A DNA stretch of 64,000 bases from contig CAWELD010000003.1 of the NCBI GenBank assembly GCA_963809895.1, positions 1,568,001 to 1,632,000 on the forward strand. The letters are read 5' to 3'. The stretch comes from an uncultured Gemmatimonadales bacterium (GTDB lineage: Bacteria; Gemmatimonadota; Gemmatimonadetes; Longimicrobiales; Gaopeijiaceae). Numbering within the stretch: the stretch's first letter is position 1; every line of letters starts with the position of its first letter. The position numbers were made by a program, and so were the translations under genes. Below, one piece after another: positions 1-64,000 of this stretch. The notes beneath the pieces are model-generated. The model was not told where the DNA came from. It saw only the letters and a list, made by a program, of their open reading frames with translations, and made no database searches.

Positions 1-1012
1 GCTCAACCATGAGCGTTCCGCCGGATATCACTGCGAGCGACCGGACCTTTGGGCGGTACGCAGGCACAGGGAGCTTCAGCACCGCCGGGACAATGACGTC
101 GGTAAGTGGGCACCCCGAGGTAGCGGAGCGAAACTGTTCACACCTCTTCCTCTCGCGCTCAACGTATTCATCGATCAATTGGGGAGTGACGGGTAAAGGG
201 GGAGCATCCACCCTCAGAAGTCTCTCCAAGTTGCCCTTGGCGCTTCGCACGGCAATCTCGTAGCCACCGCCTCGACTGATGAAGACTCTGGCCTCATCGT
301 CAAGCGTTGCCACGGGCGGGGATGAGAGAAGAGGGCCTACCACGTAACCGTGAACGACTCGAGCGTCATGACCGTACGCAAATAGCTCACGGACGAGCGT
401 GGTGGCAGGCTGCGCGGGATCTACCCGATGAAGCTCTATCACGCCGCCAAGACCACTCATGTCCAATGCGGCAACGGTGGCGAACCAACCGTCCTGTGTC
501 GCGTACACACGGACGAGATACCTTGGACCACCCGATCCGAACGGAACTCCCACGCTCCCAAGGTAGGTTCCTCGCGATGAATAGAAATGGGCGCCGCGCG
601 AGTCGACGACTGCGACCGTGTCCCGGTGTACCGCCAAGCTTACCGGTCCATCAAATTCTCCCGGTCCCATGCCCCTCCTCCCCCATCCCGTGAGGAATTC
701 TCCATCACGACTGAATACATAAACTCGGGCATCGAGCCCGTCCAAGACAAAGACCCTTCCGGTCCGCGGCGCGACTTGAACATCCGTGATGGAGCCGAAG
801 TAACCCTGTCTCGCATCGTCTCGGAACGAATCAACACTCGCACTCACCGTCAACACAGGGAACGTCTCGGGTTCGGCATGCCATTCGCTGATCCGCACCC
901 CACCGCTATCGACGACCGTGGCCTTGGCCGAACGCCCCAAAGGCCTACTGCAGGCGGTCAACGCGGAGGACGCCACCAGGCAGCAGGTAAGCGACAATCG
1001 GGTGGCTAACAT
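1..1012 (-). CDS. 6-bladed beta-propeller/NHL-type lipoprotein (3' end runs off the window)
   Basis: Not in the ORF track; translated by hand. Stop-free frame from ATG at 1012: MLATRLSLTCCLVASSALTAC (lipobox), then YVFSRDGEFLTGWGRRGMGPGEFDGPVSLAVHRDTVAVVD (GxGPGEF propeller motif). Confidence 0.8.
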   Translation of the reverse strand, partial: MLATRLSLTCCLVASSALTACSRPLGRSAKATVVDSGGVRISEWHAEPETFPVLTVSASVDSFRDDARQGYFGSITDVQVAPRTGRVFVLDGLDARVYVFSRDGEFLTGWGRRGMGPGEFDGPVSLAVHRDTVAVVDSRGAHFYSSRGTYLGSVGVPFGSGGPRYLVRVYATQDGWFATVAALDMSGLGGVIELHRVDPAQPATTLVRELFAYGHDARVVHGYVVGPLLSSPPVATLDDEARVFISRGGGYEIAVRSAKGNLERLLRVDAPPLPVTPQLIDEYVERERKRCEQFRSATSGCPLTDVIVPAVLKLPVPAYRPKVRSLAVISGGTLMVE

Positions 1013-1050
1013 CAGGGATGCACCAAGAGACGGTGATTCGAAATGGGCGA

Positions 1051-1085
1051 TGAGGCCCCCTCGCCACATTGGGCAGGGGGCCTCA
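1051..1085. terminator. Inverted repeat / possible terminator
   Basis: TGAGGCCCCCT-N13-AGGGGGCCTCA, an 11-bp stem just downstream of the 1122..1595 gene; no clear U-tract. Confidence 0.45.
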
Positions 1086-1121
1086 AACGCAGGACCTCAT
1101 CTGGAACGGTCTCCTGCTAGG

Positions 1122-1595
1122 TCAGTCGAAGCGTTCGGCTGTAGTTCGCATGCGCTGAACGCTCTTGGTTATGATGGCCGGTGAGAGCGACAGGCTTGCC
1201 ACAACGGCGGAACGATCACAGGACAACAATTGCAGCGCGTGCCGCTCCTCGTTCACGGAAATCCAAGGTCCCAAGCGCGGGATCAACGCGACGAGTTCTT
1301 GAGTATCTCCAATCTCCGCTGCGTGCTGAGCCGCGCGATAAGCGACACCAAGGACGAAATCGTCTTGGGCGGGATTGCACGGCTGATAGTGGATAGGAAA
1401 CTCCCCGACGTCCGGCTCGCAACTGTCATGAGGGTACTCCAGCGCCCCCGAGGGGATCAGCGGAGCCCAATGGTAGCCAGAGCCACAACCATCCGCCACC
1501 TTGTTTGTGCAGAATGATCCTTGAGCGGACAGAGTCGCTGGCACGAACACGAGAACGAATGCTCCAAACCGCGATAGCCATGGACATACTCGCAT
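1122..1595 (-). CDS. Small secreted Cys/His-rich hypothetical protein
   Basis: AGGAGG RBS, signal peptide ending ...PATLSA/QG, several Cys and His in the mature N-half. Confidence 0.7.
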   Translation of the reverse strand: MRVCPWLSRFGAFVLVFVPATLSAQGSFCTNKVADGCGSGYHWAPLIPSGALEYPHDSCEPDVGEFPIHYQPCNPAQDDFVLGVAYRAAQHAAEIGDTQELVALIPRLGPWISVNEERHALQLLSCDRSAVVASLSLSPAIITKSVQRMRTTAERFD

Positions 1596-1634
1596 GGCGT
1601 CCTCCTTTAGAAAGGGATGAAAAAGGACGAGGCC

Positions 1635-2879
1635 CTACCCTCTTCTGTTAGTTGTTCCCATTTGCGCTGGCTGAGTCGAGAAGCGAAGAATGTACACTGA
1701 CCAGTTGCCGTCGTCGTCGGTGGAGCTGATTGCCACGGTACCGTTCTCCAGCACCTGGCATGGCACCCCGTGGAGTTCTATTGAGTCCACAAGCCGGTGC
1801 GACTTCCGATCAAACACCTCCACAATCGACCGATACGTCACGTCAGCAAAAGACCCGCCGGACCCGGACTCGTCCACGCGTTTCGTCAACAAGGTCCAGA
1901 CTTCTCGTTCGTTGACTAGAACGCCATTGAGAAATGCGGGCGATGGCTCATCCGGGGCCCTCGCAGCCGGAAACCACTCGGGGTGCCGCACGAGCGAGTC
2001 GAGGGGAGTGCCGATCGAATCCAAGACGTGGATTGTATAGTCCAAGGCTCTTGCCGACCATATCAGTCCTGACGTCACCCAGAATCGCCTTCGCGCTTCT
2101 TCGGGGTTTTCATTGAAGTTGAGATCGCTATCGCCGTCCGTCAGAGACCGGATGACCTTAGCGGATGGGCCGCTTAGATCAACGATATGGATCGGCAGAC
2201 CTGCGGCTTCAGGCGTGAAGATCGATGCACCCATTACGACGCGACGGGGCCAGTCGAGAGCCGCTACCTGTCCTTTGAACCCGGGCACACCATCGATCGT
2301 TCGTACAACATCGAGTTCTGGGCCAACAATCGTGATCTTTGGTGAGGCAGCGTCCACTACCACGATGGAATCGGCGATTGGAAGGCTCCAAACGGGCCGA
2401 ACAAATGTAGGGCCAGCCCCATTGCCTGACCTCACATGCCCGAATGGCCTTGCCCCGGTGCCATCGGCCCAAGTTACGATGGGAGCTTGGCCCGGGGCGA
2501 TCAACCAGTAGCGCCCATTCGAATCCCGATTCACCGAAATCGGAGGCGACGGAAGGCGCTTCAGAAGCTCGCTATCAGCGAGGACGGCGATCGTGTCGAC
2601 CGAGATCACGACCTCGTCCAACGATTGCGCTCGAATGGCATGCGGGCCCAACGTCACCCCCAGGGCCAAGACCGCAGCCGCCGCCAGACCACTGCCTCGG
2701 GCACCCTGACCCGTGGAACCACCTCCGCCCAGGAGCCTCTGGCCTTGCTGGTGAGTGATCCCATTCGAGACGTCAGGTCCCAAGGCGGCATTCGGGGTAC
2801 GAATCATTGCATCGGCCTGTGAGGAAACAAGAGAGGCTCGACCATAAGTACTTATACGCCCTGGCTTGCGATAAAGCAA
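1635..2879 (-). CDS. Secreted beta-propeller-like hypothetical protein (true start probably downstream of 2879)
   Basis: Hydrophobic signal-like segment (LAAAAVLALGVTLG..IRAQ), degenerate GxGxG..F motif followed by DSIVVVD, and repeated beta-strand pattern. Confidence 0.6.
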   Translation of the reverse strand: MLYRKPGRISTYGRASLVSSQADAMIRTPNAALGPDVSNGITHQQGQRLLGGGGSTGQGARGSGLAAAAVLALGVTLGPHAIRAQSLDEVVISVDTIAVLADSELLKRLPSPPISVNRDSNGRYWLIAPGQAPIVTWADGTGARPFGHVRSGNGAGPTFVRPVWSLPIADSIVVVDAASPKITIVGPELDVVRTIDGVPGFKGQVAALDWPRRVVMGASIFTPEAAGLPIHIVDLSGPSAKVIRSLTDGDSDLNFNENPEEARRRFWVTSGLIWSARALDYTIHVLDSIGTPLDSLVRHPEWFPAARAPDEPSPAFLNGVLVNEREVWTLLTKRVDESGSGGSFADVTYRSIVEVFDRKSHRLVDSIELHGVPCQVLENGTVAISSTDDDGNWSVYILRFSTQPAQMGTTNRRG

Positions 2880-3059
2880 GCATCCGCGCCATGCTACGGA
2901 ACCTAGGCCGCCCTAGAGGCCGAATGTGACGCGGTATTCTGCTGGCCGCGCGCCTTGGCGCGGAGGCCGCCATTGAGCGCGGTGGTTCGGCTGACGTGCC
3001 GGTGGCTCGATCCCCGAGCGGTTTGTAAGATTGGAATAGCCGAGCCGACCAGAGCTCGC

Positions 3060-3227
3060 ATGTCACAGACCACTTCGAAAGGCAGGATTCTCGGTGCAGT
3101 CCGTGGGCTCCCCGAAAACGCCACGGTGGCCGAGGCAAGGAAGCGTCGTTCTTACTGACTCACGAGGTTCGAATTGGGTCTTCATCAGGCTGAAGCCGGA
3201 AGAGCGGTAGGATGGATTGGCCGCTGA
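3060..3227 (+). pseudogene. Degenerate antitoxin-like gene with an internal stop
   Basis: Reads MSQTTSKGRILGAVRGLPENATVAEARKRRSY*LTRFELGLHQAEAGRAV through TGA 3156-3158, resembling small 'LPEDAT..IERGL.QAEAG' addiction-module antitoxins. Confidence 0.5.
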
Positions 3228-4462
3228 TGACACTCCAGGGACGCAATTGGTCTTGCTGGTTCGGCGCCACCTGTGTGGTGGTTGCCGTCTTCGGGGTGGC
3301 CTCACCGGCCCGGGCCCAGGTCGTCACAGGCCATGTCCGCTCTTCCGAGTCGGGAACACCGATCCCGATGGCCCTGGTGACCCTCGTCGACGACGAGGGT
3401 GTGGAATGGCGTAGAGTCCTCACCGAGGCAAGTGGTCGGTTTTCCGTCCCGGCGCCTTCTGAACGCCAATGGACCGTCGTCGTTGAGGCCTTGGGCTTCG
3501 AGACGTACCGAGACACCGTCTCGGCGGGCGACTGGGAGGCGGGACCGCTGGACCTGCTCCTGGCTCCGCGGCCCATCGGCCTACCGGGGCTGGAGGTGGG
3601 GGTCAAGCGGCGTTGCGGGGAACGGTCGGGAGCTCCAGGCGTGATCGACGCATGGTCATACGCTCGTGGGCTGTTCAGCAGCTATTTCGAGCCAACGCAG
3701 GCGCGCCAGTACCGTCTCCGTTATGAACTCACGGTAGCCCGCGTCCTACCCAGGGAAGGAGGCTACAAGCAAGACCCGATCGTGGAATCCGTCGACACCG
3801 CCTGGCTCACAGAGTCCATTCCGGTCCAGGATCGTGACGCGGCCGAATTGGCCGAGGACGGCTTCATCGTCCCCGTGGTGCCAGGCCTCGATATGACCTA
3901 CGATTACGCCTACTATCTACCGGATCCGGGCGTCTTGCTGTCCAGCGAGTTTCTGGAGACCCACTGCTTCTTCCTGCGGCCCGAGTCCGACGGCGGCGAT
4001 TGGATCGGGTTGGGCTTCGAACCCGACCGGGTGTCGGATCTAGAGTATGACGTCGAGGGCACGCTTTGGATGCCGACGCGTGCGGGCGGGTTCCCTCGCA
4101 TCGAGTTTCGACACACGCACTACCCCCGCGAAAGTGAACTGTGGTTCTACGGGGGTCCTCGACAGGCCGCCAATTGGGGCTTCCAGCTCGATGCCCTTGG
4201 AGACAGAGTGGGCGGTTCGATGTCTCTGAGCCTCGTGCCGGACATCGGGTGGGTCGTGCACGAGTTGGAACTCCGCGTGCCCTACGTAAGGCGCCATCAA
4301 GCACCCGTTGCCGGCTCGGATTTCCGCCCGTACCTGAGACGTGGTGAGAACATCCGCAATCTCGAAGGGTGCTGTGGCCTCACCTTTCCGGCGCATTGGT
4401 ACCTTCACCACGTCGAGCTTCGGAGGTTCGTGTTGTTGTCCGCCCAAACAGGCGGTGGGTGA
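3212..4462 (+). CDS. Secreted protein with N-terminal carboxypeptidase-regulatory-like domain
   Basis: Signal peptide ...PARAQ, then VTGHVRSSESGTPIPMALVTL..TEASGRF..EALGF pattern. Confidence 0.75.
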   Translation: MDWPLMTLQGRNWSCWFGATCVVVAVFGVASPARAQVVTGHVRSSESGTPIPMALVTLVDDEGVEWRRVLTEASGRFSVPAPSERQWTVVVEALGFETYRDTVSAGDWEAGPLDLLLAPRPIGLPGLEVGVKRRCGERSGAPGVIDAWSYARGLFSSYFEPTQARQYRLRYELTVARVLPREGGYKQDPIVESVDTAWLTESIPVQDRDAAELAEDGFIVPVVPGLDMTYDYAYYLPDPGVLLSSEFLETHCFFLRPESDGGDWIGLGFEPDRVSDLEYDVEGTLWMPTRAGGFPRIEFRHTHYPRESELWFYGGPRQAANWGFQLDALGDRVGGSMSLSLVPDIGWVVHELELRVPYVRRHQAPVAGSDFRPYLRRGENIRNLEGCCGLTFPAHWYLHHVELRRFVLLSAQTGGG

Positions 4463-4688
4463 ACATCGTGAGCATCAGCGCGCACAGGCGGCGACGGACC
4501 TCATCGACTCCAGATCAGTGACATATGCAAGATTCAAGTTTCAATGGCGAATCGCCCGGCTTTAACCGCCTTTGACTGCTGGTTGAGGCTCTGGTGCGAG
4601 CACTCATGGCGACCGTTCTAGCTGGGCTTCCGCTCTCGATCGAACCCGAGCCCAACGCGGTCCGAACGTGCGGGCGGGGCGCGTCGCC

Positions 4689-4712
4689 CCTGTGCACAAA
4701 CCTGTGCACAAA
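4689..4712. repeat. Tandem 12-bp direct repeat CCTGTGCACAAA x2
   Basis: Exact repeat about 100 bp inside the tRNA-Val breakpoint; candidate integrase arm sites or DnaA-box-like TTGTGCACA pair. Confidence 0.7.
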
Positions 4713-4816
4713 CGAAGCCCCGAACCCCGTGAATCGCCGTCGCAGGCGTCCACGAGATCCGGGGCTCATGCCGCATTCCTACGCGACATCCGGGAAATCA
4801 GCCCAAAGGCCGGTGA

Positions 4817-4859
4817 GCTTGTAAGGCAGGCGCTCTAAACCAGGCTGAGCTAAGCGCCC
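4817..4859 (-). pseudogene. 5' half of tRNA-Val(TAC), truncated just after the anticodon loop (probable att site)
   Basis: Minus strand GGGCGCTTAGCTCAGCCTGGTTTAGAGCGCCTGCCTTACAAGC gives the acceptor 5' strand, D-arm and anticodon TAC; no TTCGA T-loop or acceptor 3' strand follows. Confidence 0.85.
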
Positions 4860-5101
4860 TCGGGGTCGTGCCGCACGCGAGTCTGCATCGACCGACGCCG
4901 GAAGCTAGCGGCGCGGCCCGGGACGTGTACACCTCCCGAAACCCGCACCCCTCGCGGCCCGTCGTGCACGGGTATGAACACCCGCTGCACCATCGGACTC
5001 TCGACGCCCCGCCCGCCACGCCCCATCTTTGAGGCCCCGCGACCCTTCGGCCTCCATGTCGGCCCCCCCAACACCACGGCCCCGAGTGGCCCAACGGGGA
5101 T

Positions 5102-5785
5102 ATGACTCGAACACTCATTCTCGGCTCGCTCCTGGGCCTCTTCTCCGGTGCCGTGCCCGGCCCCTTCACCGCCATGATCGCGGTGACGGCGCTGCGCCAC
5201 GGGTTCTGGGCGGGCTTCCGCGTCGCCGTCATCCCCCTGGCGTCGGAGACGGCGGTGATGGCGCTGACGGCGCTCCTGCTGTCCCAGCTCCCCGGGCAGG
5301 CACTCCGCTGGATGGGCATCGTCGGCGGCGTGTTCGTCTTCTTCCTGGCCATGCGCACCTTCAAGGAGTCGCGGGAGAGCCCCCACGAGGAACCGGAGGT
5401 GAGCTCCGGCCGCCGCACCCTGGAGAGCATGCTCCTGGCCGTGTTGTCGCCAGCGCCCTGGGTCTTCTGGCTCCTGGTGGGCTCACCGCTCTTCCTGGGC
5501 GCCTACCATCAGGGTTGGGGCCACGCCGCGGCCTTCCTGGGCTCGTTCCTGGGGGTCTTCGTGGGGATCTACGTGGGCGTGGCGCGCGCCGCCTCGTTCG
5601 GGCACAAGCGCCTGCCGGAGCACTGGTACCGACGGATCATGGTGGGGGCCGCGGTGGGCTTGTTCCTGGCCGGGGTGGTGCTGGTCTGGCAGTCGTGGGT
5701 GGGCAACTTCCACCGCATGGTCACGGGCTCCCAGAGCATCCGGGACATCGTCCAGGACACGCTCCGGATCCACGGATCCCGGTAG
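5102..5785 (+). CDS. LysE family translocator
   Basis: N-terminal GxxPGP..GFWAG motif and ~6 hydrophobic helices. Confidence 0.8.
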   Translation: MTRTLILGSLLGLFSGAVPGPFTAMIAVTALRHGFWAGFRVAVIPLASETAVMALTALLLSQLPGQALRWMGIVGGVFVFFLAMRTFKESRESPHEEPEVSSGRRTLESMLLAVLSPAPWVFWLLVGSPLFLGAYHQGWGHAAAFLGSFLGVFVGIYVGVARAASFGHKRLPEHWYRRIMVGAAVGLFLAGVVLVWQSWVGNFHRMVTGSQSIRDIVQDTLRIHGSR

Positions 5786-5841
5786 GGACCCACCGGCGGC
5801 GGCCCATACCGACGAGGCGGGGTCGCGCCCGGCGCCTGCGT

Positions 5842-6015
5842 TCAGGAGCCGATGAGAATCGGAAGCGCCGCCAGACCGATGTAGGCCAGGAAGGCCACGA
5901 GCATCCAGCGCACGAAGATCCGCCCTCGCTGCACGTTGGCGGTGGCCCGATTGGAGGCCACAAGGAGCGCCACGCCCAGCGCGACGATGACGGCGAGCAG
6001 GATGGGCAGGCTCAT
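5842..6015 (-). CDS. 57-aa two-TM small membrane protein
   Basis: Below the ORF-track cutoff: MSLPILLAVIVALGVALLVASNRATANVQRGRIFVRWMLVAFLAYIGLAALPILIGS, with GAGGGG RBS and host-like codons. Confidence 0.65.
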   Translation of the reverse strand: MSLPILLAVIVALGVALLVASNRATANVQRGRIFVRWMLVAFLAYIGLAALPILIGS

Positions 6016-6029
6016 GGGCCGTCCCCTCG

Positions 6030-6230
6030 TCAGAGGATGATGGCCAGGGGCAGGAGCACCACGTAACCCAGCACCAGCAGGAGCGGCGCGGCCGTGATGG
6101 AGCCCTGGGCCAGCAACCAGTAGCCCAGGACCAAGGCCACGAGACCCGCCAACGCCATCGCCAGATTGACGCGGCTGAATCGGAGGGAGCCCACGTCTCC
6201 CTCGGCGGGGCTGGATCTACGCTTGGTCAT
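6030..6230 (-). CDS. Small membrane protein, DUF3098-like
   Basis: Two TM helices with N..L..GL..LVLGY..L..GS.TAAPLLLVLGY pattern. Confidence 0.65.
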   Translation of the reverse strand: MTKRRSSPAEGDVGSLRFSRVNLAMALAGLVALVLGYWLLAQGSITAAPLLLVLGYVVLLPLAIIL

Positions 6231-6293
6231 GGTGTCCAAGGCTACCGGGTCGGTGGCTTGCGATCAAGACGCCATCCCCCGCATCACGCCGCG

Positions 6294-7691
6294 TCACGAG
6301 CCCGGGACCTCCAACTCGAAGCGATCCACGTAGCGCTGAAGGCGCGATCGGGAGATCCCCAGCACCCGGGCGGCCTCGCTCTTGTTGCCCTCGGTGTGAT
6401 GGAGCACGTGCTGGACGTGCTCGGCCACGACGCGGTCCAGGCTGAGGTCTTCGCCCTCGGGTCCCGGTTTCCCCTGGCGAATGCCGCCGGTCCCTTCACT
6501 GGTCCCTCCGTCCATGCCCAGGTTCAGGTGCTCCGCCGTGATGGCAGTGCCCCGGGCCACGATGGCGGCCCGGGTGAGGGCATTCTCCATCTCGCGGACG
6601 TTGCCGGGCCAGGCATACCCTTTGAGCTGCTCCATGGCGGCGTCGGCGATGTGGCGCACGGCGCTCCCGGTCTCCCTGCGGATGCGCGCCAGGAGTGCGT
6701 CGGCCAGGAGCGGGATGTCGTCCCTGCGATCACGCAACGGCGGAACCTCGATCTCCACCACGCGCAGGCGGAAATAGAGATCCTCGCGAAAGCTGCCCTC
6801 CTCGACCAGCGCCTCCATGGGCTGGTGGGTGGCGGCGATGACGCGGGCATCCGTGTGCCTGGGAGCCTCGCCGCCCACCGGATAGTAGGTGCGTTCCTGA
6901 AGCACCCGCAGGAGCTTGGTCTGGAACTCCGGCGAGGTGTCACCGATCTCGTCCAGGAAGATGGTGCCGCTGCCGGCGAGCTCGAAGTAGCCCTTGCGCC
7001 CCTTCACCGCGCCCGTGAACGCGCCCTTCACGTGCCCGAAGAGCTCGGACTCCAGAAGGGTGTCGGTGAGCGCCGTGCAGTTCACGGCGATGAAGGGCTC
7101 CTCGGCGTGGGCCGAGTTGGCGTGGATGGCCCGGGCGACCATCTCCTTGCCGGTTCCGGTCTCGCCGCGCACCAGCACAGTGGCTCGGTTACGCGCCAGC
7201 ACGCCGATCATCTTGTAGATCTCGATCATGCGCGGATTGCGACCCACCACGTGCCCGCGATGCCCGGCCTCCGGCTCGTCGGTCTCCTCGACCTCGCCGT
7301 GCTCCTCCCGCACCTCGCGGTTGAGCTCCTGCTCCTCGAGGCATCGCTTCACGAGCTCGTCCAGCTCGCTGAGCTTCACCGGCTTGACCAGGTAGTCGAA
7401 GGCTCCGGCCTTCATGGCCGACACGGCGGTGTCCATGTCCTCGTGGGCCGTCATGACCATGACGTCGATGGTCGGACGGGTCTCCATGATCTTCTCCAGG
7501 AGCTCCAGTCCGCTGAGGCCGCCCATGCGGAGGTCGGTGACGATGACGGCGGGCTCGAAGCTCGCCACCTTGCCCAGCGCGGCCTCGGCCGACTCCACGG
7601 TCTGGACCTCGTGTCCGCTGTGGCGCAGCTTCTCGGCCAACGCCTCGCGGATGCCTTCCTCGTCGTCGACGATGAGAATACGAGCGCTCAT
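6294..7691 (-). CDS. Sigma54-dependent response regulator (NtrC/AtoC family)
   Basis: Receiver (ILIVDD, TDLRM, KP), AAA+ GETGTGKE, ESELFGHVKGAFTGA, WPGNVRE, Fis-type HTH. Confidence 0.95.
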   Translation of the reverse strand: MSARILIVDDEEGIREALAEKLRHSGHEVQTVESAEAALGKVASFEPAVIVTDLRMGGLSGLELLEKIMETRPTIDVMVMTAHEDMDTAVSAMKAGAFDYLVKPVKLSELDELVKRCLEEQELNREVREEHGEVEETDEPEAGHRGHVVGRNPRMIEIYKMIGVLARNRATVLVRGETGTGKEMVARAIHANSAHAEEPFIAVNCTALTDTLLESELFGHVKGAFTGAVKGRKGYFELAGSGTIFLDEIGDTSPEFQTKLLRVLQERTYYPVGGEAPRHTDARVIAATHQPMEALVEEGSFREDLYFRLRVVEIEVPPLRDRRDDIPLLADALLARIRRETGSAVRHIADAAMEQLKGYAWPGNVREMENALTRAAIVARGTAITAEHLNLGMDGGTSEGTGGIRQGKPGPEGEDLSLDRVVAEHVQHVLHHTEGNKSEAARVLGISRSRLQRYVDRFELEVPGS

Positions 7692-8704
7692 GTGCTCCCT
7701 TGTCGGTCTTCGTTGTCTTGGTCGGATGCTTCGGTTCCGGTGCCCGGCCCGTCGGCCGACTCCCCCATCCAATAGGCCGGAGAATCGGGAGGCTCGTCGG
7801 CGCGCAGTCGGGCCAGGTGCTCCCGATCACGGCGGCGGCGGACCCGGAAGAGCAGGAGCGCCATGACGGCCAACCCGGCCCAGGCCAGCGCCGAGTGCGT
7901 GAACACGTACACCCAGCCGTAGCGGCGGCGCACGAACGCCCGCCAATCCTCTTCGAACTGCGCGGAGCTCACCCCGTACACGCGCCGCAGGGCGGTCTCG
8001 AAATTCCGCTCGTCACGCCAGACGTCCAGGAAGACGCGCAGCCCTCGCTCGCCGCTGGAGTCCACAAGATACTCGACTGCGGTCGCGCCGAGGAGGTAGG
8101 CCCCTTCCGCCGACGATCGATCCCCGGGCCAGCGGAGGTCCAGGGAATCCAGCGGTGGCGTGCGCCCCAACGCCATGAGCACCCGGAGACGCCAGGCCGA
8201 CAGCCGATCCCACCCGGCGGCCCATTGGGCGTAGCCCTCGTCGAACCACCGGGGCACGCGTAGTCCGGGCAGGGCCTGATGCAACCCCACGTGGGCCCAC
8301 TCGTGCCTCAGGATCCGCCACAGCGGCTGTCCACGCGCCCGCTTCGAGGCCACGGCGGGGATCACGATCCGGTTCAGCCCGGGCAGGGCCACGGCGGCGC
8401 TCCAATCGGGGGGATGTCCGCCCGCCGCCCGGCGGAAGGTCTCCTCGTCCGACGCCAGGATGACCGTCACCCCCCGCGGAAGGTCCGGCGACAGCGCGGG
8501 CAGGGGCGTCTGCCCCTCAAGCGCCGCCAGCACGGCCTCGGCCCGGAGGGAGTCGGTCGGGTTGAAGAAGACCTGAACGCCGTTTCCCTCCAACACCCTG
8601 GAAGGCATCCAGCGGCGCTGGGCCGCCGCCGGGTCCGGCCCCGGACCACACAGGAAGAGCAGGACGGCGATCAGCGCCGCGCCAGGCCACGACCTGGACA
8701 TCAC
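7688..8704 (-). CDS. Peptidase MA-like gluzincin, signal peptide plus C-terminal TM anchor
   Basis: HEWAH followed by PRWFDEGYAQW. Confidence 0.8.
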   Translation of the reverse strand: MMSRSWPGAALIAVLLFLCGPGPDPAAAQRRWMPSRVLEGNGVQVFFNPTDSLRAEAVLAALEGQTPLPALSPDLPRGVTVILASDEETFRRAAGGHPPDWSAAVALPGLNRIVIPAVASKRARGQPLWRILRHEWAHVGLHQALPGLRVPRWFDEGYAQWAAGWDRLSAWRLRVLMALGRTPPLDSLDLRWPGDRSSAEGAYLLGATAVEYLVDSSGERGLRVFLDVWRDERNFETALRRVYGVSSAQFEEDWRAFVRRRYGWVYVFTHSALAWAGLAVMALLLFRVRRRRDREHLARLRADEPPDSPAYWMGESADGPGTGTEASDQDNEDRQGST

Positions 8705-10317
8705 CCCTGGGCGTCCAGCCCCGCGAGGAGTTGCCGTACCTCGGTGTTGCCCGGATTGAGCTCCAGGGCCCGCCGCCAGAGGAGCCGCGCCACGTCGTGG
8801 TCCGCGTCGGCGTGGGCGATGCTGCCCAGACGCAGGTAGACGTCGTCACCCAGCTTCGGATTGGCCTTGACCGCCTTCTCGTAGTGCACCCGTGCCCGCT
8901 CCGTCTCGCCGCGGTCGTAGGCCTGATCTCCCAGGGCTTTGTGGGCCTGGGCCGGGGCCGGATAGCGCCCGGCGGCCCGAGCGTAGAGCGCCGCCGCCGC
9001 CTTGTCCTCGCCTCGAAGCTCGAGCACGGCCCCCGTGTTCACCAGAATCGGTGCCGACTCCGGGTAGTGTCCCAACCCTTCCCTGCCCACCGCTACGGCG
9101 TACTCGTGCTGCCCGGCCATCCCGGCCGCGAGTACCGTGTATGCGTAGTAGAGCGGAGACGGCTTCCGGACCGACGGGGAGGTGCGGTGGAGCCGCAGGG
9201 CTTCCAGGGCCCGAACGACATCGCCCATGCGCAGCAGGATCACGCCACGGGCCAGCGCGACGTCGGGATCGCCGGGCCTGGACTCCAGGGCCCGATCCAG
9301 CACGGTCAGCGCCTCCTCGTAACGCCCGAGCATCTCCAACGCCAGGGCGCGGTTGCGGAGGACGCCGTGGAACGCCCCGCCGTCTTCCGGAATCGCCTCG
9401 AACCTGTCCAGCGCCTCCTGGTAGCGCCGCGACCTGAAGGCGATGAGCCCCAGCCGGTGGAGTGCCCTGGAATGCCGGGGCTCGCGTTCCAGTACCGCTT
9501 CGAACTCGCGGGCGGCGTCCTCCAGCATTCCGGACCGGTAGAACGCCGTGCCGAGCGCCAGATGCTGACCCAGATCGGCATCCTCGGGCGCGACGGTGGC
9601 GACTCCGCTGCCTGAGCGTTCGAGGAACCCCGCCTGGATGAGCCCGAAGAGCGCCTTGCCCACGTCGAACTCGACGAGCCCCGACTCGGCCACCAGTGCT
9701 TCCACCGTGCGCTCGCCGTCGATGAGCGGCAGCAGACGGTGCTGGGCGTCGGTGAGCTCCACATCGGGGTCCTCGGCCGGATCCTTCACGAGCGAGAACA
9801 CGAGGTCGAAGGAGGGGATCTTCTTCTCGATGAGGCTCCACTCGTCCACCCGGCGCGCACCCTCGAGCAGCAGGTTCTCCGCCGGGAGATTCACCAGGAA
9901 CAGGTCGCCTTCGTCGGGGGTCTGGTCGGCGTCGAAATGGAAGGAGCCCTGCGTCCAGGTGAAGAGGTGGTAGACGGCCTCCTCGATCTGGATGCGGATG
10001 AAGCGATTGAGGACGTCCTCTTCGAGCATCCCCGAGTGCACGAGGATCTCGCCGAGCCGGCGGCCCCGTTGCTGCGACTGCGCCTCCATGGCCTCTGCGA
10101 GCTGCTGGCGGTCGATGGCGCCGTTGCGCACCAGGAGCTCGCCGAGCCGGTCCGGTCGGTTCAGCACGGAGGCGAAGATCACACGGCCCTGGCGGAAGTA
10201 GACGTACCCGAAGTTCGAACGGTCGGTGACGGTGAGGCAGCCGGTCTTCCGCCCCATGGCCAGGAGCTGGAAGATGTCCGGCAGGCTCACGTCCTGGAGG
10301 GCGCCCTCGATGGCCAT
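8701..10317 (-). CDS. DUF4388 + MshEN-like + TPR protein
   Basis: MAIEGALQDVSLPDIFQLL..KTGCL (DUF4388/PatA-N), tandem RLGxxLVxxG motifs and multiple TPRs. Confidence 0.85.
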   Translation of the reverse strand: MAIEGALQDVSLPDIFQLLAMGRKTGCLTVTDRSNFGYVYFRQGRVIFASVLNRPDRLGELLVRNGAIDRQQLAEAMEAQSQQRGRRLGEILVHSGMLEEDVLNRFIRIQIEEAVYHLFTWTQGSFHFDADQTPDEGDLFLVNLPAENLLLEGARRVDEWSLIEKKIPSFDLVFSLVKDPAEDPDVELTDAQHRLLPLIDGERTVEALVAESGLVEFDVGKALFGLIQAGFLERSGSGVATVAPEDADLGQHLALGTAFYRSGMLEDAAREFEAVLEREPRHSRALHRLGLIAFRSRRYQEALDRFEAIPEDGGAFHGVLRNRALALEMLGRYEEALTVLDRALESRPGDPDVALARGVILLRMGDVVRALEALRLHRTSPSVRKPSPLYYAYTVLAAGMAGQHEYAVAVGREGLGHYPESAPILVNTGAVLELRGEDKAAAALYARAAGRYPAPAQAHKALGDQAYDRGETERARVHYEKAVKANPKLGDDVYLRLGSIAHADADHDVARLLWRRALELNPGNTEVRQLLAGLDAQG

Positions 10318-12203
10318 CAGTCGAGCTCCTCCACCAGGCGCTCCTCGAGCTGCGGCCAATCCCAGATGACCCGCTCACGAGACGGCCGCCACGCTTGCTC
10401 GCCCTGAGACGGGTCCGCCGGGGCAGCCGGAGGCGGCAGCGGTGCCGGGCTCTCCACCGCGGCCGGCGGCTGGGCCGCGACCGTCTCGTCAGGAAGGGTC
10501 TCCGACGCGGCCGTTTCGTCCCGCGCACCCTCCAGCGTGATGCCGTGCCACACGGTGCCCGCCTCACCCGCGCCCTGCGCGACGAACTCCACCTGATCGG
10601 CGCCCTCGGGCAGATCGCGAGCCGGCGCTTCCAGGACCAGCCCACCCTCGAAGCGTGAGCGCAGGCGGTCGTCGATGTGGGTGATGCGAGCCGGCGGGCG
10701 GTCGGCGACCAGCATCACCCGCGAGCCCCGACGCTTGAGCGCTTCGAAGAGGTGGAAGAACTCGTCCTGGGCCCGCTCGGTGTCGGCCAGGTCCTCCACG
10801 CCGTGAACCAGCAGCAGATCGAGTGTCCACCAGCGCTCGCGCCACGCCCCGGCCACACCCTCGGACAGCGCCCGGATGAAGTCCTGAGCGAAATCCGCCA
10901 CCGAGGTCACCGCCATGCGGGACTGGGCGTTCCGCTGACGGAAGACGCGCCCCGTCGCCGCCAGCACCGCCCGAGCGTTGCCCGGGGGGTTGCTCCACAG
11001 GAAGAGCGGATTGTACTTGGGCCGCTCGCCGGTGGCGAGCTGCTCCGCGGCGCGCGCGGGAAGCTGGGGAAAGTGGGGCGCCAACGCCTCCAGATCCGGG
11101 CCCTGGGCGAGCTCGGGAAAGGGCCGCACGCGCTCGCGCACGGACGCCAGCAGCGCCTCGGCCTCCTCCAGGCGATCCGGGTCGCGCACAAGCATGCTGG
11201 CCGCTTCGGGCCACGGGTTGCCGAGCCCCTCGAGCTCGGCGTCGATCTCCCGCAGCCGGTCCACGTCCTTCTGGAAGCGGGCGAGGCGCTCGTTCCACTC
11301 CCGGGGCGGATGGCGGTCCTCGAGGAGCGACCGCAGCCGGCTGGCGTCGAAGCCGTCGGCCTCGGCCGCCTCGGCCCCCTCGCGGAGCGCTTTCCGCCAG
11401 GTCTCTTCACCCGCACCGACGTTCATGACGCCGGAGATCTCGGAGAGGAGGTCCTTCAGGGGATCGGGAATCCCGTCACCGCGCTGGGCCGGCTCACCCA
11501 GCAGCTCGGCCAGATCGTCGACCTCCACCGGCCGCCCTTCGAGCTCCTGGACCGCCAGCACCCGGTTCAGCCCGCCGCCGAGCTCGCGCACGTTGCGGAA
11601 CGGACGGCGCGCCAGCGCTTCGGCCACCCCTCGCTGGAGACTCTGGCCACGCTCCTCGGCCTTGCGACGCACGATGGCCACGCGGGTCTCGAACTCGGGG
11701 GGAGCGATGTCGACGATGAGTCCGCCGGCGAAGCGTGACAGGAGGCGCTCGTCCAGGGCGTCGATCTCCGCCGGCGGACGGTCGCTGGCCAGTACGATCT
11801 GGCGGCTGGCGGTGGTCAGCCCGTCCAGCGTTCTCAGCACCATCTCCTGGGCTTCGGGCTGGCCCGCCAGGAACTGGACGTCGTCCAGCAGCAGCACGTC
11901 GAGCTCCAGGTAGCGTTCCCGCAGCGGGTCTCGCTCGCCTGCCGCCAGCGCCTCGGCCATCTCCTCCAGGAACTCCTCCATGGTGCGATAGAGCACCTGC
12001 GGCGCCTCGTCGCGCTTCCTGGCCTGGTGGGCCATGGCCATGAGGATGTGGGACTTGCCGAGCCCCGATGCCGCGTACAGGAAGAGCGGATTGTAACTGG
12101 CGCCCGGCGCTTCGGCGGCGCGACGGGCCGCAGCCGACGCCAGTCGGTTGGCCGGTCCCACGACGAAGTTCTCGAAGGTCAGCTTCGGATCCAGGTCCGT
12201 CAT
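10317..12203 (-). CDS. DnaA/Hda-family protein with two tandem AAA+ domains and no DNA-binding domain
   Basis: TFENFVVGPAN, YNPLFLY..SGLGKSH, LLLDDVQF, RLLSRF, NVREL; second copy YNPLFLW..RLRSRFEGGL. Confidence 0.85.
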   Translation of the reverse strand: MTDLDPKLTFENFVVGPANRLASAAARRAAEAPGASYNPLFLYAASGLGKSHILMAMAHQARKRDEAPQVLYRTMEEFLEEMAEALAAGERDPLRERYLELDVLLLDDVQFLAGQPEAQEMVLRTLDGLTTASRQIVLASDRPPAEIDALDERLLSRFAGGLIVDIAPPEFETRVAIVRRKAEERGQSLQRGVAEALARRPFRNVRELGGGLNRVLAVQELEGRPVEVDDLAELLGEPAQRGDGIPDPLKDLLSEISGVMNVGAGEETWRKALREGAEAAEADGFDASRLRSLLEDRHPPREWNERLARFQKDVDRLREIDAELEGLGNPWPEAASMLVRDPDRLEEAEALLASVRERVRPFPELAQGPDLEALAPHFPQLPARAAEQLATGERPKYNPLFLWSNPPGNARAVLAATGRVFRQRNAQSRMAVTSVADFAQDFIRALSEGVAGAWRERWWTLDLLLVHGVEDLADTERAQDEFFHLFEALKRRGSRVMLVADRPPARITHIDDRLRSRFEGGLVLEAPARDLPEGADQVEFVAQGAGEAGTVWHGITLEGARDETAASETLPDETVAAQPPAAVESPAPLPPPAAPADPSQGEQAWRPSRERVIWDWPQLEERLVEELD

Positions 12204-12306
12204 CAGCGCATCCCGCGGAGGCGCCGAAGCGCCGGAGAGGTCCCAGTACTTCGTAAGATCGGGCGCGCCCCAGGGGAAAAAAAGGGCCGAGTGGGGCGGA
12301 TCGGGC

Positions 12307-13287
12307 TCACGACGCTCCCCCGCCCCGTGACTCCCGCGCCCAGCGGGCCACATCGGCCAGGTCGTCGGGCAGCGCCGCCCGGAAGTGCATGCGCTCGCCA
12401 CTCACCGGGTGGTCGAACACCAGCTCCGCCGCGTGCAGGAACTGTCGGGGCGTGCGGCGCGCCAGCTCCCGCGCCCACCCCTGGGCGGGCCCGCTCATGC
12501 CCCGCTCCCATCCCGGCCCGTAGACCTCGTCGCCCACCACCGGGTGACCCCGATGCGCCAGGTGCACACGGATCTGGTGCGTGCGCCCGGTCTGGAGCGC
12601 CACGTCGAGCAGCTCGGCGGCGAGCCACCGCTCCCGCACGCGTACCCGCGTCAGCGCCCGGCGTCCGCCCTCTCGCACCACCGCCATGCGCTTGCGGTTC
12701 CCGGGATCGCGCCCGACAGGCGCGTCGATGGTCAGGGGGGACTCGTCCAGGTGTCCCCAGGACGCGGCCCGGTAGAGCCGCTTCACGTGCCGTTTCTTGA
12801 GCGCCGCTGCCAGTCCCTGATGGGCCTGGTCGGTCTTGGCCACCACCAGCAGCCCCGAGGTGTCCCGGTCCAGCCGGTGGACGATGCCGGGACGGAGCCG
12901 CCCTCCCACGCCCGAGAGGCCGTCCAGGTGATGCAGGAGCGCGTTCACCATGGTGCCGTCGCGGTGGCCGGGCGCCGGATGCACCACCATGCCCGCGGGC
13001 TTGTTCACCACGGCCAGCCATTGGTCTTCGAAAACGATCTCCAGCGGGATGTCCTGCGCCTCCATGCCCACGGGCGCCGCCGGCGGCACCTCCACCTCCA
13101 CCTCCCAACCGGCCACCACCGGCTCCGACTTGCGCAGGCGGTCGGCGCCCGGCGCCCCGTCGCCGTGCACCCGGATACAGCCGTCTTCCAGGAGCTTCTG
13201 GATCCGGGTCCGCGACAGCTCGAGCCGCTCCGACAGGAAACGGTCGAGGCGCTCTCCCTCGTCGCCGGGCTCTACGCGCACCCGCAC
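12307..13287 (-). CDS. rluD: RluA/RluD family pseudouridine synthase
   Basis: S4 domain, NKPAGMVVHP, IVHRLDRDTSG, GRTHQIRVH; GTG start inferred. Confidence 0.9.
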   Translation of the reverse strand: MRVRVEPGDEGERLDRFLSERLELSRTRIQKLLEDGCIRVHGDGAPGADRLRKSEPVVAGWEVEVEVPPAAPVGMEAQDIPLEIVFEDQWLAVVNKPAGMVVHPAPGHRDGTMVNALLHHLDGLSGVGGRLRPGIVHRLDRDTSGLLVVAKTDQAHQGLAAALKKRHVKRLYRAASWGHLDESPLTIDAPVGRDPGNRKRMAVVREGGRRALTRVRVRERWLAAELLDVALQTGRTHQIRVHLAHRGHPVVGDEVYGPGWERGMSGPAQGWARELARRTPRQFLHAAELVFDHPVSGERMHFRAALPDDLADVARWARESRGGGAS

Positions 13288-13297
13288 CAGGGACCCC

Positions 13298-16200
13298 TCA
13301 GCCGGCGTGACGGCGCAGCCCCACGGCGGCGGGGACCCCGTCCAGATCCGTCTCCCGCCAGGCCTCCCATCCTTCGGGATCACCTTCCGGAGCCACGGCC
13401 ATCTCCTGCGCCAGCGTCTCTCCGCTGACGAATCCCCGCCAGCCCTCCGCCGCCTCGCGCACGGTCTCGGGCCCGAACACGCCCAGCTCGATGCGGTCCG
13501 TGATCTCCAGCCCCGCGTCCTTGCGGAGGCGCTGGATCCGGTTCACCAGCTCCCGCGCCAACCCCTCCCGGCGCAGCTCGTCGTCGAGGGCCGGATCCAG
13601 GGCCACGGTGTGTCCTCCCTCGCTCTTCACCACCAGGTCGCCGCGGGCCTCCTCCACCACCTCCAGGTCGTCGGGCTCGAGGGCGTGATCCGAGCCGTCC
13701 ACCGAGATGTGCACCGGCTGGCCGGCCCTGAAGGCCGTCAGCGACGCCTCGCTCAGCGCCCGGATGGCTTCGGCGGCCTCGTTGGTGGCCTTGCCGAAGC
13801 GGGGTCCCAGATTGCGGAAGTTCGGACGCGCCGCCAGGCGCACGAGCCGCTCCGCCGAGGCGAGGAAGGCCACCTCCTTCACGTTGAGCTCGTCCTGCAC
13901 CAGCGCCAGCACCTCGGGGCGCAGCTCACCGGCGCCCGGGACCACGGCGTGCAGCGTGCGCAGCGGCTGCCGGACCCGGATCTGCACTTCCTCGCGGGCG
14001 GCGCGACCCAGCGACACCAGGATGCGCGCCGACGCCATCTCGCTGTCCAGCGCCGTGTCGGCCAGTCCCACCGGACTCGGGTAGGCGGCCAGGTGGGCGC
14101 TGTCGCCGGTGAGGGCACGGTAGAGCCAGTCCGAGACGAAGGGCGTCACCGGCGCCGCCAGCAGAGCCACCGTGCCCAGCACGTCCGAGAGCGTCCGGAA
14201 GGCCGCCCGGGCGTCGGCGGCGTCGGTGTTGCCCCAGAACCGGCCGCGGCTCCGGCGCACGTACCAGTTGGACAGGTCGTCGACGAAGTCCCCCAGTAGC
14301 CGGAAGGCGCGGGTGATCTGATAGCCGTCCAGCTCGCGCCCCATGTCGTCCACCAACGCGTCCAGGCGCGACAGGATCCAGCGGTCCAGCACGTTGCGCT
14401 CGCCCACGGGGGGATCGGCCTCCGACGCCCTCCAACCCTCGGTCCCGGCATAGAGCTGGAAGAAGCGGTAGGTGTTGGCGAGGGTGTCGAAGAACTTGCG
14501 GGTGGCCTCCTGCACGCCCTCGGGATCGAAGCGCTTGGGCACCCAGGGGTTGGACACGGTGAGGAAGTACCAGCGCAACGCGTCCACCCCGTGATCGGCG
14601 ATGGCGTCCCAGGGATCGACGGTATTGCCCCGGGACTTGGACATCTTCTGTCCTTCGGCGTCCAGGATCAGGTCGTTGACCACGACGTTCCGGTACGCCG
14701 GGCCCCGCCCCAGCATGGTGGCGATGGCCATGAGGGAGTAGAACCAGCCGCGGGTCTGGTCCAGGCCCTCGCAGATGAAGTCGGCCGGGAAGTGCGCCTC
14801 GAACTCACCCTCGTTCTCGAAGGGGTAGTGCCACTGGGCGTAGGGCATGGCACCGGAGTCGAACCAGACGTCGAGCACCCCCGGCGTGCGCCGCATGGTG
14901 CCGCCGCAGTCGCAGGTCCAGGTCAGGTCGTCGATGGTCGGCCGATGCGGGTCGAAGTCCTCGCCCAGGGGGCCCGCCAGCTCCGCGAGCTCGGCGAAGG
15001 AGCCCACCCAGCGCACGTGCTCCTCGTCGGCGTCACAGACCCAGGCCGGGAGCGGCGTGCCCCAGAAGCGGTCCCGGGACAGAGCCCAGTCCACGTTGCC
15101 CTTCAGCCACTCTCCGAAGCGCTTCTCGCCGACCTCGGGCGGATACCACGACACCTGGTCGTTGTTGGCCAGCATGTCGTCCTTGAGCGTGGACGTGCCG
15201 GCGAACCAGGAGTCGCGCGCCAGGTAGATGAGCGGCGAACGACAGCGCCAGCAGTGCGGATAGCTGTGGATGGCCGTGCCCGCGCGGAAGAGGTTGCCGG
15301 CCTCGCGCAGCGCCTCCACCACCTCGGGATCGGCGTCCTTCACGAACATCCCCCCGATCCTGGGGATGTCGGCGTCGAAGTGGGCCCCGTCGTCGATGGG
15401 CCGGAGCATGGGAAGCCCGTGGCGCTGGCCCGCGGCGTAGTCGTCGCTGCCGAAGGCCGGCGCCATGTGCACGACCCCGGTGCCGTCGTCGGCGGAGACG
15501 AAATCCTCACCCACCACGGTCCAGGCATTGGCGGGGTCGGCGGGCGCGGGCACCAGATCCAGAGGCCGAACGTAGCGGAGCCCCACCAGCTCGGACCCGC
15601 GATGCTCGGCGAGCGACTTCGGCATCCTCGCCCAGCACGGCCTCGAGCCGCTCCCGGGCCAGGATCAGGCGCGTGCCCTCGTGGAGCACCTCGACGTACG
15701 ACAGCTCGGGATGCACGGCCAGGCCGCTGTTGGACGGCACCGTCCAGGGCGTGGTGGTCCACACCAGGAAGGCGCGGCCGTCGGGCTCGCCGTCCTCGCC
15801 CAGCACCGGGCACAGGAAGAAGAGCGAGGGATCCTCCACGTCTTCATAGCCCTGCGCCACCTCGTGCGACGACAAGGCGGTGCCGCAACGGGGGCAGTAC
15901 GGCACGCTCTTGTAGCCCCGGTACAGCAAGCCACGGTCGGCGAGCTGGCGAAGGATCCACCACACCGACTCGATGTAGTCGTTGTGGAAGGTCACGTAGG
16001 GCCGCGAGTAGTCGAGCCAGTAGCCGATGCGCTCCGACAGGCTCTCCCACTCTTCCTTGTAGGTGAACACCGAATCACGGCACACCTCGTTGAAGCGGGC
16101 GATGCCCAGGGCCTCGATGTCGGGCTTGCCGCTGATGCCGAGCTTCTTCTCGGCTTCGATCTCCACGGGCAGACCGTGGGTGTCCCACCCGGCGATGCGG

Positions 16201-16451
16201 GTCACCTGGCGACCCAGCATGGTCCGGTGCCGGCACACCAGGTCCTTGATGGTGCGGGAGATGATGTGGTGGAGGCCCGGGCGCCCGTTGGCCGTGGGCG
16301 GCCCCTCGTAGAAGACGAACGGCTCGCCACCGGCGGTGTGCTCCTGCACGCGGCGGAAGAGGTCCTCCTCCCGCCACTGCCCGAGCACTTCCTCTTCCAG
16401 CGCCTGCAGAGACTCGGGGAACCCCGGGAACCCCTCGCGGTCAGTCGTCAC
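13298..16451 (-). CDS. ileS: Isoleucine--tRNA ligase, type 2 (+1 frameshift at ~15614, likely assembly error)
   Basis: GPPTANGRPGLHH, GWDTHGLP, WTTTPW, GTGVVH, SRDRFWGTP, DQTRGWF, KMSKS spread over two overlapping ORFs. Confidence 0.92.
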
Positions 16452-17112
16452 CGCCACGCTCCTCGTCCTCGTTGAGCTCGAGCCATCGGTCCGGATCGTC
16501 TGCCGGCGCGGCCTCGTCTTCACCGGTGCCGGCCAGGGCGTGCACGTCGGCATCGGCCGGCGGGAGCGCCTCGCCGCCCCCTTCTTCGGCCTTCCGCTTG
16601 CGGCGGGCCTCGGCACCCAGGTCCAGCTCCACCTCCTTCTTGTCCTCCAGGGGAGAGCGTCCCTCCTCCACCGCCAGGGCATCCAGCTCCCGCTCCAGCA
16701 GCTGCCGGAACGCGCCCAGGAACCGGCTCCGCCGCCGTTCCAGATCCTGGATGGACCCACGGCGCTCCTCCACCTCGCGGTCGGCCTCGGAGAGGATGCG
16801 CCGACCTTCGGTCTGGGCTTCCTTCAGGAGCAGGTCGGCCTCACGCTGGGCCTGCGCCTTGATCTCACCGCGAAGCTCCTGGGCGGTCACCAGCGCCTCG
16901 TTCACGGCGCGCTCGCGCTCGCTCAGCGCCTTGACCTGCTCCTGCAGCCGGTCGCTCCGCTCCCGGAGGGTGAGGTTCTCCTTCACCAGCTCCTCGAGCC
17001 GCTCCGCCACCAGCTCCAGGAAGGTGTCCACCTCCGAGGGATCGTATCCGCGCATGAGCTTGCGGAAATCGCCCCGCTTCTTGCGGACATCCAGGGGAGT
17101 CAGATCGATCAT
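16441..17112 (-). CDS. divIVA: DivIVA domain protein
   Basis: LTPLDV..F.K.MRGYDPSEVDTFL followed by a coiled coil; yggS-divIVA-ileS synteny. Confidence 0.9.
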   Translation of the reverse strand: MIDLTPLDVRKKRGDFRKLMRGYDPSEVDTFLELVAERLEELVKENLTLRERSDRLQEQVKALSERERAVNEALVTAQELRGEIKAQAQREADLLLKEAQTEGRRILSEADREVEERRGSIQDLERRRSRFLGAFRQLLERELDALAVEEGRSPLEDKKEVELDLGAEARRKRKAEEGGGEALPPADADVHALAGTGEDEAAPADDPDRWLELNEDEERGGDD

Positions 17113-17162
17113 CAGGTCATCCTCGCTCGAAGGGTCCCGGAGGGCGGGACCCGGCCCGGACC

Positions 17163-17870
17163 TCAGTCGTCGACAGGGCGCTCACCGAAGAGCGCGGTGC
17201 CGATGCGCACCATGGTGCTTCCTTCCTCGACGGCGAAGCGCAGGTCGTTGGTCATGCCCATGGAGAGCTCCCCGCCCACCCGGGGCTCGTGCCTGCGCAC
17301 GTCCTGCAACGTCTCCCGCAGGCGCCGGAACGTCGTCCGGAGCACCGTCTCGTCGTCCACGAACGGAGCCATGGTCATCAGGCCCCGTACCTGCAATCTC
17401 GGCAACGCCACCATCTCCAGCACCCCGTCCACGGCGCGCGCCGTCGAGAAGCCGCTCTTGGCGTCCTCGCCCGACGTGTTCACCTGCACCAGCACCTCCA
17501 CGGTCCTCTCGGCCTCGTCAGCCACCCGATCGAGGCGTTCGGCGAGCCTCAGGCTGTCCACGGAGTGGATCAGGTCCGCCGCAGCGAGGGCCCGAGGAGC
17601 CTTGCGCCGCTGCAGGTGCCCGATCATGTGCCATCGGATGCCCTCGCGACCCACCTCGGCCACCTTGGTCTCCAGCTCGCCGACCCGATTCTCACCGAGA
17701 TCGTGGAGCCCGGCCCCCAGCGCCGCACGGACGGCCTGGACGGGGTGGCCCTTGGTCACCGCCACCAGCCGCACCGAGCCCGCCTCCCGCCCCGCGGCCG
17801 CCTCCGCGGTGGCGATGGCCTCCCGAACGCGGGGCAGTGTTTCGCGGAGCAGGCTGGGATAGTCCGTCAT
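17163..17870 (-). CDS. yggS: YggS/PLPBP pyridoxal-phosphate homeostasis protein
   Basis: LVAVTK, GENR, WHMIGHLQ, GLMTM, LSMGMTND, RIGTALFG. Confidence 0.93.
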   Translation of the reverse strand: MTDYPSLLRETLPRVREAIATAEAAAGREAGSVRLVAVTKGHPVQAVRAALGAGLHDLGENRVGELETKVAEVGREGIRWHMIGHLQRRKAPRALAAADLIHSVDSLRLAERLDRVADEAERTVEVLVQVNTSGEDAKSGFSTARAVDGVLEMVALPRLQVRGLMTMAPFVDDETVLRTTFRRLRETLQDVRRHEPRVGGELSMGMTNDLRFAVEEGSTMVRIGTALFGERPVDD

Positions 17871-17917
17871 GGCCACAGGTGGAGGGTCGGGCACGTCGGG
17901 GCAAGCAACAAACATAC

Positions 17918-17955
17918 GAAGAGGCCCCGCCGGAGCGAACCGGCGGGGCCTCTTC
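17918..17955 (-). terminator. Intrinsic terminator after the tonB operon
   Basis: 16-bp perfect stem GAAGAGGCCCCGCCGG/CCGGCGGGGCCTCTTC, T-rich tail on the minus strand. Confidence 0.8.
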
Positions 17956-17981
17956 AACCCTTCGCGACCGGGCGCGCCCCG

Positions 17982-18671
17982 TTACCGAACCTGGAAGGTA
18001 ATGGGGAACGTCACCCACACCGGAACCTTCTTGTCCCGGTTCAGGGCCGCAGTGAACTGCATGATGTCCGCGACCTTGAGCGCCGCCTCGTCGAGCTGCG
18101 TGTGTCCGCTGCTCTCCGAGATCCGCGTGTCCTTCACGCGGCCGTTCTCGTCGATGAAGAACCAGACCTTCACCGTGCCGCCGATACCGGCGTCACGAAG
18201 CAGAGGAGGATACTCCCGCGACAACGCCTCCTGGACCTGGGACCGGTTGGTGATCTCCGGGCCCACGGTGTAGGGCGTGAAGGTGGGCGCCGCCCCGATG
18301 TCCGACTCGCCCGTGTTGCTGGGCGGCGGCGGCAGGTCGTCCACCGGATTGTCCTCGAACGTGGTCGACGAAATCGTGATGTCCTCCGCCACGTTGGCCT
18401 CGGCGATCACCGGCGTCGCAGGCCGGGAGATCTGCGCAGGCGGCGGCGGGATCTCGATCTCCGGCGGGAGATCGATGGCCTCGATCTCGTCGGCGGCGTA
18501 CGACACGTCTTCGGCGGTCATGTCGGGCCAGAACTGGAACACCACGAAGTGCACCAGGATGGCCGCGATCATCGACCCCCAGAACCAGTTGTCCCAACTC
18601 CGCTTCAGGCGATCGTTGGCCGTCTCGCCGCTGAAACCGGAGGAGGAGGGTACGGCCTGAGCTGCTGTCAT
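17982..18671 (-). CDS. tonB: TonB family energy transducer
   Basis: TM with S..H, Pro-rich linker, YPPLLRDAGIGGTV..SSG..LDEAAL C-terminal domain. Confidence 0.88.
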   Translation of the reverse strand: MTAAQAVPSSSGFSGETANDRLKRSWDNWFWGSMIAAILVHFVVFQFWPDMTAEDVSYAADEIEAIDLPPEIEIPPPPAQISRPATPVIAEANVAEDITISSTTFEDNPVDDLPPPPSNTGESDIGAAPTFTPYTVGPEITNRSQVQEALSREYPPLLRDAGIGGTVKVWFFIDENGRVKDTRISESSGHTQLDEAALKVADIMQFTAALNRDKKVPVWVTFPITFQVR

Positions 18672-19117
18672 CGTCTCGCCCTCGTCACTCGCTGCTCGAG
18701 CTCGGTCGCGAACACGACCCGGACGACGCCGGCGGACACGAGCTCCTTCTGCAGCTGATCCATGATGCGATAGGGGACCTCTCGGTCACCGCGGATGGAG
18801 ATCACCAGATGCCGATCGGACGCCGCGTACAGCGGCCCCACGTACTCCGACACCTGATCCATGGCGAACGGACGGTCGTTCATGTAGATGCTGCCGTCAC
18901 GCTCGACCCAGATGTTCAGGATGTTCTTGGCCTTCTCGTCGATCTTCTCGGTGGCCTGAGCCGCCGGCCAGTCGATCTTCCGCTCCTTGTCGGTCCGGAA
19001 GACCGTCGTGACCATGAAGAAGATCAGCAGGAGGAAGGCGATGTCGGCGAGCGAGGAGTCCGGGATCTTGTCCGAGGCCCGGGACTTCCGCTCGAATCCG
19101 CCACTCTTGATGGCCAT
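18668..19117 (-). CDS. exbD: ExbD/TolR protein
   Basis: SLADIAFLLLIFFMVTT, IRGD..Y. Confidence 0.9.
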   Translation of the reverse strand: MAIKSGGFERKSRASDKIPDSSLADIAFLLLIFFMVTTVFRTDKERKIDWPAAQATEKIDEKAKNILNIWVERDGSIYMNDRPFAMDQVSEYVGPLYAASDRHLVISIRGDREVPYRIMDQLQKELVSAGVVRVVFATELEQRVTRARR

Positions 19118-19120
19118 CGA

Positions 19121-19543
19121 TCAGTTCTCCAGAACCTGAAGTGAGATCTTGTCCGCGCCCGCCGTCTGCAGCGCATCCAGAACGTCGATCATGTACCTAT
19201 ACGGCGCGTCGGGGTGGGTCTTTACCGCGGCGATCAGGTTGGGGTTGCCCGCCACGTCCTGCCGCCAGATGCCCTCCACCTCGTCGGGACGCACCGTCTG
19301 GATGTCGGTGGATTCACCCCGCTTCACGTCGACGAGCCCGTTCGGCTGGATGATGATGTGCAGAATGTTCTTCTGGTTCACCTCCACCGTCTCCGACTCC
19401 TCCGGGAGCACGATGGCCAGCCCCTTGTCCTTCGGGAAGACCGTGGTGACCAGGAAGAAGATCAGGAGCAGGAAGGCGATGTCGGCCATCGACGACGACG
19501 GGATCTCGTCGCTGACCTTCGACTTCTTGTTGAGCATTGCCAT
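19121..19543 (-). CDS. exbD: ExbD/TolR protein
   Basis: SMADIAFLLLIFFLVTT. Confidence 0.9.
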   Translation of the reverse strand: MAMLNKKSKVSDEIPSSSMADIAFLLLIFFLVTTVFPKDKGLAIVLPEESETVEVNQKNILHIIIQPNGLVDVKRGESTDIQTVRPDEVEGIWRQDVAGNPNLIAAVKTHPDAPYRYMIDVLDALQTAGADKISLQVLEN

Positions 19544-19603
19544 AGCCGGGACCTCGTCAGGCGTGCATGCAGAGTACAGTGATTCCGGGTCTGGAGTTCC
19601 CGG

Positions 19604-20368
19604 TCAGGCTTGGGGTTCGTCGAGGGGCGGAGCCGGGGGCGACGCTGGCCGGGCGGCCTCACGGGCCCCTGCCGACGGCGGCGCCGACGGCGCCCGGATC
19701 AGGACCTCCTCCACGACCTCCAGGCGTCCGTCCTTCTCCATGTCCCACGCCAGATTCAGGATCCGCTGCGAGCCCTGTTCCATGTCCAGGATGAGCTCGT
19801 CGATCCGCGTCACGAAGAAGTTGTAGCCGATGTTGACCGGCACGGCGATGATGAGGCCGGTCGCCGTGGTCAGCAGCGCCACCTTGATGCCGCCCGCCAC
19901 CAGCCCGGGCTCGACCTCGCCGGCCCGCTCGATGGCTCCGAACGCCAGGATCATGCCGGCGACCGTGCCCAGGAAGCCCATGAGCGGCGCCACGTTGGCG
20001 ATGGTCGCCAGGATCACCAGCCCTCGCTCCAGGAAGCCCAGCTCGATGGCTCCCGTGGTGGAGATGGCCTGGTTGATCTCGCCGGTCCGCACCGTGCCCT
20101 GACGGATGCGCCGGAACCCGGCCAGAAGGATGGCCGCCGTGGGCCCGGGCGTCTCGGCCGCGATGGCCATGGCACCGTCCAGATCCCCGGCGCGCGCGGC
20201 TTCTTCCGCGCGGGCCAGCACGGACCGGGTTCCCCGGTGCGCCGCCCACAGCGTCCAGGCCTTGGCGATGATCACACCCAGCGCGATGAGCGAGCAGAGG
20301 ACGAGGGGATACATCATCCACCCGCCGTCGGCGAAGAGGGTCAGAAGCTGATATTGGGCGCCGTCCAA
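19604..20368 (-). CDS. exbB: MotA/TolQ/ExbB proton channel protein
   Basis: APLMGFLGTVAGMI, GIKVALLTTATGL; TTG start after AAGGAG. Confidence 0.9.
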   Translation of the reverse strand: MDGAQYQLLTLFADGGWMMYPLVLCSLIALGVIIAKAWTLWAAHRGTRSVLARAEEAARAGDLDGAMAIAAETPGPTAAILLAGFRRIRQGTVRTGEINQAISTTGAIELGFLERGLVILATIANVAPLMGFLGTVAGMILAFGAIERAGEVEPGLVAGGIKVALLTTATGLIIAVPVNIGYNFFVTRIDELILDMEQGSQRILNLAWDMEKDGRLEVVEEVLIRAPSAPPSAGAREAARPASPPAPPLDEPQA

Positions 20369-20427
20369 GCCGCACTCCTTGTGAAGGCCGTATACCAAAC
20401 GGCATGTGATCCTCGGAGAACCGCGCC

Positions 20428-20456
20428 AATGTACGGGGGCCCTCCTGGGGTGTCAA
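20428..20456 (-). promoter_or_regulatory. Sigma70-type promoter of the exbB operon
   Basis: TTGACA-N17-TACATT on the minus strand. Confidence 0.65.
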
Positions 20457-20595
20457 CGCGATCCTCCAGTTGCCGATACGTCGGCACCGGCCCGGGCATT
20501 TCCGCCCCTCGTCCGCGGCGTTCGCGATTCTCCGGAAGCAGGCGCGGCACATGCGCTCCAGGCGTCTTCGACAGTCGTCGGATTCCCGCTGCCGC

Positions 20596-21387
20596 TCAGG
20601 TGCCGGTGGCGAGCGTCGGCCGGGCAGGCTTCACGCCGGTGAGGATCTCCCGGAGCCGGTCGCCGGTGACGTCCCGCTCCAGCCTGCCGCCTCGGGCCAC
20701 CGAGACGCGGGACGTCTCCTCCGAGACCACGATCACCACCGCGTCGGTCTCTTCCGACAGCCCCAGCGCCGCCCGGTGCCGGGTGCCCAGCGACTTGTCC
20801 GGCACGGTGTACTGCGTGAGCGGCAGGATGGCCCCCGCCGCCCGGATCTGGTCGCCCACCACCAGCACCGCGCCGTCGTGGAGGGGAGAGTGGGGCGTGA
20901 AGATGGTCGTGAGCATCTCGGCCGAAACCCGGGCCTCGATGGTGCTCCCGGTCTGGGCGTATTCGTCCAGGCCCACCTCGTTCTCGATGGCGATGATGGC
21001 CCCCACCTTGCTGCGGGAGAGCCGTAGAACGGCTTCGACGATTTCGTCGGCCACCTCGCTCTCTTCCAGTCGGGTGAAGACCCGGAGCATGCGGCTCTGC
21101 CCGAGCCGGGCCAGCGCCGAGCGCAGCTCGGGTTGGAAGATCACCAGCGCCGCGATGGCGCCGTACTGGAAGAGGGTCTGGAGGATCCGCTCGATGAGCT
21201 GGAAGTCCAGGACCTGAGCCAGGAAGTAGACGAACGCCAGCAGGAGCACGCCGAGCAGCATCTGCATGGCTCGTGTGCGGTGGATGATCAGGAGGATCCG
21301 GTACAGAAGCACGGTGACCAGGAGGATCTCCACCAGATCCCCCCACCCGGGCCGGAAGAGCCGGAGCGTGTCCCAGATCCGCGTCAC
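20596..21387 (-). CDS. cdaA: Diadenylate cyclase CdaA
   Basis: Three TM helices, FQPELR, LHDGA, GTRHRAA, VSEE. Confidence 0.93.
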   Translation of the reverse strand: MTRIWDTLRLFRPGWGDLVEILLVTVLLYRILLIIHRTRAMQMLLGVLLLAFVYFLAQVLDFQLIERILQTLFQYGAIAALVIFQPELRSALARLGQSRMLRVFTRLEESEVADEIVEAVLRLSRSKVGAIIAIENEVGLDEYAQTGSTIEARVSAEMLTTIFTPHSPLHDGAVLVVGDQIRAAGAILPLTQYTVPDKSLGTRHRAALGLSEETDAVVIVVSEETSRVSVARGGRLERDVTGDRLREILTGVKPARPTLATGT

Positions 21388-22264
21388 CGCGCCTCTCCAC
21401 CGGCGTCCGCGGCGCCGAGAAGGGCCTCGGCCACCGCCAGGGCCTGGCTCACCGGCGCCACGTCGTGGACCCGGAAGATGCGTGCCCCCCGCTCCAGGGC
21501 CAGCACGCAGGCGGCCACGGTGCCCGCCACCCGCTCGTCGGAGGGCGCGCGCGCCACCCGGCCGATGAAGCTCTTGCGGCTGGGCCCCACCAGCAGCGGC
21601 AAGCCCAGGTCGGTGAGCTCGTCCAGGCGGCCGAGGAGCGTCAGGCTGTGGCGCGCCGTCTTGGCGAAGCCGATGCCCGGATCCAGCACGATCCGGTCGC
21701 GCTCGATCCCGGCCCTCTCGGCCCGGGCCACGGCCTCGCCCAGCTCCGTCCGCACCTCGCCCACCACGTCGTCGTACTCGGCCCGGTGAACCATGTCCTC
21801 CGGCGTGCCTCGCATGTGCATGAGCACGAGGCCGGCCTCTGCGCCGGCCACCACCGATGCCAGCGCCGGATCGAACGCCAGTCCGGACACGTCGTTCACG
21901 ATGGCCGCGCCGGCTGCCAGGGCCTCGGCGGCGACGGCCGCCTTGCGCGTGTCGATGGAGAGGGGCACGTCGAACCGCTGCGCAGCTTCACGGACGAAGG
22001 GCAGCACCCGGCGGAGCTCTTCGGCGGCAGGAACCGATTCGGCGCCGGGACGCGTGGACTCCCCGCCCACGTCCAGAATCCCCGCACCGGCTTCCACGAG
22101 GCGCTCCGCGTGGGCCAACGCCTCGTCGAGGCTGTCCAGGCGGCCACCGTCGGAGAAGGAGTCCGGGGTGAGGTTGACGATCCCCATCACCACCGGAGAC
22201 TGGAGGGCGACGCGCCGTCCCCTCGCCAGGCGCCAGACGCCGGGTTGGAGGGCGGCCGCCTGCT

Positions 22265-22268
<4 letters not shown>
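21384..22268 (-). CDS. folP: Dihydropteroate synthase
   Basis: MGIVNLTPDSFSDGG, GGESTRPG, DPGIGF, SRKSF, RVHDV. Confidence 0.95.
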
Positions 22269-24292
<2,024 letters not shown>

Positions 24293-24325
24293 GCTCTCGT
24301 GGGTTTCGAGCTTCGGGCGCCGGCC

Positions 24326-24880
24326 TCAGATCGAGGCGATGTAGGGCAGGTGCCGGAAGTTCTCGCTGTAGTCCAACCCGTAACCCACCAGGAAATCCGA
24401 CGGGGCGTCGAAACCCACCCAGCGCGGCTCCTTGTCGAGGGTCACGAGTCGCTTGTGCAGCAGGGCGCACACCTCGAGGCTCCTGGGCTCCCGCTCCTCG
24501 AGGAGGGGAATGAGCCGGGCGAGGGTGGTCCCGCTGTCGATGATGTCCTCTACGATAACGACTGCGCGATCCTCGAGGGACGCCTCGGAGTCGTAGAGCA
24601 GACGAACGTTGCCGCTGGTGACCGTGCCCGAGCCGTAGCTGGAGGCCACCAGGAAATCCACGTGGAGCGGGAGGGTGATTCTCCGAACCAGGTCCGCCAG
24701 GAAGATGAACGAGCCCTTGAGGAGCCCCAGCACCAGCAGGTCGTCGTCGGCACCGTAGGCGCGGGAGATCTCCGCCGCCATGGCGTCCACGCGCGCGGCG
24801 ATCTGTGCCTCGCTGTAGACGATCTCGCGAATCGCCTGTCCCCCGAGCTGACCCGGGATGGTGTCACGCGCTGTGGGCAT
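24326..24880 (-). CDS. hpt: Hypoxanthine phosphoribosyltransferase
   Basis: LLKGS, VIVEDIIDSGTT, FLVGYGLDY. Confidence 0.95.
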   Translation of the reverse strand: MPTARDTIPGQLGGQAIREIVYSEAQIAARVDAMAAEISRAYGADDDLLVLGLLKGSFIFLADLVRRITLPLHVDFLVASSYGSGTVTSGNVRLLYDSEASLEDRAVVIVEDIIDSGTTLARLIPLLEEREPRSLEVCALLHKRLVTLDKEPRWVGFDAPSDFLVGYGLDYSENFRHLPYIASI

Positions 24881-26252
24881 CCTCGACCCCGATGTAGAAC
24901 TCGCGTTGGCCGGGCGTGGGGACGGCATCGACGCTCCTCGCGACGCCGGGCACCCAGAGGACCCGATCTTCGTCATCCGTGAGCACCGCCGTGCTGCGGC
25001 GCTCCCTGCGAGGCACCCGGGCCTCGCCCAGGAGCTTCGCGACCTTCTTCGTGCCATACGCGAGTCGCATCCGGTCACCGGGCCGGGGGGCCCGGATCCG
25101 AAGCGGGAAGCACATGGCGCCGGGAGCGAAGCCCGCCGCTCCGGCAGGAAGCCTCTCCGGCTCGAACCCCCACCGCACCCGGTACGTTCTACCCCCGAGG
25201 CACGCTTCCCCTTCACCCGGGTCCGGATCCCGGAGGACAAGCGGCTGGTCGGAAGCCACCGGATTCCCGTCCGGCACCCGCCGCTGCAACACCAGGGCAT
25301 CGAAGTCCCGCCGGAGGTGCAGAGCGCCGGAAAGCCGGATCTCGCGGCCGCTGCCGCCTCGGCTTGTAAACTCCATGGCCACCCGGGTTCCGGCCTCGGA
25401 GAGATCCACGCCGAGGTCGCGCGCGCACGCCCTGAGAAGCCTCCGACGAACCGCGGGATGATAGGCCAGAAAGGCAGGTCGGGCAAGGACGATCCCACCG
25501 CCCGAGCGCTCGTGAACGACCCCCTCGAGAAGCTCCGACTCCGCCTCGCTCCACGCCGCTTCGGCCCGGGCGGCATTGCGCGCCAGACGGAGCAGGGCCC
25601 GCCGCGCCCCCGGGGCCACGGCCTGCTCGGCCCTCGGCAGGATCTCGTGACGGAGGACGTTGCGGGCGAAGGCCGGGTCCCGGTTCGTGGGGTCCAGGCG
25701 GTGCCCGAGGCGCGCAAGACGGGCGTAGCCCTCCAACTCGGCTCTCCAGAACGGCAGCAGGGGGCGCACCCTGAGCCCGGACCGAGGCGCCATGCCCCGC
25801 AGGCCGCGCAGCCCGGTCCCGCGCAGCACCCGGAACAGGACGGTCTCGGCCTGATCGTCGGCCTGGTGGGCCGTCAGAATCGCAGTGGCGCCCCGGGCCG
25901 CCGCGACCCGCTCCAGGAAGGCGTAGCGCAGGTCCCGTGCTTCTTCCTCGCTGGCCGGCGGGCTGTCGGCCCGTGCCACTTCCACCCCGAGCCCCCAGGC
26001 ACGCGCGAGCCCTCGCACCCAGCGGGCATCCCCCGGACTTCCGGGGCGGAGGCCGTGGTCGAAGTGGGCCACCAGGAGCCGCTCGGCCGGGATGGAGCTG
26101 GCGAAGCGGAGCAGATGCAGGAGGACCACGGAATCCAATCCCCCGGACACCGCCACCAGGCGCGGCTCTTCGCCCTCGACGAGCCCCAACGAGGCGGCGT
26201 GGCGCGCGAATCGCCTGGCCAGGGTGCCCGCTTCGGAGGTCGGGGGATTCAC
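24864..26252 (-). CDS. tilS: tRNA(Ile)-lysidine synthase
   Basis: AVSGGLDS, HFDHGLR, AHQADDQAET, RN..RH. Confidence 0.93.
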   Translation of the reverse strand: MNPPTSEAGTLARRFARHAASLGLVEGEEPRLVAVSGGLDSVVLLHLLRFASSIPAERLLVAHFDHGLRPGSPGDARWVRGLARAWGLGVEVARADSPPASEEEARDLRYAFLERVAAARGATAILTAHQADDQAETVLFRVLRGTGLRGLRGMAPRSGLRVRPLLPFWRAELEGYARLARLGHRLDPTNRDPAFARNVLRHEILPRAEQAVAPGARRALLRLARNAARAEAAWSEAESELLEGVVHERSGGGIVLARPAFLAYHPAVRRRLLRACARDLGVDLSEAGTRVAMEFTSRGGSGREIRLSGALHLRRDFDALVLQRRVPDGNPVASDQPLVLRDPDPGEGEACLGGRTYRVRWGFEPERLPAGAAGFAPGAMCFPLRIRAPRPGDRMRLAYGTKKVAKLLGEARVPRRERRSTAVLTDDEDRVLWVPGVARSVDAVPTPGQREFYIGVEDAHSA

Positions 26253-27094
26253 GACGCGGCTCCCGCGAGGCCCGGGGGCAGCGGCCGTCCCGCCTCCTCG
26301 TGGAGGACGCGGGCGAGGATGTCGGGACGGTCGCTCTGGACGGAGTCGACGCCGAGCGCCAGCAGGCGGCGCATCTCGTCCGGATCGTCCACCACCCACA
26401 CGTGCACGGGGATGTTGCGCCGGTGGGCCTCGCGGATCAGGCGGGGCGTCACCACCTCCCTGCCCCGCCAGCGCACGGGAATCTGGAAGACGTCGACGCC
26501 GGGCGTGTAGAGGAAGGCGAGGGGCGTGCGATGGAGCACGGCGAAGGGGCGGAGCTGACTCCGCGAGGCACCCCAGGGCCCGGGGTAACCGCGCACGTCA
26601 CGACGATTGGCCTCGTGCTCGGCGGCCACCAGGACCCGATGCGCCGCTCCGTGCTCGAGCACCAGCTCCACCAGCGGGCGCGCCACCTCCGGGCACTTGG
26701 CTTCCACGTTCAGGCGCGCGGCGGGAAGCGCCTCGAGGACCTCACGGAAGGTGGGAATGCGGACGCCGGACGCCGCGAAGGTGGCATCTCCGTGCGGGTT
26801 CTCGAAGCGGGCCCCGGCATCCAGGGTGCGGAGCTCGGCCAGCGTGAGCTCCGCCACGGAACCGGTGCCGTCGGTGGTGCGATCCACGGTGGCGTCGTGA
26901 AGCACCACCACCTGTCCGTCGGCCGTGAGGCGGACGTCCATCTCGAGGATGTCGGCGCCCCAGACCTCCACGGCCTGCCGGAAGGCCTCCAGGGTGTTCT
27001 CCGGCGCCAGGCGCGCCCCACCGCGGTGGGCGGTCAGGAGTGGCGCACCCGCCAGATAGGGGTGGCCGGGGCGGCAGCGAAGGAGGCGCCGCAA
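26249..27094 (-). CDS. Glycerophosphodiester phosphodiesterase
   Basis: AHRGG..PENT, EMDVRLTADG, HD; start uncertain. Confidence 0.88.
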   Translation of the reverse strand: MRRLLRCRPGHPYLAGAPLLTAHRGGARLAPENTLEAFRQAVEVWGADILEMDVRLTADGQVVVLHDATVDRTTDGTGSVAELTLAELRTLDAGARFENPHGDATFAASGVRIPTFREVLEALPAARLNVEAKCPEVARPLVELVLEHGAAHRVLVAAEHEANRRDVRGYPGPWGASRSQLRPFAVLHRTPLAFLYTPGVDVFQIPVRWRGREVVTPRLIREAHRRNIPVHVWVVDDPDEMRRLLALGVDSVQSDRPDILARVLHEEAGRPLPPGLAGAAS

Positions 27095-27098
27095 GGGC

Positions 27099-27608
27099 TC
27101 ACGCCGTGCGGACGGCCTCCACGCGCTCCACCTCGTCTTCCGCCAGGCCGTGGTAGCGGTAGAGGATCAGGTCCATGAGACGATCGGTCATGACCAGCTC
27201 GCCCTGGAGTCTCTCTCGACTGTCCGGCTCGGGTCCCGCCAGCTCCTCCTCGAGCTCCAGGATCCGTCCACCCAGGAAGGCGAGGATGTCCTCCACCACC
27301 TGGGGCCTCGGCTCCGCCGGCGCCAGCGCGTCGGGGTTGGCCTCGGTCAGCAGAAGCCCGCGTACGAAGGCCAGCAACCCCGGAAAGGTGAGCTCCGAGA
27401 GCGGGGGGCCGTCGGTGGCCTCCTCGTCGGTGAGGTGCTCCCACTCCAGCTCGTTCCAGTAGAGGTCCAGCGCCTCTTCCTGCAGGTGGCGGCGCGCTTC
27501 GTCGGTCAGGGGCGAGTCGTCGCGGCGCGGCTCGGACAGGGGGCGTCCCAGCAGACGGGCCAGGCGCTCCCGGCGGCCGCGGACCAGCGTGGCAACACGA
27601 TCTCTCAT
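27099..27608 (-). CDS. Hypothetical acidic helical protein
   Basis: Host-like codon usage; leads the GDPD-tilS operon. Confidence 0.6.
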   Translation of the reverse strand: MRDRVATLVRGRRERLARLLGRPLSEPRRDDSPLTDEARRHLQEEALDLYWNELEWEHLTDEEATDGPPLSELTFPGLLAFVRGLLLTEANPDALAPAEPRPQVVEDILAFLGGRILELEEELAGPEPDSRERLQGELVMTDRLMDLILYRYHGLAEDEVERVEAVRTA

Positions 27609-27751
27609 GGTGATTCCGTGACGGAGGGTGCTTCGGGGGACTGAGAAGATGGGCCCGCTGCCCACCTCGGGAAAGGTGGGGGTCATGGCGGCACGGAGGA
27701 CCCCGTCCCATCTTCGGCGCGCACCTGTCCGATCGTCATCCGGAGCACACC

Positions 27752-29035
27752 ATGTCCGTACGAGCACCGTTCCGCTTCGCCCTTCTCGCGACGCTCCTGT
27801 CTCCGGTGGCCCGGGTGGCGGCCCAGACCCCGACCCTCCTGGTGCCCGACCGCGTGTTCGACGGTGAGACCATGCACGCGGGCTGGGTGGTGCTCGTCGA
27901 GGGAGATCGCATCGCCGCCGCCGGCCCCCGCGCCGGGATGGACCTGCCGGGCGACACCCGCGAGCTCGCGCTGGACGGCGCCACGTTGCTGCCGGGCATG
28001 ATCGAGGGCCACAGCCACATTCTGCTGCACCCCTACGACGAGACCGCGTGGACCGACCAGGTGCTGCGTGAGGGCTGGGGAGAGCGGGCGGCGCGCGCCG
28101 TGGTGCACCTGCGCAAGACGCTCGAGGCCGGGTTCACCACCGAGCGAGATCTGGGCACCGAGGGCGCGGGCTATCTGGACATCGGGCTCCGCGACGCGGT
28201 GCGGAAGGGCGTGGTGCCGGGCCCGCGGCTGCTGGTGTCGGGGCCCGCCATCGTGGCCACCGGGAGCTACCAGCCCAAGGGCGCCCCCGAGGTGCGGCTA
28301 CCGAAGGGGGCGGAAGAGGCCGACGGCGTGGACGGTCTCATCCGGGTGGCCCGGGACCAGATGGGACACGGCGTCGACTGGGTGAAGGTGTACGCGGATT
28401 ACCGTTGGGGCGCGGGAGGCTCGGCGGCCCCCACGTTCACGGAAGAAGAGCTCGCCCGGCTCGTGGAGGTGGTGGAGTCCAGCGGGCGGCGCGTGGCGGC
28501 CCACGCCGCCACCGCCGAGGGCATGCGCCGGGCGGCGCTGGCCGGGGTGCACACCATCGAGCACGGCGACGAAGGCACCCCCGAGGTCTTCCGCCTCATG
28601 GCGGAGCGTGGCGTGGCGTTCTGCCCGACGGTGGCCGCGGGATGGTCCACGGCGACCTACGCCGGCTGGCGCCCCGGGGTGGACCCGGAGCCGGCGCGGC
28701 TCCAGCGCAAGCGGGAGAGCGTGCGCGCAGCCCTCGAAGCGGGCGTGAAGCTGTGCATGGGTGGCGACGTGGGCGTCTACACCCACGGCGACAACGTGCG
28801 CGAGCTGGAGCGCATGGTCGACTACGGCGTGCCGGCGCAGGCCGCGCTGGTGGCCGCCACCAGCGGCAACGCCGACATCTTCGAGCTCCCGGACCGTGGG
28901 CGCGTGCACGCCGGGCTGCTTGCCGATCTGGTCGCCGTCGACGGCAATCCGCTGGACGACATCTCGTCGCTGCGGCAGGTGCGCCTGGTGATGAAGGGCG
29001 GAGAGGTGGTGGTGGGCGGCGGGTCGGGTCGCTGA
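27752..29035 (+). CDS. Secreted amidohydrolase family protein
   Basis: Signal peptide, PGMIEGHSH, KVYAD, AAHA, IEHG, GGD. Confidence 0.9.
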   Translation: MSVRAPFRFALLATLLSPVARVAAQTPTLLVPDRVFDGETMHAGWVVLVEGDRIAAAGPRAGMDLPGDTRELALDGATLLPGMIEGHSHILLHPYDETAWTDQVLREGWGERAARAVVHLRKTLEAGFTTERDLGTEGAGYLDIGLRDAVRKGVVPGPRLLVSGPAIVATGSYQPKGAPEVRLPKGAEEADGVDGLIRVARDQMGHGVDWVKVYADYRWGAGGSAAPTFTEEELARLVEVVESSGRRVAAHAATAEGMRRAALAGVHTIEHGDEGTPEVFRLMAERGVAFCPTVAAGWSTATYAGWRPGVDPEPARLQRKRESVRAALEAGVKLCMGGDVGVYTHGDNVRELERMVDYGVPAQAALVAATSGNADIFELPDRGRVHAGLLADLVAVDGNPLDDISSLRQVRLVMKGGEVVVGGGSGR

Positions 29036-29619
29036 CCGTCCGGGCCGACGGGGGGCTCTTCGCCGGAGCCCGGGCCTGGACGCGTAACGCGGCGCAGGGG
29101 CGGGACTGGCGCCCCCGGGCGCTCCTGATGCCCGTCCTGGCGTGGTTCCTGGTCCGACACCTGGCCGATCCGGGCTACGCGGGCATCTACGACGGGCTCA
29201 ACCTGGCGCTCCACGAAGGCGGTCACCTGCTGTTCGGCTGGTCCGGCAGCGAACTGCTCACGGCCGCCGGCGGAACGTTGCTCGAGGTGGCCTGCCCGCT
29301 GCTGGCCGCGGTGGCCTTCGTGCGCCAGCGCGACCCGTTCGCCGTCACCGTCGCGGGCTTCTGGTGGGGGACGACGCTCCTGGACGTGGCGCCCTACATG
29401 GCCGACGCCCGGGCCCGGGCCCTTCCGCTGGTCACGGTGGGCGACGGCCCGGCCACCCACGACTGGGCCTACCTCCTGGGCCGCTTCGGCCTGCTGGAGC
29501 AGGACTGGCTGCTGGCGGGCCTGACCCGGGACCTGGGCCTCCTGGTGTTGATCCTCTCGCTCAGCGCCGGGGCCTGGGTCCTGGTCGTGATGGCCCGAGG
29601 AAGTTCTTCGACACCGTGA
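29032..29619 (+). CDS. Membrane protein with HExxH motif (start is CTG 29032 or ATG 29128)
   Basis: LHEGGHLLF, YMADARA..LP, HDW and several TM segments. Confidence 0.7.
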   Translation: MTVRADGGLFAGARAWTRNAAQGRDWRPRALLMPVLAWFLVRHLADPGYAGIYDGLNLALHEGGHLLFGWSGSELLTAAGGTLLEVACPLLAAVAFVRQRDPFAVTVAGFWWGTTLLDVAPYMADARARALPLVTVGDGPATHDWAYLLGRFGLLEQDWLLAGLTRDLGLLVLILSLSAGAWVLVVMARGSSSTP

Positions 29620-32459
29620 TCTGGACCTGGAAGGGATTGGAGATCGTTCCCAGGTCCTCGTCGTCCTTGGTGAGCCAGAAGAAGTCGTAGGTACCTTCGT
29701 CGAGCGGCGCCATGGAGGGGTCGAAGGTGGCGGTGGCGGTGGCGCGCCGGTATCCCCCCATGTCCTGGATGGAGTAGTTGGCGCGTCCTGTGACGGGCAC
29801 GGCGATCTTCACCGAGTTGTCGAGCTCCACCAGTGCGAACAGCTGTGCCCAGTCGAGGTCGAAGGGATCGCCGCCCGAGCCTCCCGGGATCAGCGCCTCC
29901 AGCGTGTAGTCGGCCGTGGTGGGCACACCGGGGCAGCCGCCTCCCAGGTCGACGCACACCTTCGGGACACCGCTCAGGCCGTGAATCCAGTCCACGGTGG
30001 TGTGCGTGCCCGTGGGCGCGGTGATACCGGTGAGATCGAGGCCCCGCACGGTGAGGTTGTGGCCCACGTCCTTGGCGCCCCAGCGGAGCCCGTTCAGCGG
30101 GTGCCAGGTTCCGGTGGGCGAATAGGGCGGGTCGGCCAGCGTGCCCTGGATCGCCTGCAGGACCGGGTCGAGGGCACCGTTCAACTGGGTCGTGGTGGGG
30201 AAGGTGCCGTCGAAGGCCCGGGACAGGATGGCGAAGTTGCTCAGGTACACCTCGTCACGCCCGTCGTAGGAGTTGCCGAAGGCGCCGTAGGTGAGCTTGA
30301 GGTTGTCGGTGAGGTCCCAGCTCACCTCGAGCCGGGCGCCGATGGAGAGCTGGTCCGGATCCCAGACCAGATCGCCGAGCTCCGGCGGCTCCGGGTCGTA
30401 CACGAAGTGCGTCAGGAGGGTGTTCGAGGGATTCCAGGCCATGTCGAAGCCGCGCAGGCTGGCCGTGTACTCACCCGCTCCTCCGGAGAAGTCGGGCTTG
30501 AACCCCAGGGCCAGCGGCGTATTGAGCCGAATGAACCCGCAACTCCCTCCGAGAAGGTCCCGGTCACGCAGGCCTTCTCGTCGGTGACCCCGTCGTAGTT
30601 CCACTGGAGCTCAGGTCGAACCCGCCCAGGTAGGGGCCCGACGCCCCGCCCACGCCCGGATCGACGGGATCGTCCAGCTCGCCGCCGATGGACCAGGCCG
30701 GATCCGGATTGACGGCGAAGTCCTTGATGTAGGTGGCCCCCACCTTGAGCGAGAGGTCCGGCTTGTCCAGGTCCACGCCAAAGGCCAGGGGCTGCGCCGA
30801 GCCGTCGCGGAGGATCCGGTCACCCCGGAGTCCCGCGCGATCGTAGTAGTCCAGCCGCAGGTAGTTGCTGTAGCCGGCGGTCTGGGCGAGGTCACCGCCG
30901 GTGATCACGGGCGGCAAGGCCTGATCGAAGGGATCGGGGCCCGCGACCCACTGGCTGTAGTCGATGCCCGAGCCCTCATCGCCGAGAAGCGAGGGATCGT
31001 AGCCCGCGTTCGCCTGGGCCCAGGCCGCGAAGTCGGTGTTGGCGCCCACCCAGAAGTTGGCGCCGTAGGTGAGGTCGCCCCCGTAGATGGGAGCGGCCGC
31101 GTCCCAGTTCCACTGGGCCTGGACGTTCAGGCCGCTGCCCAGGTAGTCGGCGTAGGTGTTGCCGATCGTCAGGTCCACGGTGGACGCGTCGGAGAGCGTG
31201 GCGGTGGCACTGGAAAAGGACACGGGACCCGCGTAGCCCTTGATCCCGGCCGGCGACCCGAGGTCGGAGCGAATGATGAAGTCGACCACGCCCCCGATGG
31301 TCGACTGGTTGTAGATGGTGCCCACGGGTTCGGCCACGATCTCCACGGACTCGACCTCGAAGGGGCTCGGGTCGAAGTAGACGAAGCGGCCCGTGAACTG
31401 CCCGTCGCCGACGTTGTAGGTGGTGCCGTTCTGCCCGGTGACGGTGCCGTTCACCGGCACGCCGTCGATGTAGATGAGCGGCGGGTTCCTGAGCGTGAGA
31501 CTCGGGATGCCGCCACCGCCCCGCACGGTGGCTTCGGTGGTATTGCCGTCGACCACCAGACCCGGGGCCAACGTGACGACATCGTTGAGGGTGCGGGCTA
31601 CGGGTGTGTCGTTGATCACTTCCGTGGTGACGGTCGAGACCGGTGTGCCGACCTCTTTCTCCAGCCCACGGAGCGGCCCGGCAGCCGGTGCTCCGCTCGG
31701 TAGCGTGACCTCCTGGCTCGTCACCAGCACGTCGTCGAGGCGCACCTCGATGGTCCCGGTCATCCCCGGAGGGCCCTCCACCGTGAAGTTGGCGATGAAG
31801 ACGCCCGAGACGTCGTCGACGTCCAGGGGATCCCCGTCCAGCGTCTCCAGGCTCTCCAGGTAGAGGGCCGGCGGGGTCTCGGTGACCGTGACGTCGGCCG
31901 AGGCCTCCACGCCGGCCTGACCCGTCACGGCCGCCGTGACCGTAGCCGTCCCCGCGGCCTGCGCCGTGACCAGCCCACCGGCGTCCACCGTGGCCACGCT
32001 CTCGTCCGACGAGCTCCAGGTGACGCTCAGGCCCACGCCGCCGGTGATGGTGGCCGTGAGCTGGCCGGTCTGTCCCACCTCCAGATCGAGGCTCCCTGGC
32101 GTCACCGAGATCGAGGAGGCCTTCACCGTCACCGATGCGGTGGCGCTGGCCCCCGAGGCGGACGCGGTGATCGTGGCTGAGCCGACGCCCACGGCCGTGA
32201 CCGTCCCCGACTGCGACACCATGGCCACCTGGTTGTCCGACGAGGTGAAGGAGACCGAGCCGCCCGACCCGCCCGAAACCGACGCCGACAGGCTGGCGGT
32301 CTCGCCCACGAACAGCGACACCGAGGTCGGCGACAGGGTCACGGTCACGTCGGGCTCGTTGCCGCCTCCGTCGCCGCCACAGCCGGCGACCAGCACGAGG
32401 AGCGTGAGGGCGGCGAGTCCAGGGTCGCGGAGCGAGCCGGAGCGGGATGGAGTGCGCAT
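29561..32459 (-). CDS. Large surface lipoprotein with two Big_2 Ig-like domains (frameshifted near 30546-30612)
   Basis: LVAGC lipobox; two SSD..VA.V...G.VTA...G.ATITA repeats; reading frame continues in ORF 29561..30604. Confidence 0.75.
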
Positions 32460-32612
32460 GGCCGGGAGGGTTGGGCTGCGGATCGACTGTCACGTCCGCC
32501 CACAGTACGCCCGGCAGGGGTCTGGCGCCAAGGAAAACGATGGCCGTGGACCACCACACCGGGGCGCCCGACCACTCTCGAGCTCCGCTGATCAAGGAGG
32601 GCCGTCCACCCG

Positions 32613-32647
32613 TGAGGCCCGGCCTCCACGCTGAAGACCGGGCCTCA
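32613..32647 (-). terminator. Hairpin downstream of the LamG gene
   Basis: Minus strand TGAGGCCCGGTCTTCA-GCG-TGGAGGCCGGGCCTCA, a 16-bp stem with two G-U pairs. Confidence 0.6.
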
Positions 32648-32679
32648 ATGGCGGGCCTAAGACCGGGCGGACCAGCCCA

Positions 32680-33882
32680 TTAATTGCACACGGCCGGAAC
32701 ATCACACAATGACGCCACCTCGGCGGCGCTCAGTGCCCGGCCGTAGACCCGAAATTCGTCCAAGATGCCGTCCATCGGGTGATTGCCGCTCGAATTGTCT
32801 CCAATTGTGACCGGCGTGGAGTTGTTGTTCATCACCCCGACCAGCGTGACCTCGTCAACGAGAGTCCCATTGAGGTACATCCGGGCCGTGGACACACCGT
32901 ACACCACTGCGAAATGCGTCCAGGTACCGCCCTCCACCGCGAAGTGCTCCAAGTCACCCCCCACTCCAGTTCCACTGTAGAGGCGCGAGAAGATGAGATT
33001 CTCCGTGTAGCCCAGCGTGGCCTTATCGATTGAGAAGCTTTTCAACACGTTCTGGGATCCGAACGTATCCACGTGCTTCTCAATCAACCCACAAAACCGG
33101 GTAACGTCCAGGCATGCTGATCGAAGGTAGAACCACCCCGTGAACGTCTTCGGACCTCCATCGTCAAACGCATCCCCAACGACGATATGTCCGCCATCGA
33201 AAGACAAACCGCGACCCATTACACCAAACCGGTCAACTGCTGCAGAGACGGCGCCTGAAATCGTCCCATCATATCCGTTGCCGGACGCATCGTCGGCAAC
33301 GCCGTCCAGCGGCCAGTAAGCCAGAAGGCCATCATCTACCGCCGCACCCACCTCAACCCTGAAACGAATCTCGAGGAAAGGCTTTCCGCTGTCGTCTCCG
33401 ATGAGCAGATATTCGCCACGGGTCTCATTTCTGAGCTTCCCAGTGGCTTTGTCGACAACCAGGATGTCCGCGTACCCCAGCATCGTGCCCTCCACGGAGG
33501 CCGTCATCCGCAGCATGTCGCCATCGTTCATGTCATCGAATGGGATATACCACCGAGCGCGATACGACTCCGATGTGGACTCGTAGGAGAGTCCAGAAGC
33601 GAGATCAAAGGCCGTGAGCGACCCGACGCAGTGGCCGCCTGAGTAGAAGCAGATCTCGATGTCTGGGTCTGCGGCCGGATCAGTGATTCCCGAGTAGCTT
33701 GGCGATCCTTGGATAGTGGGAGGGAGCCAGAAGAAATGCTGGTTCCCTCCGTTGTTGGCTCCGTCCACGATCGCCCGAGCGGTGATCGGGATTCGGTACA
33801 AGTTCGGGCCCGTGGGAGCCGAGGAGTCCGTGCAAGATCCGACAATCAGGACTGCCGCCAACCCCATCGTGGTCCGCTTCAA
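32680..33882 (-). CDS. Lipoprotein with C-terminal LamG/concanavalin A-like domain
   Basis: TTG start after GAGGAGG, IVGSC lipobox, LLAYWPLDG..DASGNG, WTHFAVVY, GILDEFRVYGRALS; lower GC than flanks. Confidence 0.85.
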   Translation of the reverse strand: MKRTTMGLAAVLIVGSCTDSSAPTGPNLYRIPITARAIVDGANNGGNQHFFWLPPTIQGSPSYSGITDPAADPDIEICFYSGGHCVGSLTAFDLASGLSYESTSESYRARWYIPFDDMNDGDMLRMTASVEGTMLGYADILVVDKATGKLRNETRGEYLLIGDDSGKPFLEIRFRVEVGAAVDDGLLAYWPLDGVADDASGNGYDGTISGAVSAAVDRFGVMGRGLSFDGGHIVVGDAFDDGGPKTFTGWFYLRSACLDVTRFCGLIEKHVDTFGSQNVLKSFSIDKATLGYTENLIFSRLYSGTGVGGDLEHFAVEGGTWTHFAVVYGVSTARMYLNGTLVDEVTLVGVMNNNSTPVTIGDNSSGNHPMDGILDEFRVYGRALSAAEVASLCDVPAVCN

Positions 33883-34114
33883 TGGTGTGTCCTCCTCGGA
33901 AGGGAGCGGGAACAGACGAGTGATGCCGGACATCCTTGATTCGGACCGTCAATCTCGCGTCAAGCGAGGCTTGGCCACGATGCTCCACGAGGTCCACCGC
34001 CGCATTCAATCCGTCAGATCGCGGGCGTAAACGCCCAGCAGGCGCGGCCCTCCGCGGTCAGGATCCAGGGACGCCGAGTCTTCCGAAACTCGGGCTACCA
34101 GGGAGTGCATGAGC

Positions 34115-34236
34115 CCCTGGAACTCAGGAGGTGGAGGGCCATGTGAGGCACCGGATCAGAACGCAGCCCGGGTTACCAGTTCGGAGGCAGGCTAAAACGC
34201 CGGTGTTGCGGTGTCCACGGAAGCGAGGGAACTCCA
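34115..34236 (-). mobile_element. IS3-family-like left-end remnant
   Basis: TGGAGTTCCCTCGCTTCCGTGGACAC (34236-34211) resembles IS3-family terminal IRs; followed by a decayed PPPPEF stretch like OrfA starts; no transposase present. Confidence 0.5.
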
Positions 34237-34254
34237 GCAAAGGCCGAGAAGACT

Positions 34255-35764
34255 CTACAAGAACAACCCCATCCGCTGCTCCAGTACCTGCCGGGTAAGC
34301 ACCCCCGTGAGGTTGAACACCTCGGGGTCGAAGCCGTCCCGCTTTGCACGCGTCCGCCAACTCTCCGCCACCCACGCGAGGTTCTCAGCCGTAATCAGCG
34401 CCACGTCCGTGTCGGTGCCCGGATTCCACCTTCAACCGGGCCGCGATAGCGGCGGCACCCTCGCCGATCTCAGGGACGATCACCAGGAAGCAAGAGACCC
34501 GCGTAGCTGAATCTCGGATGTACCGCTTGAACTGCTTCAGGTGGCTCTCGGGGAAGGAGTAGACCGTCTCCTTGGACTTGTTGTCCCAGAAGAGCAGGTC
34601 CCCACTCCGCTTGAATTGCACGCATCCGTCCGGATGCTCTGAGCCGGGCAGGTCGACGAGATCAAGACCGAGCTTCTGGCGGAACAGGTAGCGCGTGGCC
34701 TCTTCAAACCCCCGCTCCATCTCGATGTCCTTCTTGACCACCTTGTTCGCGAGCAGCGTCTCTCGGTCCCGGCGAGCGAGTTCCTTGAAGAACTGATAGT
34801 AGCGTTCCCCAGGAGAGGCTTCCTCAGGCACCTCGCGGACCACGAGATTGGCGAAGTAGTCGATGAGGCGCTGGACTCGCTCACCCTTGGTGCCGCTGAC
34901 CTTGGCACCAGGCAGTGCATCGCAGAGGTCGTAGAGCTCAGAATTCGAGAGGGAATCCAGCGCCCGACTCGGGCGGAGGCCAGTAGACAGGATCCGTTCC
35001 TTCAACTCGTCCTTCGAGCCCGACTTGGGGACCCCTGCGGCTTCGAGGATCGTCGCCATCTGATCCTTCGTCATCTGAGCGACCAACTGGGTCCATGCAG
35101 CCTCGCTGAGCTCGATGCCCAACGCATCCCTGATGGCTGGAACGATTTCCTCGGGCACCACGAAGCGGCCACCGTCCAACTTGTTGCAGTAGAAGACGAC
35201 TCCGCGACGCTGGAGGTCGAGCAGCGCTTCCTTGAATTCCGATGGCGTGTGGAGTCGGTTCCCTGCCCGAGGGAAATGACCGAGTTGGGCGAGGATGGTC
35301 TGCTTCGCCCGCTCGGAGAGGCCCAGCTTCTCCCTCAGGCGCCGCAGAAGGCCCAACTCCTCTTCGGTCAGGCGTTCGTCCTCAAGAGCCACTTCAAGGA
35401 CGGCACGGAAGATCTCGACGGCCTTCGCATCTTCGTATCGGAGGGCGTCGGGGTCTGAAGCCCGCTCGATCACCTCAAGTTCGTTCGCGGTCACGGCCTC
35501 GACGACGTCCTGCTCTGCTGCAGCCGTGCCCGGACAGTTCACCAAGGTCTCCAGTATCGAAGCCAGCAACACCTGGTGAGAATAGAGCCCATCGAGTTGC
35601 AGGACCGTCGCCACGCGCTTCGGATCGGTGAGCTCTTCGGCATTCCGGAGGATGATCTCGCGAGACTTGTCCTCATCCCCCTTCTGGAAGTCCCGCGTGA
35701 AGCTGTCGATGATGCGGTGGAGATACGCCTTGGTCATGTGCTGCACAGCTTCTTCGACCCGCAT
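34255..35764 (-). CDS. TerB-like/wHTH/2xSAP/FokI-like PD-(D/E)xK nuclease (+1 frameshift at ~34419)
   Basis: GGAGG RBS; ALEDERLTEEELGLLRRLREKLGLS; two SAP-like motifs; FEEAT..HPDG..WDNKS..Y.FP..QFKRYI; shifted frame continues GTDTDVALITAENL..GLFL*. Confidence 0.75.
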
Positions 35765-35949
35765 GGGACCTCCTGGCTGCCACAGGTGGCGCGTAGGTTC
35801 TAGGGAGGACGCGGGTAGCCTACGTGTCTTCACCACACCATCGCAAGGTGGAAGGGGGCGGCCTCCTTGTCCCGAGGGGCCACCGGCCCTAGGGTATTCT
35901 CGCCCCCCTACACACAGCTTGGGCGCCACATGGTGCCAAGGAGGGTTGG

Positions 35950-36210
35950 ATGGCTGAGCTGGACCTGGAACTCGTCAGGAGCAGGCTCGCTGAGCGTCTG
36001 GCCGGATTTGATCGCTGGGATGTTCATCTCGCCGATGATCAAGTCTCCCTCGAAGGGCCCGGCCCCTGGTCACCGCATCCATGGAAGCCAGAGGCGATGG
36101 TGGATCTCATCGTCGAAGGCATTCTCTCGGCAGCCTGGTCCAGTCACTGCCAGTACTTGGCAATGCTCTTCGGGGAGGAACGAACCGGTTGCGTACCTGC
36201 TGACGAATGA
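35950..36210 (+). CDS. Hypothetical protein or gene fragment
   Basis: RBS-like GAGGG before ATG; no recognisable domain; may be a decayed longer gene. Confidence 0.3.
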   Translation: MAELDLELVRSRLAERLAGFDRWDVHLADDQVSLEGPGPWSPHPWKPEAMVDLIVEGILSAAWSSHCQYLAMLFGEERTGCVPADE

Positions 36211-36492
36211 GACTACTGCCCCCGGCCTCCTTCGGTGGTGCGGGGGCAGCCGTCCCCGAACGGCGCCCATCTTGGGCCCATCGCCGTACAGCGCGACACG
36301 ACCTATCGTATTGGACCTCGCGAGCGGGTACCGCCGCGCGCCGTACTGTCGCGGTGGGCCGGGCGTCCGGCAGGTGGGGAAATCCACGACCCGCACCGAG
36401 CTTCGAGCCGATCCACCGACACGCACCGCCACGACACTGGTGGAGTCTGGACCGGAAGCCAACTGGGCAAGCTGAGGTGTGGCGGAGGGCAC

Positions 36493-36529
36493 AAGAAAAG
36501 CGGCCCAGGCGTAAGTACCTGGACCGCTT
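36493..36529 (-). terminator. Intrinsic terminator after tRNA-Met
   Basis: Minus strand AAGCGGTCCAGG-loop-CCTGGGCCGCTT followed by TTCTT. Confidence 0.8.
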
Positions 36530-36542
36530 CACCTTCCCTGAG

Positions 36543-36616
36543 TGCCGGAGGAGGGACTCGAACCCCCGACACGCGGATTATGATTCCGCTGCTCTAACCG
36601 ACTGAGCTACTCCGGC
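36543..36616 (-). tRNA. tRNA-Met(CAT), elongator type, CCA not encoded
   Basis: GCCGGAGTAGCTCAGTCGGTTAGAGCAGCGGAATCATAATCCGCGTGTCGGGGGTTCGAGTCCCTCCTCCGGCA folds into a full cloverleaf. Confidence 0.95.
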
Positions 36617-36628
36617 GGGGAGACGAAA

Positions 36629-36657
36629 AAGCTCGACGCGGCGCCTTCGTGTGTCAA
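36629..36657 (-). promoter_or_regulatory. Probable tRNA-Met promoter
   Basis: TTGACA-N17-GAGCTT. Confidence 0.5.
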
Positions 36658-36819
36658 GATGGCGATGAGCGCGCCCGGAGCGGTGTCGGCAGCGGTGCGG
36701 GTGGCTTGCGCGCGACCCGTTCCGTCGCCACGCTCCGGGGTGAACGTAAGCCCGGTCCGGCGCGTATCTTCAAGACAGCAGACCCGTCGAATCACCCGAC
36801 CCTCCCGGGGGAGCTCACC

Positions 36820-37752
36820 ATGGATCTCGGCGCCATTCTCATTCCCGCGGCGCTCGTTGGCGGCGCCGCCATCCTCACCAGCCTCCGCATCCTCTACGAG
36901 TACGAGCGTGGAGTCGTCTTCCGCCTCGGAAAGCTGGTCCGTGCCCGGGGGCCGGGCGTCATCTTCCTGATCCCCTTCGGCGTGGAGCGCATGCGCAAGA
37001 TGGATCTGCGCATCGTGGCGCTGGACATTCCCCCGCAGGACACCATCACCAAGGACAACGTGTCGGTGACGGTGAACGCGGTGGTGTACTTCCGGGTCGC
37101 CGACCCATCCAAGGCCGTGGTGGAGATCGAGGACTACTTCTTCGCCACCAGCCAGCTCGCCCAGACCACCTTGCGATCGGTCATCGGCCAGAGCGAGCTC
37201 GACGACCTGCTGGCGGAGCGCGAGCGCATCAACGAGATCGTGCGCGAGATCATCGACGAGGGCACCGACCGCTGGGGCATCGAGGTCACCGGCGTGGAGA
37301 TCAAGGACATCGGGCTCCCCACCGAAATGAAGCGGGCCATGGCACGCCAGGCCGAGGCGGAGCGTGAGCGGCGCGCCAAGGTCATCAGCGCCGAGGGTGA
37401 GTTCCAGGCGTCCACCAAGCTGGCGCAGGCTGCCGAGGTCATCAAGAATCACCCCGCGGCCCTTCAGCTGCGCTTCCTGCAGACCGTCGTGGAGATCGCG
37501 GCGGAGAACAACTCCACCACGCTCTTCCCGATTCCCATCGACATGTTCCGACCCTTCGCGCAGAAGATCACGGGCGTCGAGGGTGGGGGATTTCCGGTGG
37601 CGGAAGGTGAGGAGGGCCAGGCCCCGGCGCTCCCGGACAGCGCGGCGCGCCAGGCGCTGGAGGACACCGCCCGCAAGGTCCTGGGCCTCGGACCGGCGCC
37701 GGAGCGCGAAGACGTTCCCGTCACCCGCGACGACGGCGACGACGAGTCGTGA
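36820..37752 (+). CDS. SPFH/band-7 stomatin-like (slipin) protein
   Basis: [40 protein letters not shown]. Confidence 0.93.
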
Positions 37753-37879
37753 CCATGCGGTAGGCGGGTCCACGGCCTACCTTTTCCCGGCGCGCTTCCT
37801 CGGGGCGCCGCGGAGGCGGGCCCCGAGGGGCGTCCGGGCTCGGGTCCGGGCGCCTCTTCGTACTTCTGCCCCGTGTTCC

Positions 37880-40800
37880 ATGTCGTCACCCCGCACCGCC
37901 CGGGCCTTCGGGCCGGCCTTCGCTCTCGCGCTGCTCTCCTGGACCACACCGTCGCTCGCCGCCGTGTCGCGGCGGCCGGTCTCTCCGGCGGACACCCTCG
38001 CCGACCTGCGCAATCTCCTGGACACGGCCGTCGTCCTGGAGGACCGGGACGACGACGGGATCGTGGACCGACTCGACGTGCGGCTCGTTCTCGGCGCGAC
38101 CCCCACCGAGGCCGACGTGACCGCGGCCATGAACATGGCGGCCCGCCTCGGCTTCGAGACGGCCAGCTCGGACCTGGGCCTCCTGGCCGCCGACGTCCAG
38201 GATCCCTGGGACCGGCCCGTGCTGACGGTGGGACGGGGCGCGCTCGAACGCATGGGCCTGGGAGCCCTGGCCGACGATGCGACCCGCGACCTCGACCCCG
38301 GCGAGGGGGCCCTCGTACACCTGCCGTCCTCCGCCTCGCTGCCGTGGGGCGGCGCGGGCCTCGTCGGCTACGATGCCACCGGCCTGATGGCGGTCTCGGC
38401 GTACACGGCCGGACGCTACCCGGCGGTCTGGAACGTCGACGGGGACACCTGGTCCAGGGCGGCGGACAGGGTCAGCGAATTCCTCACCGCCCGCGACGTC
38501 GCTGCCACGACCTCGCTGGACCGCATCGTGGTGGCCATGGACGCGCCTGGCGTGGTCGGGGCGCGATTGACGGTGCGTCTGAGCGACACCGCGTCGTACC
38601 AGCGCGCCCTGCAGGCCTTGGAGGGGGGCGACTCGACATCGGCCGCGGACACGACCTCGGCGGACCACACGCCTCCGAAGCTCCAATCGCTGGAGGTCCG
38701 GGACGTGCGTCGCCTCGACCTGCGCCTGGTGGCACCTGGCGCCGAGCACACGGTGGTTCTCCGCCCGCGCAAGCCGTGGAACACACGCGCCGACGGCGAG
38801 CTGCGGCCCGGGCCCGACCGCACCTTCGGCCTGGCCGACCTCTACTCCATCGAGGGGCTGTTCCGGGACACCAACCGCGACCTGGTGCCCGATCAGACCG
38901 CGGCCGACCTCTCGGTCAGGGGCGCCGACGCCCCGTCGGCCCTGGTGGACCTGGCCACCCGTATCGGACTCGAGACCGCCGGGATCCGCCTTCCGCTGGC
39001 CCGGGTCGGCGGCGGCGACGGAGTTCCGGGCGCCGGGGGATTCCCCGTGATGGTGGGCACGCATCACGAGCAGATCCGGCGCCTGCGGGACCAGGGACGG
39101 CTGGCCGGCGCTCCTCCCGTCGCCGGCGAGGGCTTCGTGCAGCTCGTGGACGGGGCCTTCGACGGCCGCAGCGGGATGGTCGTGGGTGGGGCGGACGGGC
39201 GCGGCCTGGGCGCCGCGCTGGACTGGCTGGCCACCCGCGCCCCCTACCTGTGGACGTACGGCAAGGGCGAGACGCGCCTGGCGGATCTGGACACCGAGGT
39301 GCGCCGGTTCGTGCAGGCCCGGGAGGCGCCGGGACAGGTGGCGCTGGCGCTGGCGAAGCTCGACCGATGGGCCGGCCGCCTCGTCGGCGACGCCCCGGCC
39401 CGCGTCGAGGTGGAGATCGCCGCGAAGGAGATGCCCGCGGGCGTGCGGGACGTCGCGGAGGCGATGCTCCGGGAACACCTGCCCGAAAGCGACATCCAGG
39501 TGTCGACCTGGCCCACCGGCTTCGGCGTGGGCGACACCATCTTCACGCAGGACTGGGACCTGCCCTGGGAGGTCGACGAGGTGCGCCGGGTCCTGGATTC
39601 GGACGTGTATCCGGGAGTGACGGCCGGTGAGCCCGCCCGGGTGCAGATCCGGGTGAGCGAGCCCCTGGACGTGCGGGAAGCCCTGGCCGACGAGATCCGG
39701 GACGAGCTCGCACGGCGGGGCGTCGACGACCCCGAAGTCACCGTGCTCAACGCCTACAAGCAGGGCTATTCCTGGCTCCACGAGGTCGTCCTGCCGCAGC
39801 TCCGCGGGCGGGACGTGGCCGGCATCGACATCACCTACCACACCCTGGAGGAGTCCGACGAGGTGCGCTGGCAGACCATCGCCGCCGACACCCGCTGGCT
39901 GCAGGAGCTCTATCCCATCGATGCGGTGCTTGCGCGGGAGTTGGCGATTCCGGATTCGGCGGTGACCTTCCACCCCACGCGCGCCGCCGAGCCCGTGTAC
40001 ACGGTGGTGGCGCATGATGCGGAAGGACTGGAGGTGCTCCGGGAATCGTTCGATCCCCACTACGTGGTGCGCCCCTTCTTCGACCTGTTCCCGGAGTACG
40101 AGCAGGTGCGCGTGACCACGGGCTGGATCACGGCCGCGTCGGGCGCGGACACGCTGGTGGACCAGCGGGTGGTCACGGACCCGGAGCGCTTCTGGGACCG
40201 GCTCCAGACCGACACCTACCGGCGCATCACCGACTACGTGCTGGACACGCAGGACGGACGTCCCTCGCCCTCCAACGCGCCCTATTTCGACGAGTTCCGG
40301 GTGAACCTGCGCATGAGCGAGCCCAACCACCGCATCGGCGTGGACGAGGAGGTGATCAGCTCCCTCGAGGCGCTCCACGAGGACATCTACTTCGAGACCC
40401 TCACCCTCTTCGATCTCATCGGCAGCCGCTACCAGACCTCGCTGCCCTATCCCGGGCGCGTGCTGCCCTACATCGATCCCACGGGCAGCGGCCAGCCTCC
40501 CCGGGCGCACGTCACCTTCACCGGCAAGGCGCGCGGCGCCCCGGAGGTGCTCATGCGCACCTGGCAGAGCGCCGACGACCCCGAGCCCCTCCTGCAGCGC
40601 TACGCCCTCGACCCCCTGCCCTACCCGGCACCCCGGACCGTGGGCGTGACGGTGGCGGCGGGCGAGGACGGGCTCCGCCAGCTCCTGATGCGGGTGGAGG
40701 CCCGGGATTCGGTGGACCGCACCGCCGAGTTCGAGGGCCGGGCCAGCGAGGGCTCCATCGACCGGCAGTTCCCCAGCGTGGAGCTCACCCGCTCCATGCT

Positions 40801-42148
40801 GGACGCCCTGGGCCGCCTCCATCGGGCGGGGGTATTCCGGGATCGCCTCTCCTGGGACCGGGTGGGCGAGCTCGCGCTGGACCTGCGGGTGCAGGGCGAC
40901 AGCACCTTCATGGCGTTGGCCACGCTGCCCCGGAGCGATGGGCCGGCATCGACCGACACGCCGCGTCTGTTGGCCTCCGGGTGGCGTTGGGACGGCTCTC
41001 GCATGGTCCAGTGGGATGCGCCGATTCCGCCGGCGGAGAGCGACTCGGTGCTGGCCCGCCTGAACACCTTCCCGGGCGTCGACGTCTACTACCTCACCCG
41101 CTCGTTCCTGGGGCAGCCCGTGTTCGCCGCGGACTTCCTGCCGGCCGACGAGGGGCGCTTCGTGAGCCAGGCCAAGCTGAACGCCCTCAAGCCCACGCTG
41201 CTGCTCAGCGGCCGCCAGCACGCCAACGAGGTGTCCAGCACCAGCCACATCCTGCGTCTGGGAGAGCTGCTGGCCACCGACTCCACGTACCGGGCCCTGC
41301 TCAAGTGCGTGAACGTGGTGCTGCACCCCGTCACCAATCCCGACGGGGCCCGCCTGGCGGTGCAGATGCAGGAGACCAACCCCGACTTCATGCTGCATGC
41401 CGGCTATCTGGGCGCGCTGGGCGTGGACGCAACCTCCGGAGAACGGGACGACGATCCCATGTATCCCGAGTCCCAGGCCCGGCGCCGGCTGCGCGAGACG
41501 TGGCTGCCGGACGTCTACATGAACATGCACGGCTACCCGTCGCACGAGTGGGTGCAGTACTTCGCGGGCTACAGCGCCTGGGTGCGCAGCCGACGCGGCG
41601 GTCAGCGCGACTGGTGGACGCCCCGGGGATGGTTCGTTCCGGGGCTGTCGTGGGTCGACGACGACGAGAATCCCGACTACAAGACCGCCCAGTTCGCCAT
41701 TCTGGACTCGGTGGCGGCGTCCATCACCGGCGACCCGCAGGTGGACGCCATGAACCGCCGGCTGTACGCCCGCTACCGGAAGTACGGAGCGCAGGACCGG
41801 CAGGAATTCACCGAGTACTTCCACGACGGCATCCTGGTGAACCTCAGGCTCCGTGGGCAGGACGGAATCGGCACGGGTGTGTACAGCCCGCGCATCACGT
41901 ACTTCTCGACCACGACGGAGGCGCCCGACGAGACGGCCCGTGGCGACTGGCTGAAGCTGGTGGCGTCGGCGGGGCTGGATCACGCCAGCGCACTGCTCCG
42001 CTATCTGGCCGCCGGCGACTTCGACGTCATGCGTGAGGCCCAGGCCTTCGACCACGCCGTGACCCGGTCCATCTTCCGGACCAAGCCGGTGCTGCCTCCG
42101 GGCGAGAGCGACGCCGAGAACGACGAAGGCGGCGGTCCCCGACCCTGA
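37880..42148 (+). CDS. Large secreted M14 zinc-carboxypeptidase-family protein (~1420 aa)
   Basis: Signal peptide; C-terminal GRQHANE, NPDG, NMHG motifs. Confidence 0.85.
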   Translation: MSSPRTARAFGPAFALALLSWTTPSLAAVSRRPVSPADTLADLRNLLDTAVVLEDRDDDGIVDRLDVRLVLGATPTEADVTAAMNMAARLGFETASSDLGLLAADVQDPWDRPVLTVGRGALERMGLGALADDATRDLDPGEGALVHLPSSASLPWGGAGLVGYDATGLMAVSAYTAGRYPAVWNVDGDTWSRAADRVSEFLTARDVAATTSLDRIVVAMDAPGVVGARLTVRLSDTASYQRALQALEGGDSTSAADTTSADHTPPKLQSLEVRDVRRLDLRLVAPGAEHTVVLRPRKPWNTRADGELRPGPDRTFGLADLYSIEGLFRDTNRDLVPDQTAADLSVRGADAPSALVDLATRIGLETAGIRLPLARVGGGDGVPGAGGFPVMVGTHHEQIRRLRDQGRLAGAPPVAGEGFVQLVDGAFDGRSGMVVGGADGRGLGAALDWLATRAPYLWTYGKGETRLADLDTEVRRFVQAREAPGQVALALAKLDRWAGRLVGDAPARVEVEIAAKEMPAGVRDVAEAMLREHLPESDIQVSTWPTGFGVGDTIFTQDWDLPWEVDEVRRVLDSDVYPGVTAGEPARVQIRVSEPLDVREALADEIRDELARRGVDDPEVTVLNAYKQGYSWLHEVVLPQLRGRDVAGIDITYHTLEESDEVRWQTIAADTRWLQELYPIDAVLARELAIPDSAVTFHPTRAAEPVYTVVAHDAEGLEVLRESFDPHYVVRPFFDLFPEYEQVRVTTGWITAASGADTLVDQRVVTDPERFWDRLQTDTYRRITDYVLDTQDGRPSPSNAPYFDEFRVNLRMSEPNHRIGVDEEVISSLEALHEDIYFETLTLFDLIGSRYQTSLPYPGRVLPYIDPTGSGQPPRAHVTFTGKARGAPEVLMRTWQSADDPEPLLQRYALDPLPYPAPRTVGVTVAAGEDGLRQLLMRVEARDSVDRTAEFEGRASEGSIDRQFPSVELTRSMLDALGRLHRAGVFRDRLSWDRVGELALDLRVQGDSTFMALATLPRSDGPASTDTPRLLASGWRWDGSRMVQWDAPIPPAESDSVLARLNTFPGVDVYYLTRSFLGQPVFAADFLPADEGRFVSQAKLNALKPTLLLSGRQHANEVSSTSHILRLGELLATDSTYRALLKCVNVVLHPVTNPDGARLAVQMQETNPDFMLHAGYLGALGVDATSGERDDDPMYPESQARRRLRETWLPDVYMNMHGYPSHEWVQYFAGYSAWVRSRRGGQRDWWTPRGWFVPGLSWVDDDENPDYKTAQFAILDSVAASITGDPQVDAMNRRLYARYRKYGAQDRQEFTEYFHDGILVNLRLRGQDGIGTGVYSPRITYFSTTTEAPDETARGDWLKLVASAGLDHASALLRYLAAGDFDVMREAQAFDHAVTRSIFRTKPVLPPGESDAENDEGGGPRP

Positions 42149-42161
42149 GGACCGCCGCCTT
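42126..42161. terminator. Probable bidirectional terminator between convergent genes
   Basis: 13-bp perfect stem AAGGCGGCGGTCC/GGACCGCCGCCTT spanning the M14 stop codon. Confidence 0.65.
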
Positions 42162-42191
42162 GCCCGGTTGCCGAGGGGTCGACCCGCGACC

Positions 42192-44506
<2,315 letters not shown>

Positions 44507-44510
<4 letters not shown>

Positions 44511-45508
44511 GGCCCGTCCCCGACGCCGAAGTGGTCCCAGCCGCCGGCGACGTCGACCGGCTGGCCGGCGCCGTCGACGAAGCGCACGCCCTCACCGGCC
44601 ACGACGCGACCCACACGCGTCATGGTCACGCCGGTCCGGCGGGCCAGATCGTCGGGTGACGCCCCCGGGGTCAACGCCGCCAGAAGCTCGTAGTCCTCGC
44701 CACCGCCGAGCGCCAGCCGCAAGGCCTGGACCGGCCCCAGGGCCTGCGCGGCCTCCGGTTCGACGGGCACGGCGTCGACGTCCACCTCGATCCCCACCTC
44801 CGAGGCCGCCGCCAGGTGACCGGCGTCGCCCGCCAGCCCGTCGGAGAGGTCCATGAGGGCGTGCAGCCGGCCCGTGGTGGCCAGGGCCGCCGCGGCCCCG
44901 ACCCGGGGCTCGGGGCGGGCGAAGCGCGCCCGCAGGCGCGCCTCCGGACGTTCACCCCGATCCCAGAGCACCACCGCTGCCGCCGCCCCCCCCAGCGCCC
45001 CCGTGACCCAGAGTTCGTCGCCGGGCCGGGCACCGCTTCGTCGGGCCGGCGCATCGGTGCGTCCAAGCGCCACGACATCCAGGATGAGCGGCCCGGGTGA
45101 GCGGGTCACGTCGCCTCCCACGAGGCACGCACCCAGGGTCTCCACCGCCGTGCGAGCCCCGGCGCCGACCCGGGCCAGCGTGCCGTCGTCGTGATGCGCA
45201 CGGCTGCCCGCCAGGGCCAGCAGCACGCCCACGGGCCGCGCGGCCATGGCGGCCAGGTCGCTGACGGCGGCGCGCACCGCCCGGCCGCCGATGTCCTCGT
45301 CGTCGAGCCAGCCCCGCCGGAAGTGGACGTCCTCCACCACCATGTCGCAGGTGACGACCCACCCCCCTTCGAGGAGCGCGGCGTCGTCACCGGGGCCCAG
45401 CAGCACCCCTTCCGTCGGCCGCGCGCCGGCGACCAGCCGCCGGATGAGGTCGAACTCGGCTCCCGGGCCCAACGCCCCGGGCAGGCCGGCCCCGGCGGCG
45501 CTCGTCAC
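44507..45508 (-). CDS. thiL: Thiamine-monophosphate kinase
   Basis: EFDLI, GDDAA, SDLAAM, DLSDGL, GGEDYEL. Confidence 0.93.
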
Positions 45509-47076
45509 CGCGCGGGCCCCAGATCCAGGATCACCCAGGGCTCGTCGAGCTCGCTCTCACCGGGCCCCATGGCAGCCAGAGCGCCGGCCAGCTCGTCGGG
45601 AACGTCCGAGGCCGCCAGCCCGGCGCCCAGGCCGGTGCGGGCCGCGGCGGCGCCGGTGACCATGAGCGCGAGCCCCGCCGCGTCCGGCGCCGCCACACCC
45701 TGTGCCAGGAACGAGCCCACCGTACCGGTCAGCACGTCGCCCATGCCCGCGGCGGCCAGCTCGGAACCCCCGACACCGCTCACCCCCAGAGCGCCACCGG
45801 GCTCCGCTACCAGCGTCGGCGAGCCCTTGAGGAGGACGACGCACCCGGCCTCGTCGGCGAGGGCCCGAGCCACCGCCGGTCGGCGGCCCTGGAGATCCGA
45901 GACGGCCAGGTCCATGAGTCGGCTCATTTCGCCGGGATGGGGCGTGACCACCAGCGAGCGTCCCACGGCCGCCCTGGCGAGGCGTGTGGGCCGCCCCTGG
46001 GCCAGGAGGTTGAGGGCGTCGGCGTCCAGCACCAGGTCGTGCCCCCCTTCCAGAACCCGGCGGAGCGTCTGCTCGGCCTCATCGCCGGTGCCGAGGCCGG
46101 GACCCGCCGCCACGGCGCGCGACGCGTCCAGCGCCGCCGTCAACGCCGCATCGTCGCTCACGTCGACGAAGGGAGCGTCTGGAACCGCCTCCTGCAGGAT
46201 CTCGCGGTTGGCGGGGGCCGATGCGATGCGCACGAAACCGGCTCCGGCACGGAGGCCGGCACGGGCGGCCAGCACGGCGGCGCCGGCCATGCCCTCCCGC
46301 CCCGCCACCACCAACAGGGCTCCCACGGCGTTCTTGTGGGTGTCCGACGCCCGCACCGGAAGCAACGGCCGGGCCCACCCCGGGGTCAGGAGCCGCGCCG
46401 GCCAGCGCTCGGGGCCCGGCGGCGGAAAGCCGATCTCCACGGCCACGAGCCGCCCGGTGTGCGCCCGTGCCGGGTGCAGCAGCGATCCCAGCTTGGGCCA
46501 CCCGAACGCCACCGTCAGATCGGCGCGGATCGCCTCACCGTCGACGGCGCCGGTGTCGGCGTCGATACCCGAGGGCACGTCCAGCGCCACCACCGGGCGA
46601 GCGGCCCGGCCCACCGCGACGATGGCGCGGGCCTGTCGCGCCCGGGGCGCGCCCCGGATCCCGGTGCCCAACACGCCGTCCACCACGACCGCCGCGTGCC
46701 GGAGCACGTCGGTCAGAGCGTCGTCGTCGAGCTCGGTATCCCCACAGACCTCGAGCGTCCAGCCGTGCAGAAGCGGATCGTCGACGGGACGGTCGGCGCA
46801 CAGGACGGCCCTCACCGGGCGTCCCCAGGCAGCCAGTGTGCGCAGCGCCACCAGGGCGTCGCCCCCGTTGTTGCCGGCACCCACCAGCCCCACGACCTCA
46901 CCGGTGGGGTAGAGGCGCTGCACCAGCGCCGCGGCCTGTCGCCCGGCGGTCTCCATGAGGGCGGCCTCGGGCACGCCCCGCTGTCGGATGGACAGGTCAT
47001 CGAACGCCGCCGACTCTCGCCCCGTGGGCAGCGGGACCGCGCCCCGGGCGAACGGAAGAGCGCCGGCGGAGCTCAC
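45505..47076 (-). CDS. nnr: Bifunctional NAD(P)HX epimerase/dehydratase
   Basis: LMETAG, GNNGGD, DVPSG, GPGLG, DADAL, TPHPGE, GMGDVL. Confidence 0.93.
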   Translation of the reverse strand: MSSAGALPFARGAVPLPTGRESAAFDDLSIRQRGVPEAALMETAGRQAAALVQRLYPTGEVVGLVGAGNNGGDALVALRTLAAWGRPVRAVLCADRPVDDPLLHGWTLEVCGDTELDDDALTDVLRHAAVVVDGVLGTGIRGAPRARQARAIVAVGRAARPVVALDVPSGIDADTGAVDGEAIRADLTVAFGWPKLGSLLHPARAHTGRLVAVEIGFPPPGPERWPARLLTPGWARPLLPVRASDTHKNAVGALLVVAGREGMAGAAVLAARAGLRAGAGFVRIASAPANREILQEAVPDAPFVDVSDDAALTAALDASRAVAAGPGLGTGDEAEQTLRRVLEGGHDLVLDADALNLLAQGRPTRLARAAVGRSLVVTPHPGEMSRLMDLAVSDLQGRRPAVARALADEAGCVVLLKGSPTLVAEPGGALGVSGVGGSELAAAGMGDVLTGTVGSFLAQGVAAPDAAGLALMVTGAAAARTGLGAGLAASDVPDELAGALAAMGPGESELDEPWVILDLGPAR

Positions 47077-47230
47077 AGCGTCTCCCACCGCTGGACGCAC
47101 GCCGCCCGCCGGCGGTCCGGACTGGACCGCCGCGCGGCGTGCGTCGTGTTGGAATGGGGCGACCGGCGGAGTGTGGAGGGACGCCGGCGCGAGGGGGACC
47201 CGAGTGTGGAGAAACGGTCCCCGCGGGAGG

Positions 47231-47428
47231 TTACTTGTAGCTCTGGCCGATGGAGCGGCCGAAGGTGATCTCCCCGTTGTCGATCCGGATGTTGAAGCCG
47301 CACTCCGGATTCGAGCAGACCCAGGCCTTGTACTGGATCGGGGCCCCGTCGCGCCCATAGTCTGAGAGCGGAATGAGCAGGCCGCCCTCGCACTTGAGGC
47401 AACGCGGATACCCTTGATCTTCCACCAT
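47231..47428 (-). CDS. Small zinc-ribbon-like protein
   Basis: CLKC...CSNPEC, GGAGGGG RBS, host-like codon usage. Confidence 0.75.
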   Translation of the reverse strand: MVEDQGYPRCLKCEGGLLIPLSDYGRDGAPIQYKAWVCSNPECGFNIRIDNGEITFGRSIGQSYK

Positions 47429-47497
47429 GTCGAACCCCTCCCATCGGCGATGAATGCGGTGGTGCGGATCTGCGAGCCGGCCAGGCCCGCGAAATCC

Positions 47498-47881
47498 CTA
47501 GGTGCGTGAGACTCCCCACGGGTATCCCCGCTCGAAAGTCTCCTCGAAATCGAAGACGTTCCTGAAATCCTCGCGCCGATCCTCGTCCTGCTTCACCAGG
47601 ACCCCGCACTCCACCAGCGCAAACACCACCTCCCCCATGTCCTCCGTGGAGTGAATCCCCCAGTGCTCCAGGACAGTCCGGGCGAGAGGACCGAAGCGCG
47701 TCAGCGCCAGGTCGCGAACGCCCCTGACCAGTTCGCCCCCCGCGATGTGGCGGGGGCGGTCCAGCCCGTCCATGACCGATTGCAGCGCCGACAGCACGAA
47801 CAGGTACGCCTTCGGATGGAACCGGGGGTTCCGCTCCTGGAGGCGTCCCAGAATCTCGTCGGCGAATTGCACGTCTGTCAT
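47498..47881 (-). CDS. Minf_1886-like protein
   Basis: AYLFV..RHI.G.EL..FGPLARTVLEHWGI.STEDMGEVVF.LV pattern. Confidence 0.75.
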   Translation of the reverse strand: MTDVQFADEILGRLQERNPRFHPKAYLFVLSALQSVMDGLDRPRHIAGGELVRGVRDLALTRFGPLARTVLEHWGIHSTEDMGEVVFALVECGVLVKQDEDRREDFRNVFDFEETFERGYPWGVSRT

Positions 47882-47971
47882 GGGGCCCAAAGTTACGCGG
47901 TTGGTGGCAAGATGCTAGACCCGCGGCCACACAACCGTGACCGGAGCGGGTGCAGCGCCTGGCCGACCCCG

Positions 47972-49237
47972 TCATCCCACCGGCGCGGGCTCGGCATGCA
48001 GCGGGAAGCTCGACGCGAGCTCCTCCACCTCGGCGCGGGTGCGGCGGACCAGCGCCTCGTCCTCCGGTGCGGACAGGACCCGGGCCACCCATTCTCCGAT
48101 GCGGTGCATCTCCGCCTCGCCCATCCCCCGAGTGGTCAGGGCCGGTGTGCCGATCCGTAGTCCGGAGGTGACGAACGGCGAGCGCGTCTCGCCGGGAACC
48201 GTGTTCTTGTTCATGGTGATACCGGCACGCTCCAACGCAGCCTCGGCGTCCTTGCCGGTGAGCTCGGCATGGCTGGGCCGCAGATCCACCAGCAGGAGGT
48301 GGTTGTCGGTGCCACCGCCCACGAGGTGGAAGTCCCGGGCCAGGAGCGCGTCGCCCAGGGCCCGTGCGTTGGCGACGATACGTGACGCGTAGTCGCGGAA
48401 CGAGGGCTGGAGGGCTTCCTGGAACGCCACGGCCTTGGCGGCGATGACGTGCATCAAGGGGCCGCCCTGCACCCCGGGAAACACCGCCTTGTCCAGCGTC
48501 TTGGCATGCTCGCCCGTGGTCAGGATCAGCCCGCCTCGCGGACCCCGCAGCGTCTTGTGGGTCGTGCTGGTCACCACGTCGGCGTGGGGAATCGGCGACG
48601 GATGCACGCCGGCGGCCACCAGCCCGGCGATGTGGGCCATGTCCACCAGCAACACCGCACCGACCTCACGGGCGATGGCGCCGAAGGTCTCGAAGTCCAG
48701 CGTACGCGCGTAGGCGCTCGCACCGGCGATGATCATCTTCGGCCGGAACTCGAGAGCCTGATCGCGCACCGCGTCGTAGTCGATACGCCCGTCGGACTCG
48801 CGGACACCGTAGCTGGCCACCTCGAAGTAGCGCCCGCTGAAGTTCACGCGGGATCCGTGGGTGAGGTGCCCTCCGTGGCTGAGGTCCATGCCCAGGATGC
48901 GATCCCCCGGCTCCAGAAACGCCAGGAAGGCCGCCATGTTCGCCTGAGCGCCCGCGTGGGGCTGGACGTTGGCGTGCTCCGCGTCGAACAGCTCCATGGC
49001 GCGGGAACGGGCCAGGTTCTCCACCACGTCCACGTGCTCACAACCCCCGTAGTAGCGCTTTCCGGGAAGCCCTTCGGCGTACTTGTTGGTGAGCACGGTG
49101 CCCATGGCCTCGAGCACGGCCTCGGATACGAAGTTCTCGGAAGCGATGAGCTCGAGACCGCTGCGCTGGCGGCGGGCCTCGGCGAGAACGGCCTCGTGGA
49201 CCTCGGGATCGGTGACCTTGAGATGATCGTAGTTCAT
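47972..49237 (-). CDS. glyA: Serine hydroxymethyltransferase
   Basis: [31 protein letters not shown]. Confidence 0.97.
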
Positions 49238-49307
49238 GGAAGACCGCGTGGGTTGTGGATGCCGCGAGGGCCCGGCGCACCCTGGGACGCGCCGGGCCCT
49301 CCGCGTG

Positions 49308-50363
<1,056 letters not shown>

Positions 50364-50402
50364 CCGTACCTACTCCTCTCGGTTCCAGGACCGGCGTTCG
50401 GG

Positions 50403-51602
50403 TCAGATCTCCAGGCCGGCAGCCCGGAGCATCTCCCGCGCAATGACGACACGCATGATCTCACTCGTCCCTTCGTAGATCTCGGTGCCCTTGGCGTCCC
50501 GCATGAGCTTCTCCACGGGATAATCTCTCATGTAGCCATAGCCTCCGAAAATCTGCACCGCCTCGTCGGCGGCGAACAACGCGGCTTCACTGGCCGCGAG
50601 CTTGGCGGCAGCGGCCCGCGCCGACAATGCATCGGCGCCCGTGCCCCCGTCCACCCCACCCTCCCTCACGACCTGCATGCGCCGCCCCACCTCGAAGGTG
50701 AGCGCCCGGGCGGCGCCGAGCCGGATCGCCGCGTCGGCGAGCTTCGCCTGAATGGCGTCGAAGCGGGCGATGGGCCCTCCGAACTGCTCTCGCTCCACGG
50801 CGTAGGCGAGCGCGTGGGCCAGTGCAGCCTCGCCGATGCCCAGCGCTTGCGCGGCGATGCCCACGCGTCCCAGCACCAGCGACTCCATGGCGTAGGCCAG
50901 CCCGCGGCCGGCCTCGCCCACCAGGGCCTCGCCCGGGAGGCGCAGCCCCTCGAGCTCCACCTGCACCGTCTGGGAGGCACGCAGCCCCATGGTCGTGGTC
51001 CGCGGCCCCACGCGGTACCCGTCGGCGGAGGGCTCCACGGCGAAGCACCCTACGCCGTCGTCGGTACGGGCGAAGACCAGGACCAGGCCGGCGCGGGCTC
51101 CGTTGGTGACCCACTTCTTGGTGCCGTCCAGCACCCAGCCCCCCGCCTCGCGCCGCGCCCGGGCCTCGACGGACGCGGCATCGCTGCCGGCGTCGGGCTC
51201 GCTCAGGGCGAAGGCCCCCAGCGTCTCGCCGGAGGCCAGGGCCGGCAAGAGCTCGGCCCGTTGCTCCTCGGAGCCGTGGGCGAGCACGATTCCGGTCACC
51301 GGCCCGTTGTGGATGGCCACGCTCAACGCCACCGCGGCGTCGGCCCGCGCCAGCTCGGCGACCACCAGGAGGTAGGTGACGAGATCCAGCTCGAGCCCTC
51401 CGTAGCTCTCGGGCACCAGCATTCCCATGAAACCGAGCTCGGCCAGCTTGGCGAAGATCTCGTCGGGGAGCTCCTGCCCGGCGTCCCACGCCGGCGCGTG
51501 CGGCTGGATCTCTCCCTGGGCGAACTCCCGGGCGAGCGCGCGGATCTCGAGCTGCTCGGCGGTCAGCACGCCGGAGCTCCCCGAAGCGACGGGCATGGGC
51601 AC
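50403..51602 (-). CDS. Acyl-CoA dehydrogenase
   Basis: FALSEPDAGSD, REQFG, QIFGGYGY, IYEGTSEI. Confidence 0.93.
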   Translation of the reverse strand: MPMPVASGSSGVLTAEQLEIRALAREFAQGEIQPHAPAWDAGQELPDEIFAKLAELGFMGMLVPESYGGLELDLVTYLLVVAELARADAAVALSVAIHNGPVTGIVLAHGSEEQRAELLPALASGETLGAFALSEPDAGSDAASVEARARREAGGWVLDGTKKWVTNGARAGLVLVFARTDDGVGCFAVEPSADGYRVGPRTTTMGLRASQTVQVELEGLRLPGEALVGEAGRGLAYAMESLVLGRVGIAAQALGIGEAALAHALAYAVEREQFGGPIARFDAIQAKLADAAIRLGAARALTFEVGRRMQVVREGGVDGGTGADALSARAAAAKLAASEAALFAADEAVQIFGGYGYMRDYPVEKLMRDAKGTEIYEGTSEIMRVVIAREMLRAAGLEI

Positions 51603-51611
51603 GTCACGTCC

Positions 51612-52469
51612 TCAGCCCTGGTAGCCGTAGAAGCCGCGGCCGGACTTGCGGCCGAGCCACCCTGCGGCCACGTACTTGCGCAGGAGCGGGCACGGCCGGT
51701 AGCGGTCGTCGCCCAGCTCCCGGTGGAGGACCTCCAGGATGTTCAGGCAGGTGTCGAGGCCGATGAGGTCGGCGAGGGCCAGGGGACCCATGGGATGGTT
51801 CATGCCCAGCTTCATGACCGTGTCGATGGCGTCGGGCTCCGCCACGCCCTCCATGAGCGCGAACACGGCCTCGTTGATCATGGGCATGAGGACCCGGTTG
51901 GAGACGAAGCCCGGAAAGTCGTTGACCTCCACGGGTGTCTTGCCGAGCGCCCTGGACAGCTCCATGACCGTCTCGGTCGTGTCGTCGCTGGTCGCCAGGC
52001 CGCGGATCACCTCGACGAGCTGCATGACCGGCACCGGGTTCATGAAGTGCATGCCGATGACCCGGTCCGGCCGCGACGTGGTCGCCGCGATCCCGGTGAT
52101 GGAGATGGACGAGGTGTTGGAGGCCAGGATGGCGCCGTCGGGCGCCGCACCGTCCAGCTTCTCGAAGAGCGCGCGCTTGATCTCCATGCGCTCCGGCACC
52201 GCCTCCACCACCAGGTCGGCGTCCGCCGCCGCCGCCTCGATGCTGGTGCCGGTCTCGATCCGGGCCAGCACCTCCTCCTTGGCCTGGTCGTCCAGGACGC
52301 CCTTCTTCACCTGCCGGTCCAGGTTCTTGCCGACGGTCGCGAGGGCCCTGTCCAGCGCCGTCTGATCCACATCCACCAGGCGCACCTTCAGCCCGGACTG
52401 GGCGCACACATGGGCGATTCCGTTGCCCATGGTGCCACCGCCGATCACCGTCACGCGCTCCACGTTCAT
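51612..52469 (-). CDS. hbd: 3-hydroxybutyryl-CoA dehydrogenase
   Basis: GGGTMGNGIA, SNTSS, MHFMNP, HPMGP, GRKSGRGFY. Confidence 0.92.
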   Translation of the reverse strand: MNVERVTVIGGGTMGNGIAHVCAQSGLKVRLVDVDQTALDRALATVGKNLDRQVKKGVLDDQAKEEVLARIETGTSIEAAAADADLVVEAVPERMEIKRALFEKLDGAAPDGAILASNTSSISITGIAATTSRPDRVIGMHFMNPVPVMQLVEVIRGLATSDDTTETVMELSRALGKTPVEVNDFPGFVSNRVLMPMINEAVFALMEGVAEPDAIDTVMKLGMNHPMGPLALADLIGLDTCLNILEVLHRELGDDRYRPCPLLRKYVAAGWLGRKSGRGFYGYQG

Positions 52470-52508
52470 CGATCGTACCTCGTCGTTCGTCGCTCTCTTG
52501 CGTTCCTG

Positions 52509-53423
52509 TCACCCTTCCACCCGACGGAGGGCCCCCGGGGCCCTCAGGCTCCGCGCCGCTCTCGTCATGGCGTACAGCGGCGCCGGCCGGCCCGGCCGCG
52601 GCGCGATCCACCTCGCGCGCCAGACGGCCCAGGCCACCACCACCAGCGCCAGCGCGGCCAGCGCGCTGGCCTCGGGCCCGAAGGCCCCGCCGCTCAACCA
52701 GGCCGGACCGCTGATGCGGGCGTCGAGACCCGGCGTGTCCGCCAGGTCCAGACCGCTCACCACCAGGTCCGCCGGCCAGGCCAGCGTCCAGTTCCAGCCG
52801 AGGTGAGCCCCCACGGCCCACCACAGGGCCCGGCTGCGAAGCACCAGGGCTCCCAGGAGCAGCCCCGCAGCCGTGATCCCCACCAGCCCGGCCCATCCCA
52901 CCCCGGGATTGCCGAGGTGCAACAAGGCGAACACCACGGAGGTGCCCACCAACGCGGCGGCTGGGCTCCAGGCCCGCGCCACCACCTGGAAGAGGTAGCC
53001 GCGCAGGGCCACCTCTTCCGCCGCCGCCGGGAGGGCCAGACGCGCCATCCAGGCGGCGCCGCCCCCCAACCACGCACCCGCCGAGCCGGGCTCGCGCACC
53101 CAGCGGACCCCGCCCGCCAACGCGATCAGCCCCAGGGCGAGCCCCGCCACGCCCACTCCCAACGCGAGCCCGCTCAGGAGCTCGCGCGCCGTTCCCCGGT
53201 CCACGGGCAGCCCCAGCGCTCCAGGGGGTGCCCCGTCCTTGCGAAGGAGCAGCCATCCCACCGCCGTCGCCGCCACGAAGATGGCGGCACCCTGCCCCAC
53301 CAACCCATCGGGCAGCGCCCACTCCAGCGCCACGCTCGCCGTCAACAGCAGCCCGACGAACAGGAGGATTCGCGCCAGGGCCCAGCGCCAGCCGGGCTCC
53401 TCGGACGACGGTCCCCCGTTCAC
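52509..53423 (-). CDS. CPBP (CAAX/Abi) intramembrane glutamic protease
   Basis: EEVALRGY, FALLH, HLGWN, GGAFGPE. Confidence 0.88.
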   Translation of the reverse strand: MNGGPSSEEPGWRWALARILLFVGLLLTASVALEWALPDGLVGQGAAIFVAATAVGWLLLRKDGAPPGALGLPVDRGTARELLSGLALGVGVAGLALGLIALAGGVRWVREPGSAGAWLGGGAAWMARLALPAAAEEVALRGYLFQVVARAWSPAAALVGTSVVFALLHLGNPGVGWAGLVGITAAGLLLGALVLRSRALWWAVGAHLGWNWTLAWPADLVVSGLDLADTPGLDARISGPAWLSGGAFGPEASALAALALVVVAWAVWRARWIAPRPGRPAPLYAMTRAARSLRAPGALRRVEG

Positions 53424-53435
53424 ACCGAACTCACG

Positions 53436-53470
53436 AAAAAAAGCCCCGGACTAACCAACCTGTCCGGGGC
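53436..53470 (-). terminator. Intrinsic terminator overlapping the bioY stop
   Basis: GCCCCGGAC-N10-GTCCGGGGC followed by TTTTTTT on the minus strand. Confidence 0.8.
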
Positions 53471-54041
53471 GGATCCGACGGAGGGCGCGGGTAAGGCCGA
53501 GCGCCACGAGAACCTTGGCGAGGTCCCCGAGAAGGAAGGGGAGCGCCGCCTGGGCCAGCACGGTGCGCAGGTCCTCCCGCGTGAGGATCCACAGCTGGGC
53601 GATGCCGCCCATGTAGATGATCGCCACCCCCGCCACCAGCGCCGCGAACAGCCGCGGGGCATTCCGCGACGAGCCGGCCAGCACGCCCACGACGAACGCC
53701 GCCGCGGGGTAGGCCAGCAGGTAGCCGCCGGTGGGCCCCATGAGCCAGGGAAGGCCGGCATGCCCGGCGGAGAATACCGGAGCTCCCCCCGCCCCCAGCG
53801 CGAGATAGCCCGCCATGGCCGTGGCGCCGCCCCAGGGCCCCAGCAGCGTGCCGGACAAAAGGACGAAGAGCACCTGCAGCGTCACCGGTACCGGCGTGAG
53901 CTGTGGCAGCGGTACCGCCACGTAGGCCCCTGCCGCCGTTCCCACGATGAAGGCCACGATCCCCAGCGCCAGGATCACGCGGCGGCCCGGGGCGTGAGCA
54001 CGAAGATCCGTGAGGCGGGCGGTGTCGGGCAGGCTGCTCAT
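53451..54041 (-). CDS. bioY: Biotin transporter BioY
   Basis: PVPVTLQ, GAPVFS, GPTGGYL, PFLLGDLAK. Confidence 0.92.
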   Translation of the reverse strand: MSSLPDTARLTDLRAHAPGRRVILALGIVAFIVGTAAGAYVAVPLPQLTPVPVTLQVLFVLLSGTLLGPWGGATAMAGYLALGAGGAPVFSAGHAGLPWLMGPTGGYLLAYPAAAFVVGVLAGSSRNAPRLFAALVAGVAIIYMGGIAQLWILTREDLRTVLAQAALPFLLGDLAKVLVALGLTRALRRIRPGQVG

Positions 54042-54081
54042 GCGGCTCCTTTCTCGGTGGAGTGCGGGGGGAATAGCGCTG

Positions 54082-55294
54082 TCAGACCTTCTCGACCGAC
54101 AGGGCGACGGCATTGCCGCCGCCGAGGCAGAGGGTGGCGAGACCGGTGTCCACGCCACGGTCCTCCATGGCGTAGAGAAGCGTGATGAGGATACGGGCTC
54201 CGGACGCCCCGATGGGGTGGCCCAGCGCCACGGCGCCGCCGTTCACGTTCACCCGGGCCTCGTCCATTCCCAGGGCACGCATGTCTGCGATGGCCTGAAC
54301 GGCGAAGGCTTCGTTCACCTCGATGAGACCGTAGTCGTCCATGGAGGCACCGGTCTTCTCCATCAGGTTGCGCACGGCGGCGATGGGCGCGAAGAAGAGA
54401 TCCTTCGGCTCGGTGCCGCCCGAGGCGTAGCCGGTGATCACGGCCTGGATGTCCAGCCCGTTGGCCTCGGCGTACTCCTGCGAGCAGACGATGAGCGCGG
54501 CGGCTCCGTCGTTGAGTCCCGGCGCGTTGCCGGCGGTCACCACCAGGTTCTCGATGTCCGACGGCGCGTCGTTGGGGAACGCCGGACGCAGGCGGCCCAG
54601 CGCCTCCAGCGAGGTGTCGCGTCGGGGACCCTCGTCGGTGTCCACGACGGTGTCGCCCTTGCGGCCCTTGATGGTCACGGGGACGATCTCGCCGTCGAAC
54701 TTGCCGGCATCCATGGCCGCGATCGCCTTCTGGTGCGAACGCAGCGAGAAGGTGTCGGCGTCCTCGCGGGTCACACCGGCCTTGGCAGCCGTGTATTCGG
54801 CGTGGCCGCCCATGTGGCAGTTTCCGAAGGAGCACCACAACCCGTCGTGGATGAGACCGTCCACCAGCTTCTGATCGCCGAACTTCACCCCGGAGCGCAG
54901 ACCCCGGAGGTAGTACGGGACGTTGGACATGGATTCCATGCCGCCGGCCACGGCCATGCGGATGTCGCCGGCCTTGATGGCCTGGGCGGCGAGCATGACG
55001 GCCTTGAGTCCCGAGCCGCACACCTTGTTGATGGTGACGGCGGGAACCGTCGCGGGCACGCCGCCGTGGATCGCGGCCTGACGGGCGGGAGCCTGACCCC
55101 CGCCACCCTGCACGACGTTGCCGAGGATGACCTCGTCGATGTCGCCTGGTGTCGATGCCTGCACGCTCGATCGCGGCACGCACGGCCACGGCGCCGAGAT
55201 CGGCCGCCGTCAGGGGTGAGAGTCCGCCCAGGAAGCGGCCCACCGGAGTCCGGGCGCCGCTCACGATGACAGGGGTACGTGACTTGTCACTCAT
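54082..55294 (-). CDS. Acetyl-CoA C-acyltransferase (thiolase), +1 frameshift at ~55150
   Basis: N-terminus RTPVGRFLG in one frame; NKVCGSG, NEAF, GHPIG, CLGGG in the other. Confidence 0.9.
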
Positions 55295-55374
55295 GTATCT
55301 CTACCGGCTGGATTTCTGCGGCGGGAGGCTCCGCTGTGGCGAGCATCTGAAAATAGGCCAAATCGGGTCTCGGG

Positions 55375-56283
55375 TCAGCCCTCCGGAGCCTCGTCGCTCT
55401 CATCCCGCAGCGCCGGTCGGTCGCTGTCCGGGTCCAGACGCCCCCACGGAACGTCTGCATCGTGCTGGAAGACGAGCAGCCAGTCGCCCCGGTGTGCCTG
55501 CGCCCACAGCCCCGTCTTGGACTCCAGGGTGACCAGCGGCTCGAGGTCGTAGCCCATGATCCACGGCAGCGGAAGGTGCGCCGACGTGGGGCACACGTCG
55601 GCGAGGAAGCACGCCGTCTCGCCGTCGCTCTCCACCAGAACCGAGTGGTGGTGGGGCGTGTGGCCCGGCGTGGGCAGGACGCGCACACCCTCCGTCACCT
55701 CGGCGGGGCCCTCGACGAAACGCCACAGCCCGGCGTCGGCTACAGGATCGAAGTTGTGCCCCAGATAGCTGGCCCGGATGCGTGGGTTGTTCCGGTGGGC
55801 GAAGTCGAACTCGCCCCGCTGCACCACGTACGACGCGTCGGGAAAGGTCGGACGTACGTCGCCGTCCTCGGTGCGCACCGTGTCTCCGCCGGCGTGATCG
55901 AAGTGGAGGTGCGTGTTCAGGACGATGTCCACGTCGCCGGGCTGGAAGCCCGCGGCCCGGATGGCGTCCTCGAGGCGCGTGGGATCACCTTCGTTGTCCA
56001 CGCCGAAGATCTCCCGGAAGCGCGCGTCCTCCTTGTTGCCGATCCCGGTGTCCACGAGCACGAGCGCCGAGGGCGCCTCCACGAGAAGGCAACGGAGCGC
56101 CAGTGGGATGCGGTTGCGGTCGTCGGAGGGAATGCGCCGCTCCCACAGCGGCTTGGGCACGACCCCGAACATGGCGCCGCCGTCCAGCCATTGGAGACCC
56201 GCCTCCAGCGCGTGGAGCGTGATGCGGCCCACGCGTGTGGTGCGGACCAGCGGAAGGTCGGCCGCGTGTCTCGTCGGGGTCAT
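55375..56283 (-). CDS. MBL-fold metallo-hydrolase (YtnP-like)
   Basis: LDGGAMFGVVPK, THLHFDHAGG, GHT. Confidence 0.88.
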   Translation of the reverse strand: MTPTRHAADLPLVRTTRVGRITLHALEAGLQWLDGGAMFGVVPKPLWERRIPSDDRNRIPLALRCLLVEAPSALVLVDTGIGNKEDARFREIFGVDNEGDPTRLEDAIRAAGFQPGDVDIVLNTHLHFDHAGGDTVRTEDGDVRPTFPDASYVVQRGEFDFAHRNNPRIRASYLGHNFDPVADAGLWRFVEGPAEVTEGVRVLPTPGHTPHHHSVLVESDGETACFLADVCPTSAHLPLPWIMGYDLEPLVTLESKTGLWAQAHRGDWLLVFQHDADVPWGRLDPDSDRPALRDESDEAPEG

Positions 56284-57095
56284 GGCGCCTCGCGGGGTGG
56301 TGGACGGCGGCGGCGGCGGGCCCGACCTCGAAGCACGCGCCGGAGCGTGTCCAGATCGTGGATGCCCTGCTGCCCCGCCTCGTCCAGGAGCCGCACCAGG
56401 ATGCGAGCCGTGGCCACGGCATCGCCCAACGCCCGATGACGGCCCTGGATGGGCACGCCGAAATAGGCCGCCAGCGCATCCAGGTTCCGGCGACGCAGCC
56501 GGGGCAGGAGGCCGCGGGCCAACTGCACGGTGCACAGCGTGGGACCCAGCGACGCGTCACCCAGCGCGTGAATCAGCTCCTGCCTCACGAAGCGGCGATC
56601 GAATGCCGCGTTGTGGGCCACGAACACGCGTCCCTGGAGCCGGTCCGCGATCTCGGGGGCCACATGCTCGAAGAAGGGTGCCGCGGACACCATCTGGCGG
56701 GTGATCCCGGTGAGGGCGGTCACCACGGGTGGAATGGTCCGCCCGGGATTCACCAGGGTGCTGAACTCGCCGGCCAACGCCCCGTCCACGACCTCCACCA
56801 CGGCGATCTCGGTGATGCGGTGTCCGCTGCCCGGTGACCCTCCGGTGGTCTCCACGTCCACGACGGCGTAGTCGAGGCGCCCCAGGGGTGGGCCCAGGGG
56901 ACCCTCTTCCATGGCCCACACGCCCGCGGCGTCCACATGGAAGCGGGGGTCCGTGCCCAGAAGGGCGAAGACGGCGGCCGACGCGGCTCCCGGGTGGCCC
57001 TCGAGTCCGAGCACCTCGCGCGCCAGGGCGAGGGTGTGGGTGGGGCCGGTCTTGAGTCGCTCGGCGACGCGCTGGACCAGGCTCGCGCCGCTCAC
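56280..57095 (-). CDS. DEDDh 3'-5' exonuclease (DnaQ-like)
   Basis: VVDVETTG, AHNAAFD, HRALGDA. Confidence 0.9.
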   Translation of the reverse strand: MSGASLVQRVAERLKTGPTHTLALAREVLGLEGHPGAASAAVFALLGTDPRFHVDAAGVWAMEEGPLGPPLGRLDYAVVDVETTGGSPGSGHRITEIAVVEVVDGALAGEFSTLVNPGRTIPPVVTALTGITRQMVSAAPFFEHVAPEIADRLQGRVFVAHNAAFDRRFVRQELIHALGDASLGPTLCTVQLARGLLPRLRRRNLDALAAYFGVPIQGRHRALGDAVATARILVRLLDEAGQQGIHDLDTLRRVLRGRARRRRRPPPREAP

Positions 57096-57727
57096 CGCAC
57101 GGCGTCGGGGTGGGTGAGCTCGAAGGACAGCGCCTCCAGCTCCATGACCATGTTCACGTCCTGGACGGCCACCTCGGGCGGGACCCGGAGCTGGGTGGGC
57201 GCGAAGTTCAGGATTCCCCGGACCCCGACCGCCACGGCCCGATCCGCCAGCTCCTGCGCCGCCTCGGACGGCACGGCCAGGATGAGCACCTCCACGGCCT
57301 CGCGCCGAACCACGTCTTCCAGCGCGGCGGCATCCTCCACCGCCACGTCGCCCCAGCGACCACCGACCTTGGCCGGATCGGCGTCCAGCACCGTGACGAT
57401 GTCGAAGCCCCGTCGGCGGAAGTCGGCGTACTCGAAGAGCGCGGAGCCGATGCGTCCAGCCCCCACCAGGGCCACGCGCCAGCTCCTGTTCAGGCCCAGG
57501 ATGGCGCGCAGGTGCTCGGCGAGGTCGGACACCCGGTATCCCAGCCCCCGCTTGCCGAACGACCCGAACAGGGAGAGGTCCTTGCGAACCTGCGCCGCGG
57601 TGGTGCCCGCCCGCCCCGCGAGGACCTCGCTGGAGACGGTGTCGGCACCCCTCCGCCCCAACTGTTCGAGGATGCGGAGGTAGTGTGAAAGCCGACGAAC
57701 CGTGGAATCCGAAACCTTGCGCGACAC
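57092..57727 (-). CDS. rex: Redox-sensing transcriptional repressor Rex
   Basis: RRLSHYLR, QVRKDLS.FG.FGKRGLGY, GAGRIG, ILNFAP. Confidence 0.95.
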   Translation of the reverse strand: MSRKVSDSTVRRLSHYLRILEQLGRRGADTVSSEVLAGRAGTTAAQVRKDLSLFGSFGKRGLGYRVSDLAEHLRAILGLNRSWRVALVGAGRIGSALFEYADFRRRGFDIVTVLDADPAKVGGRWGDVAVEDAAALEDVVRREAVEVLILAVPSEAAQELADRAVAVGVRGILNFAPTQLRVPPEVAVQDVNMVMELEALSFELTHPDAVR

Positions 57728-57809
57728 GAAAAAGGCGTCCTGCAGAAGTACACCCGACCGCACCCACCACCACGTAGGATCCGGGCCGGTCGTAGACCCG
57801 CATCCCTGC

Positions 57810-57855
57810 TTGTGAAAAGCGTCACAAAGCTAGCCTGGCCGCGGGGTTCGGGCAA
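57810..57855 (-). promoter_or_regulatory. rex promoter with overlapping Rex operator
   Basis: TTGCCC-N17-TAGCTT, abutting TTGTGAAAAGCGTCACAA (57810-57827), one mismatch from TTGTGAA-N4-TTCACAA. Confidence 0.85.
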
Positions 57856-57881
57856 CGCACCGCACCGGCGAGCGGACCGGC

Positions 57882-58682
57882 TCACCGGCTCCCGGCAACC
57901 TCCCGCGCCAGGGCCAGGAGCTCCGACGGAGCGAAGGTCTCGGGCCGGCGCGTGAAGTCCAGCGCGAGCCCGTCGGCCAATTCCCGGACCCGGTCACGGG
58001 CGAGATCCAGATCCGGATGGTCCCGCAGGATCTTCTGCATCTGCTTGCGACGCCACTGGAAGCTCGCCCGCGTCAGGATCCGCAGCGCCTCTTCGTCACC
58101 GACGCTGAGCCGAGGAGGGTGGTGCGGGACGATCTCCACGACGGCGGAGTCCACGTTGGGTACCGGACGAAAGGCGTTGCGGGACACCCCGAAGCACAGA
58201 CGAGCGCTTGCGACGCTCTGCACGCCCACGGCCAGGGCACCGTACGCCGAGGTGCCCGCCTCTGCGACGATGCGATGGGCGACCTCGGCCTGCACCATGA
58301 GCACGATGCGGCGCGGCCGCGGGCGAGCCAGGAGGTGGAAGAGGATGGGCGTGGTGATGTTGTAGGGGATGTTGCCCACCACGAGGAGCTCGGCCACGTC
58401 GGGGATCCGCTCCGCCAGTGGCACGCGCAGGATGTCGTCGTGATGCACCACCACGTCGGGCCGGGCGCCGAAGCGAGCGTCGAGCTCCGTCGCCAGCTCG
58501 TCGTCCAGCTCCACCAGGTCCAACCGTCGCACGGTGCCCGCGAGATGCCCGGTCAGCGCACCGCGCCCGGGACCGATCTCCAATACGTGATCCCCGGGCC
58601 CCGCCGCCAGCGCCTCCACGATCTTCCGCTGGAGGTTGCCGTCGACCAGGAAGTTCTGGCCCAGCGAACGCTTGGCCCGCAT
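57882..58682 (-). CDS. rsmA: 16S rRNA m6,2A dimethyltransferase
   Basis: KRSLGQNFL, EIGPGRG, NIPYNIT, P.PNVDS. Confidence 0.95.
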   Translation of the reverse strand: MRAKRSLGQNFLVDGNLQRKIVEALAAGPGDHVLEIGPGRGALTGHLAGTVRRLDLVELDDELATELDARFGARPDVVVHHDDILRVPLAERIPDVAELLVVGNIPYNITTPILFHLLARPRPRRIVLMVQAEVAHRIVAEAGTSAYGALAVGVQSVASARLCFGVSRNAFRPVPNVDSAVVEIVPHHPPRLSVGDEEALRILTRASFQWRRKQMQKILRDHPDLDLARDRVRELADGLALDFTRRPETFAPSELLALAREVAGSR

Positions 58683-58689
58683 GTCCCGG

Positions 58690-60276
58690 TCAGGGACCGG
58701 CGAGGATGACGGCCGTGCGGTCGTCAGGGGGGATCGTGGGACGGGCGTCCCTGGCCAGGACGAAGAGGGCGTCGACGATCTCCGCCGGCGAACGCTTGCA
58801 ATTCGCGGCCACCGTCTCGAGGAGAAGGGCCTCCCCGTCCGGAGAGCCGCCCGTGGCGAGAATGTCCGACAGCCCGTCGGTGAACAGCAACACCAGGTCG
58901 GTCGCCGGATTCCAGTCGCGGCGCTCCTCGCCGTAGGCGTCGGGGCCGGCGATGCCCACCGGAGGGTCGGTCGCCAGGAGTCGTGTGGCGTCGCCGGCGC
59001 CGTCCACCACGAATGCGTGGGGATGGCCGGCGTTGCTGTAGGTCAGCGTGCCTGCCGCGGGATCCACCACCACGTACACCAGCGACAGATACATCTCGGT
59101 GGTCTCCAGCTCGTCGCGGAGCGCGTCGTCGAGGTGGCGAAGCACCTTGGCCGGGGCGGCGAACTCCGATGCGTAGATGGTGGCCGCGCTCATGGTCAGC
59201 GCCATGATGAGCGCCGCCGGGAACCCGTGTCCCGAGACGTCGCCCACCATGATCCCCACGCGACCCTCGGACAGCCGGAAGACCTGATAGAAGTCCCCCC
59301 CGACCATCTCGGCGGGCTCGACGCGGGCCGCGAGACGGACCCCGTCCAGCCGATCCACCGTGGGCAGGAGCTTCATCTGGAGGTTGTGGGCCAGCTCCAT
59401 CTCCCGGGCCATGCGCTCCCGGGCCAGGCTCTGACGGATCAGCCGATTGTTCTCCAGCGCGGCGCCCACCTGGCTGGCGATGGCGCTCAGGAGCTTCTGG
59501 TCCGAGGCCGTGAAGCGCCCACCGTGGCGCCGTCCGATGAGGTTGATGACCCCCACCGTGCGGGCGCGTCCCTCGGGTGGCGTGTACCGGATCGGCACGG
59601 ACAGGACCGTGTCGGAGCGGTCCAGCTCGACCCCCGGCATGGCTTCGGCCTTGAGCGCGCTCTCGCTGGAGATGAGGGGGCGCCCGTCGCGAAAGACCCT
59701 GGCCGTGAGGGCCCGGTCGTCGTCGACCGGGATGGGATCCCGCAGCCCTCCCTCCCCCACCGAGGCCACCAGGTTCAGTACCCGCCCGTCGGGATCGTGG
59801 ACCCAGAGCGAGCCTCGGCGCGCACCGAGGACGTCGCAGACTTCGGTCAGGATGTTGCGCGCCGCCTCCTCGAGCCGGAGGATCGAGCCCAGCGTCTCGC
59901 TGATGGAGTAGAGGAGGTTGATTTCCTCGTAGCGCTCGGAGAGCTCGAAGGTGAAGAAGCGGACCTCCTGTGCGAAGTCCAGCGTCCGCTCCAGCGTGAT
60001 GCCTACGAGATCCGCCATGGCCTCCGGGTCGCCGCCGTCCAGGGCCCGCACTTCGAGCTCGAGCTGAGAGCCGTCTCGCGGCTGGAGCATGCGGAGCCGC
60101 GCCCGGGCGACGCCGTCGGCGAACACCGAGCCGTCGTCGGGATAGACCGGGATCCGCCCCCGACCCTCCTCCACGCGCCAGAGGCGGAGATCCAGGCGAA
60201 GATGCGTTCGGAGGTCGTCCAGCGTCTGGCGAGCGGACTCGGGCAGGGGGAGTCGGCGTAGCCGCTCCGGCGTCAT
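58690..60276 (-). CDS. GAF + SpoIIE/PP2C phosphatase (RsbU-like)
   Basis: GAF domain; VGGDFY, GDVSGHG, NAGHP, FTDGL, DDRT. Confidence 0.9.
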   Translation of the reverse strand: MTPERLRRLPLPESARQTLDDLRTHLRLDLRLWRVEEGRGRIPVYPDDGSVFADGVARARLRMLQPRDGSQLELEVRALDGGDPEAMADLVGITLERTLDFAQEVRFFTFELSERYEEINLLYSISETLGSILRLEEAARNILTEVCDVLGARRGSLWVHDPDGRVLNLVASVGEGGLRDPIPVDDDRALTARVFRDGRPLISSESALKAEAMPGVELDRSDTVLSVPIRYTPPEGRARTVGVINLIGRRHGGRFTASDQKLLSAIASQVGAALENNRLIRQSLARERMAREMELAHNLQMKLLPTVDRLDGVRLAARVEPAEMVGGDFYQVFRLSEGRVGIMVGDVSGHGFPAALIMALTMSAATIYASEFAAPAKVLRHLDDALRDELETTEMYLSLVYVVVDPAAGTLTYSNAGHPHAFVVDGAGDATRLLATDPPVGIAGPDAYGEERRDWNPATDLVLLFTDGLSDILATGGSPDGEALLLETVAANCKRSPAEIVDALFVLARDARPTIPPDDRTAVILAGP

Positions 60277-60710
60277 GCGAGCGCCGCCCCACCCAGCTCG
60301 GTCGACTCCAGGCGGAGCACCAATGTCACCGAATTGCCGAGGTCGTTGTAGCGGACCTCGTCCAGAAGCTCGCGCATGAGAAACAGCCCGCGTCCGCCGG
60401 CGCGGGTGAGGTTCTCCGGCGTGGTGGGATCGGGCACCCCGTCGGGGTCGAAGCCCGTGCCCTCGTCGGTGACGCGCGCCGTGATGGCCACGGCGGATAC
60501 CACGATCTCGACACGTACGCGCTTGGAGGGATCCGCCGCGTTGCCGTACAGCATCGCGTTGGACAACGCCTCCGTGAGACCCACGCGGAAGTTCAGGCGA
60601 AGCTTACGCGCGTACTCGCTGCATTCCGTGCACCGTCGGACGACGTAGTCGACGGCGTGCGGAATCGCACGCAGGTCGTTGGGTAGCTCGAGGACCAGTT
60701 CCGTATCCAT
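60273..60710 (-). CDS. Anti-sigma factor/Ser kinase (RsbW-like)
   Basis: EALSNAMLYGN, DEGTGFD, GGRGLFLM. Confidence 0.88.
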   Translation of the reverse strand: MDTELVLELPNDLRAIPHAVDYVVRRCTECSEYARKLRLNFRVGLTEALSNAMLYGNAADPSKRVRVEIVVSAVAITARVTDEGTGFDPDGVPDPTTPENLTRAGGRGLFLMRELLDEVRYNDLGNSVTLVLRLESTELGGAALA

Positions 60711-60760
60711 TCTCCGCCGCGAGGAGGGAACGATGCGGGACCGCGAGAGGGGATTTCCCC

Positions 60761-61093
60761 TCAGAAGCCTTCCAGGGCTTCTTCCCTGGAATCGGCGATC
60801 CTGAAAAGCGTGTCCAGCTTGGTCAACTCGAAGAGGGTCCTGAGATCCTCGTTCAGCGATGCGAGCCGGAGCTCACCCCCCTGCTCGCGGATCTTCTTGG
60901 ACAGGCTGACCAGCACACCCAATCCCGAAGAATCGATGTAGCCGGTGTTGGCGAAGTCGATGACGAATTTCCGATCGCCGGCTTCCAGCTCCTCCAGGAC
61001 CTTCTGCTTGAGCTCCTGGCGGTTGCCGACGATGAGTTGTCCGTCCACGTCGACGATGGTCACGTCGTTCTGCTTCACCACCGTGAAGGCCAT
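60761..61093 (-). CDS. STAS anti-sigma antagonist (RsbV-like)
   Basis: YIDSSGLGVLV; ATG at 61093. Confidence 0.9.
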   Translation of the reverse strand: MAFTVVKQNDVTIVDVDGQLIVGNRQELKQKVLEELEAGDRKFVIDFANTGYIDSSGLGVLVSLSKKIREQGGELRLASLNEDLRTLFELTKLDTLFRIADSREEALEGF

Positions 61094-61215
61094 GCCGTTC
61101 CTCCGCATCGGTCGAGCCCGGCCATGGGCCGGAAGAGCGGCCCAGGGGTGCGGGCCGGGACGTTCCAAGGATAGTCGAGGCGCCCCGTCCGGATCAAGGA
61201 CGGCGGAACACCTGT

Positions 61216-62253
61216 TTATGTCGACGCCCCGGCAGACGGGTCCGGTGGGCCCCCCGCCAGGAGCGCCGTGATGCAGGCCACCTCGACGATGTCGGTGGCC
61301 GTCGCACCTCGCGAAAGATCGTTGCACGGGCGGCGGAGACCCTGCACGATGGGCCCCACGGCGGCGGCTCGCGCCAACCGCTGCGTGAGCTTGTAGCCGA
61401 TGTTGCCGGCATCGAGATCGGGAAACACCAGGACGTTGGCGTGGCCCGCCACAGCCGACCCCGGCGCCTTGCGGGCCGCCACCTCCAGGACGAGGGCCGC
61501 ATCGGCCTGCAGCTCGCCGTCGGCGGGAACCTCGGGCATGCGCTGCCGGAAGAGCTCCAGCGCCGCGCGCACCTTGTCCACCGACGGCCCCTCGGCGCTG
61601 CCGCGGGTGGCGTAGGAGAGGAAGGCCACGCGCGGCTCGTCGCCCACCACCTTGCGGCGGGCCCGGGCCGCCGCCACGGCGATGTCGGCGAGTTGCTCGG
61701 CGTCTGGATCCGGCACCACGGCTCCATCGGTGTAGGTGAGCACCTCGGAGCCTTCGCCCCTGAAGTCGGGCACCACCATGTAGAACGACGACGACACCGT
61801 GCGGATGCCCGGCGCGGGACCCACGCACCAGAATGCGGCCCGCATGACGTCGGCGGTGGCGTGGGCGGCACCGGCCACCGAGCCGTCCACCTCGCCCCTG
61901 CGCAACATGAGTGCGCCGCGGACCAGGGGGTCGGTCGCAGCGACCCGAGCCTGCTCCGGGGTCATGCCCTTGTGTGCCCGGGCCTCGAGCAGGGTGGCCG
62001 CGTAGGCGTCGACGTCGTCTCGGGGGTCGAGGATCGCAACGGCGTCCGCGTCGCCCCCCACCGAGGCCAGGCCCTTCCGGACCACCTCCGCCGGGCCCAG
62101 GAGCACGGGGCGCACGAGTCCGGCGCCGAGGAGCTCCACGGCCGCGGCCCACGTACGGGGGTCGTCGCCTTCGGGAAAGACCAGCGTACGATCCGCGGCG
62201 CGCGCCCGGGTGCGAATGGAGCGTTGAAACTGCGAGCCTTCGTCGTGGGTCAT
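61216..62253 (-). CDS. pta: Phosphate acetyltransferase
   Basis: [41 protein letters not shown]. Confidence 0.92.
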
Positions 62254-62756
62254 GCCGGCCCGCCGAACTTCTCCCGCAGCCTCGTCAGGACCGGGGGCGA
62301 CACGAACGCCGACACGTCCCCGCCGAGGCGCGCCACCTCGCGGACCAGCGAAGCGGACAGGAACGAGTAGTTCACGTCGGGCGTGAGAAAGAGCGTGTCG
62401 ATCTCGCTCCACAGCTCCTGGTTCATCTGCGCCATCTGGAACTCGTACTCGAAGTCCGACACCGCCCGCAGACCGCGAATCACGAAGTGGGCGTCGATAT
62501 CCCGACAGTAATCCACGAGCAGGCCCTGGAACTGGGTGCACTCCACCCGTGGATCCCCGGCGAAGACCTCGCCCAGCATCGCCAGGCGCTCTTCCACGCT
62601 GAAGAGGGTCTGCTTCTTCTGGGTCGCGGTGTGGGCCACGGCCACCACCACCCGGTCCGCGAAGCGCAGACAGCGTCGGGTGATGTCCTCGTGGCCCCGG
62701 GTGATGGGATCGAAGGAACCGGGGTAGACGGCGACGAGCGGACGGTCCGCGTTCAT
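62250..62756 (-). CDS. coaD: Phosphopantetheine adenylyltransferase
   Basis: [24 protein letters not shown]. Confidence 0.96.
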
Positions 62757-63280
62757 GCGTCGGCAACCAGGATCGAGAGTGTGGTGTCCCCGTACCTGCG
62801 CTGGCGCAGGCCGGGAAGCGGGGGGAGTGCCTCGTCGGTACGATGCTCGACCCAGAGCTCGCGCGCAAAGGGCCGGCCTCGGTAGCGGCCCAGAACCTCG
62901 GCAGCCAGGCCGCGGCCGTAGGGAGGATCCGCCACCGCGAGATCGTAGGCGATTTCGGGAATGCCGTCCACGAAGGCCAGGGCGTCCTGTCTCACCACCC
63001 TCGACCCGGCTTCGGCACCGAGCAGGCGGATGTTGGCCTCCAGGACCCGGAGCGACGCGGGCGCCCGCTCCACGAAGGTGCAGTGCTCCGCCCCCCGGCT
63101 CAGACACTCGAGCCCGAGAGCTCCCGAGCCGGCGAACAGGTCCAGGACCCGGAGGCCGTCGAAGCGCCCCCCCATGGCGGACATCCACGCTTCGCGCACC
63201 CGGTCGGTGGTGGGACGCACCCCTCGACCCTGGAGGGGCGTCAGGCGCCGGCCCCTCCAGCTTCCCGCGATGATCCTCAT
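62753..63280 (-). CDS. rsmD: 16S rRNA m2G966 methyltransferase
   Basis: [26 protein letters not shown]. Confidence 0.94.
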
Positions 63281-64000
63281 GCGTCCGATGCGCGGGTGGA
63301 GCCCTCGTGGAGGCGCAGGTCCAGAAGCCGGAGCTGTGCCGTGCGGGTGCCGCGGTACTCGTTGGCGGTGACCTGGAAGACCGCATCCACCCGCGCGCCC
63401 CGCACCGAGTCCGGCGCCACGCGCTCCGCCAGCCCGAAGCCGATGGCCGGCCGGGTGATGCCCTCAGATTCCAACGTGAGCTTCAGGTGGCCCGTGCCCA
63501 CCTCGCGGGGATCGCCCACCACACGCAGACCCCGCCCCACGAAGACCGGGCGTGGATTGCCCATGCCGTGGGGGCCGAGATAGCGGCACAGATCGGCGAA
63601 TCCCAGGTCCGCGTCGGCCAACGACAGCTCCATGTCCACGGACAGTGTGGGCGTGGGTTCCCGCCCCTCGAGACGGCGACGCGCCTCGTCGTTGAACGCC
63701 GCGCGGAAGGCGTCGAGCCGGTCGTGCTCCAGATCCATGCCCGCGGCCTGGCGGTGCCCGCCGAAGCGAGTCAGATGCGCGCCGCAGGCGTGGATGGCGT
63801 CGTAGAGGTGGAAGCCGGGAACGGACCGCCCGCTCCCCCGGCCGCGTCCGTTGCCGAGAGCCACCAGAATCACGGGGCGGTAGACCCGCTCCACGACGCG
63901 CGAAGCGACGATGCCGATGACGCCCGGATGCCAGCCCTCGGCGGCCAGCACGACGCCGTAGTCCCGCTCGGGATCGTACCCGTCCTCGAGCTGCTCCAGC
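63277..64000 (-). CDS. recJ: ssDNA exonuclease RecJ (C-terminal part; start outside the window)
   Basis: WHPGVIGIVASR, GSGRS, FGGH..AAG, GMGNPRP. Confidence 0.92.
   Translation of the reverse strand, partial: LEQLEDGYDPERDYGVVLAAEGWHPGVIGIVASRVVERVYRPVILVALGNGRGRGSGRSVPGFHLYDAIHACGAHLTRFGGHRQAAGMDLEHDRLDAFRAAFNDEARRRLEGREPTPTLSVDMELSLADADLGFADLCRYLGPHGMGNPRPVFVGRGLRVVGDPREVGTGHLKLTLESEGITRPAIGFGLAERVAPDSVRGARVDAVFQVTANEYRGTRTAQLRLLDLRLHEGSTRASDA

Follow-up and report, generated by a model that had tools for sequence, protein, structure and literature searches.

A stand-alone protein with winged-helix, half-TerB, SAP and FokI-type nuclease parts: a candidate anti-phage gene family and its shared N-terminal module

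FokI and N.BspD6I/R.BspD6I2 are type IIS enzymes (PDB 1FOK, 2FOK, 2EWF, 2P14; PF09254) in which a cleavage domain lies behind a winged-helix-containing DNA-binding part. Type IIS restriction–modification is defined by a linked cognate methyltransferase and by recognition of a specific sequence with cleavage a fixed distance away, and type IV enzymes by having no cognate methyltransferase, by a reader of modified bases (DpnI-type winged helix, SRA, EVE or YTH) and by cutting modified DNA alone. END nucleases and winged-helix fusion type IV enzymes are single genes that join a sensor to a nuclease, dispense with a methyltransferase and reside in variable islands; END proteins are described as pairing a PLD nuclease with an inactive EndoIII sensor (PMC12191111), and the accessible text on the winged-helix fusions describes no SAP or TerB part (PMC11037411). 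FAN1, which combines SAP with a VRR-Nuc domain and forms dimers in some species, offers a precedent for SAP joined to a structure-selective nuclease, in a repair role (10.1101/236208). Among multi-gene systems, Shango is composed of a TerB protein (SngA), an ATPase (SngB) and a helicase (SngC) and has modest anti-phage activity, the role of TerB domains in phage defence being described as unclear (10.1101/2022.11.11.516204, 10.1101/2022.05.11.491447). In type 2 BREX, BrxD and BrxHI form a linked dyad in which BrxD perhaps loads the helicase; the main text of this 2026 BREX survey makes no mention of SAP or TerB (PMC12839542).

In this study we analyse a gene from an uncultured Gemmatimonadales bacterium that encodes a winged helix with a TerB-like insert, two SAP motifs and a FokI-type nuclease domain, together with its relatives. 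The family shares with FokI and BspD6I the cleavage fold, the C-terminal PD-x14-DxK site and the placing of the cleavage domain behind a winged-helix-containing DNA-binding part. Unlike FokI, it has no cognate methyltransferase; where FokI carries its recognition domain it has a single winged helix, bearing a TerB-like insert, and two SAP motifs; and its predicted dimer interface lies in an N-terminal hairpin and not in the nuclease. The lack of a linked methyltransferase separates the family from type IIS restriction–modification and is shared with type IV enzymes, and we propose, by analogy, that it works like the stand-alone sensor-nucleases of the END and winged-helix type IV kind. A TerB-like element is common to Shango and to the N-terminal module described here, and a sister family that uses this module shares its ATPase and helicase with Shango and with BrxD–BrxHI; unlike Shango, the gene analysed here is accompanied by neither ATPase nor helicase, and the module has no TerB_N plus TerB_C and does not align to SngA. 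The likeness to FAN1, SAP plus a nuclease of the PD-(D/E)xK class, is one of analogy and not of homology, as FAN1 belongs to another nuclease subfamily, and no FAN1 structure was found among the Foldseek matches or the 50 VIA matches listed.

The nuclease family is thus outside type IIS restriction–modification, Shango and the PADLOC models, and the gene is, judged from its sequence, a plausible new immune gene. In the main texts of freely accessible literature we found no TerB–SAP–FokI architecture, no link between FokI or PF09254 and defence, and no paper joining SAP domains to phage defence; a search of the BrxD/BrxHI literature found no mention of "SAP domain". Throughout the text, "the window" is the whole stretch of DNA that was analysed (64,000 nucleotides; contig CAWELD010000003.1, positions 1,568,001 to 1,632,000), and coordinates are those of the window unless another contig is named.

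The nuclease gene and its domains

The gene and its parts are as follows.
34255–35764, minus strand: nuclease gene, 502 codons plus stop and one extra base; winged helix with TerB-like insert, two SAP motifs, FokI-type nuclease
34418–34420, minus strand: GGG run with the extra base (CCC on the plus strand)
35117–35638, minus strand: winged-helix domain, residues about 43–216, with a helical insert (pLDDT 94.7, structural matches)
35324–35428, minus strand: half-TerB helical hairpin, residues 113–147, with D129 and E136 conserved; predicted homodimer interface (Pfam, conservation, dimer model)
34988–35074, minus strand: SAP motif 1, residues 231–259 (Pfam SAP, PIAS1 structure)
34862–34951, minus strand: SAP motif 2, residues about 272–301 (conserved pattern L..L..LC..LPG.KVSG.K..RI)
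34258–34822, minus strand: FokI-type PD-(D/E)xK nuclease domain, residues about 315–502, catalytic E354, D379, D394 and K396; last 53 residues past the break

The called open reading frame runs on the minus strand from an ATG at 35764 to a stop at 34385 (459 aa), and after LKVESG it passes into unrelated residues, while the other frame goes on as TDTDVALITAENL...RMGLFL up to a TAG at 34255–34257. The first-pass annotation had proposed that one extra G at 34418–34420 breaks the frame and that its removal gives a protein of about 500 residues. This is borne out by the length of the gene (35764 to 34255 is 1510 nt, or 503 codons plus one) and by tblastn with two homologs, which align over residues 1–449 in one frame (66% and 67% identity) and over 445–498 in the next (62% and 67%). 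The homologs, of 501–507 aa, are uninterrupted across the position of the break. Scans for promoters and terminators found none.

No assembled contig from four runs spans 34418–34420; the exactly matching pieces cover 34454–34713 and 35807–36026 (RNA library X1) and 35209–35448 (X2), and a contig in an RNA library is not proof of transcription. Of 39 genes of this genome that could be compared with related proteins, four have frame changes: the nuclease gene, an IS110 transposase and two non-mobile genes. The latter are a purL-like gene (G000:C3:1483445-1485326), which we take to be purL, and a membrane-protein gene (C10:745642-746548), and their frameshifts suggest residual indel errors in this assembly. 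The tail of the nuclease gene past the break is free of decay, which likewise favours an error. The family is broken in 4 of the 16 other carrier genomes of the phylum, so that a true pseudogene is plausible; an unbroken reading frame of at least 495 aa is found at 39 of 59 loci, while at the remaining 20 it is broken, runs off a contig or was not called. On balance we lean slightly towards an intact gene that was mis-assembled, and give a little under an even chance to a very recent pseudogene whose nuclease fold now lacks its last 53 residues. If the break is real, the loss of these residues has probably left the copy dead. A further apparent frame problem, which also speaks for an error, lies elsewhere in the same islet: an Ig-like (Big_2) open reading frame and the next one (29564–32459, minus strand) have a 38-nt overlap and seem to be a single gene whose frame shifts twice near 30560–30620.

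The C-terminal domain is the most firmly placed part of the protein. Pfam FokI_cleav_dom (PF09254) matches residues 351–422 (E 2.8e-6; 27.4 bits vs a gathering cut-off of 25), and each of the residues E354, D379, D394 and K396 is present in 76 of 77 sequences. We modelled the homolog P0002 with AlphaFold2 and 78 sequences (pLDDT 92.4); the top Foldseek match of this model is FokI (E 4.5e-7), with a whole-chain TM-score of only 0.27. VIA comparison of the C-terminal domain gives FokI at Z 15.6 (rmsd 11.9, 236 aligned), N.BspD6I at Z 12.6 (rmsd 3.9, 181 aligned) and R.BspD6I2 at Z 12.0 (rmsd 3.2, 155 aligned). The FokI range aligned is chain 287–579, which takes in the region before its cleavage domain. 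The FokI-like PD-(D/E)xK fold that had been read from the sequence is thus supported by structure searches and by a Pfam score above the cut-off. By sequence, nothing in the PDB matched under E 0.1; BFVD gave nothing at E≤0.001, NCBIfam had no match for the nuclease protein, and the P0002 model contains no transmembrane segment. Pfam detected no known modified-base reader family (SRA, EVE, YTH) in the protein or in the homologs scanned.

Two SAP-like motifs had also been noted, and both stand where they had been placed. For the first, Pfam SAP (PF02037) falls just below its cut-off in the window copy (E 1.3e-4; 21.9 bits vs 23.9) and rises above it in the homologs P0002 (28.4 bits, E 1.2e-6) and P0004 (25.0 bits), and the SAP structure of PIAS1 matches residues 217–281 of the P0002 model (Z 6.6, rmsd 2.9, 62 aligned). 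The second is marked by its conserved pattern and by helices at 274–283 and 293–305 in the model.

The N-terminal part was read less exactly at first: the winged helix is present, but instead of occupying residues 174–206 alone it spans about 43–216, with the TerB-like hairpin inserted in it. The first 216 residues of the window protein were modelled at pLDDT 94.7, and the VIA matches of this model are full of Orc1/Cdc6-type and MarR/PadR-type winged helices, the best at Z 7.9 (rmsd 2.6, 94 aligned over 43–216); a Z under 8 here means a common fold only. Winged helices likewise align to residues 42–217 of the P0002 model, and alignment ranges and secondary structure suggest that the unaligned middle is the TerB-like insert. 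Foldseek returned nothing at E≤0.001 for the N-terminal model, and neither the solved TerB (2JXU) nor a DpnI-type winged helix was among the 50 VIA matches listed, in which a two-helix half would score low. The TerB-like hairpin lies where it had been placed, but it amounts to half a TerB domain and its Pfam score is below the cut-off. TerB (PF05099) matches residues 89–154 (E 0.004; 17.8 bits vs 24.4) over profile positions 46–113 of 118, that is, the second half only, as it does in three homologs. The solved TerB has two such hairpins and the nuclease protein has one, in which D129 is kept in 66 of 77 sequences and E136 in 76 of 77.

The islet and the distribution of the family

The surroundings of the gene contain the following features.
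36542–36616, minus strand: tRNA-Met(CAT), 3' end facing the islet
29620–36541, no strand: islet of about 7 kb with Ig-like genes, a LamG gene and the nuclease gene; edges approximate
34207–34237, no strand: 31-bp motif similar to the end of an insertion sequence; occurs once in this genome

The segment at 29.1–29.5 kb of the window has its match only 164–489 bp from the tRNA in 9 of 17 other genomes of the genus, whereas about 7 kb separate the two here, which identifies the islet as an insertion. One of these 17 genomes has the nuclease gene, at another site and unbroken. No integrase was found in the islet, and 29500–29800 holds no repeat of the tRNA end of at least 8 bases. The first-pass annotation had described a low-GC setting beside a tRNA-Met gene with no methyltransferase nearby, and each element held: the gene lies in the islet next to the tRNA, GC is 0.57–0.65 over 32.5–36.5 kb vs 0.695 for the contig, and no methyltransferase occurs among the open reading frames scanned in 24.8–37.9 and 42.1–44.5 kb, the scan having passed over the one at 37.9–42.1 kb. 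The insertion-sequence remnant that it had placed downstream fared less well. The 31-bp end-like motif speaks for it; against it, the six short translations of 33680–34232 match no Pfam family, and neither a plasmid match of weight nor a second copy in the genome was found. Two other genomes contain motifs at 90% identity to this one, and one of these motifs is followed, at a contig end, by a ribosome site and the start of an open reading frame that is presumably IS3-like.

Other genes of the region were noted in passing. Within the islet, 32680–33933 (minus strand) encodes a 417-aa lipoprotein-like protein with a C-terminal LamG domain, at a GC of about 0.57. Divergent from the nuclease gene, an 86-aa open reading frame (35950–36210, plus strand) has no Pfam, PADLOC or NCBIfam match, and its region is overlapped by the RNA-library contig that exactly matches 35807–36026. 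In another same-genus genome, a different insert of about 2.7 kb sits on the other side of the same tRNA-Met (G303:C5:101540-104300).

The family itself is sizeable. Among 8000 candidates scored, 203 proteins matched at E≤0.001, the best 120 being 52–67% identical and mostly 501–507 aa long, and a profile search, clustered at 50%, returned 502 representatives, of which 127 reach E≤1e-30. FokI_cleav_dom plus SAP is also present in three Atlas clusters (235, 1077 and 50 members), which go under no other names than "hypothetical" or "SAP domain-containing", with Bacillota the commonest members. The family is rare within each phylum sampled: 17 of 301 genomes of the present phylum and 4/401, 12/401 and 4/401 genomes of three other sets are carriers, counts that include each centre genome and, for some carriers, distant forms. 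Five Acidimicrobiia copies nest among the Gemmatimonadota copies, four of them at 78–85% identity to these, in a quick tree from which we claim no donor. Homologs of 546 aa are encoded by the Halorubrum virus Humcor1 (HrrHm1_140, L111:5458-7098) and by a Natrinema plasmid, near an integrase (L110:7458-9098). On sequence evidence the family is horizontally spread in bacteria, with haloarchaeal plasmid and virus homologs, and its patchy, islet-type distribution, as first supposed, is seen in the absence from the site in 9 of 17 same-genus genomes, the 17 carriers among 301 genomes and the near-identity across phyla. Viral contigs yielded no relative of P0001 and none of the sister alignment, and the 514-aa SAP protein P0263 had no plasmid match. 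Three incomplete copies of the gene lie close together, over about 42 kb, in one genome (G229:C4:191454-233139).

To assess the defence context we gathered 59 loci plus the window, with 199 dereplicated neighbours within 5 kb, using simple gene calls of our own that miss short genes. The nuclease gene has no recurring partner, the most frequent neighbour family being found in 7 of 60 loci. At E≤1e-15, PADLOC models match 32 of the 199 neighbours vs 2 of 94 control open reading frames from this genome, and 21 of 199 after removal of 11 generic or partial matches; the p-values (2.9e-4 and 0.010) overstate the difference, as many of the genomes in this set are related to each other and the control was drawn from a single genome. 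At least one PADLOC-matching neighbour occurs at 20 of 52 loci, and Pfam, run on 112 of the 199, adds transposases, PemK, AbiU2, GmrSD, McrBC, SIR2 and HNH proteins; many neighbours are housekeeping genes. In a second set of eight full-length copies from Bacteroidota and Myxococcota (one of which repeats an earlier locus), PADLOC matches 3 of 41 neighbours, two of them generic in appearance (ankyrin, kinase), and around six distant forms it matches 6 of 28. The predicted enrichment in defence genes is therefore clear in the first set but weak in the set from other phyla.

The expectation that homologs would not be paired with a methyltransferase was confirmed, since only 1 of 268 neighbours (199 + 69) is a DNA methyltransferase, and this one adjoins its own EcoRII-type nuclease. 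The best match of the window protein in PADLOC 2.0 (2023 copy) has E 0.004 over 46–82 residues, and neither intact P0002 nor the nuclease-type relatives match a PADLOC system at E≤1e-15, in keeping with the first impression of an architecture outside the named systems. As a separate observation, an ion-channel (Ion_trans) gene family lies near the nuclease gene in six loci (L002, L011, L023, L027, L042, L059), four of them close kin, and in Humcor1 a putative ion transport gene (L111:7605-8435) lies two genes from the nuclease; the association may be due to chance.

The N-terminal module and a candidate sister cassette

The profile search also returned proteins that match only positions about 68–305. 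In these module-only relatives four SAP motifs are followed by a second helical domain, a BrxC/BrxD ATPase, a PD-(D/E)xK nuclease or unknown domains. Aligned with hhalign, the nuclease family and the sister module give a probability of 99.9 (E 1.8e-32, 236 columns), and E136 is invariant across both groups. A metagenome scan found 51 loci of the ATPase fusion (L112–L162), a protein of about 960 aa laid out as winged helix, half-TerB, four SAP motifs and helical domain plus a BrxD/SngB ATPase. The fused ATPase matches BrxD/SngB at E 1e-49 to 1e-87. Wherever at least 300 nt follow the fusion gene, the same gene family is directly next to it (32 of 32), and in all six cases tested this gene is a BrxHI/SngC helicase (E 1e-119 to 1e-164). 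No further partner recurs at these loci, and this two-gene cassette is, on its gene content, a candidate Shango-like system in its own right.

We considered whether the module is SngA itself and rejected this, hhalign giving probabilities of 0.9 and 0.1 against two Shango SngA proteins. TerB_N and TerB_C, both present in two Shango-type SngA proteins, have no Pfam match in the nuclease module, and no PADLOC SngA model matches the nuclease protein, its homologs or the sister loci. The islet and the 199 neighbours of the nuclease family contain no SngB ATPase plus SngC helicase. A stand-alone 406-aa form of the module, with four SAP motifs and no effector, was found among AriA-like, helicase and type IV-like genes (L183:6284-7501).

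Predicted dimer and candidate modes of action

Two copies of P0002 (residues 1–499) gave a dimer score of 0.47, vs 0.00 for the best of three controls; of proteins whose solved structure is a pair of one chain 20 of 30 attain the mark applied, and of those solved as single chains 1 of 23, counts that carry over only roughly because our own alignment was used here. The runs agree in at least 96% of contacts at a pLDDT of at least 83. All contacts listed fall within residues 114–147, in the half-TerB hairpin, and none of them joins the nuclease domains, so the score does not simply reproduce a dimer of nuclease domains. Conservation is 0.59 in the interface columns, 0.44 in the rest of the hairpin and 0.50 over the protein, and is not independent of the dimer prediction. 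The model thus supports homodimerization through the half-TerB hairpin, an arrangement that may echo the packing of the two halves of TerB, and it likely shifts the role of the TerB-like part from "sensor" to "dimeriser, possibly gated".

That the family serves defence of some kind, all such readings taken together, we regard as probable. Our leading and still tentative proposal, in which we place rather less than even confidence, is that the intact family is a stand-alone dimeric anti-phage (anti-mobile-DNA) DNase triggered by DNA structure. Two chains would pair through their half-TerB hairpins, and the pair, clamping DNA with two winged helices and four SAP motifs, would bind it with little sequence preference and bring two cleavage domains to one duplex. 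FokI-type domains need two cleavage domains on one duplex for a double-strand cut. Self-DNA would be spared by something other than methylation, cutting requiring an infection-type state of the DNA such as free ends or branched replication intermediates; this is the least certain step. In the sister family, the same module would recognize the same DNA state and load an Lhr-type helicase through the fused ATPase. We place the trigger in the DNA state because the same module must also serve a helicase loader without a nuclease. Speaking for the proposal are the FokI-type fold with its intact active site, the lack of a recurring partner and of a linked methyltransferase, the mobility of the gene, the PADLOC matches around the first set of loci, the predicted dimer, the module shared with the sister cassette and the precedent of FAN1. 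Speaking against it are the few PADLOC matches in the second set, the many housekeeping neighbours in the first, the lack of listed contacts between the nuclease domains of the predicted dimer, the absence of FAN1 structures from the 50 VIA matches listed and the argument that stand-alone winged-helix nucleases read modified DNA (PMC11037411).

The foremost alternative, possible but on the unlikely side, is a modification-dependent (type IV-like) enzyme in which the winged helix or its insert reads a modified phage base and the FokI-type dimer cuts nearby. No methyltransferase is linked to the nuclease family, type IV enzymes are among the neighbours at L022, L044 and L051, and there are precedents: winged-helix fusion nucleases read 6mA, stand-alone winged-helix nucleases are argued to read modified DNA (PMC11037411), and END nucleases are methylase-free single genes against hypermodified phage DNA (PMC12191111). 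This reading is weakened by the use of the same module in a nuclease-free ATPase–helicase cassette and in that SAP motifs are not known as base readers. DpnI-type winged helices do not appear among the 50 VIA matches listed for the N-terminal model, an absence that decides little.

We think it improbable that the protein lies outside defence, as an accessory DNA-repair or recombination nuclease used in the manner of FAN1 or as a selfish nuclease hitchhiking in variable regions. The weak defence context of the second set (3 of 41) and the several loci between housekeeping genes would suit such a role, as would the use of SAP plus PD-(D/E)xK in repair (FAN1, 10.1101/236208). However, patchy spread, near-identity across phyla and frequent breakage are more in keeping with a defence gene than with a repair gene, and the sister cassette is built from BREX/Shango components.

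Slightly harder still to credit is abortive infection, in which a phage protein, metal or membrane signal acting on the TerB-like hairpin would switch on the dimer, leading to degradation of host and phage DNA. TerB domains are found in Shango, Bunzi and Dionysus, where a role in surveillance has been proposed for them, DinB is a predicted homodimer, and the conserved acidic pair D129/E136 lies at the predicted interface, E136 being kept in the sister family too. Against this, the protein has only half a TerB domain, its model lacks a transmembrane segment and its similarity to the two SngA proteins is negligible. Very unlikely, finally, is a type IIS-like orphan that recognizes a specific sequence while a methyltransferase encoded elsewhere protects the host. 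In its favour, the fold is closest to those of FokI and BspD6I, and the FokI alignment reaches in front of the cleavage domain, but a lone gene crossing phyla would be lethal without a linked methyltransferase, of which the neighbours hold one in 268, and the whole-length TM-score to FokI is so low that the recognition half is not FokI-like.

Returning to the preferred reading of a DNase triggered by DNA structure, a broader and more speculative extension, which we hold as doubtful, is that the portable winged helix, half-TerB and SAP module is a hitherto undescribed sensor by which prokaryotic immunity reads the state of DNA, and in which two half-TerB hairpins gate the dimer. Across the two chains, these hairpins would restore a bundle of TerB type, perhaps with D129/E136 holding a metal within it. 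At least two kinds of effector would make use of the module, namely a FokI-type nuclease as a one-gene form and, as a Shango-like two-gene form, an ORC/Cdc6-type ATPase loading an Lhr helicase, with a reach over bacteria, haloarchaea and a haloarchaeal virus. If this is true, the one-gene form would be a minimal model for the TerB domains of Shango, Bunzi and Dionysus and a natural self-dimerizing relative of FokI. The question of the TerB role would become testable with a one-gene system that has a simple nuclease read-out and shares its module with a Shango-like cassette, in that its activator and the gating of the dimer by the hairpin could be asked for directly. Tool builders may also take an interest in a FokI-type nuclease that brings its own dimer interface. 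It is the family that is of value and not the window copy, which is broken or mis-assembled.

A distant clade of 612–618 aa (L184–L187 and the Pseudoalteromonas replicons H29–H31) carries the same N-terminal module with a PD-(D/E)xK end; it has no PADLOC match, is annotated as hypothetical and occurs in culturable hosts.
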